Part shown: positions 1 through 64,000 of the stretch, piece after piece | Numbering within the stretch: the stretch's first letter is position 1 | Layout: each line of letters starts with the position of its first letter | From: an uncultured bacterium | GTDB taxonomy: Bacteria; Krumholzibacteriota; Krumholzibacteriia; JACNKJ01 | Direction: 5' to 3' | Length of the DNA stretch: 64,000 nt | Assembly (NCBI GenBank): GCA_963695095.1 | Contig: CAVOFT010000001.1 | Span: forward strand, 2,304,001 to 2,368,000 | Position numbers and translations under genes: made by a program | Notes under the pieces: generated by a model | The model's database searches: none | What the model was told of the DNA's origin: nothing | What the model saw: only the letters and a program-made list of their open reading frames with translations

Positions 1-308
1 CGCAGGCTGAGGCCGGCCACCGGCTCACGCAGCCCGCCCTCCCACTCGAGGATCCCCTCGGGCAGCACCGTCAGCGCGAGCCGGCGCAGGCTCTTGCCCT
101 CGACGAGGACGAGCACCTGATCGCCGGGCCCCAGGCGGTAGCGATCCGGGTCGAGGCTCTGGTCCAGGGCCCAATCCGCGGCGGGCGCGGGCTGGGCGAG
201 CGCTGGGCTCCCGGCCCCTAGGCCGGGGGGCAGGGGCTGGGCCGCGGCCGGCCTGCCGCACAGGAAGACCATCGCCCAGAGCAGACCCGGCAGGATCCTG
301 CGCAACAT
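1..308 (-). CDS. Polysaccharide biosynthesis/export protein (Wza/Poly_export-like), 5' part; runs off the window edge
   Basis: Manual translation from ATG at 308: signal-like MLRRILPGLLWAMVFLCG, then DRYRLGPGDQVLVLV...TVLPEGIL...VAGLSL, matching the Poly_export pattern; no stop before base 1. Confidence 0.75.
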   Translation of the reverse strand, partial: MLRRILPGLLWAMVFLCGRPAAAQPLPPGLGAGSPALAQPAPAADWALDQSLDPDRYRLGPGDQVLVLVEGKSLRRLALTVLPEGILEWEGGLREPVAGLSL

Positions 309-310
309 CC

Positions 311-2992
311 TCACTCCTCTCCGGCCGCTGCCTGCGCCAGGGCCTCGCCCAGGCGCTCCAGCACCGCCGTGAATTGCTCCGGGCCGTTCAGTCCGGCCTG
401 GGCCAGGGTGGCGCTGCCGCCGCCCCGGCTGCCCAGCGCCTTGGCCACCGCTTCGGTCAGGCGACCGGCGTGCAGACCCCGCCCGAGCAGGGCATCGGGA
501 ACCAGGATGACGAAGGAGCTCTTGCCGCCGGCCTCGGCCAGCAGCACGGCGAGCGCCCCGTCGAGCTTGCCGCGCAGGGAGTCGGCCAGGCTGCGGATCT
601 CCTTGGGCTGCTCCGCGCTCAGCTCGCCGCTGAGCAGCGCGATGCCGCCGAAGACGCCCGCCGGCCTGAGCAGTTCCTCGCTGCGGGCGGCGGCCTGCGC
701 CGAGCGCAGGGCCGCCAGCTCGCGGCGCAGCTTCTGCCGCTCCTCGAGCAGCTCGCCGACGCCGGCCTCGAGCTGTTCCTCGGCGAGATGCAGCTTCTGC
801 GTCAGCGCGCCGAGCTGGCGCCGGCCGCGGCTCACGGTGCGCTGGGCGGCCAGGCCGGTCATCGCCTCGATGCGCCTCACCCCGCTGGCCACGCTGCCCT
901 CGGCCGTGATCAGGAGCTGGCCGATGGCGCCGCTGGCCGCCAGGTGCGTGCCGCCGCAAAGCTCCAGCGAAACCTCGCCGACGCTGATCACGCGCACCTC
1001 GTCGCCGTACTTCTCGCCGAAGAGGGCCATGGCGCCGCGGGCCATGGCCTCCGCCACCGGCAGCGTCTCGTGCCGCACGGGGAGGTTGGCGAGAATCCAC
1101 TCGGTCACCTGGGCTTCCACGGCCGCCAGTTCCTCGGCGTGCAGGCCGCGGTAGTGGTTGAAGTCGAAGCGGAAGCCGTCGGGTCCCACCCAGCTGCCGG
1201 CCTGCGTCGCCTCCTCGCCGATGACGCGATGGAGCGCAGCGTGGAGCAGGTGGGTGGCCGTGTGCGCCCGGGCGATCGCCTGGCGCCGGGCCCCATCCAC
1301 CCGCGCCTCCAGCGGCAGGGCGCTGAGCTCGGCGATGAAGGCCTCGCGCGTCAGCTCGGCGGGCAGCTGCACGCGGTGGCAGAGCCGGCTGCCGCGCCGG
1401 ACGACATCGAGCACCGGCAGTTCGCGGCCGCCGAGGGCGAGCAGACCGCCGTCGGCGATCTGGCCGCCGCCCGTGGCGTAGAAGGGACTCGTCTCGAGCA
1501 CCAGTTCCAGTTCCTCGGCTGCGGGCTCGGCGCTCGCGGCCCTCGTCAGCGGGCGCCACTCGAGGGCCCGCGTGCGCTCGCTCAGGCGCTCGTAGCCCGT
1601 GAAGCGCGAAGCGCCCGGGGTCGGTACGAGGGGCAGGTAGCGCCCCTCCTCGGTGCCGGGATCGGGTCCGGCAAAGGCGCTGGCGGCCTGCGATTTCTCG
1701 CGATCGGCAGCCAGGGCGGCGCGGTAGCCCGCCTCGTCGACGGCCAGGCCCTCGTCGGCGGCCATCTCGCGGGTCATCTCCCAGGGGATGCCGTAGGTGC
1801 TGTAGAGGCGAAAGACCTCCTCGCCGGGCAGCACCTTCACCCCCGCGGCCTTGACGGAATCCACGAGCTCGCGGTAGCGGCCCACGCCCTGTTCGAGCGT
1901 GCGCAGGAAGCGCTCCTCCTCTGCCTTCACCGCCAGCGCGCTGCGCTCGGCCCGCTCGCGCAGCTCCGGGTGCGCGGCGCCGAGCTCGTCGGCGACGAGG
2001 CCGAGCACGCGATAGAGCAGGGGCTCGTGCACGTCCAGCGTGCGCAGGGCCATCATCGCCCGGCGCAGCAGGCGGCGCAGCACGTAGCCGCGGCCGACAT
2101 TGGACGGCACCAGCCCTTCGCCGAGCGTGAAGGCGAGGGCCCGCGCATGATCGGCCACGCGGCGCAGGGCGACCAGGGCCTCGCCCGTCTCGGGACCCGC
2201 ATAGCCGGCGAGCTCGCGGATCCCGTCCATGAGGGGCCGGAACAGATCGGTCTCGAAGACATTCGTCTTGTCCTGGAGCATGACGCACATGCGCTCGAGC
2301 CCGGCGCCCATGTCGATGCCGCGATTGGGCAGGGGCGGCCGGCTGCCGTCCTCCTGCTGATCGAACTGCGGGAAGACCGCGTTCCAGACCTCGATGTAGC
2401 GATCGTCGCGCCCCGGACCGCCGCCGATCTCGCCGCCGGCCGCCGCGGGCCCGAGATCCCAGTAGACCTCGCTGCTGGGGCCGCAGGCGCCCGTTGTGCC
2501 GGCCGGCCCCCAGAAGTTGTCCTTGGCGCCCAGGCGCACGATGCGCGCGGCGGGGAAACCCACCCTCCGCCAGCACTCCGCGGCCTCGTCGTCCTCCTCG
2601 AACACGGAGACCCAGAGACGCTCTCCATCCACACCCAGGGTGCGCGTGAAGAACTCCCAGGCATAGGCGATGGCCTCGGCCTTGAAGTAGTCGCCGAAGC
2701 TGAAGTGCCCGAGCATCTCGAAGAAGGTGAGATGGCGCGGGCTGCGGCCCACGTTCTCCAGGTCGCTGTCCTTGCCCCCCGCCCGGAGGCACTTCTGTAT
2801 CGAGATCGCGCGGCGATAGGGCAGCTCGCCCGTCGTCGAGTAGAGCGACTTGAACTGGACCATGCCCGCGGTGGTGAACAGCAGGCTGGGATCGTCGCGG
2901 GGCACGAGGCTGGCGCTGGGCACCAGCACATGATCGCGGGCGAGGAAGAAATCCAGGTAGACCCGGCGCAGTTCGCTGTGGCTCGTTGTCAT
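311..2992 (-). CDS. alaS: Alanine--tRNA ligase
   Basis: DPSLLFTTAGMVQFK, QKCLRAGGK, HLTFFEMLG, editing-domain HTATHLLH and ELCGGTH; 893 aa. Confidence 0.98.
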   Translation of the reverse strand: MTTSHSELRRVYLDFFLARDHVLVPSASLVPRDDPSLLFTTAGMVQFKSLYSTTGELPYRRAISIQKCLRAGGKDSDLENVGRSPRHLTFFEMLGHFSFGDYFKAEAIAYAWEFFTRTLGVDGERLWVSVFEEDDEAAECWRRVGFPAARIVRLGAKDNFWGPAGTTGACGPSSEVYWDLGPAAAGGEIGGGPGRDDRYIEVWNAVFPQFDQQEDGSRPPLPNRGIDMGAGLERMCVMLQDKTNVFETDLFRPLMDGIRELAGYAGPETGEALVALRRVADHARALAFTLGEGLVPSNVGRGYVLRRLLRRAMMALRTLDVHEPLLYRVLGLVADELGAAHPELRERAERSALAVKAEEERFLRTLEQGVGRYRELVDSVKAAGVKVLPGEEVFRLYSTYGIPWEMTREMAADEGLAVDEAGYRAALAADREKSQAASAFAGPDPGTEEGRYLPLVPTPGASRFTGYERLSERTRALEWRPLTRAASAEPAAEELELVLETSPFYATGGGQIADGGLLALGGRELPVLDVVRRGSRLCHRVQLPAELTREAFIAELSALPLEARVDGARRQAIARAHTATHLLHAALHRVIGEEATQAGSWVGPDGFRFDFNHYRGLHAEELAAVEAQVTEWILANLPVRHETLPVAEAMARGAMALFGEKYGDEVRVISVGEVSLELCGGTHLAASGAIGQLLITAEGSVASGVRRIEAMTGLAAQRTVSRGRRQLGALTQKLHLAEEQLEAGVGELLEERQKLRRELAALRSAQAAARSEELLRPAGVFGGIALLSGELSAEQPKEIRSLADSLRGKLDGALAVLLAEAGGKSSFVILVPDALLGRGLHAGRLTEAVAKALGSRGGGSATLAQAGLNGPEQFTAVLERLGEALAQAAAGEE

Positions 2993-2997
2993 CGCAT

Positions 2998-3545
2998 TCA
3001 GCCGTCCTCAAGCCCGTCTAGCCAGTCAGCGTCGGAGGCCTCGCCCGCGGCGAGCTCCGCTTCGTCGTCCGGCGCCGCGGCGAGCTCGCAGGCCTCGCCG
3101 AGCCGGCGGCGCACGGCGGCGCTGAAGCCGCGGCGCGCCAGCAGATCATGCAGGCGCCGCCGGCGCCGAGCAGGTGCCAGGCCGGCCAGTGCCGGCCAGC
3201 GCCGGGCAAGCAGCGCCTCGGCCAGCTCGAGCTGTCGCTCCTGCCCGGCCCGAGCGGCGATGGCCGCTTCCCCGGCGGCGGCGGGGATCCCCCGCCGCGC
3301 CAGGCGCTCGCGCAGGCGCAGCGGACCCGAGGGATCGTGTCGATCATGCCAATCGCAGAGGCGCTCGGCGAGAGCCGCATCGTTCACCAGTCCGCGCGCG
3401 CGCAGCGCCGTCAACACGGCCTCGGCCTCCGCCGCCGGCACGCCCCAGCGGCTCAGGCGCTCGCGGATCTCCTGCTCGCTGCGATCGCGAGCGGCAAGCC
3501 AGCGAAGCACGCGCGCCAGGGCGCTGGCCGGAGCCGGTGACGGCA

Positions 3546-3546
<1 letters not shown>
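2998..3546 (-). CDS. recX: Regulatory protein RecX
   Basis: LAARDRSEQEIRERL, GLVNDAALA, GPLRLRERLARRGI, LARRGFS; directly downstream of recA. Confidence 0.92.
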
Positions 3547-4712
<1,166 letters not shown>

Positions 4713-4774
4713 GATGTTCTCTTCCGTTATGGGGTGCAGCTAGCCCCCGACCAGACGGCCCATCTTCCGGCGCG

Positions 4775-4803
4775 AAGGTATCACCGGCGGCAGGGGCCGT
4801 CAA
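4775..4803 (-). promoter_or_regulatory. Sigma70-type promoter for recA
   Basis: Minus strand TTGACG-17 nt-TACCTT with an extended -10 TG, about 60 nt upstream of recA. Confidence 0.6.
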
Positions 4804-4977
4804 ACAAGTCTTGGCAGCCCGGCGCCTGGCCGGACCGACGGTTGCTGCAGGGAAAGTGCCCGTCCGCGGCGCGCCTAGTGCTCTGCCGCTGCGGCAGATC
4901 GGCAGCGGCGGCCACGCCGGCTGACAACCGGGAGTGGCAGCGGCGCGCGCCGGCGTGAAGGGCGGCGACGCCACGCG

Positions 4978-6559
4978 CTAGGGCGCGGCCGGTCCCTCGC
5001 GGGCGATGCCGGCGGGCAGCGCCCGCGCGAAGGCGGACAGCGCCGCGACGAAGCCAGCGCTGTCCGCCGGCGCACAGGCGTAGACCGCCACCTGCGGCCG
5101 CGAGCAGACCACGTTGTGCGGAATCGTCCACGCGAGCAGGCGCGGCCAGGAGGCCGGAATCGCGGCCCCGAAGAGCTCCGGGTGGAGAATGGCCACGCGC
5201 GCGCCGCGCCGCGCGGCCTCGGCGGCGAGCAGCGCAGCGCTCGAGCCGACCCTCGCGCCGGGCGCGGGCGAAGAGCGGATCGGCCAGGCCAAGCGGGTCC
5301 ACGCAGCGCACGCGAGCGAAGTAGCTCACGGCGCCCACGTCGTCCACCACCACCGTCTCGCCGGCGTGCCGCTCCGCGAGGTAGCGCGCCATCTGGAGCT
5401 GCTGGCCATGGATGTTCGCCATCGCCAGCGGCACGCGGTTGAGGGCGACCGCGCCGCGCAGGCCCAGGGCCGCGGCGAGCAGCAGAGCCGTCACCGGCAG
5501 CAGCCGCAGACGCGGCCAGAGCGGCCAGGGTGGCCAGAGGCCCGGCAGGGTCGCGGCCACGGCCAGCGCCAGGATCACGAGCCAGCTCTCGTAGCGGAAG
5601 AACCAGCCCACGCCGCCCAGCGCGTACTGCAGCAGCAGCGCGGGGAGCAGCAAAGCCAGGGCAGCGCACTGCTCGGCGTCCAGACCCAGTGCCCTGCGGC
5701 GCCGCCAGAGGAGGGTGCCCGCCGCGATGAGCAGGATGAGGTGCAGGCTGAAGGGACTCAGGGGCTGCCGGAGCTGGCGCCAGAGCGGGAGCCCCAGCGA
5801 GCTCAGCCAGGCCAGGGGCGAGCCGAGGTCCATGCCGCGGCCCTTGACGAGGAGGGGATCCGGCAGCCAGAGCCCCCCCGCCCGCAGTGAAAAACCCGCG
5901 TAGAGTGCCAGTGGCGCCAGGCCGGCCGCCGCGAGCAGCAATGCCGCGCGCCAGCTGCGCCGGCGAAGCAGGAGAAGCGAGGCAGGAGCGATCAGGAAGA
6001 GCCCCTCGGGTCGCGCCGCCGTGAGCAGCGCGCTGAGTCCCAGCAAACCCGGGCGCAGCGCGCCGCCTGCCGCCAGCAGGGACAGCGCACTTTCCAGCCA
6101 GAGCAGGGCGATGGCCGCGTGCAGGAGATGCTCCATGCCGGCCAGCGTCAGGCTGGGCAGGGGCGCCAGAAGCACGATCGCCGCCAGCGCAGCGGCGCGC
6201 CGCTCATCGCTGCAAGCGCGCCGGGCGAGGAAGCGGTTCACAAGCGCAAGCAGCAGCACGGCAGCGAGCACGTTGAGCGCGAAGGGCAGCAGCGTGCCCC
6301 AGCCGGGCGCGGGCCGCCCCAGTGCGAGCAGCAGCACCCAGAGCGGCGAGGAGGAGACGCCGTCGAAGTGCCCCGGCGTCAAACCCCAGTCGCCGCTCGC
6401 GGCCAGCGTGCGCGCGAGCGCGAGGTGGATGTAGGGATCGTCCAGGGCATAGGCCCAGTGCCCACCCGTGCGCGCCAGGCCCAGCGCCACGAGCAGGGCC
6501 GTGAGCAGCAGGTAGAGCGCGAGCGCGACGGCGAAGGGTCGGCGCGCCACTGCCCTCAC
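4978..6559 (-). CDS. Multi-pass membrane GT-C-type glycosyltransferase-like protein; one frameshift near 5242
   Basis: DDPYIH, SSSPLW, GMEH and RPEG motifs, many TM segments, DVGAVSYF/DPLGLAD. A protein-like C-terminus continues in the 4978..5292 frame after an apparent extra G. Confidence 0.7.
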
Positions 6560-7374
6560 TTGCCGCCCGCACCCGCCGGCGGCGTGCAGCGCGGGCGCCG
6601 GCCGGCGGCCTTGGCCTGCTCGTAGAGCGGCAGGGCGTGAGGCAGGCGCGCCTCCAGCTCGGCGATGCGCGTGCCGTGCGAGGGGTGGGTGGACAGGAAC
6701 TCGATCGGCGCTCCGCCGCCTGCAGCGCTCATGTTTTGCCAGAGCTGGATGGCGGCGCGCGGATCGAAGCCGGCCTGGGCCATGGCATCCAGGCCGATCA
6801 GATCGGCCTCGCTTTCGTGGGCGCGACTGAAGGGCAGCAGCAGACCCACCTGGGTGCCGAGACCGAGCAGGCCCATCATCTGCTTGTGCTCGTTGCTGGT
6901 GGGATCGCCCACCATGACGTCGACCACGCCCAGGCCCAGCTCGGCCACCATGCCCTGCGAGACGCGCTCGTTGCCGTGGCGGGCGATGACATGGGCCACC
7001 TCGTGCCCGATCACCGCGGCGAGCTGGTCGGGCGTCGTCGCCACCTTGAGCAAGCCCGTATGGACGCCGATGCGCCCGCCGGGCAGGGCGAAGGCGTTGG
7101 CCGTGTCGTCCTTGAAGACGACCACCTCCCAGTCGGACACGCCGGTTTGATCCGCCGACACGGCGAGGACGGCCTCGGCCACGCAGCGCACGTAGGCGTT
7201 CACGGCCGGGTCCTTCTCCACGGGCACCTGCGTCTTCATGTCGGCGAAGGCCGACAGGCCCATGTCATTCATCTGGGCATCCGGCAGCAGCGTGAGCTGC
7301 CGCCGGCCCAGGGGCGAGGTCGAGCAGGCGAGGGCGGAACAGAGGGCGAGCATGGCGAGAACGCGCGTGCGCAT
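6556..7374 (-). CDS. M48 family zinc metallopeptidase, probable lipoprotein
   Basis: NAFALPGG, HEVAH, FSRAHESEAD, FLSTHPS; lipobox-like ALAC. Confidence 0.92.
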   Translation of the reverse strand: MRTRVLAMLALCSALACSTSPLGRRQLTLLPDAQMNDMGLSAFADMKTQVPVEKDPAVNAYVRCVAEAVLAVSADQTGVSDWEVVVFKDDTANAFALPGGRIGVHTGLLKVATTPDQLAAVIGHEVAHVIARHGNERVSQGMVAELGLGVVDVMVGDPTSNEHKQMMGLLGLGTQVGLLLPFSRAHESEADLIGLDAMAQAGFDPRAAIQLWQNMSAAGGGAPIEFLSTHPSHGTRIAELEARLPHALPLYEQAKAAGRRPRCTPPAGAGGK

Positions 7375-7385
7375 GGCACTACCTT

Positions 7386-7979
7386 TCACGAGACGGCGGC
7401 TGGGCCGCCGAGGGGATACGTCGCGCGGACGCGATAGGCGGGCCCGCGCGGACCGAGGATGCTCTCGACGAGCTGGAAGGTCTCCGCTCGCCAGCGGGGC
7501 GAGAGCGGCTTCAGCTCCGGAGCCGAGGCGCAGAGGGCCGCAGGCAGCGTCTCACCTTGCCGGCTGCGCGCCAAGCTGAGATGCGCCCGGAAGGGCCGCC
7601 TCTCGGCCGCGTAGCCCAAGTCGCGGCTCGCCTGCTCGCAGGCCGCCGCGAGGGCGGCCAGCGCCGGGCCGCCCTCGCTCAGGCCCAGCGCCAGCACGCG
7701 CGCCCCGCGGCCGCGCGGGAGCGTCGTCAGTTCGCCCAGGCGCAGCGCGAAGGGGGCGGCGGCGATGCCGGCGAAGCCGGCGACGAGAGCATCCAGGCGC
7801 GCGGCCTCCGTCTCGCCGAGGAAGCGCAGGGTGAGATGATAGAGGGAGGGATCCACCCACTTCAAGCGCGGACCCGCGCGGTGGCAGCTGGCGGCGACTG
7901 CCGCCGCCGCGGCGGTCGCGGCCGGATCGAGCGGCAGAGCGAGGAAGAGCCGCAGTGTGCCTGCCCTGCCCTGGCTCAT
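7386..7979 (-). CDS. thpR: RNA 2',3'-cyclic phosphodiesterase (2H family)
   Basis: RLFLAL, HLTLRFLG and FRAHLSLAR (two HxT/S motifs); follows cinA. Confidence 0.9.
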   Translation of the reverse strand: MSQGRAGTLRLFLALPLDPAATAAAAAVAASCHRAGPRLKWVDPSLYHLTLRFLGETEAARLDALVAGFAGIAAAPFALRLGELTTLPRGRGARVLALGLSEGGPALAALAAACEQASRDLGYAAERRPFRAHLSLARSRQGETLPAALCASAPELKPLSPRWRAETFQLVESILGPRGPAYRVRATYPLGGPAAVS

Positions 7980-9217
7980 GCCGGATCGTCCGCGCCGTCC
8001 ACGAGGGCGCCCCAGAGCAGGTCCAGGGCCTGCTGCACGGCGTAGTGGCGGTTGTCCTCGCGTCCCCATCCGGCCAGCCGATGCCGATGGCGGATGCCCG
8101 CCTCCCCCGCCAAGGCGATGTGCAGGGTGCCCACCGGCTTGCCCGGGCGCGCGCCGCCGGGCCCCGCGATGCCCGTGATGGCCAGCGCCCAGTCGCTGCC
8201 CAGACGCGTCCGGGCGCCGGCGGCCATCGCGCAGGCTACCGCTTCGCTGACAGCGCCTTCGGAGGCGATCAGCGCTGCCGGCAGATCCAGCAGGGCCGTC
8301 TTCGCGCGATCGGCATAGCAGAGCACCCCGCCGAGGAAGACCGCGCTCGCGCCGGGCACCCGCGTCAGGCGGGCGCCGAGCAGGCCCCCCGTGCAGCTCT
8401 CGGCGACGGCCAGGGTTTGGCCCGCCGCTGCGAGCCGCGCGACGAGCAGCGCCTCGAGGCTCTCGTTCTGCCGCGAAACCAGGTGCGGGCCCAGCCGCGC
8501 GGCCAGGGCCGCGGGATCGGGACCGCCAGTGGCGGGCAGGCGCAAGCGCTGACCCTCCAGCGAGGGGTAGAAGCCCAGGGTGGCCACGCCGGGCAGTCCT
8601 TCCAGGCGGGCCGTCAGCTGATCCTCGCCGAGGCCGGTCAGGCGCCAGTGTTCGCCGGCGGCGCCGGTCGCCGGCGGCGGCAGCACGGACTCCACGATCG
8701 CGCGATACTCGGCCGGCACGCCGGGCAGCGCGAGCAGGAAGCCGGCTCCCCGCGGGCCGAGCAACCAGAATCCCGGCGCCGTGCCGCAGGGATTCGCCAG
8801 GGCGGCCATGCCGGCGGGCAGCAGCGCTTGCCGGTGGGTGTGCGCGGTGAACTGCCGCGCGAGCTGCGTCTCGCGGGCGCGGAGCATCGCCGCCGCGGCC
8901 GGGTCTTCGCTGAGCGCAACGGCCAGGCCCGCGGCGATCTCCTCGCGGCTGCGGTCGTCCGGCGTCGGGCCGAGGCCGCCGCCCACGACGAGGCAGCCGC
9001 CCTCCTCGCGCCAGCGGCGCACCGCGGCGGCCAGCTCGCCGGGGCGATCCCCGATCATGACGATCGTATCCGGCGTCCAGCCGAGGGTGCTCAGGTGCGC
9101 GGCCAGCCAGTGGCTGTTGCCGTCGGCGACCTCGCCGCGCAGCAGCTCGTCGCCCACCGCGATCACGCGCAGCGGTCGCGCCAGGGCGGCGAGCAGGGAG
9201 GGATTCAGGCCAGCCAT
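7976..9217 (-). CDS. cinA: CinA family protein (NMN amidohydrolase/PncC fusion)
   Basis: GDELLRGE, GGLGPTPDD, GTAPG, LAVAESCTGG, GAVSE, ITGIAGPGG. Confidence 0.95.
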   Translation of the reverse strand: MAGLNPSLLAALARPLRVIAVGDELLRGEVADGNSHWLAAHLSTLGWTPDTIVMIGDRPGELAAAVRRWREEGGCLVVGGGLGPTPDDRSREEIAAGLAVALSEDPAAAAMLRARETQLARQFTAHTHRQALLPAGMAALANPCGTAPGFWLLGPRGAGFLLALPGVPAEYRAIVESVLPPPATGAAGEHWRLTGLGEDQLTARLEGLPGVATLGFYPSLEGQRLRLPATGGPDPAALAARLGPHLVSRQNESLEALLVARLAAAGQTLAVAESCTGGLLGARLTRVPGASAVFLGGVLCYADRAKTALLDLPAALIASEGAVSEAVACAMAAGARTRLGSDWALAITGIAGPGGARPGKPVGTLHIALAGEAGIRHRHRLAGWGREDNRHYAVQQALDLLWGALVDGADDPA

Positions 9218-9660
9218 GCCGCGACGAGCCGCAGGAGGACCAGGCTGTAGAGCCCGGCCAGGGCGTCGTCGGCGACGATGCCCCAGCCCGCGGGCAGACG
9301 CTCCAGCCGCCGGCCCGGCCAGATCTTGAGGATGTCGAAGAAGCGGAACAGAAAGAAGGCGGCGGTCAAGAGCCGCCAGGCGCCGGGTGCGGCGAGGTCG
9401 CAGCCCTGCAGCGCGATCAGGTAGCCCACCAGTTCGTCGAAGGTGCAGGCCGAGGGATCGCTGCCGAGGGCGCGCTCCATCCGGGTGGCCACCGGCACGG
9501 CGACGAGGAGCGAGGCCGCGAGCAGGACGGCGAGGGCCAGCGGCCCCGGCCCCCAGGCCCAGAAGAGGAGACCGAGTACCAGCGTGGTGAAGGTGGCCGG
9601 CGCCCAGGGAAAGAAGCCGGTCCAGGCCACGCTGCCGATGAAGAGAGTCGCGCGTTTCAT
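9205..9660 (-). CDS. pgpA: Phosphatidylglycerophosphatase A
   Basis: GFFPWAPAT, DPSACTFDELVG, FFLFRFFDILK, GWGIVADDALAG. Confidence 0.92.
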   Translation of the reverse strand: MKRATLFIGSVAWTGFFPWAPATFTTLVLGLLFWAWGPGPLALAVLLAASLLVAVPVATRMERALGSDPSACTFDELVGYLIALQGCDLAAPGAWRLLTAAFFLFRFFDILKIWPGRRLERLPAGWGIVADDALAGLYSLVLLRLVAAWLA

Positions 9661-10259
9661 CCCAGCTCCACGCGGCCCTCGAAGGCCCGCTGCAAGGTGG
9701 CTTCGTCCATGTACTCGAGGCTGCCGCCCACGGGCAGGCCGCGGGCGAGACGCGTCAGGCGCAAGGGCCGGCCGCGCAGGCATTCGGCCAGGTAGAGCGA
9801 GGTCGTTTCGCCCTCGACACCGCCCGAGAGCGCAAGCACGAGCTCGCGGACGGCCTCCTGCTCGATCCGTGCGAGCAGCGCCTCGACGCTGAGATCCTCG
9901 GGGTGCACGCCGTCGAGCGGACTGATCACGCCGCCCAGCACGTGATAGCGCCCCCGGTAGACGCCGCTGCGCTCGAGGCTGATCACCTCCACGGGCTGCT
10001 CCACGACACAGAGCACCCCTTCCCGGCGGCCAGGATCCGCGCAGATCCGGCACAGCTGCCCCTCCGCATAGTAACCGCAGCGCGTGCAGAAGCCGACGCG
10101 GGCGCGCGTCTCGCTGAGCAGGCCGGCCAGCTCTTCGCTGTCGGGCGCGGGAGCGTGCAGGAGATGGAGGGCGATGCGCTGCGCGCTGCGCTCGCCAATG
10201 CCCGGCAGGCGGCTCAGGCGGCCGATCAGCCGGTCGAGGAGGGGACTGCCCGTGTCCAC
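9657..10259 (-). CDS. recR: Recombination mediator RecR
   Basis: LPGIGERSAQR, C4 zinc finger, YHVLGGVISPLDG, EGETT, GLPVGGSLEYMD. Confidence 0.97.
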   Translation of the reverse strand: MDTGSPLLDRLIGRLSRLPGIGERSAQRIALHLLHAPAPDSEELAGLLSETRARVGFCTRCGYYAEGQLCRICADPGRREGVLCVVEQPVEVISLERSGVYRGRYHVLGGVISPLDGVHPEDLSVEALLARIEQEAVRELVLALSGGVEGETTSLYLAECLRGRPLRLTRLARGLPVGGSLEYMDEATLQRAFEGRVELG

Positions 10260-10270
10260 GGCCGCTCCTG

Positions 10271-10579
10271 CTAGAATCCGGGCAGGCCCAGCCCGCCCGT
10301 CAGGCCGCCCAGCTTCTCCTCGCCGGCCTCGCGCGCCGCCACCTGCGCCGCGCGGAAGGCGGCGGTGATCAGGTCCTCGAGCAGCTCGGCGTCAGCGTCT
10401 GCGAGCGCCGCCGGATCGATCTTGATGGCGAGCAGGTCCTGGGCGCCGTTCAGCGTCACCTTGACGACGCCGCCGCCGGCCTCGCCGGTGAAGGGCGTCT
10501 CGGCCAGCTCGCGCTGGGCCTCGGCCATGCGCGCTTGCATCTGCTGCGCCTGTTTCATGAGCTGGTTCATGTTCTTCAT
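10271..10579 (-). CDS. ybaB: YbaB/EbfC nucleoid-associated protein
   Basis: MKQAQQMQ, GEAGGGVVKVTLNG, DAELLEDLI; lies between dnaX and recR. Confidence 0.95.
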   Translation of the reverse strand: MKNMNQLMKQAQQMQARMAEAQRELAETPFTGEAGGGVVKVTLNGAQDLLAIKIDPAALADADAELLEDLITAAFRAAQVAAREAGEEKLGGLTGGLGLPGF

Positions 10580-10619
10580 GGTGACCACCTTGGTCGAGAG
10601 GGCGACGGCTGCGGACTCC

Positions 10620-12299
<1,680 letters not shown>

Positions 12300-12338
12300 G
12301 GGGGCTCGTCCTCCTGCTTGCCGAGTCGGCCAAAGAAA

Positions 12339-12437
12339 GGGCCAGGCGGCTCCACGGCACATCCGAGGGCTTTCGTACCGCTGCTATCTTCCGATCCTGA
12401 CGGAGTTGGAAAATTCGGATTGCGTGGGACCTGGCCC
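12339..12437 (-). ncRNA. ffs: Signal recognition particle RNA (small, 4.5S type)
   Basis: Minus strand contains TCAGGATCGGAAGATAGCAGC (domain IV motif) inside a long hairpin closed by GGGCCAGG/CCTGGCCC; canonical position upstream of dnaX. Confidence 0.92.
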
Positions 12438-12461
12438 AAGAACATGCCATCACTGATTCGG

Positions 12462-12547
12462 CGGAGAGGCAGGGATTCGAACCCTGGGAGCCCAAAGGAC
12501 TCAACGGTTTTCGAGACCGTCCCGTTCAACCGCTCCGGCACCTCTCC
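12462..12547 (-). tRNA. tRNA-Ser(CGA)
   Basis: GGAGAGG acceptor stem, anticodon arm ACGGT-CT-CGA-AA-ACCGT, long variable arm, GGTTCGAATCC. Confidence 0.96.
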
Positions 12548-12553
12548 AGCAGG

Positions 12554-12638
12554 CGGAGAGTCTGGGATTCGAACCCAGGGTACCTTTCGGTACACACGAT
12601 TTCCAGTCGTGCCGATTCGACCGCTCTCGCAACTCTCC
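12554..12638 (-). tRNA. tRNA-Ser(GGA)
   Basis: Anticodon arm CACGA-CT-GGA-AA-TCGTG, long variable arm, GGTTCGAATCC. Confidence 0.96.
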
Positions 12639-12644
12639 CCGCAC

Positions 12645-13106
12645 TCAGTCCCGGAGCTTCCGGAAAAAGCCACGCATCAGCTTGCCGGCCTCGTCGTCGA
12701 GGATGCCTCCCTGCACCTCGACGGTGTGGTTCCAGCTCGACACCGCGGGGACGTCGATGATGGAACCGCAGGCGCCGAACTTGGGATCCTTGGCCCCGAA
12801 GACAACTCGCTGGATGCGAGCCAGATGGATGGCTCCGATGCACATCGTGCAGGGTTCCAAGCTAGCATAGAGGGTGCATTCGTTCAAGCGCCAGCTTTTG
12901 AGGGTGCCGGCGGCGGCAGTGATGGCGAGCAGCTCGGCATGAGCCGTGGGGTCCTGCAGGGTCTCCACGGAGTTGTGCCCGCGCCCGACGACGATGCCCT
13001 GGTGCACGACCACCGCGCCCACAGGCACTTCCTCCTTGGCGAAGGCCGCCTGGGCTTCGTCGAGGGCCATCCACATGAAGTAGATGTCGGTCTCTAAGCG
13101 ATCCAT
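12645..13106 (-). CDS. tadA: tRNA adenosine(34) deaminase
   Basis: EVPVGAVVV, DPTAHAE, LEPCTMC, FGAKDPKFGA. Confidence 0.96.
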   Translation of the reverse strand: MDRLETDIYFMWMALDEAQAAFAKEEVPVGAVVVHQGIVVGRGHNSVETLQDPTAHAELLAITAAAGTLKSWRLNECTLYASLEPCTMCIGAIHLARIQRVVFGAKDPKFGACGSIIDVPAVSSWNHTVEVQGGILDDEAGKLMRGFFRKLRD

Positions 13107-13220
13107 GCTCACTCCCGGCCGGCGCCTCGCCCCCGGTGGCGGTCGGGGCGGGGCGAATTAGAGCGCAAGCGTCCCCACCGGGCAAGGCAATTTCCAGTCG
13201 CCGGGCCGCCGGGGGCGAGC

Positions 13221-13249
13221 AAGAAAAGGGCCCCGCGCGGGCGGGGCCT
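13221..13249 (-). terminator. Intrinsic terminator after the 13274..14287 gene pair
   Basis: GC-rich stem followed by TTTTCTT on the minus strand. Confidence 0.6.
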
Positions 13250-13273
13250 CGATTGCCGCAGCAGCACGGGCGC

Positions 13274-13723
13274 TCAGCGCGCCGCGAGTTGCCTGCCGAT
13301 ACCGCTCAGGCTGCGCAGGGGAATCTCGAGCCGCAGCGACTCGCCGTCGGAGTCGACCTGCACGAGCAACTGCCGGCGCGTCTTGCTCACGATCACGCGC
13401 TCGTCCGCCGACTCGACGCGGACGAACTCGCCTTCCGGACACCTGGCAAGCGCGTTGCAGGCCGCCTTCACGAGCGGGCGCCAGGCCAGCCCGGCGCTGT
13501 CGCAGCTTTCATCCGCGTCGGCGAGCGCGGCCTGGGGCAAGAGGAAGAGGCCGGCCTGGACGAACGCACCTGGAATGATGAGATGCAGAGGCTGGTGCTC
13601 GCTGCCGCTGATGTGCACGTGCAGCGCTCCCGCGCTGAAGAACCAGCCGACGGCGAGGCCGGTGATCAGAACCATCAGCCCAATGCCGCCTGCGAGGGCG
13701 ATGATGAAGGTCTTGCGGGACAT
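13274..13723 (-). CDS. Hypothetical membrane-anchored protein, paralogous to 13739..14287
   Basis: ATG with a GGAG site upstream, N-terminal TM helix, GEFVRVESAD...VDSDGE...IP segment. Confidence 0.75.
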   Translation of the reverse strand: MSRKTFIIALAGGIGLMVLITGLAVGWFFSAGALHVHISGSEHQPLHLIIPGAFVQAGLFLLPQAALADADESCDSAGLAWRPLVKAACNALARCPEGEFVRVESADERVIVSKTRRQLLVQVDSDGESLRLEIPLRSLSGIGRQLAAR

Positions 13724-13738
13724 GGCGGTCTCCTCGGG

Positions 13739-14287
13739 CTAGATGCCCTCCATGCTGGCGTCCACCCATACGCGCACCGTGGACTCGCCGTCATCGACGG
13801 TGACGAGCGCGCCCCCGCGCTTGCCCAGCTCCTCGAGCGCGGCCTTCACGTTCAAGGTCTCGCCATCGCCCTCGAGCATGGCGCGGACGACGGCGACGGG
13901 GATCGCCACCTTGACCGTCTCGCCATCATCGTCGACATCGACGAAGAGCGTGTCCTTCTCCTTGTGGACGCGGATCTGGGCGCCATCCGCCTCCTCGATG
14001 CGCACGAACTCGCCGTCGGCCGACTTCACCGCGGCGGCCAGCACCGCGGTCACCAGCTCGCGGTCGAACTCCTGCTCATCGATGACGAAGCGCCCATGGC
14101 GGTAGTGGTCGCTCTCGGCCGCGTCCAGGAAGGCCGCCACCAGCTCGATCGGCAGATTGACGGCTACCTTGTCCTCGCCGTCGAGGACACGAACGTGGAG
14201 CCAGTGCTCCGTCTCCGCCCCGCTCGCAGCGGCGCCCAGGCCGCTCAGACAGATCAGCGCCAGGGCGCTCAGCAAGACCTTGTGCAT
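13739..14287 (-). CDS. Hypothetical secreted protein
   Basis: GGAGG site, signal peptide, acidic body, GEFVRIEEAD...VDDDGE...IP segment. Confidence 0.8.
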   Translation of the reverse strand: MHKVLLSALALICLSGLGAAASGAETEHWLHVRVLDGEDKVAVNLPIELVAAFLDAAESDHYRHGRFVIDEQEFDRELVTAVLAAAVKSADGEFVRIEEADGAQIRVHKEKDTLFVDVDDDGETVKVAIPVAVVRAMLEGDGETLNVKAALEELGKRGGALVTVDDGESTVRVWVDASMEGI

Positions 14288-14333
14288 CGTCCACCTCCGG
14301 CTGTGCCGGCCCGCCTCGGGCCGACCGCGCCCC

Positions 14334-14358
14334 TACGGCCCCAGCCACCCGGGGTTAC
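14334..14358 (-). promoter_or_regulatory. Candidate ECF sigma promoter
   Basis: Minus strand GTAAC-16 nt-CGTA, about 45 nt upstream of the 14287 start. Confidence 0.5.
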
Positions 14359-14433
14359 GGCTCGGCCCGGAAAGGCCGCGGCCCCCGACCTCAGACGGGG
14401 GCCGCGGCAGGATCCGGCCGAGCGGCAGGCCGC

Positions 14434-17163
14434 CTAGAGATCGGCGGCGCTGATCTCCACGACATCGGTCATGCCCAGCTCGGCGAGCTGCGGCAGCACG
14501 GCTGCGCGGTCGCCCACGATGACGATTTGCAGGGTCTCGGGGTCGAGCTGCTCCCGAGCGCTCCGATTCGCCGTGTCGCGATCGATGGCCTGCACCCGGG
14601 CCACGTAGTCGCTCCACTGGCTGAGCGGCAGCTCGTTCACGAGCAGGTCCGAGAGCTGCGCCGCGATTCCCTCCAGGGTCTCGAAGCGCGCCGGGTAGCC
14701 CTGGACGAGCCGGTTCCTGCACTCGCTGAACTCCTGCTCACCGATGGGCCGCTCCCCGCGGATCTCCCGGATTTCGCGCAGGATCTCGCTGAGCGCCGCC
14801 CCGGTGTACTGGGTGTGCACCGGAGCGCTGCAGCCGAAGGCGCCGGCGGCCTTGAAGCTCTGCAGGAAGCTGTAGCTGCCGTAGGTGTAGCCCTTGTCCT
14901 CGCGCAGGTTCATGTTGATGCGGGCGATGAAGCCGCCCCCCAAGGCCGAGTTCATCACTTCGAAGGGCAAATAGCCGGGATCGGAGCGCTTGGGACCGAG
15001 CTCCCCGACCAGGATCATGCTCTGCTGAGCGCCGGGCCGGTCCACGAGGCAGATGCGCGGACCGGTCGCCGAGTGCGGCGCGGGAATGGCCGCCGCCACC
15101 GGCGGACCCGCCTGCCAGCTGCGGAAGGCGCGGTTCAGCTGGGCGCTGGCCTCGGCCAGGGTGATGTCCCCCACCACGACGATGGCGGCGTTGTTCGGCC
15201 GGTAGTGCGCCGCGTGGAAGGCGCGCAGATCCTCGCGTCCGATGCGGGCGAGGGAGGCCGCCGTGCCCGTGCCCGTCATCGGCTGGGCGTAGGGATGGCC
15301 CTCGCCGAAGAGGCGCTTCTGCATGAGCTTCATCGCCGCCACGCGCGGCTGGCTGTTGTCCTGCTGGATCTGCCCGAGCAGTTGCTGACGCTGGCGCTCC
15401 AGCTCCTCGGCGGGGAAGCTCGCACCGAGCAGGATATCGCTCATCAGCGCGAGACCACCGGTCAGCTCGCGCTTAAGCACGTTGAGCGAGATGCGCGAGC
15501 CGTCGAAGAAGCTCTCGGTGTTGAGGCGGGCCCCGAGCCGGCGGGCCTCCTCGGCAATCGCCAGGGCGTCGCGGCCGGCGGTGCCCTCATCGAGCAGCGC
15601 CGCCGTGAGCGCGGCCGTGCCGGGACGGTCCGCGGGGTCCGCCGTCCAGCCGCTCTTGATGTTCAGGGTCACCTGCACCAGGGGCAGCTCGTGCTTCTCG
15701 ACCAGAAAGAGCTCGAGGCCGTTGGCCAGCGTGGCGCGCTGCAGCGCGGGCGGGCTGAAGCTGACCGGGGCGCCGGGGCCTGGCAACTCGCTGGCCGGGG
15801 CGCCGGCCAGCGCCGGCGCCGGCTTCTGGGCTGACACGACCTCGATCAGAGCCCGCTGCTGGGGACCAAGGTACTCGGCGGCATAGCGCTGCACCGCCGC
15901 CGGCGTCACCGCGAGATGGCGATCCAGATCCCACTGCAGGCGGCCAGGATCGCCGAGGAAGGTATTGTACTTGTTCAGCAGGTCCGCCTTGCCGCCCCAG
16001 GCGCCCACCCGCTGCAGGCTGCGCAGGAAGCGGCCCTCGAAACCGGTCTTGGCCAGCTGGAGCTCGTCCTTGCCGGGACCCTTGGCGCGCAGGGCCGCCA
16101 GCTCCTCGTCGATGACGGTCTCGAGCTGGGCGAGGCTGACGCCGGGGCGGGCGGTCGCCTCGATCATGAACAGGCCGCACAGCTCGCGGCCGTCGACGTA
16201 GGCTTCCACCTCCTGCGCGATCTGCAGCTCGTAGACGAGGCGCTTGTACAGGCGCGAGGTCTTGCCGGTGGCCAGCACGCTGCTGAGCAGCTCCAGCTCG
16301 GCGTCGCCCGGCTGGTAGTCGCCGGGAACGGGCCAGGCCATGATCAGCTTGTCCAGCTCCACGGCGTCCTCGGCGAGCAGGCGCCGCTCGCCATCCAGGC
16401 GGGGCACCCAGGACTCGAGACGATCCACTGCGGGACCGCTGGGGATGCCGGCGAAGTACTTCTCGATCATGGCCTTGGCCTGAGCGGGATCGAAGTCGCC
16501 GGCCACGGCCAGGGAGGCATTGTTGGGCGCGTAGTAGCGGCGGAAGAACTCGGAGACGTCCTCGAGCGAGGCCGCCGAGAGATCCTCCATGCTCCCGATC
16601 ACGGTCCAGGCGTAGGGGTGTCCCTCCGGGAAGATCAGGCCCGGCAACAGGTCCCAGGCCTTGGCGTAGGGCTGGTTGTCCCCCTGCCGCTTCTCGTTCT
16701 TCACGACGTCCTTCTGATTGGCCAGCTTCTCCGCGGTCATCGCGGGCAGCAGGTAGCCCATGCGATCGGCCTCGAGGAAGAGCGCCATCTCGAGCTGATC
16801 GCTGGGCACGTTCTCCCAGTAGTTGGTGCGGTCCTCGGTGGTCGAGCCGTTGACCTGAGCGCCCGCTTTCTCCAGGGGCAGGAAGTAGTCCTCGTCATAG
16901 TGCTGCGAGCCCTGGAACATCATGTGCTCGAACAGGTGCGCGAAGCCGGTGCGGCCCGGCTTTTCGTTCTTGGAGCCCACGTGGTACCAGACGTTCACGC
17001 CGACGATGGGCGTGCTGCGGTCGACATGGAGGATGACGTCCAGCCCGTTGGAGAGCTCGTAGCGCTCGAAGTCGAGCGCAGGCAGTTCGGCGGCCGCAGC
17101 GGGAACGGCGACGCCGGCCAGCGCCAGGGCGAAGCTCGCCGCCAGGAGCAAAGGAGTGCGCAT
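14434..17163 (-). CDS. M16 family zinc protease (two-half PqqL-like), secreted
   Basis: Signal peptide, YHVGSKNE, inverted zinc motif HLFEH, NGSTTEDRTNY, second half with LREDKGYTYG. Confidence 0.93.
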   Translation of the reverse strand: MRTPLLLAASFALALAGVAVPAAAAELPALDFERYELSNGLDVILHVDRSTPIVGVNVWYHVGSKNEKPGRTGFAHLFEHMMFQGSQHYDEDYFLPLEKAGAQVNGSTTEDRTNYWENVPSDQLEMALFLEADRMGYLLPAMTAEKLANQKDVVKNEKRQGDNQPYAKAWDLLPGLIFPEGHPYAWTVIGSMEDLSAASLEDVSEFFRRYYAPNNASLAVAGDFDPAQAKAMIEKYFAGIPSGPAVDRLESWVPRLDGERRLLAEDAVELDKLIMAWPVPGDYQPGDAELELLSSVLATGKTSRLYKRLVYELQIAQEVEAYVDGRELCGLFMIEATARPGVSLAQLETVIDEELAALRAKGPGKDELQLAKTGFEGRFLRSLQRVGAWGGKADLLNKYNTFLGDPGRLQWDLDRHLAVTPAAVQRYAAEYLGPQQRALIEVVSAQKPAPALAGAPASELPGPGAPVSFSPPALQRATLANGLELFLVEKHELPLVQVTLNIKSGWTADPADRPGTAALTAALLDEGTAGRDALAIAEEARRLGARLNTESFFDGSRISLNVLKRELTGGLALMSDILLGASFPAEELERQRQQLLGQIQQDNSQPRVAAMKLMQKRLFGEGHPYAQPMTGTGTAASLARIGREDLRAFHAAHYRPNNAAIVVVGDITLAEASAQLNRAFRSWQAGPPVAAAIPAPHSATGPRICLVDRPGAQQSMILVGELGPKRSDPGYLPFEVMNSALGGGFIARINMNLREDKGYTYGSYSFLQSFKAAGAFGCSAPVHTQYTGAALSEILREIREIRGERPIGEQEFSECRNRLVQGYPARFETLEGIAAQLSDLLVNELPLSQWSDYVARVQAIDRDTANRSAREQLDPETLQIVIVGDRAAVLPQLAELGMTDVVEISAADL

Positions 17164-17277
17164 GAGATGCCTCCGGTTCGAGGGAATGGCGTGAAGATGC
17201 ACCTGCGGCGCTGCCATGGCAAGGAGGCGCCGCGCTCCGGCCTGGGGTCACGGCCGGACTTGGGCTATACTCTCCAC

Positions 17278-18357
17278 ATGCAGGATACAGCTTTTACAGC
17301 GCGGCACTGGCGGCCGCTCGCCGACGGCCGTCTCGAGTGCACGCTCTGCCCGCACCGCTGCCGCTTGGCCGATGGCCAGCGCGGCTTCTGCTTCGTGCGC
17401 GCGCGGCAGGGCGAGCGGCTGATCCTGGACACCTACGGCCGCTCGAGCGGCTTCTGCGTCGATCCCATCGAGAAGAAGCCCCTCTACCACTTCCTGCCCG
17501 GCACGCCGGTGCTCTCCTTCGGCACGGCGGGCTGCAACCTGGCCTGCCGCTTCTGTCAGAACTGGGAGATGAGCAAGGCCCGCGAGACCGATATCCTGGG
17601 CGCGGCGGCGACGCCGGCGGCCATCGCGGCGGCGGCAGTCGAACTCGGCTGTCGCAGCGTCGCCTTCACCTACAACGACCCGGTGATCTTCCTCGAGTAC
17701 GCCGTCGACGTCGCCGCCGCCTGCCGCGAGCGCGGCATCCACCCCGTGGCGGTGACGGCAGGCTACGTCGAGGCCGCGGGCCGGCGGGAGCTCTTCCCGG
17801 CCATGGACGCGGCCAACGTGGACCTCAAGGGCTTCAGCGAGCGCTTCTACCGGCGCCTCACCGGCGGCCGGCTCGGCACCGTGCTCGAGACGCTGGAGTA
17901 CATCGCGCGCGAGACGGAGCTCTGGCTCGAGATCACGACCTTGCTCATCCCCGGCGAGAACGATGGCGACGCGGAGTTGCACGCGCTCTCCGCCTGGATC
18001 CGCGAGCACCTGGGCCCGCAGGTGCCCCTGCACTTCACCGCCTTCCACCCGGACTTCCGCCTGCAAGACCGCCCGCCGACCCCGGCGGCCAGCCTGCGCC
18101 GCGCGCGGGCCATCGCCCGGGGCGAGGGCCTGGCGCAGGTCTACACGGGCAACGTGCTGGATCCCGAAGGGGGCAGCAGCTGGTGCGCCGGCTGCGGGGC
18201 GCTGCTCATCGAGCGGGAGGGCTACCGGCTCGGCCGCTGGGGCCTGGACGCCGCCGGCCGTTGCGCGGCCTGCGGCGATCCGCTCCCCGGCCGCTTCGAG
18301 GCGGCGCCGGGCGCATGGGGAGAGCGGCGCCTGCCGGTGCGGATCGCTGCGCCCTAG
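17278..18357 (+). CDS. amrS: AmmeMemoRadiSam system radical SAM enzyme
   Basis: CTLCPHRC, DPIEKKPLYHFLPG, CNLACRFC, FTYNDP, LHFTAFHP, VYTGNV. Confidence 0.92.
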   Translation: MQDTAFTARHWRPLADGRLECTLCPHRCRLADGQRGFCFVRARQGERLILDTYGRSSGFCVDPIEKKPLYHFLPGTPVLSFGTAGCNLACRFCQNWEMSKARETDILGAAATPAAIAAAAVELGCRSVAFTYNDPVIFLEYAVDVAAACRERGIHPVAVTAGYVEAAGRRELFPAMDAANVDLKGFSERFYRRLTGGRLGTVLETLEYIARETELWLEITTLLIPGENDGDAELHALSAWIREHLGPQVPLHFTAFHPDFRLQDRPPTPAASLRRARAIARGEGLAQVYTGNVLDPEGGSSWCAGCGALLIEREGYRLGRWGLDAAGRCAACGDPLPGRFEAAPGAWGERRLPVRIAAP

Positions 18358-18431
18358 ACTTGCGATTTCGAGCTTGCCCGGCCGCGGCCCCCCTGCGCTA
18401 GACTGGCGCGTTTCCCTCGCCGGAGGTCGCC

Positions 18432-20132
18432 ATGTCGCTCGCCCTGGTGGGGCTGGTCTGCGCGGGGCTCTTCCTGCTCGCCTTCCGCTTCTACGGCCGC
18501 TGGGTCGCCCGCCACTATCAACTCAGCGCCGAGGCGCAGACCCCGGCTGAGCGCTTCGCCGACGGCGTCGACTTCGTGCCCACGCGGCGGCCCATCCTGC
18601 TCGCCCAGCACTTCGCCTCGATCGCGGCGGCAGGCCCCGTGGTGGGTCCGATCACGGCGGGGCTCTACTTCGGCTGGGGTCCGTCCCTGCTCTGGATCGT
18701 CTTCGGCAGCATCTTCATCGGCGCCATCCATGACTTCTCTTCCCTCGTCGCCTCGGTCAAGCACGACGCCAAGAGCATCCCCGAGCTGGCCCGGCAGTAT
18801 CTGGGTCCCCGGGCCTACGCCCTCGTGATGACCTTCATCTGGCTCTCCCTGATCTACGTGGTCATCGCCTTCACCGATGTGACCGCCCAGGCCTTCGTCG
18901 CCAAGGAGACCTGGGGCGGCGCTGTCCACGACATCGGCGGCGGCGTGGCCACCTCGAGCTTCCTCTACCTCCTGCTGTCGGTGCTGCTCGGCGTTGCGCT
19001 CACCAAGTGGCGAACCCCCCTCTGGCTGGCCACGCTGCTCTTCCTGCCGGCTCTCGTGGGCATCATCCTCTGGGGCCAGCGGCTGCCGATCACCTTCGCC
19101 GTGGCCAACCCGGCCCTCGTCTGGGGCGTCATCATCCTCGCCTACTGCGCCGTGGCCTCGGTGCTGCCGATGTGGCTGCTCCTGCAGCCACGCGGCTACC
19201 TGGGCGGCTACTTCCTCTACATCGTCCTCGCCTGCGGCCTGCTCGGCGTCATCTTTGGCGGCTACAAGGCCGAATATCCGGCCTTCCTGGCCTGGCACTC
19301 CGAGCGCCTGGGTTCGCTCTTTCCCTTCCTCTTCATCACCATCGCCTGCGGCGCCTGCTCGGGCTTCCACGGGCTCGTCTGCTCGGGCACCACCTGCAAG
19401 CAGCTCCACCGGGAGACGCATGCGCCGCTGATCGGCTACGGCGGCATGCTCCTGGAGGGCGTGGTGGCCGTGATGGCCCTTTCCACGGTGATGATGTGGC
19501 CGGCCGGTTCGGCGGAACTCGACAAGAGCCCCTCGGAGATCTACGCGGGCGGCATCGCCCACTTCGTCCACGCGGTGCTGGGCCTGCCGCGCGAGCAGGT
19601 GCTCGCCTTCGGCATGCTCGCCTTCACGACCTTCGTCTACGACACCCTCGATGTGGCCACCCGCCTGGGCCGCTATCTCATGGAGGAGCTGCTGGGCCTC
19701 AAGGGTCGCCGCGGCAAGTGGGCGGCCACCGGCCTCACCCTCGGCCTGCCGCTGGGCTATCTCTTCCTGGGCGCCAATCTCCAGGGCGCCCTCGGCGCGG
19801 CCAAGCCGATCTGGCTGGTGGTCTGGCCCCTCTTCGGCTCCTCCAACCAGCTCCTGGCCGGGCTCACCTTCCTGCTGCTGGCGGCCTGGTTTCGGGCGCG
19901 CCGGCGCTGGGCGCCGTGGCTCCTGCTGCCGGGCTTGTTCATGTTCGGAACGACGACGGTGGCCCTCGTGCTGCAGAGCCTCGCCAGCCTGAAGCAGTGC
20001 CTGGCCGGCACGGCGGCGGCCATCGATCTGGTCAACCTCGCCCTCGCCCTCGCGCTGCTGGCGACGGCGCTCGCCTTCCTCGTCCTCTGGCTCCGGCAAC
20101 TGCGACGAGCGCCCCTGGCGCCGGGCGCCTAG
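18432..20132 (+). CDS. cstA: Carbon starvation CstA family transporter
   Basis: DGVDFVPT, HFASIAAAGPVVGP, LPMWLLLQPRGY, FITIACGACSGFH, WPLFGSSNQLLA. Confidence 0.92.
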   Translation: MSLALVGLVCAGLFLLAFRFYGRWVARHYQLSAEAQTPAERFADGVDFVPTRRPILLAQHFASIAAAGPVVGPITAGLYFGWGPSLLWIVFGSIFIGAIHDFSSLVASVKHDAKSIPELARQYLGPRAYALVMTFIWLSLIYVVIAFTDVTAQAFVAKETWGGAVHDIGGGVATSSFLYLLLSVLLGVALTKWRTPLWLATLLFLPALVGIILWGQRLPITFAVANPALVWGVIILAYCAVASVLPMWLLLQPRGYLGGYFLYIVLACGLLGVIFGGYKAEYPAFLAWHSERLGSLFPFLFITIACGACSGFHGLVCSGTTCKQLHRETHAPLIGYGGMLLEGVVAVMALSTVMMWPAGSAELDKSPSEIYAGGIAHFVHAVLGLPREQVLAFGMLAFTTFVYDTLDVATRLGRYLMEELLGLKGRRGKWAATGLTLGLPLGYLFLGANLQGALGAAKPIWLVVWPLFGSSNQLLAGLTFLLLAAWFRARRRWAPWLLLPGLFMFGTTTVALVLQSLASLKQCLAGTAAAIDLVNLALALALLATALAFLVLWLRQLRRAPLAPGA

Positions 20133-21238
20133 AAGGCCTCGCCCAGGGTGATGGCGACGCTGTGCTCGCCCGCCTCGCCGACGCCGTAGTCGAGGCGCAG
20201 CGACAGCCCGCTCGCCGGGTCATAGAGATAGCGCAGGCCGATGCCCGCGCCCAGACGCGCCTGCCCCGGCGTGAGGCGTCCCAGCGCGGGCGCCACATCG
20301 CCGGCGCCGACGAAGAGGGCGCCGCCGAGGCGGCCGATCAGGGCCGGCCGGCGGAGTTCGAGCTGCGCGAGCAGGCGGCTGCGGTCCCGGTAGCGGGCGC
20401 TGGGATAGCCGCGCAGCTCCTCGTCGCCACCGAGCGCCGGCAGCTCGTCGAAGGGGATCTCGCCGCGCGCATCGTCGACGGCGACCTGGGCCGCGATCAC
20501 GAGGCCGGCGCCGGCACTCCAGTAGCCGCGCCCATCGAGGCCGTAGCGCTCGGCGTCCAGATCCCCGCCCAGGGCGCGGCGATGGAGGGTGGCCCCCGCG
20601 CTCAGGTAGAGCCCGTGGCGGGGCTGCCAGGGGCGGTCCCGGCGGTCGTAGACGAGGCGCGGCCCGATGCCGATCCGCAGGAAGGGCCGGCTGCCCACGA
20701 GATCGCCTGCGGCGAGACTGCCGCCCGGCTGCAGGCTGTCCGTCTCCAGCCGCTGCCGGCTGACGGCGCCGGCGAGCCCCAGCTCCCAGCCGCCGCCCAG
20801 GCGACGCAGGTAAGCTAGCTCGGCCACGCTTTCCCGAGGCGTGTAGCGCTCGGCGCTGTCGGCGGCGCGGCCGATGCCGTAGAAGTTGCTCGGAAAGCGG
20901 CGGTACTTGAGACCCCAGACGAGACGGTGGCGGCGGCCGCTCCAGCTGTTGTCGCCGCGCAGGCCGATCAGGAGCTGGTGCTTCTGGCTGTAGAGGGCCG
21001 TCGCGGCGAGCTGGGAGCGACTGCACTCGGGCTCCGCCGCGGGCGCTTCCTCGCCGCTGCAGCCATAGAGCCGCATGAGCACGCCGCCGCCCATCCAGGC
21101 GGTGTCGGTCGAGTAGCCCAGCGCCGGCAGCGCGATCCAGTTGCGCTGCGACTCGGCAGCCCGCGCCCGCGGCGCGACCGCCCCGGCAACGGCGAGGACG
21201 GCGACCGCCAGGGTCCGGCGCTGGTGGCGGCCGAGCAT
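20129..21238 (-). CDS. Omp85/BamA-TamA-like outer-membrane beta-barrel without POTRA domains
   Basis: Signal peptide, YDRRD, LRGYP (loop-6 motif), LRLDYG, terminal GEAF. Confidence 0.8.
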   Translation of the reverse strand: MLGRHQRRTLAVAVLAVAGAVAPRARAAESQRNWIALPALGYSTDTAWMGGGVLMRLYGCSGEEAPAAEPECSRSQLAATALYSQKHQLLIGLRGDNSWSGRRHRLVWGLKYRRFPSNFYGIGRAADSAERYTPRESVAELAYLRRLGGGWELGLAGAVSRQRLETDSLQPGGSLAAGDLVGSRPFLRIGIGPRLVYDRRDRPWQPRHGLYLSAGATLHRRALGGDLDAERYGLDGRGYWSAGAGLVIAAQVAVDDARGEIPFDELPALGGDEELRGYPSARYRDRSRLLAQLELRRPALIGRLGGALFVGAGDVAPALGRLTPGQARLGAGIGLRYLYDPASGLSLRLDYGVGEAGEHSVAITLGEAF

Positions 21239-21393
21239 CTTCAACCTCCGCTTGGATTTCGCTTGAAACACAGGCCTGTCCGGGACAGTAGTCTAGGCCT
21301 TCCCCGGAATCAACCCAGCTCCGGCGCCCCGCGCCCGGCGTCGAGTCCGCCGAGCAGCCACCGTCCGGCCCTCATCCGCCCCTGGAGGCAGCA

Positions 21394-24300
21394 GTGATGA
21401 TACAGCGCACTCCCGGCGACGCGCGTCGCCTTCTCCCCTTCACGCTCTTCGGTCTGCTCGCCCTGCTTGCCGTCATCGGTGCGGCCGCAGGCACTGCCCA
21501 CGCCGCCGGCGGCTACCTGCGCACGCCGGACATCCACGGCGGGACGGTGGTCTTCTGCGCCGAGGGCGACCTCTGGGCCGTCTCGGATCAAGGCGGACTC
21601 GCCCGGCGCCTCAGCTCGCATCCGGGCCTCGAGAGCCTGCCCAGCTTCTCGCCCGACGGCGCCTGGATCGCCTTCAGCGGCCAGTACGACGGCAATCGCG
21701 ACGTGTTCGTGATGCCCGCGGCCGGCGGCGAACCGCGGCGGCTGACCTGGCATCCCGCCTCCGAGGAGGTGCTGGGCTGGAGCCCGGACGGCAAGTTCGT
21801 CCTCTTCCGCTCCCGCGCCGAGATGCCCCACGGCAGCCACGAAGTCTACTCGGTGCCGGCCGCCGGCGGTGAACCCAGCAAGCTGCCCGTGGGTTGGGCG
21901 GCCCGCCTGGCCATCGAGCCCGACAGCGGGCGCTGGGCCTTCAGCCGCCCCTCATCGGAGACCTTCACCTGGAAGCGCTATCGCGGCGGCACGGCCGCCG
22001 AGATCTGGGTGGGCGATCCCCAGCGGGCCGACTTCCGCAAGGTGACCGATTTCCCGGGCTTCGACGCCTATCCGATGTGGCATGGCGGGCGGATCTACTT
22101 CCTCAGCGACCAGGGCGGCACCGCCGATCTCTGGTCGATGCTGCCCGACGGCAGCGACCGCCGGCGGCTCACCGACGAAGGCAACTGGGACGCCCGCTGG
22201 CCGGCGATCGGTCCCGACGGCCGCATCGTCTACATGCTGGCCGGCGGCATCAAGCTCTACGATCCGAGCACGCAGACGAGCCGCGTCATCCCGATCGAGT
22301 TGCCCAGCGAGCGCAGCCTGGCGCGCTCCCGCTACAGCGATGCCGCGCAGTTCCTCTCCGGCTTCAGCCTCGCCCCCGAGGGGGATCGACTGGCCATCGC
22401 CGCGCGCGGCGAGATCTTCGCCCTCCCGGTCGAGGACGGCGTTACCCTGCCTGTCACCCGGGGCAGCGGCGCCCGCGAGGAGTTTCCCGAGTACAGCCCC
22501 GACGGTAAGCGCCTGCTCTACGTCAGCGACGCCGGCGGCGAGGAGGCCATCCACAGCGCGGATGCCTGGGGCCGCGGCGAGGTCAAGATCCTGCGGCCGG
22601 CCGGCGAGCGGGGACATCTCTTCGCGCCCCTCTGGTCGCCGGACGGCAAGTGGATCGCTCTTCGGCGACGAGGCGCAGAATCTCTGGCTGCAGGCCGTCG
22701 CCGGCGGCGAAGCCCTGTGCATCGACAGCAGCGACCGCGGCCCGATCTACGAGTACAGCTTCAGCCCCGACAGCCGCTGGATCGCCTACGCGAAGGTCCT
22801 GCCCAACGACTTCGGCGGCATCTTCATCTACGACACCCAGGAGAAGCTGAGCCGGCGCATCACCAGTCCCTATACCGGCAACGGCTCGCCGGCCTGGGAC
22901 CCCGAGGGCAAGTACCTCTATTTCGTGGGCGGGCGCATGATGAACCCGCTGTTCGGCACCCGTGACTTCACCACTGTCGAGGTGAACAACGACAAGCTGT
23001 ATCTGGTTATTTTGCAGGTAGATGGAGAGAACCCCTTCGCCCATCTCGAAGGCGTACCCCCCAAGGCAGAGGCAAGCGGGAAGGAAGAGAAGGGCGGCAA
23101 GGCGAAGAAGGGCGCCCGCCCGGAGAAGTCCGGCAAGAAGGACAAAGACAAGGAAAAGGAGCAGCCCGAGGATGAGGGTCCCAAGCCCCTGCGCATCGAC
23201 TTCGCGGGCATCGACCAGCGCATGGTCGCTCTGGACGTCCCCGGCGGCCAGTACCGCGGCCTGGAGGCCATCGCCGGCAAGCTGTTCTACCTGAGCACGC
23301 CGCTGACCGGCTGGACCGAGAACCAGGACGAGGAGGACGCGCCCGCCAGCCTGATGGTCTTCGACCTCGAGGACGAAGAGGCCGAGGAGTTCATGGGCGG
23401 CGTGGCTGGCTTTCGGATCGCCGCCAAGGGCGAGAAGATGGTCGTCGCCAAGGGGCCCGGCGAGCTCTACGTCGTCGGCACCGACAGCAAGCCGGACGAT
23501 CTCAGCGAGGCCGGCGTCTCCCTGGCCGGTGTGGTGATCGACCTCGATCCCCGCGAGGAGTGGGCCCAGATCTACCACGAGGCCTGGCGGCGCATGCGCG
23601 ACCGCTACTGGGACGAGAGCATGGCCGGCGTCGACTGGGCGGCCATGCGCGAGCAGTACGCGACCCTGCTGCCCTTGCTCGCCCACCGGGACGACCTCGG
23701 CGATCTGCTCGGCGAGCTGATCGGCGAGCTGAACACCAGCCACACCTACGTCTGGGGCGGCGATCGCGGCGGCGACACGCCGAGCGTCGCGACGGGGCTG
23801 CTCGGCGCCGATCTCGCCCGGGAGGGCACGGCCTACCGCATCGCTCGCCTCTACCGCGGCGACGAGGCCGACGATCTCGCCGCGCCCCTGCTCGCGCCCG
23901 GGGTCAATCTGCGCGAGGGCCAGTACATCCTCGCCGTCAACGGGCTGCCCTTCACGGCCGATCGGCCCTTCCATGCCAGCCTGGAGACGCTCGCCGGCAA
24001 GGACGTGCTGCTCACCGTCGCCGACGACGCGGCCGGCAAGCAGGGTCGCCGCGACGTGGTGGTCACCACTCTGCGCAACGAGCACGATCTGCGCTACGCC
24101 GACTGGGTGCGCCGCAACCGCGAGTGGGTGGATCAGGCCTCGGGCGGCAGCTTCGGCTACGTGCACATCCCCGACATGGGTTACAGCGGCATGACGGCTT
24201 TCGACCGCTGGTACTACCCGCAGCTGGACAGGGAAGGCATGGTCGTCGATTGCCGCTGGAACGGCGGCGGCTTCGTCTCGCAGATCCTGCTCGAGCGCCT

Positions 24301-24772
24301 GCGCCGGCCGGTGACGGCCTGGGACCGCAGCCGCTTCGGCGGCGTCGACACCTATCCCTATCGCACGCTCAACGGGCCCTTCGTCGTGCTCACCAACCAG
24401 GAGGCCGGCTCCGACGGCGACATCCTGCCGCGGGCCGTGCAGATCGAGAAGCTGGCCCCCGTGATCGGCATGCGCTCCTGGGGCGGCGTCATCGGCATCA
24501 GCAGCACGCAGAGCCTGGTCGACGGCGGCACGGTGACCTTCCCCTTCGCCGCCTGGTGGGAAAAGGACGGCGGCTGGACGCTCGAGAACCACGGCGTCGA
24601 CCCCGACATCGTGGTCGAGAACCTGCCGCAGGAGGTGGCAAGCGGCAAGGACAGCCAGCTCGAGCGCGGCCTGACCGAGCTCACGCGCCTCCATGCGCAG
24701 GAGCCGCCCGCGAAGCCGGACTTCGGCAGCATCCGCCCCAGGTCTCGCGAGAGCTTCCGCCCCGAGCGCTAG
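21394..24772 (+). CDS. Tricorn-like S41 serine protease; one frameshift near 22659
   Basis: PD40-like repeats (PSFSPDG, WSPDG), GELNTSH, PDZ-like region, DCRWNGGG, catalytic GSDGD, ENHGVDPD. Split over ORFs 21394..22965 and 22082..24772. Confidence 0.9.
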
Positions 24773-25008
24773 AGCCGGCAAGCCTTCCCCGTCGCGGCGC
24801 GGCCCCCCTCGCGGGGCCGCGCCGTTGCCTTTGTCCTGCGCGGCTGGCGTCTGCCTTGCAAGCACGCCCATGTCTGCGGCCACGACGGCGGCCGGGATGG
24901 CGCAGGATTCCCGACGATTCCCTGCGCTACCCGCCTGTGCCCCGCTCCATGCGGGATCGGCAAAGGCTGCCGCAGCCCCGGCTGCACAACTGCGCAAGGA
25001 GATGCATA

Positions 25009-25578
25009 ATGAGAAAGCTGCTAACGAGTCTGCTGGTGCTGGCCCTGGCCAGCGGTGTCGCCGCTGCCGACAGCTACATCGGCCTCTTCGCCGTCCCCCA
25101 CGCCACCTACTGCTACGGCAACACCGAGCAGTACACCACGACCACCGTGCACGTGGTCGCCTGGCTCGACAACGACTGGTCCGGCTCCGTGTCGGCCTGC
25201 GAGTTCTACATCGACAACTTCCCCGTGGCCGGCGCCGAGGGTGCGATCACCACGAACTGGAACACGCCGCTGGTAATCGGCCAGGTGAGCTACGGCATCG
25301 CGCTGGCCTTCAACCCGCCGCTGCCTGGCCCCTTGGCCTATCTCGGCAGCATCGAGTTCTTCGCCCTCGACCCCAACTGGATTCCCGCGAACTACGTGAT
25401 GGCGGTCCGTCCCTCTCGCCAGAGTGACACCCTCGCCCTCGTGGACACGCAGGGCCAGACGATGGCGGTGGCCGGCGGCCAGTACACCTTCAACTGCTCG
25501 AACCCGAGCACCTGCGATTGCCTGGAGTCGGTGGCCACCGATGCGACCAGCTTCAGCAGCGTGAAGGCCCTGTACTAG
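25009..25578 (+). CDS. Secreted hypothetical protein with C-terminal SFSSVKALY tag
   Basis: AAGGAG site, signal peptide MRKLLTSLLVLALASGVAAA, host-like codon use, ends ESVATDATSFSSVKALY. Confidence 0.85.
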   Translation: MRKLLTSLLVLALASGVAAADSYIGLFAVPHATYCYGNTEQYTTTTVHVVAWLDNDWSGSVSACEFYIDNFPVAGAEGAITTNWNTPLVIGQVSYGIALAFNPPLPGPLAYLGSIEFFALDPNWIPANYVMAVRPSRQSDTLALVDTQGQTMAVAGGQYTFNCSNPSTCDCLESVATDATSFSSVKALY

Positions 25579-25607
25579 CTCACTGCTCGGACTTCTGCTC
25601 CATGACG

Positions 25608-25636
25608 AAGGGGCCGCGCCAGCGCGCGGCCCCTTT
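25608..25636. terminator. Hairpin terminator between convergent genes
   Basis: AAGGGGCCGCGC-4 nt-GCGCGGCCCCTT. Confidence 0.7.
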
Positions 25637-25684
25637 GCATTTGCCGGGCGCAGGTGCTCGCTGCGCCGAAAGCCGACAGATGCT

Positions 25685-28600
25685 CTACCTCAGCAGCACG
25701 AGCTTCTGCGCGGCCGCGCGGCCGCCGGCTCGCAGCTGCACCAGGTAGACGCCGCTGGCCAGGGCGCGACCCGCCTCGTCGCGACCGTCCCAGGCCACGG
25801 CCTGCACGCCGACGCTCCTGGGCTCCCCGGCAAGGAGCCGCCGCAGGCGGCGGCCACCGAGATCGAAGATGCCGAGCTCCACCGCGGCGGGCACGGCCAG
25901 GCTGAAGCGGATCTCCGTGCGCGGGTTGAAGGGATTGGGATGGGCACCGAGCAGGGCGAAGGCCACCGGCGGGGTGTCCACCGCTGTACTGGTCTCTTCG
26001 ACCGCAAGCCGTTGATCTGCGGGCACGCCATGGAGGCGGCTTTCGAGGCCGCTCGGCCAGCGCAGGATGAGCGTATCGACGACGCTCTCCGCGCCGAGCC
26101 CGAAGTGCAGGGTGGGCGCATTCTGCGACAGGTAGCCGGCGTCCCCGCCCAGCGCTCGCGTCACGCGCAGCGGGCCGGCGACGGCGGTCACCCGCGCGCC
26201 CAGGCCGAGCCGGTTGCTCGCCGTGCCCACGAGGTCGAGCGCGAGCCAGTGGCCGCCGGGCGTATCGTTGCGCACGAGGCGGTTGGGGCCGTCGGCGTAG
26301 GCGAGGTAGAGATCGAGATCGCCGTCATCCTCGATGTCGGCCCAGGCGGCGCCGTTGCCGATCCCCGTTGCGCCGAGGGCGGGATGGGTGGCATCGCTGA
26401 AGCCGGCAGCCCCCTGGTTCATGAACAGCTTGCTGGCCCCGCTGTTGACGAGGTAGAGGTCGAGCCAGCCGTCGGCATTGAAGTCGGCCCAGGCGGCGCC
26501 GCGACCCGTACCGGCGTCATCCAGGGGCGGCGTCGTGACGTTCACGAAGGCCGCACCGTCATTGCGATAGAGGCGATTCGCCCCATCGTTCACCACGTAG
26601 ACATCCAGGTCGCCATCGTTGTCGAAGTCGGCCCAAGCCGCGCCGTAGCCGTTCCCGGCATCGCCGAGGCCCAGCGCGGCCGTCGCCTCGCTGAAGCTGC
26701 CGTCGCCGCCGTTCCGGTAGAAGATGTTGCTGGTCTGCCGGACGAGGTAGAGGTCGCGGTCGCCGTCGCCGTCGGCATCCGCCCACTCGGCCGAGCGCCC
26801 CCAGCCTGCGTCGCCCAGGGGCGCCACCGTGGCGTCGACGAAGCTGCCGGCGCCCAGGTTCCGGAGCAGACGATCGGGGGCATAGGCGTTGACCACGTAG
26901 AGATCGACCAGGCCATCGTCGTCGGCATCGCCCCAGGCGACATCGGTGCTGTACTCCGCGCCCCCGAGCGGTCCCGCGGTGATGTCCACGAAGCTACCGG
27001 CGTCATTGCGAAAGAGCAGGTTGGACTGGCCGCTCGTGCGGGCGAGGTAGAGGTCGAGGTCGCCGTCGTTGTCGATGTCGGCCCAGGCGGCGCCGCGGCT
27101 CGCTCCGTTCACGTCGATGGGCGGCGCGCCCGCGCCGGTGAAGACGCCGCCGCCCTGGTTCGCGAAGAGCCGGTTCGGGCTGCCCGAGTTGCTCAGGTAG
27201 AGGTCCGGGAGGCCATCGCCATCGGCATCGCCCCAGGCAACGCTCTGGCCGTTGCCGGCGTCCGCCAGGGGAGCGGCGCTGATGTCCGTCCAGGCGCCGG
27301 CGCCGAAGACGCCGAAGTATGGACTCCAGGCGAAGTGGCCGTCGTCACCGACCACCTTGATCCGGAAGTCGTTGCCGGTGCCCCAGGCCGGGTCGACGCT
27401 GCCCGCCGGAGTCTCCTCGCCATCGTTGGCCGACCAGTCGGCGAGCCGGGTCAAGAAGGCGCTGCCCGCGTAGAGGTCGAGCACGACCGCGCTCCCGCTC
27501 GCCCCCGTCCAGACCACGGCCGGCAGCGGCTCGCCGTGCGTCAGCACGGAACCGGCGGCCGGGGCCGTCACGCTGAAGTAGCCGAGAGGTTCGATGCCCA
27601 CGACCATGCCCTCGGTCATGTAGTCGCAGCCCGTCCAGGGGCAGTAGACCTCATCCAGGGCGTACCAGACGTTCTGGCTGCCGCCCCAGCCGTAGTTCAT
27701 GTGGTAGTAGCGCGCGCCGGCGTCCTCCTGATAGCCGTCGCAGATGATCGAGTGGCTCGTGATGCGGTAGTGCATGGGCCGCGGCGGGAAGGCGTCGAGT
27801 TCCTGGCAGATGCGCGCCCACCAGGCGTCGGCGCTGTGCTGACTGCGCGTGATGTAGGCAGCATCCGGCGCGTAGCGGAAGTAGGTCGGGTAGACGGTCT
27901 CGCCCAGGTTCACGTAGCTGCCCGAGGCGCAGACGCCGAAGTCCATGTCGAAGGCCACGGCAACCTCGTAGTTCAGCTCGGCCGCGGCGGCGGCCTGGGC
28001 GGCGTTGTAACCGCCGGAATAGGAGACGAGGATGTTGGCCCAGTCGTAGGCGTCGCTGTAGTCCGCACTGAGCAGGCCGCCGCCGACGTTCTCGCCGCAG
28101 GAGTCGTCGCCGCCCCACTGATAGCTGTGCGAGCCGCTGCCGGCAGCGGGGTAGTTCCAGTACTTGAGGATCATCGCCGCCGAGGTGGCCACGCAGCCCA
28201 CCACGCAGGTGCCGCCGTCCCCCGGCGGACAATCGCCATTGAAGGGCGCGCCCTGGGCCCAGTTGCTGGCGATCAGCGGCCCCACCGGAGCCTCGCGCGG
28301 CGCCGGGGCGGTGCCGGCGAGCAGGGCTGTCCACGCCGCACGCGCCCGGTCGGCGGCCGGGTCCGCCCCCGCCGCCGGCGCGCCGGCGGCGAGGCGCTCG
28401 TGGGCGATGAACAGGGTCTCGCGCAGGAGCGCGGCATAGCCGTCCCGATCCGCCGTCATGAGATCCGTTGCAAAGGAGAAAGCCTTGATGGGCGGCAGCT
28501 CGCGCGCCGCCGAGACCAGGATGTGTCCGCGGGGCGCGAGGGGCAGCTGCCAGCCGATCAGCCGGCCGCCCTGGGCCCAGGGCTGGCAGCCGACGATCCG

Positions 28601-28756
28601 CGCCGCGGCGGCCTCGGGGTCGCGAGCCTGACGGGCAGCCAGCCAGACCTGGGCGGCCCGCAGGGCGTCGGCGTTGCCGACGGGCGTGGCCGTGGCGGCC
28701 AGGGCGCCGCCGGCCAGCGCCGACAGCAGGATGAGCGCGATGAAGAGACGGGACAT
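25685..28756 (-). CDS. C10 (streptopain-like) cysteine peptidase with FG-GAP repeats, ASPIC/UnbV-like domain and FlgD-Ig C-terminal domain
   Basis: WAQGAPFN, GCVATS, HSIICDGY, YHMNYGWGG; repeated WxDxDxDGDLDLY; LHFGLG; HPNPFNP...QKLVLLR. Confidence 0.88.
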   Translation of the reverse strand: MSRLFIALILLSALAGGALAATATPVGNADALRAAQVWLAARQARDPEAAAARIVGCQPWAQGGRLIGWQLPLAPRGHILVSAARELPPIKAFSFATDLMTADRDGYAALLRETLFIAHERLAAGAPAAGADPAADRARAAWTALLAGTAPAPREAPVGPLIASNWAQGAPFNGDCPPGDGGTCVVGCVATSAAMILKYWNYPAAGSGSHSYQWGGDDSCGENVGGGLLSADYSDAYDWANILVSYSGGYNAAQAAAAAELNYEVAVAFDMDFGVCASGSYVNLGETVYPTYFRYAPDAAYITRSQHSADAWWARICQELDAFPPRPMHYRITSHSIICDGYQEDAGARYYHMNYGWGGSQNVWYALDEVYCPWTGCDYMTEGMVVGIEPLGYFSVTAPAAGSVLTHGEPLPAVVWTGASGSAVVLDLYAGSAFLTRLADWSANDGEETPAGSVDPAWGTGNDFRIKVVGDDGHFAWSPYFGVFGAGAWTDISAAPLADAGNGQSVAWGDADGDGLPDLYLSNSGSPNRLFANQGGGVFTGAGAPPIDVNGASRGAAWADIDNDGDLDLYLARTSGQSNLLFRNDAGSFVDITAGPLGGAEYSTDVAWGDADDDGLVDLYVVNAYAPDRLLRNLGAGSFVDATVAPLGDAGWGRSAEWADADGDGDRDLYLVRQTSNIFYRNGGDGSFSEATAALGLGDAGNGYGAAWADFDNDGDLDVYVVNDGANRLYRNDGAAFVNVTTPPLDDAGTGRGAAWADFNADGWLDLYLVNSGASKLFMNQGAAGFSDATHPALGATGIGNGAAWADIEDDGDLDLYLAYADGPNRLVRNDTPGGHWLALDLVGTASNRLGLGARVTAVAGPLRVTRALGGDAGYLSQNAPTLHFGLGAESVVDTLILRWPSGLESRLHGVPADQRLAVEETSTAVDTPPVAFALLGAHPNPFNPRTEIRFSLAVPAAVELGIFDLGGRRLRRLLAGEPRSVGVQAVAWDGRDEAGRALASGVYLVQLRAGGRAAAQKLVLLR

Positions 28757-28910
28757 GGGGAGCCTCCAGGACGGGGAGCGGGGCGGCACTCGGTATTCTA
28801 ACTATAGCAGAGGCAGCAAAGGCGGCAAAGCGCCCAGTCGGCGCGCTGCGCGCTGGACAGCAGGGCCCGCGCAGCCTAGTCTGCGGCCGGCCCGCGACCC
28901 GGAGGCCGCC

Positions 28911-30326
28911 ATGCGCAACACGAAGATCGTCGCCACCATCGGTCCCGCCTCCGAGTCGCCGGCCGTGCTGGCGGCTCTGCTCGAGGCCGGCATGAACGTG
29001 GCCCGACTCAACTTTTCCCACGGCACCCACGATGAGCATCGCGCCAAGGTGGCCGCCCTGCGCGAAGTCTCCGCGCGCCTGGACAAACCGGTGGCGATCC
29101 TGCAGGACCTCGCAGGGCCGAAGATCCGCGTGGGCGAAATCATCGGCGGCAGCGTGCGCCTCGCTCCCGGTGGCGAGTTCCGCCTGCGCCTGGCCGGCGG
29201 CCCCGGCGACGCGAGCGGGGTCAGCGTGAACCAACCGCGCCTGATCGAGGAGGTGCGCCCCGGCGATCACCTGCTCCTGGCCGACGGCGCGCTGGAGCTG
29301 GAGGTGCTGCGGCAGGCCGGCGAGGAGCTCGTCACGCGGGTGCTGGTCGGCGGCCTGCTCGGCTCGCGCAAGGGCATCACGCTGCCGAGTCGCACCCTGA
29401 GCGTGGCCAGCTTGACGGAGAAGGATCGGGCCGACCTCGCCCTCGGCCTGGAGCTGGGCGTGGACTTCGTGGCGCTCTCCTTCGTGCGCAGCGTCGAGGA
29501 TCTCGCCGAGTGCCGCCGCGCCATGGCCGACGCCGGGGAGCCGGTGCCGCTGATCGCCAAGATCGAGAAGCACGAGGCCCTGGTCAACATGGACGCCATC
29601 ATCGCCGCCGCCGACGGCATCATGGTGGCCCGCGGCGACCTCGGCGTGGAAACGCCCTTGGCCCGCGTGCCCGCCGTGCAGAAGCAGCTCATCGCCAAGT
29701 GCAACCGGGCCGGGATTCCCGTGATCACCGCCACCCAGATGCTGGGCTCGATGGCGGCGAGCCCGCGGCCCAGCCGCGCGGAGGTCACGGACGTGGCCAA
29801 TGCCATCCTCGACGGCACCGACGGCGTCATGCTGTCCGAAGAGACCGCCACCGGCGCCTATCCCGTCGAGGCGGTGGCCACGATGGACCGCATCGCCCTG
29901 GAGACCGAGACGGTCTTCCCCTACGCGACCTGGGGCGAGCGCGTGGCCCACAGCGCTCGCCAGGGGATTCGCGAGGCGGTGGCCCAGGGCGCCTGCGCCC
30001 TGGCGGAGGCCATCGACGCGGCGGCGATCATCCCCTTCACCCGCACGGGCGGCACGGCGCAGCTGGTGGCCAAGTACCGGCCGCGCGTGCCCATCCTCGC
30101 GCCCTGTTCGCTTCCCGCCACCCGCCGGCGCCTGCTGCTCAGCTGGGGGGTATTGCCTTTGGCCAGCGAGCGGCTCGCCGACAGCGAGGCCATGCTGCGC
30201 CACGCTTGCGAAGTGGCCAAGGCGACGGGCCTGGTCGCCTCCGGCCAGCGCGTGGTGCTCACCGCCGGCCTGCCGGTGGGGAGCGAGGGTGTCACGAACA
30301 CCATCCGGGCCGCCGTGCTGGACTGA
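28911..30326 (+). CDS. pyk: Pyruvate kinase
   Basis: TKIVATIGPAS, RLNFSHG, DLAGPKIR, IAKIEK, MVARGDLGVE, TATQML. Confidence 0.98.
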   Translation: MRNTKIVATIGPASESPAVLAALLEAGMNVARLNFSHGTHDEHRAKVAALREVSARLDKPVAILQDLAGPKIRVGEIIGGSVRLAPGGEFRLRLAGGPGDASGVSVNQPRLIEEVRPGDHLLLADGALELEVLRQAGEELVTRVLVGGLLGSRKGITLPSRTLSVASLTEKDRADLALGLELGVDFVALSFVRSVEDLAECRRAMADAGEPVPLIAKIEKHEALVNMDAIIAAADGIMVARGDLGVETPLARVPAVQKQLIAKCNRAGIPVITATQMLGSMAASPRPSRAEVTDVANAILDGTDGVMLSEETATGAYPVEAVATMDRIALETETVFPYATWGERVAHSARQGIREAVAQGACALAEAIDAAAIIPFTRTGGTAQLVAKYRPRVPILAPCSLPATRRRLLLSWGVLPLASERLADSEAMLRHACEVAKATGLVASGQRVVLTAGLPVGSEGVTNTIRAAVLD

Positions 30327-30399
30327 ACAACCCCCGCCCGCAATGCGGACGGGGGCTGCTGAGTCCCTGCCGCGCCTGGCGCGGCGCCAAGGCAATCGG

Positions 30400-31107
30400 C
30401 TAGTAGAGGGCCTTGACCGCGCTGAAGGTGCTCGCCTCCACCGCCACCGAGCCACCGCCCATCTGGAACAGCTCCGTGCCCGTCGTGCTGCCGCTCATGC
30501 CCTGCAGGAGGCTGCCGGGGGCCCCCACGAAGTCGATGCGGTAGGTGATGTCGAAGAAGCTGTCGACCGCGAACGGCGCGCCCGCGGCGCCCTCGCGAGT
30601 CAGCGTCGTGTGGCCGGGGCTGGGCATGCCGAAGCCGGTGCCGGCCGTCACGCGCAGCAGGTCGAAATCCGGGTCGCCAAAGATCTCGCCTTGGAGCATG
30701 AACATGTCCGTGTCGAAGCTCTGGACGGCGTCGCCCGGCGTGCGCGGCCCGCTGTGTGTCTCAGCCGCGACCGGGATGGCGATCAGGCGATTGAAGCCCG
30801 CCAGGCTGCCGGTGCCGGTCAGGGCCATGTGCAAGCTGCCGTCGAAGGTCTGCAGCTGGCCGCCCAGGCCGCCCCCGGCCACCTCCGAGGCGCCGCTGAA
30901 GTCGTTCAGGGCGCCGGCCACGGTGATCGTCGACCCCACGGGCAGCCCATCGGTGATGACCATGGGACCTTCCCAGCCATCGGGGCAGGCCGGCGGCAGG
31001 TCGATCGTGCCGCCGCCGTTGTCGGGCACGGAGCAGGCGGCGCCTGCCGTGCCGGCCAGGGCGAGAATGAGCGCAGGAACAAGCAGGTGCTTGAGCAGAC
31101 GGTGCAT
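30400..31107 (-). CDS. Secreted hypothetical protein with C-terminal STFSAVKALY tag
   Basis: GGAGG site, signal peptide, beta-rich body (SFDTDM...VDSFFDI), ends VAVEASTFSAVKALY. Confidence 0.85.
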   Translation of the reverse strand: MHRLLKHLLVPALILALAGTAGAACSVPDNGGGTIDLPPACPDGWEGPMVITDGLPVGSTITVAGALNDFSGASEVAGGGLGGQLQTFDGSLHMALTGTGSLAGFNRLIAIPVAAETHSGPRTPGDAVQSFDTDMFMLQGEIFGDPDFDLLRVTAGTGFGMPSPGHTTLTREGAAGAPFAVDSFFDITYRIDFVGAPGSLLQGMSGSTTGTELFQMGGGSVAVEASTFSAVKALY

Positions 31108-31232
31108 GTCAACCCTCCCGTATCTAGTTATTCAGATCCGAATTCCTGCAACTTGGAGGAATTCCGAGATCCGTATTGTAGCAGATGCACGGCTGCGGAA
31201 CCAGAGGCCGGCCCAAAGGCGAGGATCCCGGC

Positions 31233-32681
31233 CTAGAGGCTGAGCTCGTGGGGCATGGCCGAGCGGTGGGCACGAAAGAAGGCATAGGGTGTCGCGTAGA
31301 GCAGGTTCGAGACCCGCGAGGTGTAGATGTCGGCGTGGCGTTCCACCTGGCGGGCGAAGTAGCTCTTGTCGTTGCCGCTGGTCATCAGCAGGCCCCACTG
31401 CCGGTTGCCCAGCTCGCCGGCCGCCTGCGCCAGCGGCGTGATCTCGGCATCCAGAGCGAGCAGGGCCTCGCGCTGCTGCTGCATGCGCTGCTCGATGGCC
31501 TTCAGCGGTTCCTCACGCGGTGGCGCCGCTCCCTCGCGCCGGTTGAGGACGCGCAGGCGCAGCAGCGAGAGCTCCCGCTCCATGGCCACCTTGCGGGCCA
31601 TCAGGGCGGTCAGCTCGCGCTGGCCCTTGGCGAAGCTGGCCTCGGCCCGGATCTCGGCTTCGAGTTCGCGCACGACCAGGGCCGTCCGCCAGCGGCGCAG
31701 GTTCTTGGAGACGTGGACGTCGCCGTAGGCATGATCGCCGACGTAGAGGACCTGATCGCCGCGCAGGCCGAACATGGCCTCGACGGCTCCGGCGTGCCCG
31801 CCGTGGAAGATGCCCCCCGCGCGGGGCGGGCCGACGACCGGCGAGAGCAGACCCGCCTCGTCCACCACCGTGAAGAAGGGCTGCTGGCCGAGGAAGAAGG
31901 CCGGCTTGCGCGCGGCCACGATGATGAGGTCGAAGAGCCCCCGCCAGTCCTGGCCGGTGGGCAGGAAGCGATCGAAGGCGTAGGCCATCATGGCGCGCGT
32001 GAAGGGCCACTCGGAGTTGGTGATGAGCAGCAGCTTCTTGCCCGCGCGCTTCTGGTCCAGCAGCGCCCAGGGGATCTCCGGATCGAGATCGACGAAGCGC
32101 TCGGGGCGGGCGACGATCTCCGCCTTGAGGCGGCCCTCGAGGTGCGCCTCGTCGAGCACCCCTTTGACGAGGCGGTAGAGATCGCCGTAGCCCGAGGGGG
32201 CGGGCGCCTGGCCGGCGTCGAGCAGATCGACGAGCTGCGCGTACATGCTCGCCTCGGAAAGCGAGAAGAGCGTGTTCAGGAAGACGAAGCGCGGCTCGGA
32301 GAGGTCCACCACCGTCTCCGCATAGGCCTGGCGCAGGGTCTCGAAGTCGAGCATGCGGGTGCCGTGCGCGGCGCGCTTGACGTAGCCGAACTGATTGGCC
32401 TTGAGGATGTTGCCTAGATCGAGGTCGATGATCAGGCCGCGCTGGAAGTCCTGCGGCGCGAAGCGCAGGCTCTCCACCGGCCAGCCCAGGCCGCGCAGCT
32501 TGCCGCGCATGTGCGAAAACGAGCGGCTCTCCCACTTCTCCACGCGGTAGTGGATGAGCGTGTAGTCCATGTCGTAGCCGATGGCCTTGATGGAGCGCAG
32601 GTTCAGCGTGCGGTTGCAGAAGATCCCACGCTCGGGCGGCGGCAAGGCGGGGGCGCCCGTGGGAAAGCTCGCGTGCGTCAT
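31233..32681 (-). CDS. HAD-IG family 5'-nucleotidase (cN-II type)
   Basis: IFCNRTLNL, GYDMDYTL, LLITNS, ARKPAFF, YVGDHAYGD, ADIYTS. Confidence 0.92.
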   Translation of the reverse strand: MTHASFPTGAPALPPPERGIFCNRTLNLRSIKAIGYDMDYTLIHYRVEKWESRSFSHMRGKLRGLGWPVESLRFAPQDFQRGLIIDLDLGNILKANQFGYVKRAAHGTRMLDFETLRQAYAETVVDLSEPRFVFLNTLFSLSEASMYAQLVDLLDAGQAPAPSGYGDLYRLVKGVLDEAHLEGRLKAEIVARPERFVDLDPEIPWALLDQKRAGKKLLLITNSEWPFTRAMMAYAFDRFLPTGQDWRGLFDLIIVAARKPAFFLGQQPFFTVVDEAGLLSPVVGPPRAGGIFHGGHAGAVEAMFGLRGDQVLYVGDHAYGDVHVSKNLRRWRTALVVRELEAEIRAEASFAKGQRELTALMARKVAMERELSLLRLRVLNRREGAAPPREEPLKAIEQRMQQQREALLALDAEITPLAQAAGELGNRQWGLLMTSGNDKSYFARQVERHADIYTSRVSNLLYATPYAFFRAHRSAMPHELSL

Positions 32682-32706
32682 CGCCCAGCCTCGCTCGGGG
32701 CTTCGC

Positions 32707-32982
32707 TCATCGGTCGCCGATGAAGATGAGGGCCATGCCGAGGCCGACGGCGATGAGAATCCCCAGCACCGCTGCCAGGATTAACGCCCGCCGGCGGCGC
32801 AGGGGCGCTTCGCCACCGGCCTGCAGCTCGGCCACGACGAGACGCAGGGCGGCCAGTTGCTCGAGCTGATTCAGCTTGCCATTGCGGGCCTGATACTCAC
32901 TCACCAGCCGCAGGATGGCGGTGGCGAGCTCGCGCACCCGCGGACCGGGCGGTGGCGGCATGAAGACGACCTGGCTGAGCAT
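32707..32982 (-). CDS. Small hypothetical protein with C-terminal TM helix
   Basis: GGAGG site, ATG at 32982, hydrophobic C-terminus; fills the gap before the nucleotidase. Confidence 0.55.
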   Translation of the reverse strand: MLSQVVFMPPPPGPRVRELATAILRLVSEYQARNGKLNQLEQLAALRLVVAELQAGGEAPLRRRRALILAAVLGILIAVGLGMALIFIGDR

Positions 32983-33244
32983 GACCCCCTCCTCGGTGGG
33001 TGATGCAGGCGGATCCACTGTCGACTGGGCAGCTAGCGGCGCGGGACGAAGCAGGCCGCCAGGGCGCGGCCAAGGACGATGCTCCGGGCAGTGCTGTGCA
33101 TGTCGCCTCCGCTCCTAATCCGCGGGCAAGCCTAGCGCAGGCGCCCGGTGAACGCCACGCCTTCCTTGCCATGGAGGCTGGATTTCGCTGGCCAAGATAC
33201 CCGGTGACGCTAGACTTGCGGGCCCGCCCCCAACGGAGGTAGCA

Positions 33245-34024
33245 ATGTCCATCCTCACGCCGATAGCCGCCCGGAGCCGGCGCCTGCTCCCAGTCCTGCT
33301 CGCTCCGCTCGCCTTCCTCGCTCTCGCCTCCACCCCGGGTTGGGCCGCGGCCTGGCTGCTCGACCTGGAGGGGGCCCGCGTCTGGAGCGGTTACAATGAC
33401 GTGCGCATCCCGGGTGATGGCGGCACGCGCTTCTCCCTGACCGAGGATCTGCGTAGCGAGGCGGGTTTCTGCGGGCGCCTGCGATTGGGAATCGTGCTCG
33501 CCGAACGGCATCACCTGAGCGCCTTCGCCGCGCCGCTTCGCCTCGATGCCGCGGGCCAAGCGCCAGCAACCCTGCTGTTCGCCGGCACGGAGTTTCCCGC
33601 CGCCAGCCGCCTGTCGGCAAGCTATCGCTTCGATTCCTATCGCCTGACCTATCGCTACCGCCTGCGCGCGACTTCCCGCTTCACCGGCTGGCTCGGCTTC
33701 ACCGCGAAACTACGGGACGCCGAGATCGCCGTGGCCGGCGCGGGACTGCGCGCCAAGAAGACGAACACCGGCTTCGTGCCCCTGCTCGCCTTCCGCGGCG
33801 ATTGGCGTCTCGACGAGCGCTTCGGAATCAGCTGCGAGGGCGACGCGCTGGCTGGCGGTCCAGGCCGGGCGGAGGACGTCTTCCTGGGCCTGACCTACCG
33901 CCGGAACTCCCGCCTGACGCTGCGGGGTGGCTATCGGCTCATCGAAGGCGGCGCCGACGTGGCCGAGGTCTACTCCTTCGCTCGCCTCGACTTCGCGAGC
34001 CTGGGCCTGGAACTCTCCTTCTAG
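33245..34024 (+). CDS. Probable outer-membrane beta-barrel protein
   Basis: GGAGGT site, signal peptide, alternating strands (YRFDSYRLTYRY), C-terminal LGLELSF. Confidence 0.75.
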   Translation: MSILTPIAARSRRLLPVLLAPLAFLALASTPGWAAAWLLDLEGARVWSGYNDVRIPGDGGTRFSLTEDLRSEAGFCGRLRLGIVLAERHHLSAFAAPLRLDAAGQAPATLLFAGTEFPAASRLSASYRFDSYRLTYRYRLRATSRFTGWLGFTAKLRDAEIAVAGAGLRAKKTNTGFVPLLAFRGDWRLDERFGISCEGDALAGGPGRAEDVFLGLTYRRNSRLTLRGGYRLIEGGADVAEVYSFARLDFASLGLELSF

Positions 34025-34055
34025 CCAGCGCTGCCGGTCGACGAGGACGAAATGA

Positions 34056-34093
34056 AAAGCGGGGCCCGCCTGCAGCGGGCCCCGTTCTTCTTC
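34056..34093. terminator. Bidirectional intrinsic terminator
   Basis: AAAA-GCGGGGCCCGC-loop-GCGGGCCCCGT-TCTTCTT between convergent genes. Confidence 0.75.
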
Positions 34094-34144
34094 AGCGCCG
34101 GTCGCTCCTCAGGGCGCGACCGGGTGTGGGTCCTGGGGCGCCGA

Positions 34145-34456
34145 CTAGCGCCAGTTCCCCCCACCGCCACCGCGGCCACCGCCGCCGCCGCCGCCGCGGC
34201 CGCCGCCGCCGCCTTCGCGGCGCTCCTCGGCCTCATTGACGCGCAGGGTGCGGCCGCCGAACTCGAAGCCATCCAGCGCGCTCAGCGCCGCGGTCGGGTC
34301 CTCCATCTCCACGAAACCGAAGCCGCGGGGGCGACCGGTCTCGCGATCGTTGATCAGGTTGACGGACGTGACGACACCGTGCTTCTCGAAGAGAGCGCGG
34401 ATCTCGTCCACCGTGGCGCTAAAGGGCAGGTTGCCCACGTACAGTTTCTTGGCCAT
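34145..34456 (-). CDS. RRM RNA-binding protein with Gly-rich tail (copy 1)
   Basis: RNP2 LYVGNL, RNP1 RGFGFVEM, LRVNEA, Gly/RGG tail. Confidence 0.95.
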   Translation of the reverse strand: MAKKLYVGNLPFSATVDEIRALFEKHGVVTSVNLINDRETGRPRGFGFVEMEDPTAALSALDGFEFGGRTLRVNEAEERREGGGGGRGGGGGGGRGGGGGNWR

Positions 34457-34655
34457 TTCTACTCCGAATCGCCCCATTACCGTGAATTAGCGGGAAGGCG
34501 TCGCGAGCCGCTCGCGGGCCTCGACTCCCAAGCTTCTCTCGGATTGGCGCTGAAGAATCGCGGGCGCGACGAGCGCGGACGGCATTCTGGCAACGGCCAT
34601 CGATTGGGCGGGGGCAACGGCCCATCGATCCTGAGGCGGCTTCTTCAAGGGGATG

Positions 34656-34684
34656 AATATAGCTCAAATGGCCCCACTTGTCAC
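34656..34684 (-). promoter_or_regulatory. Sigma70-type promoter of RRM copy 1
   Basis: Minus strand GTGACA-17 nt-TATATT, implying a leader of about 190 nt. Confidence 0.65.
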
Positions 34685-34724
34685 CGAATAAAGCAGGGCG
34701 AGCCTGGAATCGACGGCGGCAATC

Positions 34725-35738
34725 TCAGGCGGACGCCCCTGCCGACCTCAGCGCGGCGAAGCCGACGAGCCGGTTGGAGGTCTCGTCCCAGAGCCGGTAC
34801 TGCAAACTGCGGACACTGGCGCGCAGGGTGAGGGGGGGCACGCCGCGGAAGAGCGGACTGGAGCGGTGGCAGCGCTCGAGGAAGTAATTCGGGATCCGCG
34901 GGCTCAAATGGTGGATGTGATGGTAGCCGATATTGCCCGTGAACCACTGGAGAACCCGCGGCAGCTTGTAAAAGGAGGAGCCCCCCAGGGCCTGCTGGAG
35001 GTAGTCCCAGCGCCCGCCGCGGGCCCAGTAGGTGCCGTCGAAGGTATGCTGCACGTAGAAGAGCCAGATGCCCACGGTGCCCGCGATCAGGATCACAGGC
35101 AGCTGCAGGGCCAGGTAGGCCTTGAAGCCGATCGTCAGGCCCATCACCAGGGCGACGGCCGCCAGGCCGAGATTCGTCCACACCTTGCTCCAGCGCGCAC
35201 GGGCGCTCTCGCCGCGGTGCCAGAAGCGGTAGTTGAGGAGGAAGACATAGAACGGGCCCAGACCCAGCATCACGAGGGGGTGGCGATAGAGCCGGTAGGC
35301 CAGCCGCCGGTGGCGCGGCAGCGCCAGGTACTCGGCAATGGTGAGCGTCCAGATATCGCCGCTGCCCCGTCGGTCCAGATCCCCGGAGGTGGCGTGGTGG
35401 CGGGCGTGCTCCTGACTCCAGCCGGTCGAGGGCAGGAAGGTCATGAGGCCCGTGAAGTAGCCCACGAAACGGTTGGCCCAGCGCTCCCGGAAGAAGGAGC
35501 CGTGGCCGCAGTCGTGGCAGATGATGAAGCTGCGCACGAGGAAGCCCGCCGCCGGCAAGACGAGGGCCAGCGCCAGCCAGTAGGAAACACGCAGGCACAG
35601 GAGCATGGCGGCCCAGAGCAGCAGGTAGGGCAGCACGGAGGTCGCGATCTGCAGCAGGCTACGGGAGAGGCTGGGCCGCTCGAATGGAGCAACCGCGGCG
35701 CGCCAGTCGGCCTGGACGGCCTTCTTCGCCAAGCTCAT
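34725..35738 (-). CDS. Membrane fatty acid desaturase (Bacillus Des-like)
   Basis: Three His boxes HDCGH, HARHH, HHIHH; WLFYVQH; PRIPNY. Confidence 0.93.
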   Translation of the reverse strand: MSLAKKAVQADWRAAVAPFERPSLSRSLLQIATSVLPYLLLWAAMLLCLRVSYWLALALVLPAAGFLVRSFIICHDCGHGSFFRERWANRFVGYFTGLMTFLPSTGWSQEHARHHATSGDLDRRGSGDIWTLTIAEYLALPRHRRLAYRLYRHPLVMLGLGPFYVFLLNYRFWHRGESARARWSKVWTNLGLAAVALVMGLTIGFKAYLALQLPVILIAGTVGIWLFYVQHTFDGTYWARGGRWDYLQQALGGSSFYKLPRVLQWFTGNIGYHHIHHLSPRIPNYFLERCHRSSPLFRGVPPLTLRASVRSLQYRLWDETSNRLVGFAALRSAGASA

Positions 35739-35811
35739 GGAACCGCCTAGGCTGAAAGTTGAGCCCTGGCGGCCAGGAGGCCGCCAGGGACAGTCGACTC
35801 GGATAAGTCGG

Positions 35812-36162
35812 CTACCAGCGGCCCCCGCCGCCGCCGCCGCTGCGGCCACCGCCGCCGCCGCCACGCGGGCCGCCACCGCCGCCGCGCATGCCGCCGCCGC
35901 CACCGCCGCCACCGGTGCGCTCACGGCGCTCCTCGGCCTCGTTCACACGCAGGGCGCGGCCGCCCATCTCGTAGCCATCGAGGGCGGTGATCGCCGCCTG
36001 GTGATTCTCCATCTCGACGAAACCGAAGCCGCGGGGACGGCCCGTATCGCGGTCGGTGATCAGGGTGATGGAGTGCACCGTGCCGTGCTTGCTGAACAGC
36101 TCGCGCAGCTCGTCCTCGGTGGCCGTGAAAGGAAGGTTGCCCACGTAGAGCTTCTTGGTCAT
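35812..36162 (-). CDS. RRM RNA-binding protein with Gly-rich tail (copy 2)
   Basis: LYVGNL, RGFGFVEM, LRVNEA, long Gly/RGG tail. Confidence 0.95.
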   Translation of the reverse strand: MTKKLYVGNLPFTATEDELRELFSKHGTVHSITLITDRDTGRPRGFGFVEMENHQAAITALDGYEMGGRALRVNEAEERRERTGGGGGGGGMRGGGGGPRGGGGGGRSGGGGGGRW

Positions 36163-36350
36163 CAGGATCTCCGGATCGCCCCAGGTTCATCGACGGAGCA
36201 CTGGCGCGCACATTGGCGGCGAGTCGGCGCTCATAGCTTCTCGGGATTGCCTACCATGACCAGCGAATTCGCCGGCCACCGGGGCAGCGGATCGTGATTC
36301 GACGGGGGCGAAGCGGCGGATCCATCCTCGAGGAGTCGTCTGTAGCCCGC

Positions 36351-36379
36351 AATGTAGCCTACGGGAAGGGCCCTGTCAT
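36351..36379 (-). promoter_or_regulatory. Sigma70-type promoter of RRM copy 2
   Basis: Minus strand ATGACA-17 nt-TACATT, implying a leader of about 180 nt. Confidence 0.65.
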
Positions 36380-36382
36380 CGG

Positions 36383-36418
36383 AAAAAACTCAATTCAGGC
36401 GGGATCGGCCCTGAATTG
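36383..36418 (-). terminator. Intrinsic terminator after the FAD oxidoreductase
   Basis: CAATTCAGG/CCTGAATTG stem followed by TTTTTT on the minus strand. Confidence 0.65.
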
Positions 36419-36427
36419 CGCTCCGGC

Positions 36428-38273
36428 TCAGGGCGAGCGGTAGTCCAGGCTGAGCTCCCGGGCCACCCAGGCGCTGTCTCCCGCGAAGGGCGCTAGCTGG
36501 GCGGTGGCGAAGTCGGCGTCGGCGGGCGAGAGATCCCGGTACCAGTAGATGGGCACTCCCCGCGCGACCAGGGCCTCCTGCAGGGCCTGGACCGCGAGCG
36601 GATCGCCGTGGACGCTCTGCGGCAGCCCACCGGTCGCCAGGCAGTGGGCCGCGAGGCTACCGGCGGCCTCGCCGAGCGTCCACTCCACGGCATGCGTCCT
36701 CGTGGCCGCGCTGGCCAGCCGGGTAGCGCCCGCGCTCTTGCCCGCCGGGATCAGGTTCGTGGGTGCTTCGAGGACGAGCGCTCCCAGGGGAATCTGGAAG
36801 GGCAGCACGGCAATCGCGAGCGGCAGCTCCTCGCAGGGGCCCGGGTGGATGTCGATCGGATAGTCCCCCACCCCGATCGCGTCGGCGACGAAGGGCCCCC
36901 GCAGCCGGCCCGGGTTGGCCGCGGCGCTGAGATCCTGCTCCCGCAGGCGCTGACGCGTTCGTGCCCGCCGCGCTTCCCGCACATAGGGAAAGCGCGCCAG
37001 GCCGTCCTCGGTGCCCAGCGCATCCCGGTTCAAGGCCAACTCGGGATGCCCCACCCCATCGGCGTGCGGCGCCTCGGTCTGCAACCAGTAGAGGAAGCCC
37101 AGGCTGAGCTCCCGCGCCGCCAGCAGGTGCGCGAGCGAGGCGGAGGGGTCGTCCTCGAGGAGGCTGCCGCCGCGGTAGTCGATCGCCGGCCAGTTGATCA
37201 GGGCCAGATCGGAGGTCCTGGCTGCCGGCGCGGAAGAGCTTGCGATCGATGAGGCGGCGATAGGTCCAGAAGGAGCCGGGCAGATTCGGCGTCCGCGCGA
37301 AGACCCGGAACAGGGCGTAGCGCTGGCCGAAGCGCGCGTCGGGAAGCACGACGCGAGGGCCGAAGGGCTGCTGCTTGCGATTGGCGGCGTAGTTGCCCGG
37401 CTCCGGGATGAGCTGCAGTTCCCCTGGCCGCTGCTCGAGGACGAAGGGGTAGGTGAAGGCCTGCACGCAGTCCGGCCGTGCGCGGAGGGGCGCACTGGGC
37501 TCGCCGGCGTCCGTCTGGGCTTCCGCCCCGCTGGCGAAGGCGGCGCCGCTCAGCGGCAGGAGGTCCCCCAGCTCGCTGGCATCCAGGAAGAAGGCGGCTT
37601 CCACCCGGCAGAGACCGGCGCTGCCGAGGTCCACGAGATCGAGCCAGCGCAGGCGCTCAGCGACCCGGACAGCGCGCAGCGGCCGATGCCGCAGCAGGAT
37701 GGTGAGCCGGCCGGCGGCCACATGCGGCGCGAGCAGTGACTCGATCGCGCGCAGGGCAACGCGAGGCTCGCAGGCGAGGCTGCCCACCCAGCAGTTGCCG
37801 GGGTTGAGACGCGGGTCGGCCGCAGCGGCCGGCAGCAGGCGCGGGTCGCGGCGGTAGGCCTCGCGAATGGCCGCCCGCAGGGCCTGATAGCTGCGCGTGC
37901 CGCCGCAGCGCTCGACGAGCGGGCTCTCGTCGAAGGCGGCAATGCCCTGGACCGTCATCTGCCCGCCCAGCCAGTCCGTCTCCTCGCTCAGCACCACCCG
38001 GTAACCCGCCTCGCAGACTGCCAGGGCCGCCGCCACCCCGGCGAGACCGCCGCCGCAAATGGCGACATCGCCCTCGAAGCTGAGGGCCGGCACCCGCTGG
38101 TAGGGGACGCTCAGCACGCGGAGACCCTGGACGTCGAGGAGGGCTAGATCCGGCGACTTGGCCGCCGCGGCGAGCAGGTCCGTGGGCGCGATCAAGCCGG
38201 CGAGCCACAGAAGCGTCCAGCCTCCGGCCCGGGCGCGGCGGCGCGGACGCAGGACGGGACGCGGTCGCGACAT
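36428..38273 (-). CDS. FAD-dependent oxidoreductase; one frameshift near 37215
   Basis: GGGLAGVAAA, EETDWLGGQMT, DASELGDL; second frame has LINWPAIDY, PYVREARR, YPIDIH, PFQIPLGAL. Confidence 0.82.
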
Positions 38274-38312
38274 GGCGGCCTCGCGTTCCGGAATGGTGGC
38301 GGAACTATGGTA

Positions 38313-39824
38313 TCATGGTTGGGTGCGCCTGTCACCGCCGAAGGCGACCGTGGCCAGCTCGCGCAGGGCCATCTGCCCCTGGCGACTGTAGTCGATGGCC
38401 TCGGCCAGGATGCGGGCGGCCTCCTGCGGCGCGTGGAAGCCCATCGAGTTCTCGGCGTTGATGAAGTCGACGCGCCACTGGGCCTTGCGCTGGAACTCGA
38501 GCACCCCCTGCAGGCGCTCCTCGGCGACGCCGGCCAGCTTGGCCGCCGCCAGGTCGGCGATCAGCTGGACGATGGCGTCCTCGGCGCGACTCATCAGGGC
38601 GAAATTGCGCGCCTGGATCGTCTCCACGCGCTCCTTGAGCTCCGCCTCGGGGAAGCGGTGGCAGGTCTGGCAGGCGCGGGCGATGTTGAGCAGCGGACTG
38701 CGCACGTGGTGGTCGCTGATCTTGATCGCCCCTTCGCGCTGGTAGGGCATGTGGCAGTCCGCGCAGGCCACGCCCGAGCGGGCGTGGATGCCCTGGCTCC
38801 AGAGTTCGAACTCGGGGTGCTGGGCCTTCAGCGCCGGAGCGCCGGTCGCCGCGTGCTTCCAGTCGGAGAAGCGGCTGCCGTCGGGGAAGCGGTGCGCATC
38901 GTAGGTGGCTTCGATCTGCTCCACCTTCAGGCCCTGGTCCCAGGGGAAGAAGAGCGTCTCCTTGGGCCCGCAGTAGTACTCCACGTGGCACTGCCCGCAG
39001 ACCATCGAGCGCATCTCCTGGCGCGAGGCCTCGCGGTTGGCGTCGTAGGGCACGCGGCGGTCGCCGGCCCGCCACTTCTCGATCGAGGGCAGGTGCGGCA
39101 GCGGATCCGCGCTGGCGGCCAGGGCCGCGATGCCGCGGATGAAGCCCGGCTTGGTGACGCGCAGCTGCATGCTCTGGGGATCGTGGCAGTCGATGCAAGC
39201 GACGGGGTGCTCGACGAGCACTGTGGCTTCGCTGTAGGGCATCGCGCAGACGGCCTCGAAGCCCGCCATCAGCTGGGCCTGGGCGCTCTCGCTCAGGAAG
39301 GGATCGGCGAGGCTGCCCGGCGCCCCCTGCTTGAGGCCCTGCTCGCGGAAGGCGACCGTGTTGGAGGCATGACAGTGCAGACAGGCGCCCGGCTGCTTGC
39401 GCTCGGTGACGCGCTTGGTCGTCCGCTGGTCGTCGAGCATGTAGGCATGGCCGCGCCGCTCGCGGAAGTCGATGGCGAAGGCGTAGCCTGCGAACATCGT
39501 GACGAGGCGGGGATCCGCCTCGATGCGGCTGTCGGGCAGCGTCTCGCTACCCCAGCCGCCGAAGCGGGTGCCCGTGCGCTCGGCCGTGCGCAAGTAGGCG
39601 TCGTACTGGCGCGGGAAGTTCTTGCCCCAGACAGCGGGATCCACCGTCGTTTCATCCAGCTCGACGAGCTGCACGAAGGTCTGCTTCGCCTCCTGCTTGC
39701 GCGTCGAGATGTTCGCGTAGAGCAGGAGCAGCAGCACCGTGGCCAGGGCAGCGCCGAGGGCGACGAGGCCCAGCTTCATCACGATCGCGCCCGAGGCGCG
39801 CTTGTCTGCGGTCATGTCGGCCAT
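38313..39824 (-). CDS. nrfA: Ammonia-forming cytochrome c nitrite reductase, CxxCH first-heme variant
   Basis: MFAGYAF, RGHAYM, five heme motifs (CLHCH, CIDCH, CGQCHVEYY, CADCHMPY, CQTCH), LKAQHPEFE, ENSMGFHAP. Confidence 0.95.
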   Translation of the reverse strand: MADMTADKRASGAIVMKLGLVALGAALATVLLLLLYANISTRKQEAKQTFVQLVELDETTVDPAVWGKNFPRQYDAYLRTAERTGTRFGGWGSETLPDSRIEADPRLVTMFAGYAFAIDFRERRGHAYMLDDQRTTKRVTERKQPGACLHCHASNTVAFREQGLKQGAPGSLADPFLSESAQAQLMAGFEAVCAMPYSEATVLVEHPVACIDCHDPQSMQLRVTKPGFIRGIAALAASADPLPHLPSIEKWRAGDRRVPYDANREASRQEMRSMVCGQCHVEYYCGPKETLFFPWDQGLKVEQIEATYDAHRFPDGSRFSDWKHAATGAPALKAQHPEFELWSQGIHARSGVACADCHMPYQREGAIKISDHHVRSPLLNIARACQTCHRFPEAELKERVETIQARNFALMSRAEDAIVQLIADLAAAKLAGVAEERLQGVLEFQRKAQWRVDFINAENSMGFHAPQEAARILAEAIDYSRQGQMALRELATVAFGGDRRTQP

Positions 39825-39854
39825 CCTCCGCTGAGGGAATAGTGGTAGCAGAAG

Positions 39855-40352
39855 CTAGCGGCGCGGCCCATGGCCCACCTCCTGGTGGCACTGGACGCAG
39901 CCGTAGAGGTCGGCCCCACGCGTGGGGTCGCTGGGCACGCCCAGGGTGCCGTGGGCGCTGATCTCCGCGGTGAAGGCGCCGTGGCAACGGATGCAATTGG
40001 CCTCCAAGACGCCGGCGTTGGCGGGCTTGATGGCAATGGGCTCGTGGAAATCCTGCAGCGTGAAGGCCCGCGAGTGGTGGTAGCCATTCGCGGCCTTGAC
40101 GGCGAACTTGCCGGCCAGGCTCTCATGCGGCAGATGGCAGTCGTTGCAGACGGCCACCGCATGGTGGGAGCTGTGCTGCCAGCCGTCGAACTGCTCGCGC
40201 ATGATGTGGCAGTTGACGCAGGCCGCAGGGTCGTCGGAGAGATAGGAGCCGCCGTTGGCGGCGACGAAGGTGAAGCCCCCCACACCGGCGGCGGCGCCGA
40301 TGCCGAGGCTGGCCAGGACGGCGACGATGGCGAGCAGGCGGTTCGTCCTCAC
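39855..40352 (-). CDS. nrfH: Cytochrome c nitrite reductase small subunit
   Basis: N-terminal TM helix, SYLSDDPAACVNCHIM, CNDCH, CIRCH, CVQCH; upstream of nrfA. Confidence 0.95.
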   Translation of the reverse strand: MRTNRLLAIVAVLASLGIGAAAGVGGFTFVAANGGSYLSDDPAACVNCHIMREQFDGWQHSSHHAVAVCNDCHLPHESLAGKFAVKAANGYHHSRAFTLQDFHEPIAIKPANAGVLEANCIRCHGAFTAEISAHGTLGVPSDPTRGADLYGCVQCHQEVGHGPRR

Positions 40353-40406
40353 GCGGGGGCTCCTTCGGGACCGAGCATAGGATAGGAAGGGCCCGCCGGC
40401 CAAGCC

Positions 40407-40420
40407 TTGACTTGAGTCAA
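40407..40420. promoter_or_regulatory. FNR/CRP-family binding site upstream of nrfH
   Basis: Palindrome TTGAC-TTGA-GTCAA; candidate -10 TATCCT (minus strand) at 40379-40384. Confidence 0.72.
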
Positions 40421-40458
40421 GCCGGCGCCGCGGCGTGCGCTCAAGCGGCTGGCCGATA

Positions 40459-43197
40459 TCAGCGCAGAAGCAGGAGTCTCTGGACGCGAGTCTCGCCCTG
40501 CGCGGCGAGGCGCGCGAGGTAGAGGCCCGAGGCGAGCGGACGGCCGTCGTCATCGCGGCCGTCCCAGTGCCGCGTCTGGGCCCCCGCGGGCTGCATGGCC
40601 GCAAGCAGGGTGCGCACGCGCCTGCCGCTGACGTCGAGAATGCTGAGTTCGGCGGCACCCGGCGCCGGGAGCGTGAAGCTCAGCGTCGTGCTCGGATTGA
40701 AAGGGTTGGGATAGGCCGGCGCCAGGCCGAGCGCAGCGGGCGACGGGGCGGAACCCACGGGCGTCGCCACCCAGGGCTCAGCGCAGAAGTGCTCGAGCAG
40801 GAAGGCGCAGTTGCTGCGCAAGGCGCTGTGTTCCAGGCGGTAGGGCCGCGCGGCCAGGTAGATGAAATGGGCCCCTTCGGGTCGCTGCGCACCCCCACCC
40901 GGCGCCTGCGCGTGAACACCGAGGCCGCGCGGCGCGGCAAAGCCCGCATCGTCCACGAGCAGCAGATCGCTGTCCGGACCGACCGCCGGCCAGAAGACGT
41001 CGACGTTGTTCTGCAGACTCGTGAAGGGGAGATCCACCAAGGCCGGGTAGACCGCGCTGCAGGCGGCGAGGGTGGCATCGGTCTCCGCCCAGTCGATGCC
41101 GGCGTAGGCGGCGAACTCATCCCCGAGCCACTGCGCGCCACGGCGGCCGATGACGATCAGGTTCCCGCCGGCGACGAGGTAGTCGTAGAGCGGCGTCTCC
41201 TGCCAGTAGTGGCGGTCGCCGTACTCGTCGTCGGCGATCCAGATCACGGTCGAGTAGCGCGCAAGCACTTCGCCCGGCACGGCGCCGTGGCCGAGGGCCG
41301 GCGGCAGGTTGGCGGGCAGGGCGACGCCCGGCCAGGCATCGAAGCAGTCCCAGAAGCTGATCGGCAGGTCGCCCCAGAAGGCGCGGTCTGCATAGGCCGT
41401 CACGATCTCCTGCTTGCGCAGGCCCCAGTGCACGGCGTTGACGAGCAGGATGCCGCGGTCGAAGCTGGGCAGCGTGAGCGGACTGCGCGTGTGGCAGAGC
41501 AGCCAGCTCTCGGGGTCGAGCTGCACGAAGCTGGGCTCGCCGCCGGCCGGCAGCAGGTAGCTCTCGGTGGCCTGGCTGTTCTGCACGGTGAAGTCCTGCG
41601 TGTTGCCGGCCGCGTTCGTCACGCGGACATCGATGGGCAGGCTGAAGAGGCCGGCATCGCTTTGCACCTGATCGATCGTGAGCTCGATCCCCCCGGCCTG
41701 CGGCGTCCAGTGGTAGCGGTAGTCGGGCATCCCGCCGCCGTAGATCCATTCGGCGAAGAAGGCCTCCAGGTCGCGGCCGGAGGCCGCCTCGAGCGCGGCG
41801 CGGAACTGCTCGGTGGTCGCCGTGCCGAAAGCCTGGGCGGCGAGATAGGCGCGCAGGCCGGCGAAGAAGGCGCCGTCCCCCACGATGTGGCGCAGCATGT
41901 GGACGACCCAGGACGCCTTGTTGTAGGAGAGGTCGTGATCGAAGATGGGCTCGTTCTGCGGATCCTCGACGAAGATCGTGCCCTCGCCGTAGTAGGCAGC
42001 CAGCTCCATGTAGAGCTGGTACATCTCGAAGTGGCGGCTGTGCTCCATCCAGAAGGCCTCGGCCCAGGTGGCCAGCCCCTCGTTCAGCCAGATGTGCCCG
42101 AAATCCGCGCAGGTCACGAAATCGCCGAACCACTGGTGGGCCAGCTCGTGCGAGACGCCGTCTTCCCACCAGCCCCTGATGCTGGTCAGGGTCTGGTGCT
42201 CCATGCCGCCGCCCCAGAGGAAGTGCGCATGGCCGTACTTCTCCGCGACGAAGGGATACTCGCCGAAGGCGGGCGCGAAGAGGTTCAGCATGGGCACGGT
42301 CTTGGCGAAGATCGGCTGGCTGTCCGCCCACCAATCGGCGAAGACATAGTGCGTCACCGGCATCGGCGCGCCGCCGGCCTGGGGCGTGTAGGCCTCGGCG
42401 TGGACTTCGTAGGGATGGGCCGCGAGCGAGACCAGATAGGTGCAGATCGGGTAGTCGGAGTGCCAGTGGTAGGTCCGCGTGAGCCCGTTGTCCGTGAGGT
42501 TCCGCAGCAGACCGTTGCTGGCCACGATCAGAGCCGCCGGCACCGTCACATGCAGATCGAGCGAATCCGCCTTGTCCGTGGGGACATCCTTGCAGGGCCA
42601 CCAGGTGGGCGCGCCGAAGGGCTCGCTCTTGGTCCAGATCATCGGCTGCCCGGCGTGGCTGTCCCAGCCGAAGTAGCCGGTCTCGGGGCCGGCGGTGGGA
42701 TCCCCCCCATAGTCCACTGCCACGCTCATCAGCTCGCCGGGCTGGTAGACGCGATCGAGGGTCACGCTGAGCAGCGCCTCAGCGTGGCTGAAGCCCACGA
42801 CCTGGCCGCCGGACCGGGTTGCACTGACCGTCAGCTGGTCCGCCAGGTCGAGAATGAGCTCGGCCAGGGGGGAGCTGCCGACGCTGGCCAGCAGCGTGAG
42901 CGTGCCGCTGAGCTGCTGGGTGGCCGGGACGAGAGTGAGCGCGAGATCGTAATGGTGAACGTCGTAGGCGGCGTCATCGCGGGCGGCGCGTCCGGTGCCG
43001 AGCAGCCAGCCGCGGGCGAGCGGCTCCTTGGCCGCGGCCTCGGCCCGGCGCGCCTCGAGCAGGCCTGGCGCCAGCTCCGCGCCCTCCCCCGTCTGCGCCT
43101 GCGCCGGGCCGCCGAGCAGTAAGGCACAGGCAAGCAGCGCCGGTCTGAACTGCCGCCAGCGCCACTCTTGCCGCGGGGAACCGAGCCTATCGGGCAT
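40459..43197 (-). CDS. M1 family aminopeptidase with FlgD-Ig C-terminal domain
   Basis: YDVHHYDL, GGMEH, HELAHQWFG, WLNEGLA, YNKAS; YPNPFNP...QRLLLLR. Confidence 0.9.
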   Translation of the reverse strand: MPDRLGSPRQEWRWRQFRPALLACALLLGGPAQAQTGEGAELAPGLLEARRAEAAAKEPLARGWLLGTGRAARDDAAYDVHHYDLALTLVPATQQLSGTLTLLASVGSSPLAELILDLADQLTVSATRSGGQVVGFSHAEALLSVTLDRVYQPGELMSVAVDYGGDPTAGPETGYFGWDSHAGQPMIWTKSEPFGAPTWWPCKDVPTDKADSLDLHVTVPAALIVASNGLLRNLTDNGLTRTYHWHSDYPICTYLVSLAAHPYEVHAEAYTPQAGGAPMPVTHYVFADWWADSQPIFAKTVPMLNLFAPAFGEYPFVAEKYGHAHFLWGGGMEHQTLTSIRGWWEDGVSHELAHQWFGDFVTCADFGHIWLNEGLATWAEAFWMEHSRHFEMYQLYMELAAYYGEGTIFVEDPQNEPIFDHDLSYNKASWVVHMLRHIVGDGAFFAGLRAYLAAQAFGTATTEQFRAALEAASGRDLEAFFAEWIYGGGMPDYRYHWTPQAGGIELTIDQVQSDAGLFSLPIDVRVTNAAGNTQDFTVQNSQATESYLLPAGGEPSFVQLDPESWLLCHTRSPLTLPSFDRGILLVNAVHWGLRKQEIVTAYADRAFWGDLPISFWDCFDAWPGVALPANLPPALGHGAVPGEVLARYSTVIWIADDEYGDRHYWQETPLYDYLVAGGNLIVIGRRGAQWLGDEFAAYAGIDWAETDATLAACSAVYPALVDLPFTSLQNNVDVFWPAVGPDSDLLLVDDAGFAAPRGLGVHAQAPGGGAQRPEGAHFIYLAARPYRLEHSALRSNCAFLLEHFCAEPWVATPVGSAPSPAALGLAPAYPNPFNPSTTLSFTLPAPGAAELSILDVSGRRVRTLLAAMQPAGAQTRHWDGRDDDGRPLASGLYLARLAAQGETRVQRLLLLR

Positions 43198-43308
43198 GCC
43201 GTCTCCTGTCGGTCGGTCCAGGCCCCCACCTCCCACCAGCGCTGCTCCCCATTATAGCCGGAATCCGGCGGTGCCGGGGCCGCGAACTCGGCGCTGCTGC
43301 TGGCGGGC

Positions 43309-43343
43309 AAAGAGAAGGGAGGCGACCCCCAGGGCCGCCTCCC
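43309..43343 (-). terminator. Intrinsic terminator after the M12-like protease
   Basis: GGGAGGCG/CGCCTCCC stem followed by TTCTCTTT on the minus strand. Confidence 0.6.
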
Positions 43344-43383
43344 GATTCACCGCAGCGCGCCAGGCAGCGCCAATCGCGCGTGC

Positions 43384-45651
43384 CTAGCGGAGAATGGTCA
43401 TTTGCCCCGTGAGCGACTCGCCCAGGGTGTCGAGCCGATAGAAGTAGACGCCGGCGCTGAGCGGTCGTCCCGCCGCGTCTGTGCCGTCCCAGGTCACCTG
43501 GTTGTTGCCGGAGCCCACCTCGCCCGTCACCAGCGTGCGCACGCGGCGGCCGGAGAGGTCGTAGACGCTGAGTTCGGCCCGGCCGCTCGCCGGCATCACG
43601 AAGCTGAGCGTGGTCTCGCCGCCGAAGGGATTCGGGCGGTTGGCCAGAAGCTGCGGGCGTAGCCCGAAGGGCGCGTCCGCGACGCCCGTGGCGTCGTCGA
43701 TCATGAAGTTCGCGTTCGATACGTCGAAGAAGATGTTGTTCGCCGCCTCCACCTTCACCCGCGCCAGGTTGGTGGCAACATTCGGCGCGACGACCAGCTC
43801 CGAGCCGTCGTTGGCCGTGCCGCTGGCCAACAGGTAGGGCCAGGTGTAGCCGCCGTCGACGGAGAGCCGGATGTTCACCGTGCTGCAGCTGACCGGCGCC
43901 GCCGTGGTGCCGGCCACGTCCCAGGTGACGGTGTACTGGCTACCGCCGTTCCAGGTCAGGACGGTGTTGGGCGAGGTGACAAGGAAGGGACCCGAGGCGG
44001 CCACACTGAAGGAGATCCCATCGTTGATCACGCCCACGCCCCCCGCCTGCACGTCGCGCACGACGCACTTGAAGGTGAGCGAGCGCGCATAGGTCGGCAG
44101 CAACTCGCCGATCGTGTGCGTGTTGCTGAGCAGGTTGAACAACTTGGGGAAGGTGCGCGTGGGATCGGCCACCGGATCGAAGGAACGGAAGATGGGCGCG
44201 TTGCCCACGGGCGTGTCGGGGTGGCCGGCGGCACCCAGATCCGATTCCTCCCAGCAGTAGGTGGCGGCGCCCGTGGTCGTCGCGGTGGCGGTGAGCGCGA
44301 AAGGCGTGTTCAGCGGGATCGAGAAACCGCTGGTGCCGGCGTCCACGATCGGCTCGACGACGCCGGTGGGCGTAGTTGCCGGGCAGCCGTTGCCGAAGCT
44401 CGAGGTCGTGTAGGTGACGATCTCCTGGATATTGATCCAGTGGAAGTAGTCATCGCTGTGGGCCTGCAGGTTCTGCGGCGAGCAGATCCCGGCGTAGGCC
44501 ATGATCGTCGAGCCGCTGCCCGGCTCGTAGGCGGTGGCCGCGTTGCGGTTGCCGCCCGCGCAAGAGCCGGCGCTGCCGTTGAAGCTATGGTTGCCGCCGT
44601 ACTGATGGCCGATCTCGTGGGCAACGTAGTCGATGTCGAAGTTGTCGCCGATCGGCGCATTGAGACCCGTGACGCCCCGGGCCTTCAGGCCGGCCCGGCA
44701 GACGACGCCGAGCCCGGCGATGCCGCCGCCGCCCGTGGAGAAGACGTGGCCGATGTCGTAGTTGGCGGTGCCGATCACGGCGTCGAGATTGGCCTGATTC
44801 TGGCCGAGCATCGTGCCGCCGTTGTTGTTGGTGTAGGGATCCGTGGCCCCGTTCGTGTAGATGATCACGTTGTTGTTGGCGATCAGCTGCATGCGCACCG
44901 AGACTTCCTTCTCGTAGACGCCGGTGACGCGGTTCATGCTCGTCGTGACGGCGGCCAGGCCGGACGCCACCGTGCCGCCGTGGTAGGCCGTGTACTCGCC
45001 GGTCGCCGCCACGGCCGCGCGGTAGGTGCGCAGCTGCGTGCCGGAGCGGTCGCCGGCGCCCTCGCCGACCAGGCGACGCAGCTCCTCGCCCATGCCGTCC
45101 TCGTCGATCACCGTGCAGCCGGCCGGATCCCGCCGCGTGAGCACGTTGTCGCGCTTGTAGTAGCTCTGGTAGTGGCGATCATCACCGCGCTGGAAGGGAT
45201 CGATGTAGACGGTGCCGCGCGACGACAGGATGAAGCCATGGAAGCCGACGGGCGTGATGTCCAGGCGCACCGTGGCGTAGGGATCGTCCAGGCCACGGCC
45301 GGTGAAGGTGCGGATCTCGGGGTACTGCTCGCCGAGCTCGGGGGCGAGCAGGTCGGTGACCAGGATCGCAAAGCGCTCGAAGCTGCCGTCGGGCAGGGGC
45401 AGCTCGATGATCGCGGCCTGATCGGCCTCCACCACGTTCTCGTGGGGCACCGTGGCCAGCTGCGCGCGCAGCGCGTCGAGATCGGCGCTCAGGGCCCGGT
45501 ACTGCGCGGGCGTCGTCGGCCGGTCGTAGGTAGGCGCGATCGCCTCGGGAGCGACGTCGGTCCAGATGGAGGCGGCGAAGGCGAAGCTGCTGCTCGCCAG
45601 GAGCAGGAGCAACGCCGCGGCGAGCCGCAGCGGCGAGAGCGGTCTGAACAT
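43384..45651 (-). CDS. Reprolysin-like (M12B-type) zinc metalloprotease with FlgD-Ig C-terminal domain
   Basis: Signal peptide, YDIGHVF, HEIGHQYGGNH, Met-turn EPGSGSTIMAY; RPNPF...GVYFYRL...QMTILR. Confidence 0.9.
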   Translation of the reverse strand: MFRPLSPLRLAAALLLLLASSSFAFAASIWTDVAPEAIAPTYDRPTTPAQYRALSADLDALRAQLATVPHENVVEADQAAIIELPLPDGSFERFAILVTDLLAPELGEQYPEIRTFTGRGLDDPYATVRLDITPVGFHGFILSSRGTVYIDPFQRGDDRHYQSYYKRDNVLTRRDPAGCTVIDEDGMGEELRRLVGEGAGDRSGTQLRTYRAAVAATGEYTAYHGGTVASGLAAVTTSMNRVTGVYEKEVSVRMQLIANNNVIIYTNGATDPYTNNNGGTMLGQNQANLDAVIGTANYDIGHVFSTGGGGIAGLGVVCRAGLKARGVTGLNAPIGDNFDIDYVAHEIGHQYGGNHSFNGSAGSCAGGNRNAATAYEPGSGSTIMAYAGICSPQNLQAHSDDYFHWINIQEIVTYTTSSFGNGCPATTPTGVVEPIVDAGTSGFSIPLNTPFALTATATTTGAATYCWEESDLGAAGHPDTPVGNAPIFRSFDPVADPTRTFPKLFNLLSNTHTIGELLPTYARSLTFKCVVRDVQAGGVGVINDGISFSVAASGPFLVTSPNTVLTWNGGSQYTVTWDVAGTTAAPVSCSTVNIRLSVDGGYTWPYLLASGTANDGSELVVAPNVATNLARVKVEAANNIFFDVSNANFMIDDATGVADAPFGLRPQLLANRPNPFGGETTLSFVMPASGRAELSVYDLSGRRVRTLVTGEVGSGNNQVTWDGTDAAGRPLSAGVYFYRLDTLGESLTGQMTILR

Positions 45652-45848
45652 GTGGTTCCTCCGGGGGATGATAGCGAAGAGCCAGCGGTGCGCGGCGCGC
45701 CCGAGCTTGTGCTTAGGGACTAGATGGTAGCATGAAAAGCTCCGAAATCCCATCTGAAATGAGAGATCTCGGATTTCAGGGTCGCGGATCGCGCTGGGTC
45801 CCATCGGGACCAGCGGATCGGCTCACCGGGCGGCCCCGGGCCGAGCGC

Positions 45849-46055
45849 TCAGTGGAGCGCCTTCACCGCCGAGAAGCTCAGAGGAGCCGTCGGCGTCGGT
45901 GTAGAAGAAGGCGATGCGGTCACCGTGCTGAGATCGCGCTCGCCATTCGTGAAGTAGAGCCAGCGCCAGCTCAGCGTCAGGGCCGTGATGATCAGATCCT
46001 GAGGGCACTGGGCGAGGAGGCCCCCATGGCCGAGCTCGGCGCTGATATAGAGCTG
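45849..46055 (-). pseudogene. 3' remnant of a secreted-protein gene ending SFSAVKALH
   Basis: Coding-like codons and the same terminal tag as two intact genes, but no plausible start or signal peptide; 5' limit approximate. Confidence 0.55.
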
Positions 46056-46106
46056 CTGCCTTGGCTGAATTCGTTGTACATTGTGGGCAGCCTTGGAGGT
46101 ACCCCG

Positions 46107-46373
46107 ATGCAAGCGATACGCAACTTGACGAGCGCTCCCCTCAGGATCTCGCTTCCCGGCGGCAAGGTCCTGCACCTGGGCCCCGGCAAGACCGCCCAGA
46201 TCGAGGACAGGGCCACCGAACACGCCGGGGTGAAGCGCCTCGTGGAGGCGGGCTCGATCGAGATCCTGGGCGAGGGGACGCGGGCAGAGGGATTCGCCGG
46301 CCCGGGGACCGGCACGGAGCAGACCCAGGGCCGGTCCAAGTCGCCCTTTCGCCGGCGCCAGGGCGAGCGCTAG
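46107..46373 (+). CDS. Small hypothetical protein (88 aa)
   Basis: GGAGGT site before ATG; MQAIRNLTSAPLRISLPGGKVLHLGPGK...; host-like codon use. Confidence 0.7.
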   Translation: MQAIRNLTSAPLRISLPGGKVLHLGPGKTAQIEDRATEHAGVKRLVEAGSIEILGEGTRAEGFAGPGTGTEQTQGRSKSPFRRRQGER

Positions 46374-46629
46374 CGGGAGCGCAGCTGCTCCCCCCGCCGG
46401 CGGCGCACGCAGCCCAGAAACAAAGACTGGCATGATTCACGCTAACGGAGTAGCTTGAGCACTCCGAGCGGGCTCCCGCCCGCCAGCGGCGAACAACAGG
46501 ACCTCCGATCCCCATCCGAGGTCACGCCGCGCGAACACCCCTCTTGCCCTTCACTGTTGTTTGGGTTGGAACTCTCGACCGCAGCCCGCGGGCTCTGCCT
46601 GCACGCTGACGGCGGAAACCAAGGACTGT

Positions 46630-47869
46630 ATGCCTGACTCAGCTACGCTCGCCCGAACCGGCTTCGACCGCTTCGGGCTCCACGCCTCCCTCCTGCGCGG
46701 CATCCGCGATGCCGGCTTCACCAAGCCCTGGCCGATCCAGGACGAGACCATTCCCGCCGGCCTCGCGGGCCGCGACGTCCTGGGCCTGGCCCATGACCGG
46801 CACCGGCAAGACGGCCGCCTTCGCGCTGCCCCTGCTCGATCGGCTGCTCGCGGGACGCGGCCGGGGCCCGCGCGCCCTCGTGCTCGCCCCCACCCGCGAG
46901 CTCGCCACGCAGATCGCGGCCGAGATCCGCCTCCTCGCCGCGCACAGCTCCATCAAGGCCGTCACCATCTTCGGCGGCGTCCCGGCGGCCCGCCAGATCC
47001 GCCAGCTGCAGCAGCGCCCGGAGATCGTGGTCGGCTGTCCCGGCCGCATCCTCGACCTGCTCCAGCAGGGCGAGCTTCGCCTCGATCAGGTCGAGACCCT
47101 CGTCATCGACGAAGCCGATCACATGTTCGACATGGGCTTCCTGCCGGACATTCGCCGGATCCTCGGCGCCCTGCCGGCACGCCGGCAGAACCTGCTCTTT
47201 TCGGCCACCATGCCGGCAGAGGTCCGCCGACTGGCGGACAACGTCCTCAGGGATCCCCAGGTGGTCGAGCTGGCCGACAGCGCACCGGCCAGCACCGTCG
47301 CTCATGCGCTGGTGCTGGTGCCGGAGCAGTCCAAGCGCGACTTGCTCGAACACCTGCTGACCCATGACGACTGCGATTCGGCCATCGTCTTCACGCGCAC
47401 GAAGCGGAGGGCCCGGCAGCTCGCCGAGCAGCTCAACCTGGCCGGGCACCGCGCCGTGGGACTCCAGGGCAATCTCTCCCAGCCCCAGCGCGATCGGGCC
47501 ATGGCCGGCTTCCGCTCGCGGCAGTTCAACATCCTCGTGGCGACGGACATCGTGGCGCGCGGCATCGACGTCAGCGGCGTCTCCCACGTGATCAACTTCG
47601 ACGTGCCGAACACGCCGGAGGCCTACACGCATCGCATCGGCCGCACGGGCCGCGCGATGCTCACGGGCGTGGCCTGCACCTTCGTCACCGGCGAGGATCA
47701 CGGCTGGGTGCGCGCGACCGAGCGGATGATCGGCGCTGCGATCCCGCGCCGACAGATCGAGGGCTTCCGGTCCGATGTCGCCGACGCCCGCCAGCAGCCC
47801 ATCAGCCCGCCGCCGAGCCGCCGCTTCGCGTCGCCGGCTAGCAGTCGCGGCAACCGGCGTTACCGCTAG
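46630..47869 (+). CDS. DEAD-box RNA helicase (RhlE-like); one frameshift near 46794
   Basis: Q motif GFTKPWPIQ, TGTGKT, PTRELA, DEAD, SAT, ARGID, HRIGRTGR. Removing T46794 restores GLAQTGTGKT. Confidence 0.92.
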
Positions 47870-47947
47870 TCGCTCACGCGGCCGGCTCCTCCCCCGAGGA
47901 GCCGGCCGCCTTGAGCGGTCGCTGCGCTTCCGGGCCGCGCCCGGGGA

Positions 47948-50900
47948 TCATTTCACCAGCAGCATCTTCCGGCAGAGCGACTCGCCGCCGGCCTGCAGGC
48001 GATAGAGGTAGACGCCGCTGGCAGCGGGCCGACCCTGCTCGTCGCGGCCGAGCCAGATCGCCTCGTGGCCGCCGGCCCCGAGCTGCTCGTCGACCAGGGT
48101 CGCCAGCTTGCGGCCGCTGATGTCGAAGACGGCCAAGGTGACCCGGCCGGCGGTCGGCAAGCTGAAGGCGATCCGCGTGCTCGGATTGAAGGGGTTGGGG
48201 TGGTTCGACGCCAGGGCCAGGCGCCCGGGCAGAGCCGCGGGCGGCGCGTCGGTGAGATCCGCGATGACGGCGGTGAGCAGGAAGTCGTCGACGCCGGCAT
48301 CCACGAGCGAAGCGCCGCCCTCGTCGGAGGCCACGAAGCGGACCTGCACGTGGTCGGTGAGGCTGATGTGCTGGGTCAATTCGAAGCTCATGAAGGTCCA
48401 CGCCGCCGCCGTGGTCAGCGTGTGCTCGAGGCTGACCCAGTTGAGACCGTCGTTCGTCACGTCGACGTCCCAGTAGTCGGAATCCGGGTTGTTGCCCCAG
48501 GAGTTGGTGTACCAGCGCCAGTAGCTGACGGTCGCCGAGGCCGCCTGCGAGAGGTCGAAGACGGGGCTCAGCAGGGTGGTCTTGCCGCCGTCGACGTCGT
48601 CGCCGCCCGCCGCGCCGCCGGGTACGCCGTTGCCGGTCACGAAGCAGAGCGTGCCGGGGGCGCTGGTGTGGTCGTCCTCGGGCTGGATCGGGTAGCCATT
48701 GTAGGACGTGCCGACGGGGTCCACGCGCACCCACTGGCCGAGGACCGCGTCGTCGTCCGGCGCGCCGATCGTCCAGCCGCGGTCGGCCTCGAGGTCGTCG
48801 AACCAACCGCCGATGGAAAGCTCGAGCGCCAGGTCGGCCGCGAAGCCGGCGAGGTCCGCGACCGCGAGGGCGAGGTCCACGTAGCCCGGCTCGGGACAGG
48901 ACGCGAGGATCTCCACGCCGAAGCCGGCGAGGGTGCCGGTGCCACCGGCCGGGATGGCAGCGCAGCCGCCGCCGGGCGCCGTGATCACCGCGTGCGGATC
49001 CACGCTCGCCAGCAGGCCCGTGAGCTCGCCAGAGTCCGAGTGCCCGACATTGGCGACCAGGATCGCGAGGCTGACGGTCTCGCCGGCCTCCGCCGTGCCG
49101 TCGCCGTCGCCGCCCGGGTAGACGTCGTTGATCGTCAAGCCGGCCAGCGCGAGGACCGGCGCCTGCAGCGTCAGGCTGAACGCCGCGTCCCAGGATCCGC
49201 CATCGCCGTCGATGTGCACGCTGATCTGCGCGACGTGGCCGTCCGGCGCGTTGCCCGCCACCAGGACGGGGCAGGCCGTCGCACTCGCGGCCTCGCTGCC
49301 GGCGGGGATCGTCGGAAAGCTGAGCGGCGCGCCGTCGAGCGTCAGGTAGGGATCGTCGGTGGCGAGGGTCGCCGTCAGGCCCGTCGCCGCGTCCGCGCCG
49401 ACGTTCTGCAGCGAGAGCAGGAGCCCCGCCGCCTCGGCGTAGTCCAGCTCGCCATCGTCATCGCCGGCGGGATCGACGACCGTCACGGCGTCGAAGACCA
49501 GGTAGGGGCCGGCCGCCGGAATGATCGGCACCGCCTGGCGGTAGCGCAGGTTGTTCTGCCGCGTCACGGTCACGATCAGGTCCTGGCCCGGCAGCTGCGG
49601 CGCGATGGGGATCGTCCGCGGCAATCCGGTGCCCACGCCCGTGCCGATCAGCTCGCCGTCGACCGTCAGGCCGATCAGGGCACCCAGATCGGCGGTCATC
49701 GTGAACGCGTCGACGCCGGCGATCAGTTCTGTGGCGTGGGCGACGTTCAGCGGCTGCGGCGGATCGGAGTACACGGTCATGAAGGCGTCGCCGTGATGGT
49801 GGAACAGGTGGTCGGTATGGACCTTGTTCTGCGTGTTGTAGGGCCAGCTGGAGGCCTCCAGGAAGTACTTGCCCGCGACGTTGCCGAAGGCGGGCTGCAG
49901 GTCGTGCCGGCCGGGCAGGGCCGTAGCCCGGGTCGAAGTCCGGCCACATGCAGTCGTACATGCCGAAGATGTAGGCATCGTTGACGAAGGAGTAGGAGAT
50001 CTCCGAGGCGGCGATCAGGCCGAGGGCGCCCTGCCCATGGCGGTGGAAGACCTCGGTGAAGCAGTCGCTGCTGTAGTTGTACTTGCCGGTCAGGCAGTTG
50101 ATCGAGAAGACGAAGGTACAGGTCCTCGTTGTGCAGGCCCGAGAGGTCGCGTGCTGACGTAGTAGGGCTCGCCCCAGCCGTTCTCGGCGCCGTGGTCGCG
50201 GTGCAGCAGGATGAAGGCGCCGGCGTTGATGTCGTTGTTGATGCGCGTCGCGTTGCCGCCCCAGTCGGTCAGATGGGCGGCGGTGCCCGGGATGTAGCCG
50301 AGCCCGTTCGGGACCGAAGTAGTTGACCACCATGGTGGTGTTGGTCGCCGACGACCAGCTGCTGCCCGGCGTGCCCTCGTAGATCGCGTACTCGCGCACC
50401 GGCGTCTTGCCCAGGACGTTGGCCAGGTAGCCGTAGACGATCTCGGAGCAGAGGATGAACCAGCGCTCGGTCTGCCAGCCGCCGGCGATGATCGGGTTCT
50501 CGTAGAAGCCGGGGTTGGTGGGCGGCTGGCGCTCGTAGTCGAGCATCTTGCCGATCATCGTCGCGAGCTCGGCGCCGTTGCGCGCCGTGATGCGCGCGTG
50601 GACCATGTCGGGCAGGTCGTCGCCGTCGACGTCGGCGTAGATGTTGTCCGAGACGCAGTAGCTGTTCCAGATCGGCGAGACGATGGTCGGTCGCGGTCGA
50701 GCCGTAGTCGCCCAGCAGCAGGAAGGCCGCGGGCGGCGTGTCCCAGGTGTTGTAGGCGTTGTTGAGGAAGCTCTCGATCGCCGTCGTCGTGTTGCCGCCG
50801 ATCTCGGTCGTGGTGAAGACGTCGGTACGGATGCCCTGCTCGCGTGCGCCAGGTGCTTCAGCGTGTCGGCCCAGGCCATGAAGGCGGGGTCGTTCGGCGT

Positions 50901-51644
50901 GATGATCACGTACTCGAAGCCCGCCTCGCGCGATTGCCCCGGGGGGCTCGCCGGCAGCTCGGGCAGCCGATCGGCGTTGAGGAGCGCGTTGCGGACCAGG
51001 GGATCCCAGTAGCGGCTGCGCAGGCGATCGTCGCCGAAGACGCCGCGGCCGCCCGCGAACTCGACCTCGACGCGCAGGTCGCGGTAGATGCGCAGCTCGC
51101 GCGTCACCGGGTTGTACTGGAAGGGGGTGATCGCGACGAGCACGGCGTCCACGCCGCGCAGCTGGCGCACCGCGGAGACCTCGGCGATCTCGGCCGGGTA
51201 GAAGGCATCCGTGCCGTAGATCGCGGCGTCGCGCTCGTAGCTCAGGCCGGACTCGGTTTCCAGGGGAATGCGCGGCGCCGGCGCGATCTCGACACCCGCG
51301 AGCGTCTCCACCCGCGAGGCCAGGATCCGCAGCCGCGGCAGGGCGCCCTCGGGCAGGGCCAGGAAGCGGCTCACTCCGGGCAGGTTCGGTGCGCCCGCGG
51401 CGTTGGGCAGGAAGGTGCCGGGCATGCTGGGCAGCAGCTGAGCGCGGCCCTCGACCTCGACGCTCTCCAGCGACCAGGCCTGGAGCGAGAAGACGATCTC
51501 GGCCCCATCGTCCCCCGAGCGGGCGAGCGTGAGCCCGGCCGCGCCCCAGGCGTCGTCGTAGTGGAATTCCTGCGCAGACAGTGGAGCGGCTGCACCAAGC
51601 AGTGCAGCCACCGCCAGAAGCTGGATCCTCAGCAGTGACCTCAT
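47948..51644 (-). CDS. C25 (gingipain-like) cysteine peptidase with FlgD-Ig C-terminal domain; several frameshifts in 49900-50860
   Basis: Propeptide-like PFQYNPV, LLLGD, SDNIY, catalytic-type HRDHG and NCLTG read across frames; HPNPFNP...RKMLLVK. Confidence 0.8.
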
Positions 51645-51960
51645 CGTATCCTCCCTCGGTTGCGCTCTATTCTCCCCTACCGCCGGGGCCTTGTCGTCCA
51701 GCAGTCTAGCATTATCGGATGAATGTATCCAGATCTACTGCCAAGGGTACCGGGGGCCGGCCAGGCCGGAGCTAGGGATCGAGCGACCTGCTCCCTGCAA
51801 CGACGAAGGGCCTACCGCAGGGCAGGCCCTCCTCAGCCCTCGGACTCAGGCTCGCCGCAGGAGGATCTCTACCCTAACGGGCTCGATCCGTTGGGGGCTA
51901 GGGCCAAGACGCGGGATCTGGCAGCGAGGAGCCGTGTCGATCGCCGCAGCAGCAGGACCG

Positions 51961-54111
51961 CTACTTCAGTAGCGTCGTCTTGCCTACTGCTGAACGCCCA
52001 CCTGCGGTGACTTCGCAGAGGTACACCCCGCTTGGCAGCAGCTGGCCCGAGTCAGCGCGGCCGTCCCAAGCTAGGCGAACCACACCCGCAGGCCTGGCGG
52101 CATCGTCAAGAAGCGTCCGCACATGCCGGCCAGCGAAGTCGAAGATCCGCAGCGTCGCTTTCGAGGCGGCCGGCAAGGTGAAGGAGATCTCGGTTGAGGG
52201 ATTGAAGGGGTTGGGATGAGCGTGCAGGCGCAGCGTAGCGGCTGCCCCAGGCGCATCCAGAACAGCGGTCGGCGCACATTGCACGGGAAGCACCAGCAAT
52301 CCGAGATCGGCATCCACCATAAAGGCGAATTCGCTCGTAGCGAAGACATCCCTCGCGAAGGAGGGAGCATCGAAGTCTCCAAGCAGCTGCGGATCGTGCG
52401 GATCAGCGATACTAACCACCTGAAGCCCGTTCTCGTTGTTCGTCGCGTACAGAGTGCTGTTCTGCACGAACACGTCCCCAGTGGAGCCCGGCGCATGCAC
52501 ACAGCCGATGATCTCCGGCTGAGCTGGATTGGCGATGTCGAGGATCTGAACCCCAGCTTCGCTGTCCGCCACATACAGGTAGCTTCCTGCGACTGCAAGC
52601 TCGACCGCGGTACCCGGCGTATGGACAATTGCCACGGCCTGCGGGCTGGCGGGGACGCTGATATCGACAACCATCACGCCCAACAGCATGGCAACATACG
52701 CATGCCCGCCGGAAACCGCGACACCGAAGGCCCAATCGGGCGTGCCGATCGCGCCAATAATCTGCGGACTAGCGGGCAGAGACACATCAATGATCTGTAG
52801 TCCCGCGGACTTGTCCGCGACGAAGGCAAGGCAGCCTTCAACCGCCACATCGATCGCGTAATGCGGCGTATTGACGCTGCCAACGACAAACGGCGCACTA
52901 GGATCGGACACGTCTACTACCTTGAGCCCGGCGATGCCATCTGCGAGGCAGACATACCCCTGCAGAAGGTCGATGGAACAGGCAGTACCGGATGTGTCGA
53001 GACTGCCGAGGAGTTGCGGCACATAGGGATCGCCGACGCTGACGACGTGCAATCCGGCAGATCCATCCGCGATGAAGGCGACGGTGCCCGTGACCATCAC
53101 TCCCTGTGCGAGGCCGGGCGTATCCACATTGCTCAGGACCTGCGGACTGGAGGAATGTGTCGCATCGGCGATGAACATCCCTCCCACTCCATCGGCAACG
53201 TGAACGAACTCCCCTGCCACTGCGACGGCATGAGCATCCGCAGAGTCAATGCTACCTACCAGCTGTGGATTGAGGGGGTCCGTGACATCAGCTACAAGCA
53301 GACCCGCGAATTCGCAGGCAAGATAGGCAAAGTCGCCTCGAATCGTGACATCATAGGCGAAGCGGGGTGTGTCGACGAACCCGACTCCTCGAGGACTGGC
53401 TGGATCGAGAACGTCGACAATCCAGAGTCCGGAATAGCCATCGGCAACGAACGCGTATCGCCCAACCACGTCGATCCCCATGTTCCGACTTGGAGCAGCG
53501 ATACTGCCAATCAACTGAGGAGTCGATGGATCCGAAATGTCGATGACAAAGAGGCCAGCCGTATCCGCAACGTACGCAAGGGTGCCGATGACGGCCACGT
53601 CATTGGCGTACAAGGGCGAATCGTAGCTTCCGGCGATCTGCGGTTCTGCGGGATTCGATAGGTCGACGATCTGGAGCCCCGAATGCCCGTCCGCGACGTA
53701 GGCGAAGGACCCCGCGACTGCGATTCGCTGAGCAGTACCGGGGGTGTCCAGGCTCCCGATCACCTTGGGGGCGAGAGGATCGCCAATGTCGACGAGCAGC
53801 AGGCCTGCGGGGCCATCCGCGATCACCGCAAGGCCGGAGTGGATCGTCACGCCATACGCGGTGCCGGGTGTTGCAAAGGAACCTAGGATCTCTGGCGCGG
53901 ATGGATCTGAGACATCCACCAAGACCAAGCCAGCTTCAGTATCCGCGAGGCAAGCGAGTCCGTCGGAGATCGCGATGCCGTACACCTCTCCAATGGCCTC
54001 GCAGGCACCCCTCCATTGCAGGTAGTCACTGTAGTCGATGCATTCCGCTCTCGCCATCGGAACGAGGGCGAGAGCCGCAATTGCGAACGCCAGGAAGCGC
54101 TTAGGTATCAT
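51961..54111 (-). CDS. LVIVD-repeat protein (about 14 repeats) with FlgD-Ig C-terminal domain
   Basis: Signal peptide, ~42-aa repeats (AYVAD..GLQIVDxSxPxxP), HPNPFNP...GKTTLLK; many A/T-ending codons. Confidence 0.9.
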   Translation of the reverse strand: MIPKRFLAFAIAALALVPMARAECIDYSDYLQWRGACEAIGEVYGIAISDGLACLADTEAGLVLVDVSDPSAPEILGSFATPGTAYGVTIHSGLAVIADGPAGLLLVDIGDPLAPKVIGSLDTPGTAQRIAVAGSFAYVADGHSGLQIVDLSNPAEPQIAGSYDSPLYANDVAVIGTLAYVADTAGLFVIDISDPSTPQLIGSIAAPSRNMGIDVVGRYAFVADGYSGLWIVDVLDPASPRGVGFVDTPRFAYDVTIRGDFAYLACEFAGLLVADVTDPLNPQLVGSIDSADAHAVAVAGEFVHVADGVGGMFIADATHSSSPQVLSNVDTPGLAQGVMVTGTVAFIADGSAGLHVVSVGDPYVPQLLGSLDTSGTACSIDLLQGYVCLADGIAGLKVVDVSDPSAPFVVGSVNTPHYAIDVAVEGCLAFVADKSAGLQIIDVSLPASPQIIGAIGTPDWAFGVAVSGGHAYVAMLLGVMVVDISVPASPQAVAIVHTPGTAVELAVAGSYLYVADSEAGVQILDIANPAQPEIIGCVHAPGSTGDVFVQNSTLYATNNENGLQVVSIADPHDPQLLGDFDAPSFARDVFATSEFAFMVDADLGLLVLPVQCAPTAVLDAPGAAATLRLHAHPNPFNPSTEISFTLPAASKATLRIFDFAGRHVRTLLDDAARPAGVVRLAWDGRADSGQLLPSGVYLCEVTAGGRSAVGKTTLLK

Positions 54112-54425
54112 CTCTGCCTCCCCACCAGTGTGCCGTCACCCACTCCTGGCGCTACCCCCGCAGAGGCCCAAGTCCCTGGACGCGCAAGCAGGTGGCAAAC
54201 GCGGCCGCCGAGCACCAATCCTCCCAGTCCTGGCGATTATAGCACTGGACTGCTGGGGCCGCTACCGCGTCCTGGGGGTAGCGCGTCGCACCGGATGGAT
54301 CCTGGCGAGGGGATGAGTGCATGGCGGCATGGCTGCCTCCTGCAGGAGATGGAGCGCTGCAACTGCGAGCCCCACTTCGGCCGGCCCTAGGATGAAATCG
54401 CACAGACGCTCTCAGCAGCAACACG

Positions 54426-54460
54426 AAGGGCCTGCCAGCTGGCAGGCCCTTTTCTTTGTT
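54426..54460. terminator. Hairpin terminator downstream of the tRNA cluster
   Basis: Perfect palindrome AAGGGCCTGCCAG/CTGGCAGGCCCTT with a T-rich flank. Confidence 0.75.
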
Positions 54461-54472
54461 CATCTGATCAGG

Positions 54473-54546
54473 TACGCCCAGGAGGGCTCGAACCTCCAAC
54501 CTTCTGATCCGTAGTCAGATACTCTATCCAATTGAGCTATGGGCGC
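54473..54546 (-). tRNA. tRNA-Arg(ACG)
   Basis: GCGCCCATAGCTCAATTGGATAGAG, anticodon arm TCTGA-CT-ACG-GA-TCAGA, GGTTCGAGCC. Confidence 0.96.
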
Positions 54547-54550
54547 AGGG

Positions 54551-54641
54551 CGGAGAGGCAGGGATTCGAACCCTGGGTGAGCCTTTAAAGCCCACACTCG
54601 CTTAGCAGGCGAGCACCTTCGGCCAACTCGGTCACCTCTCC
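54551..54641 (-). tRNA. tRNA-Ser(GCT)
   Basis: Anticodon arm CTCGC-CT-GCT-AA-GCGAG, long variable arm, GGTTCGAATCC. Confidence 0.96.
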
Positions 54642-54651
54642 CAGCGACAGG

Positions 54652-54733
54652 CGGAGGACGAGGGACTCGAACCCCCAAGGGCAAGCTCCGGCGGTTTTCA
54701 AGACCGCTGCCTTACCAGTTAGGCTAGTCCTCC
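54652..54733 (-). tRNA. tRNA-Ser(TGA)
   Basis: Anticodon arm GCGGT-CT-TGA-AA-ACCGC, GGTTCGAGTCC. Confidence 0.95.
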
Positions 54734-54778
54734 CTGCGCTCGCGCGCACGCAGGATAGCCCTTCCAGAGCCGGGGCGC

Positions 54779-54807
54779 AATATATCAGCGGCGGCGGAAC
54801 CTGTCAA
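54779..54807 (-). promoter_or_regulatory. Near-consensus sigma70 promoter of the tRNA cluster
   Basis: TTGACA-17 nt-TATATT with extended TG and a GC-rich discriminator GCGCCCCG; overlaps the end of the upstream CDS. Confidence 0.8.
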
Positions 54808-55735
54808 TCCACCCCCGGTTAAGCCACTCGTTCTGCTCCAGTTCCCCCGCCGGCACCGCCGGCGCCCCCTCCTCGGGTTCGCCCCGGCGCCCACCCCGCA
54901 AGCGCCGCCAGGCGGCCGCCAGGAAGATCAGGGCCATCAGGAAGAAGAGCGGCGCGGTGCCGAAGAGCAGTCCCCAGCGCCGGAAGCCGGGCATGACGTC
55001 CCCGTCGAAGCGGGCGCTGAAGGCCGCCAGCGACTCGCCGCGGCTGCGCTGCAGCGACTCGGAAAACGGCACCCCTCCCTCGAGCAGCTCGAGGAGGTAT
55101 CCCCAGCTCGCGCTCTCGCGCGCCAGCACCTGCACGGCCGCCTGCGCCTGGGCGTAGGCCAGCTGCGCCCGCGCGCCGCCGGCCGGGAAGCCGTACTCCA
55201 GCTCGCGCAGGGGAATGGCGCTGCCCGTCCAGGCCGCGCGGCCCAGGCGCCAGAGCGCCTCCATGTCCCACTCGCCCGCCCGCAGCTGTGCGTAGCCCTC
55301 GTGGAACCAGCGCGGCACGGCGCCCTGCCCCACCCGCCGATCCAGCAGCACGTGGGCCAGCTCGTGGCGCAGCAGGGCGGCCGCCTGGCCGAGGTCGCGC
55401 ATGTAGGTCTTGTCGAGGAGGATGGTCCGCCCCGGCTCGAGGATGAGACCCGCCGCCCACTCGGGGCTGCGCCCGCCCGCCAGTTCGGCGAAGCGCGCGC
55501 CGTCCGGCGCGAGCACGATGCGGATCGGCGAGGCATCGGCCGGCCGCTCGGCCGCCGGCAGCGCGGCCAGGAAGGCCTCCGTCAGCCGCTGGATCTCCGC
55601 GGCGAGCGCCGCGTCCGCGGCCTCGCTCTCCATTTCCACGGCCGGCAGCGGTGGCAGGGCCGCGGCCAGCGGGCGCGCCGCCAGTCCGCACAGGGCGAGC
55701 AGAACCAGGGTAACCGGGATCCACACCGGCTTCAT
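54785..55735 (-). CDS. Peptidase MA-like zinc metallohydrolase with C-terminal TM helix
   Basis: Signal peptide, PEWAAG, HELAH, PRWFHEG, LAYAQA, C-terminal hydrophobic helix. Confidence 0.82.
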   Translation of the reverse strand: MKPVWIPVTLVLLALCGLAARPLAAALPPLPAVEMESEAADAALAAEIQRLTEAFLAALPAAERPADASPIRIVLAPDGARFAELAGGRSPEWAAGLILEPGRTILLDKTYMRDLGQAAALLRHELAHVLLDRRVGQGAVPRWFHEGYAQLRAGEWDMEALWRLGRAAWTGSAIPLRELEYGFPAGGARAQLAYAQAQAAVQVLARESASWGYLLELLEGGVPFSESLQRSRGESLAAFSARFDGDVMPGFRRWGLLFGTAPLFFLMALIFLAAAWRRLRGGRRGEPEEGAPAVPAGELEQNEWLNRGWIDRFRRR

Positions 55736-55843
55736 GGAATCCTCACAAGGCACTGCCTCCAGGCGAGATGGCGCTACGGCCTCGCCGCGCGCTCGTGCTA
55801 CAATGAAGGTCGAGCCGCCCCCCGGCGAAAGGAAAATCCTCCC

Positions 55844-57073
55844 ATGCGACGCACCCTCGCGGCGGCTCTGGCCGTCTTTGCCCTGCTCGGCCCCGCCGAG
55901 GCTGCCCTCGCCGGCCGTCTCCGCCTCATGAGCTACAACCTGCTCAACTACCCGGGCAGCACGGGCGCGACTCGCGCTCCCCACTTCCAGACCCTCGTGG
56001 CCGCGACCGCCCCGGACCTGCTCGTCGTCCAGGAAATGCTCGGCCAGGCCGGCGTGGATCAGTTCCTCACGCAGGTGCTCGAGCCGCTGGAGCCCGGCCT
56101 CTGGAGCGCGGCGCCCTTCCACGACGGCACCGACACCGATCGCGCCCTCTTCCTGCGCACGGCCTGCGCGGAGGTCATCGCCTACGGCTGGCTGGACACC
56201 GACCTGCGCGACATCGACTGGTGGGACCTGCGCCTCGCCGAGGCGGGTGACACCCTGCGCCTCTACAGCCTCCACCTCAAGGCCAGCCAGGGCAGCACCG
56301 AGGAGCAGCGCCGCTACGCGGAGTGCCTCGTGCTGCGCGCGGATCTCGATGCGCTGCCCCCCGGCCGCGCGGCGCTCGTCTGCGGCGACTTCAATCTCTA
56401 CACCGCGAGCGAGCCGGCCTGGCAGCTCCTGCGCAGCGAAGGCGCGGGCCAGCTCTTCGATCCCCTCGGCGAGGAGGGGCCCTGGCACGACAGCCCCAGC
56501 TTCGCTCCCGTGCACAGCCAGAGCACGCGCACCACGAGCTTCGGCGGCGGCGCCACGGGCGGCCTCGACGACCGCTTCGACTTCGTCCTGCCCGGTGCCG
56601 CCCTCCTGGACGGACTCGGCCTGGAGCTGGATCCCGCCAGCTACTTCGCCCTGGGCAACGACGGCGCCCACCTGAACGTGTCCATCGTCACCGGCGCGAA
56701 CAGCGCGGTCAGCCCCGAGGTCGCCGAGGCCCTGCACCAGGCCAGCGACCACCTGCCCCTGCTCGTCGAGCTGGCCTGGATGGACGACACCGCGGTCGCC
56801 ACGCTGCCGGCGGCGCCCCGGCTCGACGCCTGGCCCAATCCCTTCAATCCGGCCACGCGCCTCGCCTTCAGCCTGCCCACTGCCGGCCGCGCGCGCCTGG
56901 AGGTCTTCGACACCCGCGGCCGCCGCGTCGCCCGCCTGCTGGACGAGGACGCGCCGGCCGGGCCGCTCGCCCTCGACTGGCGCCCGACCCAGCTGCCGGC
57001 CGGTCTCTACCTGGCGGCCCTGCGCCTGGACGGCGCCCTCCTCGCCCGCACGAAGCTGGTCTTGCTGAAGTAG
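55844..57073 (+). CDS. Endonuclease/exonuclease/phosphatase family protein with FlgD-Ig-like C-terminal domain
   Basis: MSYNLLN, VQE, HLKA, GDFN, DDRFD, SDHLP; WPNPFNP...TKLVLLK. Confidence 0.88.
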   Translation: MRRTLAAALAVFALLGPAEAALAGRLRLMSYNLLNYPGSTGATRAPHFQTLVAATAPDLLVVQEMLGQAGVDQFLTQVLEPLEPGLWSAAPFHDGTDTDRALFLRTACAEVIAYGWLDTDLRDIDWWDLRLAEAGDTLRLYSLHLKASQGSTEEQRRYAECLVLRADLDALPPGRAALVCGDFNLYTASEPAWQLLRSEGAGQLFDPLGEEGPWHDSPSFAPVHSQSTRTTSFGGGATGGLDDRFDFVLPGAALLDGLGLELDPASYFALGNDGAHLNVSIVTGANSAVSPEVAEALHQASDHLPLLVELAWMDDTAVATLPAAPRLDAWPNPFNPATRLAFSLPTAGRARLEVFDTRGRRVARLLDEDAPAGPLALDWRPTQLPAGLYLAALRLDGALLARTKLVLLK

Positions 57074-57107
57074 GCTCGCCGCCGGGCGCTGCGGCCGCGG
57101 CGAGGGC

Positions 57108-58202
57108 TCAGTCCGCCCGGGCGATCACCCCGTGGCCGACCACGCGCTGGCCGGAATAGAGCACGAGGCTCTGGCCCGGCGCCGCCGCCCGCGCCGCCTC
57201 GGCCAGGTCGACGCGGAGCGCGCCGGCCTCCCAGCCCCAGCTCGCAACGGCCTGCGCCGGCCCCCGGTAGCGGATGCGCGCCGTGAGCGCGGGCGGCCCC
57301 GGCGCCGCGCCCGCTTCACCGAGCGCAGGGTGCACCCAGGCCTCGCTGCAGAGGAGCCGCGTGGCGGCCAGCGCCTCGGCGTCGCCCACCACCACCTCGC
57401 CCGTGGCCGCGTCCACGCGCGTCACGTAGACGGGCCTCCCTGCAGCCAAGCCCAGACCATGTCGCTGGCCCACGGTGTAGAGGGCCGCGCCCGCGTGCTC
57501 GCCGAGCAGCTTTCCCGCCTCATCCCGCAGGGGGCCGGGCCGGAGCAGCTCCCGCTCGCCGAGGTAGTCGCGCAGCTTGCGGCCGCCGAGAAAGCAGATG
57601 TCCTGGCTCTCGCGCTTCTCGGCCACGTGCAGGCCATGGCGCCGCGCAGCGGCGCGCGTCTCGGCCTTCGTCAGGTCCCCCAGCGGAAAGAGCAGCCAGG
57701 GGTAGAGGGCCGGATCCATGGCCGCGAGGAAGTAGCTCTGGTCCTTCTCGGCATCGGCGGCGCGCGCCAGGAAGCGCTGGCCGCCGGCCGCCTCCAGGCG
57801 GGCGTAGTGGCCCGTGGCCACCGCGTCGAAGCCGCTCGCAGCCGCCTCCTCGACGAAGCGCGGAAAGCGCACCTGCGAGTTGCAGCGCAGGCAGGGATTC
57901 GGCGTGCGCCCGGCCACGTAGTCGCTCTCGAAGCGCTCGATGACCTCGCTGCGAAAGCGCGCGGTCTCGTCGACCACGCGGTGGCCGATGCCGAGCTTGT
58001 CGCAGACGGCGCGCGCGTCGGCCACGGCGTCCACCGAGCAGCAGGAGCGGCCCGGCAGCTCGTCCGTCTCGGCGAAGCAGAAGTTCTTGGTGGTGGCCCC
58101 TTCGACGAGGGCGCCCTGCTCGATGAGCAGGGCGGCGGCTGCCGAGGAGTCGACGCCGCCGCTCATCGCCACGAGCACGCGGCGGCCGGCCAGGGGCATC
58201 AT
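57108..58202 (-). CDS. mnmA: tRNA 2-thiouridine(34) synthase
   Basis: AMSGGVDSS, TPNPCLRCN, ATGHYA, KDQSYFL, ESQDICF, YTVGQR, PGQ. Confidence 0.97.
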   Translation of the reverse strand: MMPLAGRRVLVAMSGGVDSSAAAALLIEQGALVEGATTKNFCFAETDELPGRSCCSVDAVADARAVCDKLGIGHRVVDETARFRSEVIERFESDYVAGRTPNPCLRCNSQVRFPRFVEEAAASGFDAVATGHYARLEAAGGQRFLARAADAEKDQSYFLAAMDPALYPWLLFPLGDLTKAETRAAARRHGLHVAEKRESQDICFLGGRKLRDYLGERELLRPGPLRDEAGKLLGEHAGAALYTVGQRHGLGLAAGRPVYVTRVDAATGEVVVGDAEALAATRLLCSEAWVHPALGEAGAAPGPPALTARIRYRGPAQAVASWGWEAGALRVDLAEAARAAAPGQSLVLYSGQRVVGHGVIARAD

Positions 58203-58483
58203 CGGATCACGTAGCCGCGCGCGCGGGCCAACTCCTCCTTGGCCTTCTCGAGCAGCGTCTCCCACTCGTTGCTGCCGTGCTCGATCTTGCGCGAGTAGCT
58301 CTCCAGGCGCGCGACAGCCGCCTCGTTGATCTCTTCCTCGATCTCGAGGTCCTGCGTGATCCAGATCTCCAGCTGGTCGAGGAAGGCCCGCTCGGTGAGG
58401 GTGATGTCCACCAGCTCCTCGTCGAGCAGGCGGTCGGCCAGGCGGCCGGCGATCACCTCGATGCGCTCCTCGCTCAGCCTCAC
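58199..58483 (-). CDS. DUF507-like small protein
   Basis: GTG start, RLSEERI...EEEINE...KEELARARGYVI; 4-nt overlaps with both neighbours. Confidence 0.75.
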   Translation of the reverse strand: MRLSEERIEVIAGRLADRLLDEELVDITLTERAFLDQLEIWITQDLEIEEEINEAAVARLESYSRKIEHGSNEWETLLEKAKEELARARGYVIR

Positions 58484-58761
58484 AGCGTGTACCCCCGCTT
58501 GCGGGCCAGCTCTTGCTTCAGCTTGCGGCGGAGCAGCATCTGGTCCAGGTCCTGATGGGCGATCTGCCGCTCGTACTGGTCGAGCAGGGTGCTCACCTCG
58601 TCGTCGATCTCGTCCTCGATGCGCAACTCCTCGGTGATCTCCCAGGCGATGATGCGCTCCAGCTCGTCGGGCTCGATGTTGAAGGCCACGCCCTCGTGCT
58701 CGCGCATCAGGCGGAGCAGCTTCTCGGCCAGGTAGTCGATCTTGTGCGGGCTCAGGCGCAT
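58480..58761 (-). CDS. DUF507-like small protein
   Basis: MRLSPHKIDYLA...EDEIDDEV...KQELARKRGYTL. Confidence 0.8.
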   Translation of the reverse strand: MRLSPHKIDYLAEKLLRLMREHEGVAFNIEPDELERIIAWEITEELRIEDEIDDEVSTLLDQYERQIAHQDLDQMLLRRKLKQELARKRGYTL

Positions 58762-58895
58762 GGGTCTCCTCGGATAGACCGGAATCTAGACGAGCTTGCC
58801 GCCGCTGTAAAGCCCTGCCGGCCGGCGGCCCCCTGTGCCCGCTTCTTGCAATCTCTCCAGGCGCGGGCCCCGGCCGGGGAGCCCCGGGAGGTCGC

Positions 58896-60581
58896 ATGCG
58901 CAAGCGGGAGGAGCCGGCGGGCACGAACGGGCAGTTCGCGCGCTGGTGCCAGCTCCAGCGGGAGATGCAGGCCGCGCTCGAGGCGCGGCTTGCCGCCCTG
59001 CTCGAGCCGCTGCCGCCCTACCTGACCAGCTACCGCGAACACTTCGAACAGAGCTTCCCGGCCTGGACGGGCCGCGAGCTCGCCCCCGGCGAGCTGGACG
59101 CCCGCCTGGCCGCGGCCGATCTCATCCTCGTCGGCGACTTCCACAGCCTCGCCCAGTCGCAGCGCTCGGCCCTGCGCCTCGCGCGCCGCATGCAGCGCCG
59201 CGGCCTCGCCCCGGCGCTCGCGCTGGAGATGCTGCCCGCCGAGCGCCAGGACCTGCTCGACGCTTTCCTCGCCGGCCGCCTCTCGCGCGCCCGCTTCGCC
59301 CGCGAGGTCGAGCGGGAGCGGCTCTGGGACTTCCCCTGGCATCCGGTGCAGACCCTGCTCGACTTCGCTCGCTATCATCGCCTGCCCGTCATCGCGCTCA
59401 ACACGCGCCCGCGCCGCGCCGAGCGCGCGCTGCCGGAACGGGATCGCCAGGCCGCCGACCTGCTCGCCGCCCAGCGCCGCCGCGAACCGGCGCGACCCCT
59501 GCTCGCGCTCATCGGGGATTACCATCTCGCCGGCGACCACCTGCCCGCGGCCGCTGCCCGCGCCTGGACCCGGGCGGGGCTCGCGCCGGCCCGCGTCCTG
59601 CGCGTCTTCCAGAATCACGAGCCGCTCTTCTGGCAGAGCCTGGGCCCGCGCGGGCGCGCGGCGGAGATCCTCGCCCTGGCCGGGGGCGATCTCTGCATCC
59701 AGAGCGCGACGCCGCTGATGAAGCTGCAGTCCTACGTGCACTGGCTCAGCTTCCACGCGGGCGAGCGCGAGGACTGGAGCCTGCCCGACCCCGCCGAACT
59801 CAGCGAGGACCTCGGCCTGGAAGTGGATGCCCTGCTCCGGCGCATGGCCCGCTTCCTGCGCATCCCCCTGCTCGAGCAGGCGCCGCCGCAGGTGTTCTGG
59901 ATCGCCGAGCCGGACTTCGCGCGCCGCATCGCCGGCAGCGCCGGCTGGCGGGAAGAGGAGCTGGCGCTCGTGCTGGCCTCGCTGCGGGCGGGCGAGGACT
60001 GCTACCTGCGCGAGCGCGACCTGGCGGTGATCGCGGACCCGAGCGCCAATCGCCTCGCCGAGCTGGCGGCGCGCATCCTGCACAGCCGCACGAGCCGCCT
60101 CGTCCTGCGCCCGCGCGGCCTCGCCGACGACTTCTACCTGCGCGTCGTCCTGTCCACCCTGCACTTCCTCGGCTCCCTGCTCATCAATCCCCTGCGCAAG
60201 AGCCAGGACAAGCCGGCCCTGCTGCGCTACCTGCGCGAGGACGAGAGCGGCGACTGGAGCGGCCGCGCCGAGTTGCTGCTCGCCTATCTCGAGGCGGAGG
60301 ACCGCTTCCAGCGCGACGGCGAGCTGAGCGGCTTCGCGATGCGCTTCTTCAACCTGGAGGCGCCCCTGCACCGCGCGCTGACGCGCGCCGTGGGCCGCAG
60401 CCTGGCCAGTCGCCTGCACGCCGCCCTGCTCGCGGATGCCCTGGACCCGATCTGGCTGCGCGAGCTCTGGTGCGAGCCCTTCCGCCTGGAGGGCAGTCCG
60501 CTCAGGCGCTACATCGAGATGCTCGAGCAACTCGGCGGCGAGCGCGCCCGGCTGCTGCGCCTGGAGTCCGAGCGGCTCTAG
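58896..60581 (+). CDS. ChaN-like domain protein with an unrecognised C-terminal region
   Basis: LILVGDFH, LALEML, PVIALN, ERD, IGDYH resemble ChaN/EreA-like motifs; no signal peptide. Confidence 0.6.
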   Translation: MRKREEPAGTNGQFARWCQLQREMQAALEARLAALLEPLPPYLTSYREHFEQSFPAWTGRELAPGELDARLAAADLILVGDFHSLAQSQRSALRLARRMQRRGLAPALALEMLPAERQDLLDAFLAGRLSRARFAREVERERLWDFPWHPVQTLLDFARYHRLPVIALNTRPRRAERALPERDRQAADLLAAQRRREPARPLLALIGDYHLAGDHLPAAAARAWTRAGLAPARVLRVFQNHEPLFWQSLGPRGRAAEILALAGGDLCIQSATPLMKLQSYVHWLSFHAGEREDWSLPDPAELSEDLGLEVDALLRRMARFLRIPLLEQAPPQVFWIAEPDFARRIAGSAGWREEELALVLASLRAGEDCYLRERDLAVIADPSANRLAELAARILHSRTSRLVLRPRGLADDFYLRVVLSTLHFLGSLLINPLRKSQDKPALLRYLREDESGDWSGRAELLLAYLEAEDRFQRDGELSGFAMRFFNLEAPLHRALTRAVGRSLASRLHAALLADALDPIWLRELWCEPFRLEGSPLRRYIEMLEQLGGERARLLRLESERL

Positions 60582-60994
60582 CCCCTGCGCGCGGCGATGG
60601 CGGGCAGGCGGGCGAGCAGGCGGGCGTCGGCGGCCGGAAAGGCGTAGCGGCCCAGGGCCTCCGGCTCCACCCAGGCCAGGGCCTGGCCGGCCAGGCCGCG
60701 GGGCTCGCCCGCGAAGCGCGGGCACAGGTGCACGATCAGGGTGAGGCGGAGGTGCGGGTAGTCGTGGTCGATGCGCTCGATCTCCGCGCCCACCTCGACC
60801 GCGATGCCGAGCTCCTCGGCCAACTCGCGGGCCAGGGCAAGGGCAGGCGTCTCGCCCAACTCGATCTTGCCGCCCGGAAACTCCCAGACCTCGCCCAGGG
60901 GATCGCCCGCCGGCCGGCGGGCGATGAGCACGCGCCCCTCGCGGAAGAGGAGACCGGCCACCACCCGGATGCGCTCGCCGCCCGCGGCCACCAT
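60578..60994 (-). CDS. MutT/NudG-type NUDIX hydrolase
   Basis: WEFPGGKIELGETPALALARELAEELG NUDIX box; FPAAD. Confidence 0.9.
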   Translation of the reverse strand: MVAAGGERIRVVAGLLFREGRVLIARRPAGDPLGEVWEFPGGKIELGETPALALARELAEELGIAVEVGAEIERIDHDYPHLRLTLIVHLCPRFAGEPRGLAGQALAWVEPEALGRYAFPAADARLLARLPAIAARRG

Positions 60995-60999
60995 CGCGC

Positions 61000-61305
61000 T
61001 CAGCGCTCGAGGCGGCGGCCCAGCCGGGCCTCGAGCGCAGCCGTCTTGCTCTGCAGGCCGCCCGTCACGCCCGCCCGGTCGTCGATCTTGATCAGGGTGG
61101 ACACCCGGCCGGCCCGCGCGCGCATCAAGGCGTGGCAGCGCTTGACGAGATCCATCACCGGATCCCAGTCCCCTTCGATCGTCGTGCCCATGGGGCCGAC
61201 CTGGTAGGGCAGGCCGCTCTTGTCGATGAGATCCAGGACGGCGGCGACGTCCTCGCTCAGGCTCTCGCCCTTGCCGAAGGGAGCGATGGTGAGAAAGACG
61301 AGCAT
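61000..61305 (-). CDS. MTH1187/YkoF-like thiamine-binding family protein
   Basis: SGLPYQVGPMGTTIEGDW, RVSTLIKIDDR. Confidence 0.88.
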   Translation of the reverse strand: MLVFLTIAPFGKGESLSEDVAAVLDLIDKSGLPYQVGPMGTTIEGDWDPVMDLVKRCHALMRARAGRVSTLIKIDDRAGVTGGLQSKTAALEARLGRRLER

Positions 61306-61307
61306 GA

Positions 61308-62006
61308 TCAGTCTCGCGATCCGCGCAGGATGAGCAGGCGCACGAGATGCATGACGCTGACCGCGGCGGCGGCGACATAGGTGAGCGCAGCGGCATCGAG
61401 CACCTTCTTGGCGCCGGCCGCCTCGTCCACCTCGAGATAGCGGCCGTCCTTGAGGAGAGCCAGCGCCCGCCGGCTGGCGTCGAACTCCACGGGCAGCGTG
61501 ACCATGTGGAAGAGCACGGCCCCGGCGAAGAAGATGATGCCCACGTCCATCAGCACGCGCACGCTGCTGAAGATGAAGCCGATGAAGAAGAGCGGGAAGG
61601 CCAGCGTGCTGGCGAAGCCGACCGTGGGCGCCATGGCGCTGCGCAGGGCAAGCGGCGCCCAGCTCTGGCCATGCTGCAGCGCGTGACCGGTCTCGTGGGC
61701 GGCGATGGCGAGGGAAGCCAGGCTGGCGCCGTCGTGCACGGCCGGGCTCAGGTTCACCGTGCGGTTGCGGGGGTCGTAGTGATCGTCGAGCTGGCCCTGC
61801 GTGGAGCGCACGCTGACGCGCGCCAGCCCCTGCTCGCGCAGCAGGCGCTCGGCCACCTCGCGGCCGCTGATGCCGCGGCGGGAGGCGACCTGGAGCCCGG
61901 CCTGATAGGCGCTCTTGACGCGCATCTGGGCCCAGAGGCCGAAGAGCATGGCCGGAATGAGGAGGATGAAGGTGGGGTCCCAGAAGAGGAATGCAAAGAC
62001 GGGCAT
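61308..62006 (-). CDS. YugP-like neutral zinc metallopeptidase
   Basis: LDDHYDP, AAHETGHALQ, TLPVEFDASRRA, AAALTYVA. Confidence 0.92.
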   Translation of the reverse strand: MPVFAFLFWDPTFILLIPAMLFGLWAQMRVKSAYQAGLQVASRRGISGREVAERLLREQGLARVSVRSTQGQLDDHYDPRNRTVNLSPAVHDGASLASLAIAAHETGHALQHGQSWAPLALRSAMAPTVGFASTLAFPLFFIGFIFSSVRVLMDVGIIFFAGAVLFHMVTLPVEFDASRRALALLKDGRYLEVDEAAGAKKVLDAAALTYVAAAAVSVMHLVRLLILRGSRD

Positions 62007-62024
62007 GGTCGCCTCCGGGCGCTG

Positions 62025-62312
62025 TCAGTCCTGTCCAGGGTCCTCGTCGGCGGCGGCCGCGTCCGCGGCCCCGCTCCGGAAGTCGGCGAGCACCTCGCGA
62101 GCCTGCTCCAGATCGCGGCGATAGACCCTGAGTTCCGCATGGCCGCGCTGGCTCTCGAAGATGCCGTCGTAGGGAGTCGAGTGCCAGGTCACGAGCTGGT
62201 TGGCGATGCCCCGATCGGCCAGCAGGCCCTCCAGGACCTGGGCCTCGATGGGCGTCTCCACCGTGCAGAGCGCGACGAGCTCCAGATCGCCCTCGCTGGT
62301 GTCCTTGTTCAT
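62025..62312 (-). CDS. DUF2007-like small protein
   Basis: EAQVLEGLLADRGI...LRVYRRDLEQAREVL pattern. Confidence 0.7.
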   Translation of the reverse strand: MNKDTSEGDLELVALCTVETPIEAQVLEGLLADRGIANQLVTWHSTPYDGIFESQRGHAELRVYRRDLEQAREVLADFRSGAADAAAADEDPGQD

Positions 62313-62428
62313 GGCAGCTCCTCCCTGGCAACAGACCCAATATAGTCCCCCGGGCCCGCCACTTCACGCCCTTTGCGCCGGGCCGGCGCCATTGCCTTGC
62401 CACTGCCGCAGTTCCGGCATCTGCAGCA

Positions 62429-62457
62429 TTGACAAGCGCCCCGGCATCCCCTAGTTT
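62429..62457 (+). promoter_or_regulatory. Sigma70-type promoter
   Basis: TTGACA-17 nt-TAGTTT about 50 nt upstream of 62506. Confidence 0.65.
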
Positions 62458-62505
62458 TCTCGGGACTCCCCAGAGCCCCAAGGATACCGGAGGTCAGCGG
62501 AAGCC

Positions 62506-63390
62506 ATGTTCAAGCGGCCCGCGATGCTCATCGCCTTGACCGCGACCCTCGTCGCCGCCCTGCCGCCGTCGCCCGCCCAGGCCATCCTGCTGGGCAACCA
62601 CCAGATCACGCTCGACTTGCTCGGCACGACGCAGTACTTCGACTTCGCCGAGTTCAAGGAGCACGAGTTCCCCGTGCAGGGGCTGGACTGGGGCTTCAGG
62701 CTGCAGGATCTCTACGACGTCGACTTCCGGGATCCGGAGATCCCCTTCGACTCGCCGCTGCAGAACCGGAACGCCCTCAAGCTCGGGCTGGTGGGGAACC
62801 TGGATGTCGGCCTGCGCATCCGCACGGCCATCCGGCCGCGCTGGGGCATCGAAGGCTACTTCAAGTACACGCCCGTGGATCTCATCATCGAATACAATGG
62901 TCAGAACCTCTCCGAGGCCAGCTTCACGCGCTACTCGGGGGTCACCAATCCCGAGAACGCGGACACCGAGGACTTGCTCAACTGGGTGGTCGGGGACTAC
63001 CCCACCTACCACGTCGTGCGCTTCGGCGCCAATCTGGACTACGTCTTCTACCGGGGCCATAGCAACGCGCTGAACTTCTACGGCGCGGTCGGCGGCGGCG
63101 TCGTGAGCTACCGCATGTCGGGCAAGCTCTACGTCCCCACCGACTACCCCGATGACCAGGACGTGCCCAGCGCGCCCGAGGACCTCAGCTACCTCATGCC
63201 CAACGATACCTTCCTGTCCGGCAATCTGGGCCTGGGCGGCATCTTCTTCGTCCACCGGCTCTTCGGCATCAACGTGGATCTGCGCGCCTCCTATACGCCC
63301 TTCGAGCTGAAGCGCGTGGAGAGCTTCGACACCAGCAAGCAGCACTGGATCATGAGCGCGAGCATCGGCTACACCTTCCGGCTCGGCTAG
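62506..63390 (+). CDS. Probable outer-membrane beta-barrel protein
   Basis: Signal peptide; strands FYGAVGGGV, GNLGLGGIFF, GINVDLR, SASIGYTF. Confidence 0.7.
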   Translation: MFKRPAMLIALTATLVAALPPSPAQAILLGNHQITLDLLGTTQYFDFAEFKEHEFPVQGLDWGFRLQDLYDVDFRDPEIPFDSPLQNRNALKLGLVGNLDVGLRIRTAIRPRWGIEGYFKYTPVDLIIEYNGQNLSEASFTRYSGVTNPENADTEDLLNWVVGDYPTYHVVRFGANLDYVFYRGHSNALNFYGAVGGGVVSYRMSGKLYVPTDYPDDQDVPSAPEDLSYLMPNDTFLSGNLGLGGIFFVHRLFGINVDLRASYTPFELKRVESFDTSKQHWIMSASIGYTFRLG

Positions 63391-63458
63391 GCTCGGCGTC
63401 GCCGGGCTCGATCCCCCTGGCAGGCACGCCTCCGATCGCAGATCGGAGGCGTTTCGCT

Positions 63459-63707
63459 TCAGGCCTGGGCCGTCGGATCCTCGTGCATGCGCAGGGGCGG
63501 GATCTTGTACTTGCGGTCGATCATGCGGATCTCGTCGAAGGCCTCCCGGATCCGAACCTGGAGTTCCGCCAGGCGCTCCTGCTCGGCCGGCGCCAGCGGC
63601 TGGCCGTCCTTGCGCCGCCAGTGGCTGCGGTACTTCTCCCGTAGCAGCGCGTGCAGACGGGTCTCCAGTTCGGCGAAACGGGCCTGGTCGCCAGTGGCAT
63701 CGCTCAT
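63459..63707 (-). CDS. Small hypothetical protein
   Basis: 82-aa helical ORF with a GAAGG site and host-like codons. Confidence 0.65.
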   Translation of the reverse strand: MSDATGDQARFAELETRLHALLREKYRSHWRRKDGQPLAPAEQERLAELQVRIREAFDEIRMIDRKYKIPPLRMHEDPTAQA

Positions 63708-63784
63708 CAGTCACCTTCCCCGTTGATCGACGGCTAGGGCCAATATAGCATGCGCAGGAGCGCCTGCCACCTTATCCGCATCCG

Positions 63785-64000
63785 GTGACCGCCATCGCCA
63801 TCGCCATCATCGCCGACACCCATGGCCAGTTGCCGGCCGCCCTCTGGCAGCGCCTGGCGGGCGTGGAGCGCATCCTCCACCTGGGCGACCTGGGACCGCC
63901 GGCCCTCCTGGTCGAACTCGGCAGCATCGCCCCCGTGAGCGCCGTCATGGGCAATGTGGACGCGCCGGGGCAGGCCGCCCTGCCCGCCCGGCGGCGCCTG
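63785..64000 (+). CDS. YfcE-like metallophosphoesterase, 5' part; runs off the window edge
   Basis: Manual translation from GTG: IIADTHG...ILHLGD...VMGNVD. Confidence 0.88.
   Translation, partial: MTAIAIAIIADTHGQLPAALWQRLAGVERILHLGDLGPPALLVELGSIAPVSAVMGNVDAPGQAALPARRRL

Follow-up and report, generated by a model that had tools for sequence, protein, structure and literature searches.

The leaders of two RRM genes in the window (the whole 64-kb stretch of bacterial DNA that was analysed) were assigned to a lineage-specific structured 5' leader of ~180-200 nt, the type-1 RRM leader, which acts in cis on glycine-rich RRM mRNAs. Its identification as a conserved structured cis-regulatory RNA is based on conservation across lineages combined with compensatory changes, observed over ~7 effective sequences. 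As to its function, the reading preferred here, tentatively, is that this lineage-specific structured cis leader sets translation initiation, most likely via feedback by the RRM proteins.

Genes and leaders of the window

The two genes, rbp1 and rbp2, and their leaders were placed as follows, where R1 and R3 are the covariance models described below.

34060-34084 (read 34084..34060): terminator-like site downstream of rbp1, from a terminator scan
34148-34456, minus strand: rbp1, glycine-rich RRM protein of 103 aa (Pfam RRM_1, E 6.6e-21)
34454-34456, minus strand: rbp1 start codon
34457..34649, minus strand: rbp1 leader RNA, ~190 nt, type-1 (R1 34453-34647, 137.5 bits; R3 34454-34646, E 4.6e-8)
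34728-35738, minus strand: fatty-acid desaturase gene, between rbp2 and rbp1
35815-36162, minus strand: rbp2, glycine-rich RRM protein of 116 aa (Pfam RRM_1, E 6.3e-22)
36163..36344, minus strand: rbp2 leader RNA, ~181 nt, type-1 (R1 36160-36343, 123.8 bits; R3 E 3.1e-9)

Both genes scored 88-95 bits with the NCBIfam model Rbp_regulator (87.6 bits for rbp1), just under its cut-off of 100. Throughout genus g1, as well as on one further contig, the rbp2-type gene is followed by the desaturase gene, and the single CSD gene of the genome sits elsewhere, not beside the RRM leaders. A third RRM gene of the same genome (L003, rbp3 type) was found to have an upstream leader with the same boxes; a leader common to the two RRM genes of the window, as claimed in the original prediction, was upheld, while this third copy had been missed. 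The three RRM genes of the genome are paralogues with 72-77% identity. Four collinear blocks had been described as shared by the leaders of the two minus-strand genes, and all eight of their coordinates were read exactly as written:

34462-34476 (rbp1) and 36169-36183 (rbp2): block 1
34531-34546 (rbp1) and 36235-36249 (rbp2): block 2
34602-34615 (rbp1) and 36296-36309 (rbp2): block 3
34628-34636 (rbp1) and 36324-36333 (rbp2): block 4

Distribution and family status

RRM genes were present in 40/41 related genomes, and the type-1 leader was located ahead of RRM genes in G001, G002, G004, G006, G010 and G011. The covariance model R1, built from 20 leaders, was used to search 151 genomes of the class and returned 15 copies in seven genomes, all from one family (genera g1, g3 and g5), with every copy (15/15) ending at an RRM start codon. 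These seven genomes contain 16 RRM genes, 15 of which have a type-1 leader; the sole gene lacking it belongs to a different paralogue type (MKRL..., L038), and all glycine-rich RRM paralogues of the seven genomes carry the leader. The reach of the type-1 leader is therefore narrow, namely three genera of an uncultivated lineage. A DNA-pattern scan of metagenomes yielded at least 122 stretches, at least 10 with an RRM start downstream, and added at least five distinct leaders, the other RRM-linked stretches being duplicates of G001; since parts of the long-range helix described below were specified in the search pattern, these five leaders are not unbiased for that helix. Among the 80 loci listed by a protein-based scan of genome contigs, no type-1 boxes were found before the start codon, and a box of the type-2 leader, which is found in sister lineages, was seen in L053 only.

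In order to avoid circularity, a further model (R3) was built from nine leaders of g3, g5 and the metagenomes, with genus g1 left out. R3 recovered 11/11 of the g1-type leaders offered (E 2e-15 to 1e-5), detecting both window leaders at full length with the E values listed above and the rbp3 leader at 2.2e-15, and a search of the 64-kb window at E<=1 returned nothing beyond the two leaders. A cmscan against Rfam 15 of positions 33500-37500 at E<=10 gave five weak matches, none located in a leader and none to Chlorobi-RRM or cspA; a scan of the whole window at gathering score found the SRP RNA and five tRNAs only; and 16 related loci, scanned at E<=1, gave no match in their leaders. Literature searches for such a leader retrieved work on the Chlorobi-RRM motif and on cyanobacterial Rbp proteins only. 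The suggestion that the leader is not a named family is thus borne out by Rfam, both in the region searched at E<=10 and at the 16 related loci at E<=1, and the leaders gathered from RRM homologues of related genomes, a comparison that the original prediction had proposed as a check, displayed conservation across three genera together with compensatory changes.

A long-range helix at the ribosome-binding site

The original prediction had paired CCG..UCGCCCC with GGGGCGA..CGG across the leader. The strands of this helix, and the further helices of the fold (P1-P4), were assigned in the window as follows, all on the minus strand.

34629..34647: rbp1 P1 5' strand (AAGC..CUC.GGAU), RNAduplex with 34531-34546 at -11.5 kcal/mol
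34600..34628: rbp1 hairpin P2 (UCGAUGGG / CCAAUCGA), a hairpin in the single-sequence fold
34610-34620: rbp1 P2 loop (CCGUUGCCCCC), serving as 5' strand of the long-range helix
34547..34599: rbp1 P3, hairpin of variable sequence, with a hairpin here in 20/20 leaders
34531..34546: rbp1 P1 3' strand (AAUCC-GAGAGAAGCU), from RNAduplex, identical to block 2
34484..34530: rbp1 hairpin P4 (GGGAG..CGCGAG-CGG-CUCGCG..CCUUCCC)
34462..34476: rbp1 long-range helix 3' strand (GGGGCGAUUCGG), overlapping the Shine-Dalgarno (SD) sequence GGAG at 34462-34465
36304..36316: rbp2 long-range helix 5' strand (CCGCUUCGCCCCC), in the loop of P2 (36294-36324)
36234..36249: rbp2 P1 3' strand (AAUCC-CGAGAAGCU), pairing with 36325-36343
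36169..36183: rbp2 long-range helix 3' strand (GGGGCGAUCCGG), overlapping the SD GGAG at 36169-36172

When 15 leaders were submitted to RNAalifold, the long-range helix was recovered de novo and as the sole structure predicted, comprising nine pairs of which three are changed on both sides. Over 20 leaders, the CCG:CGG segment was 98.3% paired and the UCGCCCC:GGGGCGA segment 85.6%. In a MAFFT alignment of the 20 leaders (A4), P2 and the long-range helix were 88.9% paired, compared with 29-55% when the partners were slid, with four pairs changing on both sides and a covariation score reached by 0/500 shuffles. The difference between U-G in one window copy and C-G in the other had been taken to preserve the pair, and the corresponding column pair (35/192) is indeed CG in 15 leaders, UG in three and UA in two. 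In G010_b and G011_b, two C-G pairs of the helix are replaced by U-A (CUGCCCUC with GAGGGCA), and in the rbp3 type the helix is shifted and extended (GUAUCGCCC with GGGCGAUAUG). Maintenance of an SD-adjacent helix by compensatory changes was seen in the alignments of both 15 and 20 leaders; with ~7 effectively independent sequences, these changes may represent two to three events.

The overlap of the helix with the GGAG SD was found as predicted in the window copies. However, in the three rbp3-type leaders the SD (AAGGAG) is located just downstream of the helix, indicating that direct occlusion of the SD is not universal. In the rbp2 clade the helix can reach on across GAUCC, just past the SD, and in rbp2 itself it is present both in the single-sequence minimum-energy fold and in the centroid.

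Other helices of the leader

P1 encloses the hairpins P2 and P3 and is followed by hairpin P4; P1-P4 had been missed in the original prediction, as had the dual role of the P2 loop, which also supplies the 5' strand of the long-range helix; such an arrangement implies a pseudoknot or, alternatively, two states that compete. P1 is formed between the 5' end of the leader (CUYCUC..GGAU) and an internal box (AUCC..GAGAAG) in 20/20 leaders, with a duplex energy clearly beyond shuffles (z below -2) in seven of them. Counted in fixed columns it is only 52-63% paired, as its register varies from clade to clade; since the covariance-model alignment has no common P1 register, P1 rests on per-sequence duplexes. 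The helix is probably real. P2 (UCGAU/AUCGA) is 90% paired over the 20 leaders. The sequences of the P3 hairpin are unrelated between clades, while P4 is a GC-rich hairpin in 20/20 leaders despite sequence turnover, its helices being 69-77% paired with 3/5 pairs in each changed on both sides. GAGAAG and CGCGAA were identified as conserved unpaired boxes of the leader. Pairing of the 5' CUYCUC box with the SD instead was considered and rejected (z -2.6 to +1.9, below -1.5 in 2/20 leaders).

Promoters and cover in RNA libraries

A promoter scan of positions 33900-36600 identified exactly two sigma-70-like sites, compared with an average of 0.1 in shuffles, and these coincide with the two promoters named in the original prediction for the RRM genes, with nothing else in the interval:

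34684..34656, minus strand: rbp1 promoter GTGACA-17-TATATT, 10/12 consensus matches
36379..36351, minus strand: rbp2 promoter ATGACA-17-TACATT, from the promoter scan

From these positions, which give leaders of ~190 nt (rbp1) and ~181 nt (rbp2), we infer that transcription starts near 34647-34649 for rbp1 and near 36343 for rbp2. The leaders of relatives are also preceded by TGACA-17-TATATT.

Contigs were taken from four metatranscriptomic libraries of four studies. They link the rbp1 coding region to the leader up to 34604, 34604 and 34622, corresponding to 148-166 nt upstream of the ATG with 2-3 letters differing in 320-380, and the rbp2 contigs span 36145-36330 and 36124-36330, reaching 168 nt upstream of the ATG. 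In the RNA libraries, at least 148-168 nt of the leader are contiguous with the coding region, in agreement with the long leader that had been proposed rather than a transcription start near the ATG. No cover was observed in bins 34646 to 35815 except for a trace in run X2 (depth 1.86, two bins), and the desaturase gene and the promoters had almost no cover in the same libraries. The contig ends and the missing cover together provide a hint, and only a hint, that transcription starts at the predicted promoters and that the contigs do not stem from DNA carry-over.

Folding energetics and temperature

The fold with the long-range helix forced was the minimum-energy fold in 11/20 leaders, and forcing the helix was better than forbidding its 3' strand in 20/20, with an advantage of 1.6-17.1 kcal/mol. 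At 37 C, the SD had an unpaired probability of <=0.35 in 15/20 leaders. The rbp1 leader and its close relative L206 favour a helix-free fold, with a penalty of 8.2 kcal/mol when the helix is forced and a predicted unpaired probability of 0.98 for the SD. Folded alone, the window leaders were no stabler than shuffles (z +0.90 for rbp1 and -0.60 for rbp2). Nearest-neighbour folding between 10 and 50 C, in a model without pseudoknots, gave a shift in SD pairing of >0.2 in 2/20 leaders and no melting of the SD helix in 18/20, which would argue against a simple heat-melting thermometer of the ROSE or fourU type and is silent on a cspA-like cold switch or on protein binding.

Proposed control of translation and alternative explanations

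A leader peptide was considered and rejected, as the 20 leaders share no ORF of constant position or length, and 4/20 have no ORF of at least 20 aa ending inside the leader. Given the lack of a conserved leader ORF and of a terminator-like site, the leader was read as a controller of translation start acting via the SD-proximal helix. Once formed, the long-range helix would limit access of the 30S subunit, and the leader would thereby set the rate of translation initiation, with P2 and the long-range helix forming either a pseudoknot or two states in competition. By binding to the leader of every paralogue, the RRM proteins would tip the balance of the helix, the outcome being negative feedback and cross-regulation among the RRM paralogues, and temperature may act on the same switch. 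That the effector is most likely the RRM proteins themselves is a guess, favoured for several reasons: the leader is found on RRM genes only and on all glycine-rich paralogues; in sister lineages the same genes are preceded by another leader, which covaries strongly; and the type-1 and type-2 leaders are mutually exclusive by genus within the family. It is also favoured by the case of Synechocystis, where deletion of rbp2 and rbp3 is described as raising rbp1 mRNA (PMC12232666, in part).

The main rival to RRM feedback is a cold switch of the cspA type, in which the leader would refold at low temperature (a pseudoknot or P1/P2 state versus an extended SD-occluding helix) and RRM protein would be made in the cold without a protein effector; we consider it unlikely, though by no means negligible. 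A low-temperature role of the rbpA1 5'-UTR is on record, reportedly in the work of Ehira from 2005, and a switch of this kind would suit both the fatty-acid desaturase gene between rbp2 and rbp1, in a neighbourhood kept in genus g1, and the double use of the long-range helix 5' strand as the P2 loop, which makes competing states possible. A leader of ~190 nt before a small nucleic-acid-binding protein is also found in cspA, and glycine-rich cyanobacterial Rbp proteins are described as often cold-induced (PMC6386945 and PMC12232666, respectively, each in part). However, the predicted change in SD pairing of >0.2 between 10 and 50 C is confined to 2/20 leaders, in a model blind to kinetic and pseudoknotted states, the cspA Rfam model gave no match, and the genome has its own CSD gene, so that the RRM proteins need not replace Csp.

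Less probable than a cold switch is a leader serving as the platform for another trans-acting factor, namely an sRNA, a small-molecule ligand or an RNase that processes the mRNA or affects its stability. The multi-helix fold with its conserved unpaired boxes has a complexity like that of some riboswitches, but the link to one metabolic or transport pathway that marks a riboswitch was not seen, 15/15 genomic copies preceding RRM genes and never a metabolic or transport gene, which is unusual for a ligand sensor. It is very unlikely that the leader is a transcription attenuator with P4 as a conditional intrinsic terminator: although the GC-rich P4 hairpin is present in 20/20 leaders, with a U-rich run (GGUGUCAUUUUAUCC) behind it in the rbp3 type, rbp1 and rbp2 have no such run after P4, the terminator scan found no site inside either window leader, and the RNA-library contigs cross P4 into the coding region. 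The reading of the blocks as a functionless residue of gene duplication, in which upstream DNA was copied along with three paralogous RRM genes of 72-77% identity, is largely refuted and the least credible of all, since the blocks are kept across three genera (proteins ~75% identical) while P3 and the linkers between them have diverged beyond alignment, compensatory changes are present, and the leave-genus-out model R3 still detects the leaders.

A broader version of the RRM-feedback reading, more doubtful than that reading itself, is that bacterial single-RRM proteins generally control their own level via fast-evolving, lineage-specific structured leaders, with the type-1 leader being a pseudoknot stabilised by the RRM protein over the ribosome-binding site that would have replaced an older type-2 leader in one sub-lineage while the control loop was retained. 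If true, bacterial RRM proteins would have in these leaders their first natural RNA ligands of high affinity, and the leaders would show what the proteins recognise.

Comparison with known systems

To our knowledge, bacterial RRM proteins are widespread, yet outside cyanobacteria and Bacteroides little is known of their RNA targets and regulation. A conserved leader with a helix at the ribosome-binding site on every glycine-rich RRM paralogue represents a concrete, testable control element, and the type-1 leader is likely a candidate natural binding site for RRM proteins.

A similar gene context is that of the Chlorobi-RRM motif (RF01697), described as a candidate cis-regulatory structured RNA upstream of RRM genes in one bacterial lineage (Weinberg et al. 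2010, PMC2864571, in part). The type-1 leader is also located directly upstream of an RRM-domain gene; however, it occurs in a different phylum and, in a comparison made by covariance model only, gave no RF01697 match (E<=10 in 33500-37500; E<=1 at the 16 related loci). The cspA 5'-UTR thermosensor likewise consists of a long 5' leader before a small stress-linked nucleic-acid-binding protein, and its alternative folds are described as deciding access to the start region (PMC6386945, in part). In contrast, the type-1 leader has no Rfam cspA match, the downstream gene encodes RRM_1 rather than CSD, and folding predicts no temperature effect.

The cyanobacterial rbp 5'-UTRs precede genes of the same family, encoding glycine-rich single-RRM proteins, but belong to a different phylum, and no cyanobacterial leader family was among the Rfam matches. 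The 5'-UTR of Anabaena variabilis rbpA1 is reportedly implicated in mRNA or protein accumulation (Ehira is said to have described this in 2003 and 2005). Control by temperature would account equally well for the desaturase neighbour and for the induction of cyanobacterial Rbp proteins in the cold.

The type-2 RRM leader precedes the same gene family in sister lineages (72/151 genomes of the class), and 22/26 of its pairs are compensatory. It resembles the type-1 leader in its length of ~165 nt, in its absence from Rfam and in having a helix immediately 5' of the SD. Its architecture differs, with four hairpins of which ACCGG-n-CCGGU, close ahead of UGGAGA, is the last. The model of one type did not detect the leaders of the other, and among words of 5 to 7 letters GGAGA is the only one common to both. 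As the leader types differ on the same gene family, the RNA-binding protein appears constant while the RNA turns over, and the swap of structured leaders on the same genes within one family, where no genus has both types, provides a clean case of regulatory-RNA turnover.

The leaders of ribosomal-protein genes have RNA structures that are unrelated from lineage to lineage even when the protein is the same, and the rpsO pseudoknot bound by S15 is an autoregulatory leader whose structure overlaps the ribosome-binding site. The type-1 leader is similar in that it precedes the gene of an RNA-binding protein and has a helix, or putative pseudoknot, at the ribosome-binding site, with binding by its own protein only a guess here. 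The type-1 leader represents a new, structurally unrelated case of a structured leader on an RNA-binding-protein gene.

A second type of structured leader in the remainder of the class

Across the remainder of the class, RRM genes are preceded by a different structured leader (type 2), which is commoner than the type-1 leader, in which a long-range helix runs into the Shine-Dalgarno (SD) sequence.

Type-2 leader: approximately 165 nt before each RRM start (L012, L014, L018, L020, L044, L045, L053 and other RRM loci)

No copy of the type-2 leader was found in the window. Its predicted architecture comprises four hairpins, the last of which (ACCGG-n-CCGGU) lies immediately 5' of UGGAGA, and compensatory changes were observed in 22 of the 26 predicted pairs. 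Matches to R2, the model of this leader, were obtained in 72 of the 151 genomes of the class set, with 1-7 copies per genome, and comparison of the leader with Rfam yielded no match.

Shortened and absent leaders

In three family f3 genomes (L013, L016 and L021) an RRM gene is located approximately 110 nt 3' of a tRNA-like sequence and its leader is shortened, the CCGG..GGAGA box being the only part kept. Neither leader type precedes a third type of RRM paralogue, identified by an MKRL or MKRI N-terminus, in related genomes G002, G007 and G008 (L038, L042 and L043). Both leader types were likewise missing from G009, a 99% complete genome of the family that carries the type-1 leader (genus g3) in which no RRM gene was found with the query used; the other three genomes of genus g3 carry both the RRM gene and a type-1 leader.

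An in-frame AUG in rbp3-type leaders

rbp3 leader, in-frame AUG site: L003:1780-1800, this genome, outside the window

In leaders of the type found at rbp3, the third RRM gene of this genome, an AUG lies within the long-range helix, in its 3' strand (GGGCGAUAUG). This AUG shares its frame with the main start, which sits 15 nt downstream and is served by a strong SD (AAGGAG).

Genomic surroundings in the window

12337-12638, minus strand: SRP RNA adjoining two tRNAs (Rfam gathering scan)
54473-54733, minus strand: three clustered tRNAs (same Rfam scan)
36660-38273, minus strand: FAD-dependent oxidoreductase gene (PF12831), upstream of the rbp2 promoter
~35750-35790: 11-bp hairpin lacking a U-run, in the interval that separates the rbp2 stop codon from the start of the desaturase gene
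34728-35738, minus strand: fatty-acid desaturase gene, between rbp2 and rbp1

The GC-rich stretch at 36660-38273 also contains several long ORFs that overlap one another and are probably not genes. In G001, in G002 and on the metagenome contig L206, the same desaturase gene lies downstream of the rbp2-type gene; at L054 it follows an RRM gene. Because the hairpin preceding the desaturase start has no U-run, read-through from rbp2 into the desaturase gene is possible.
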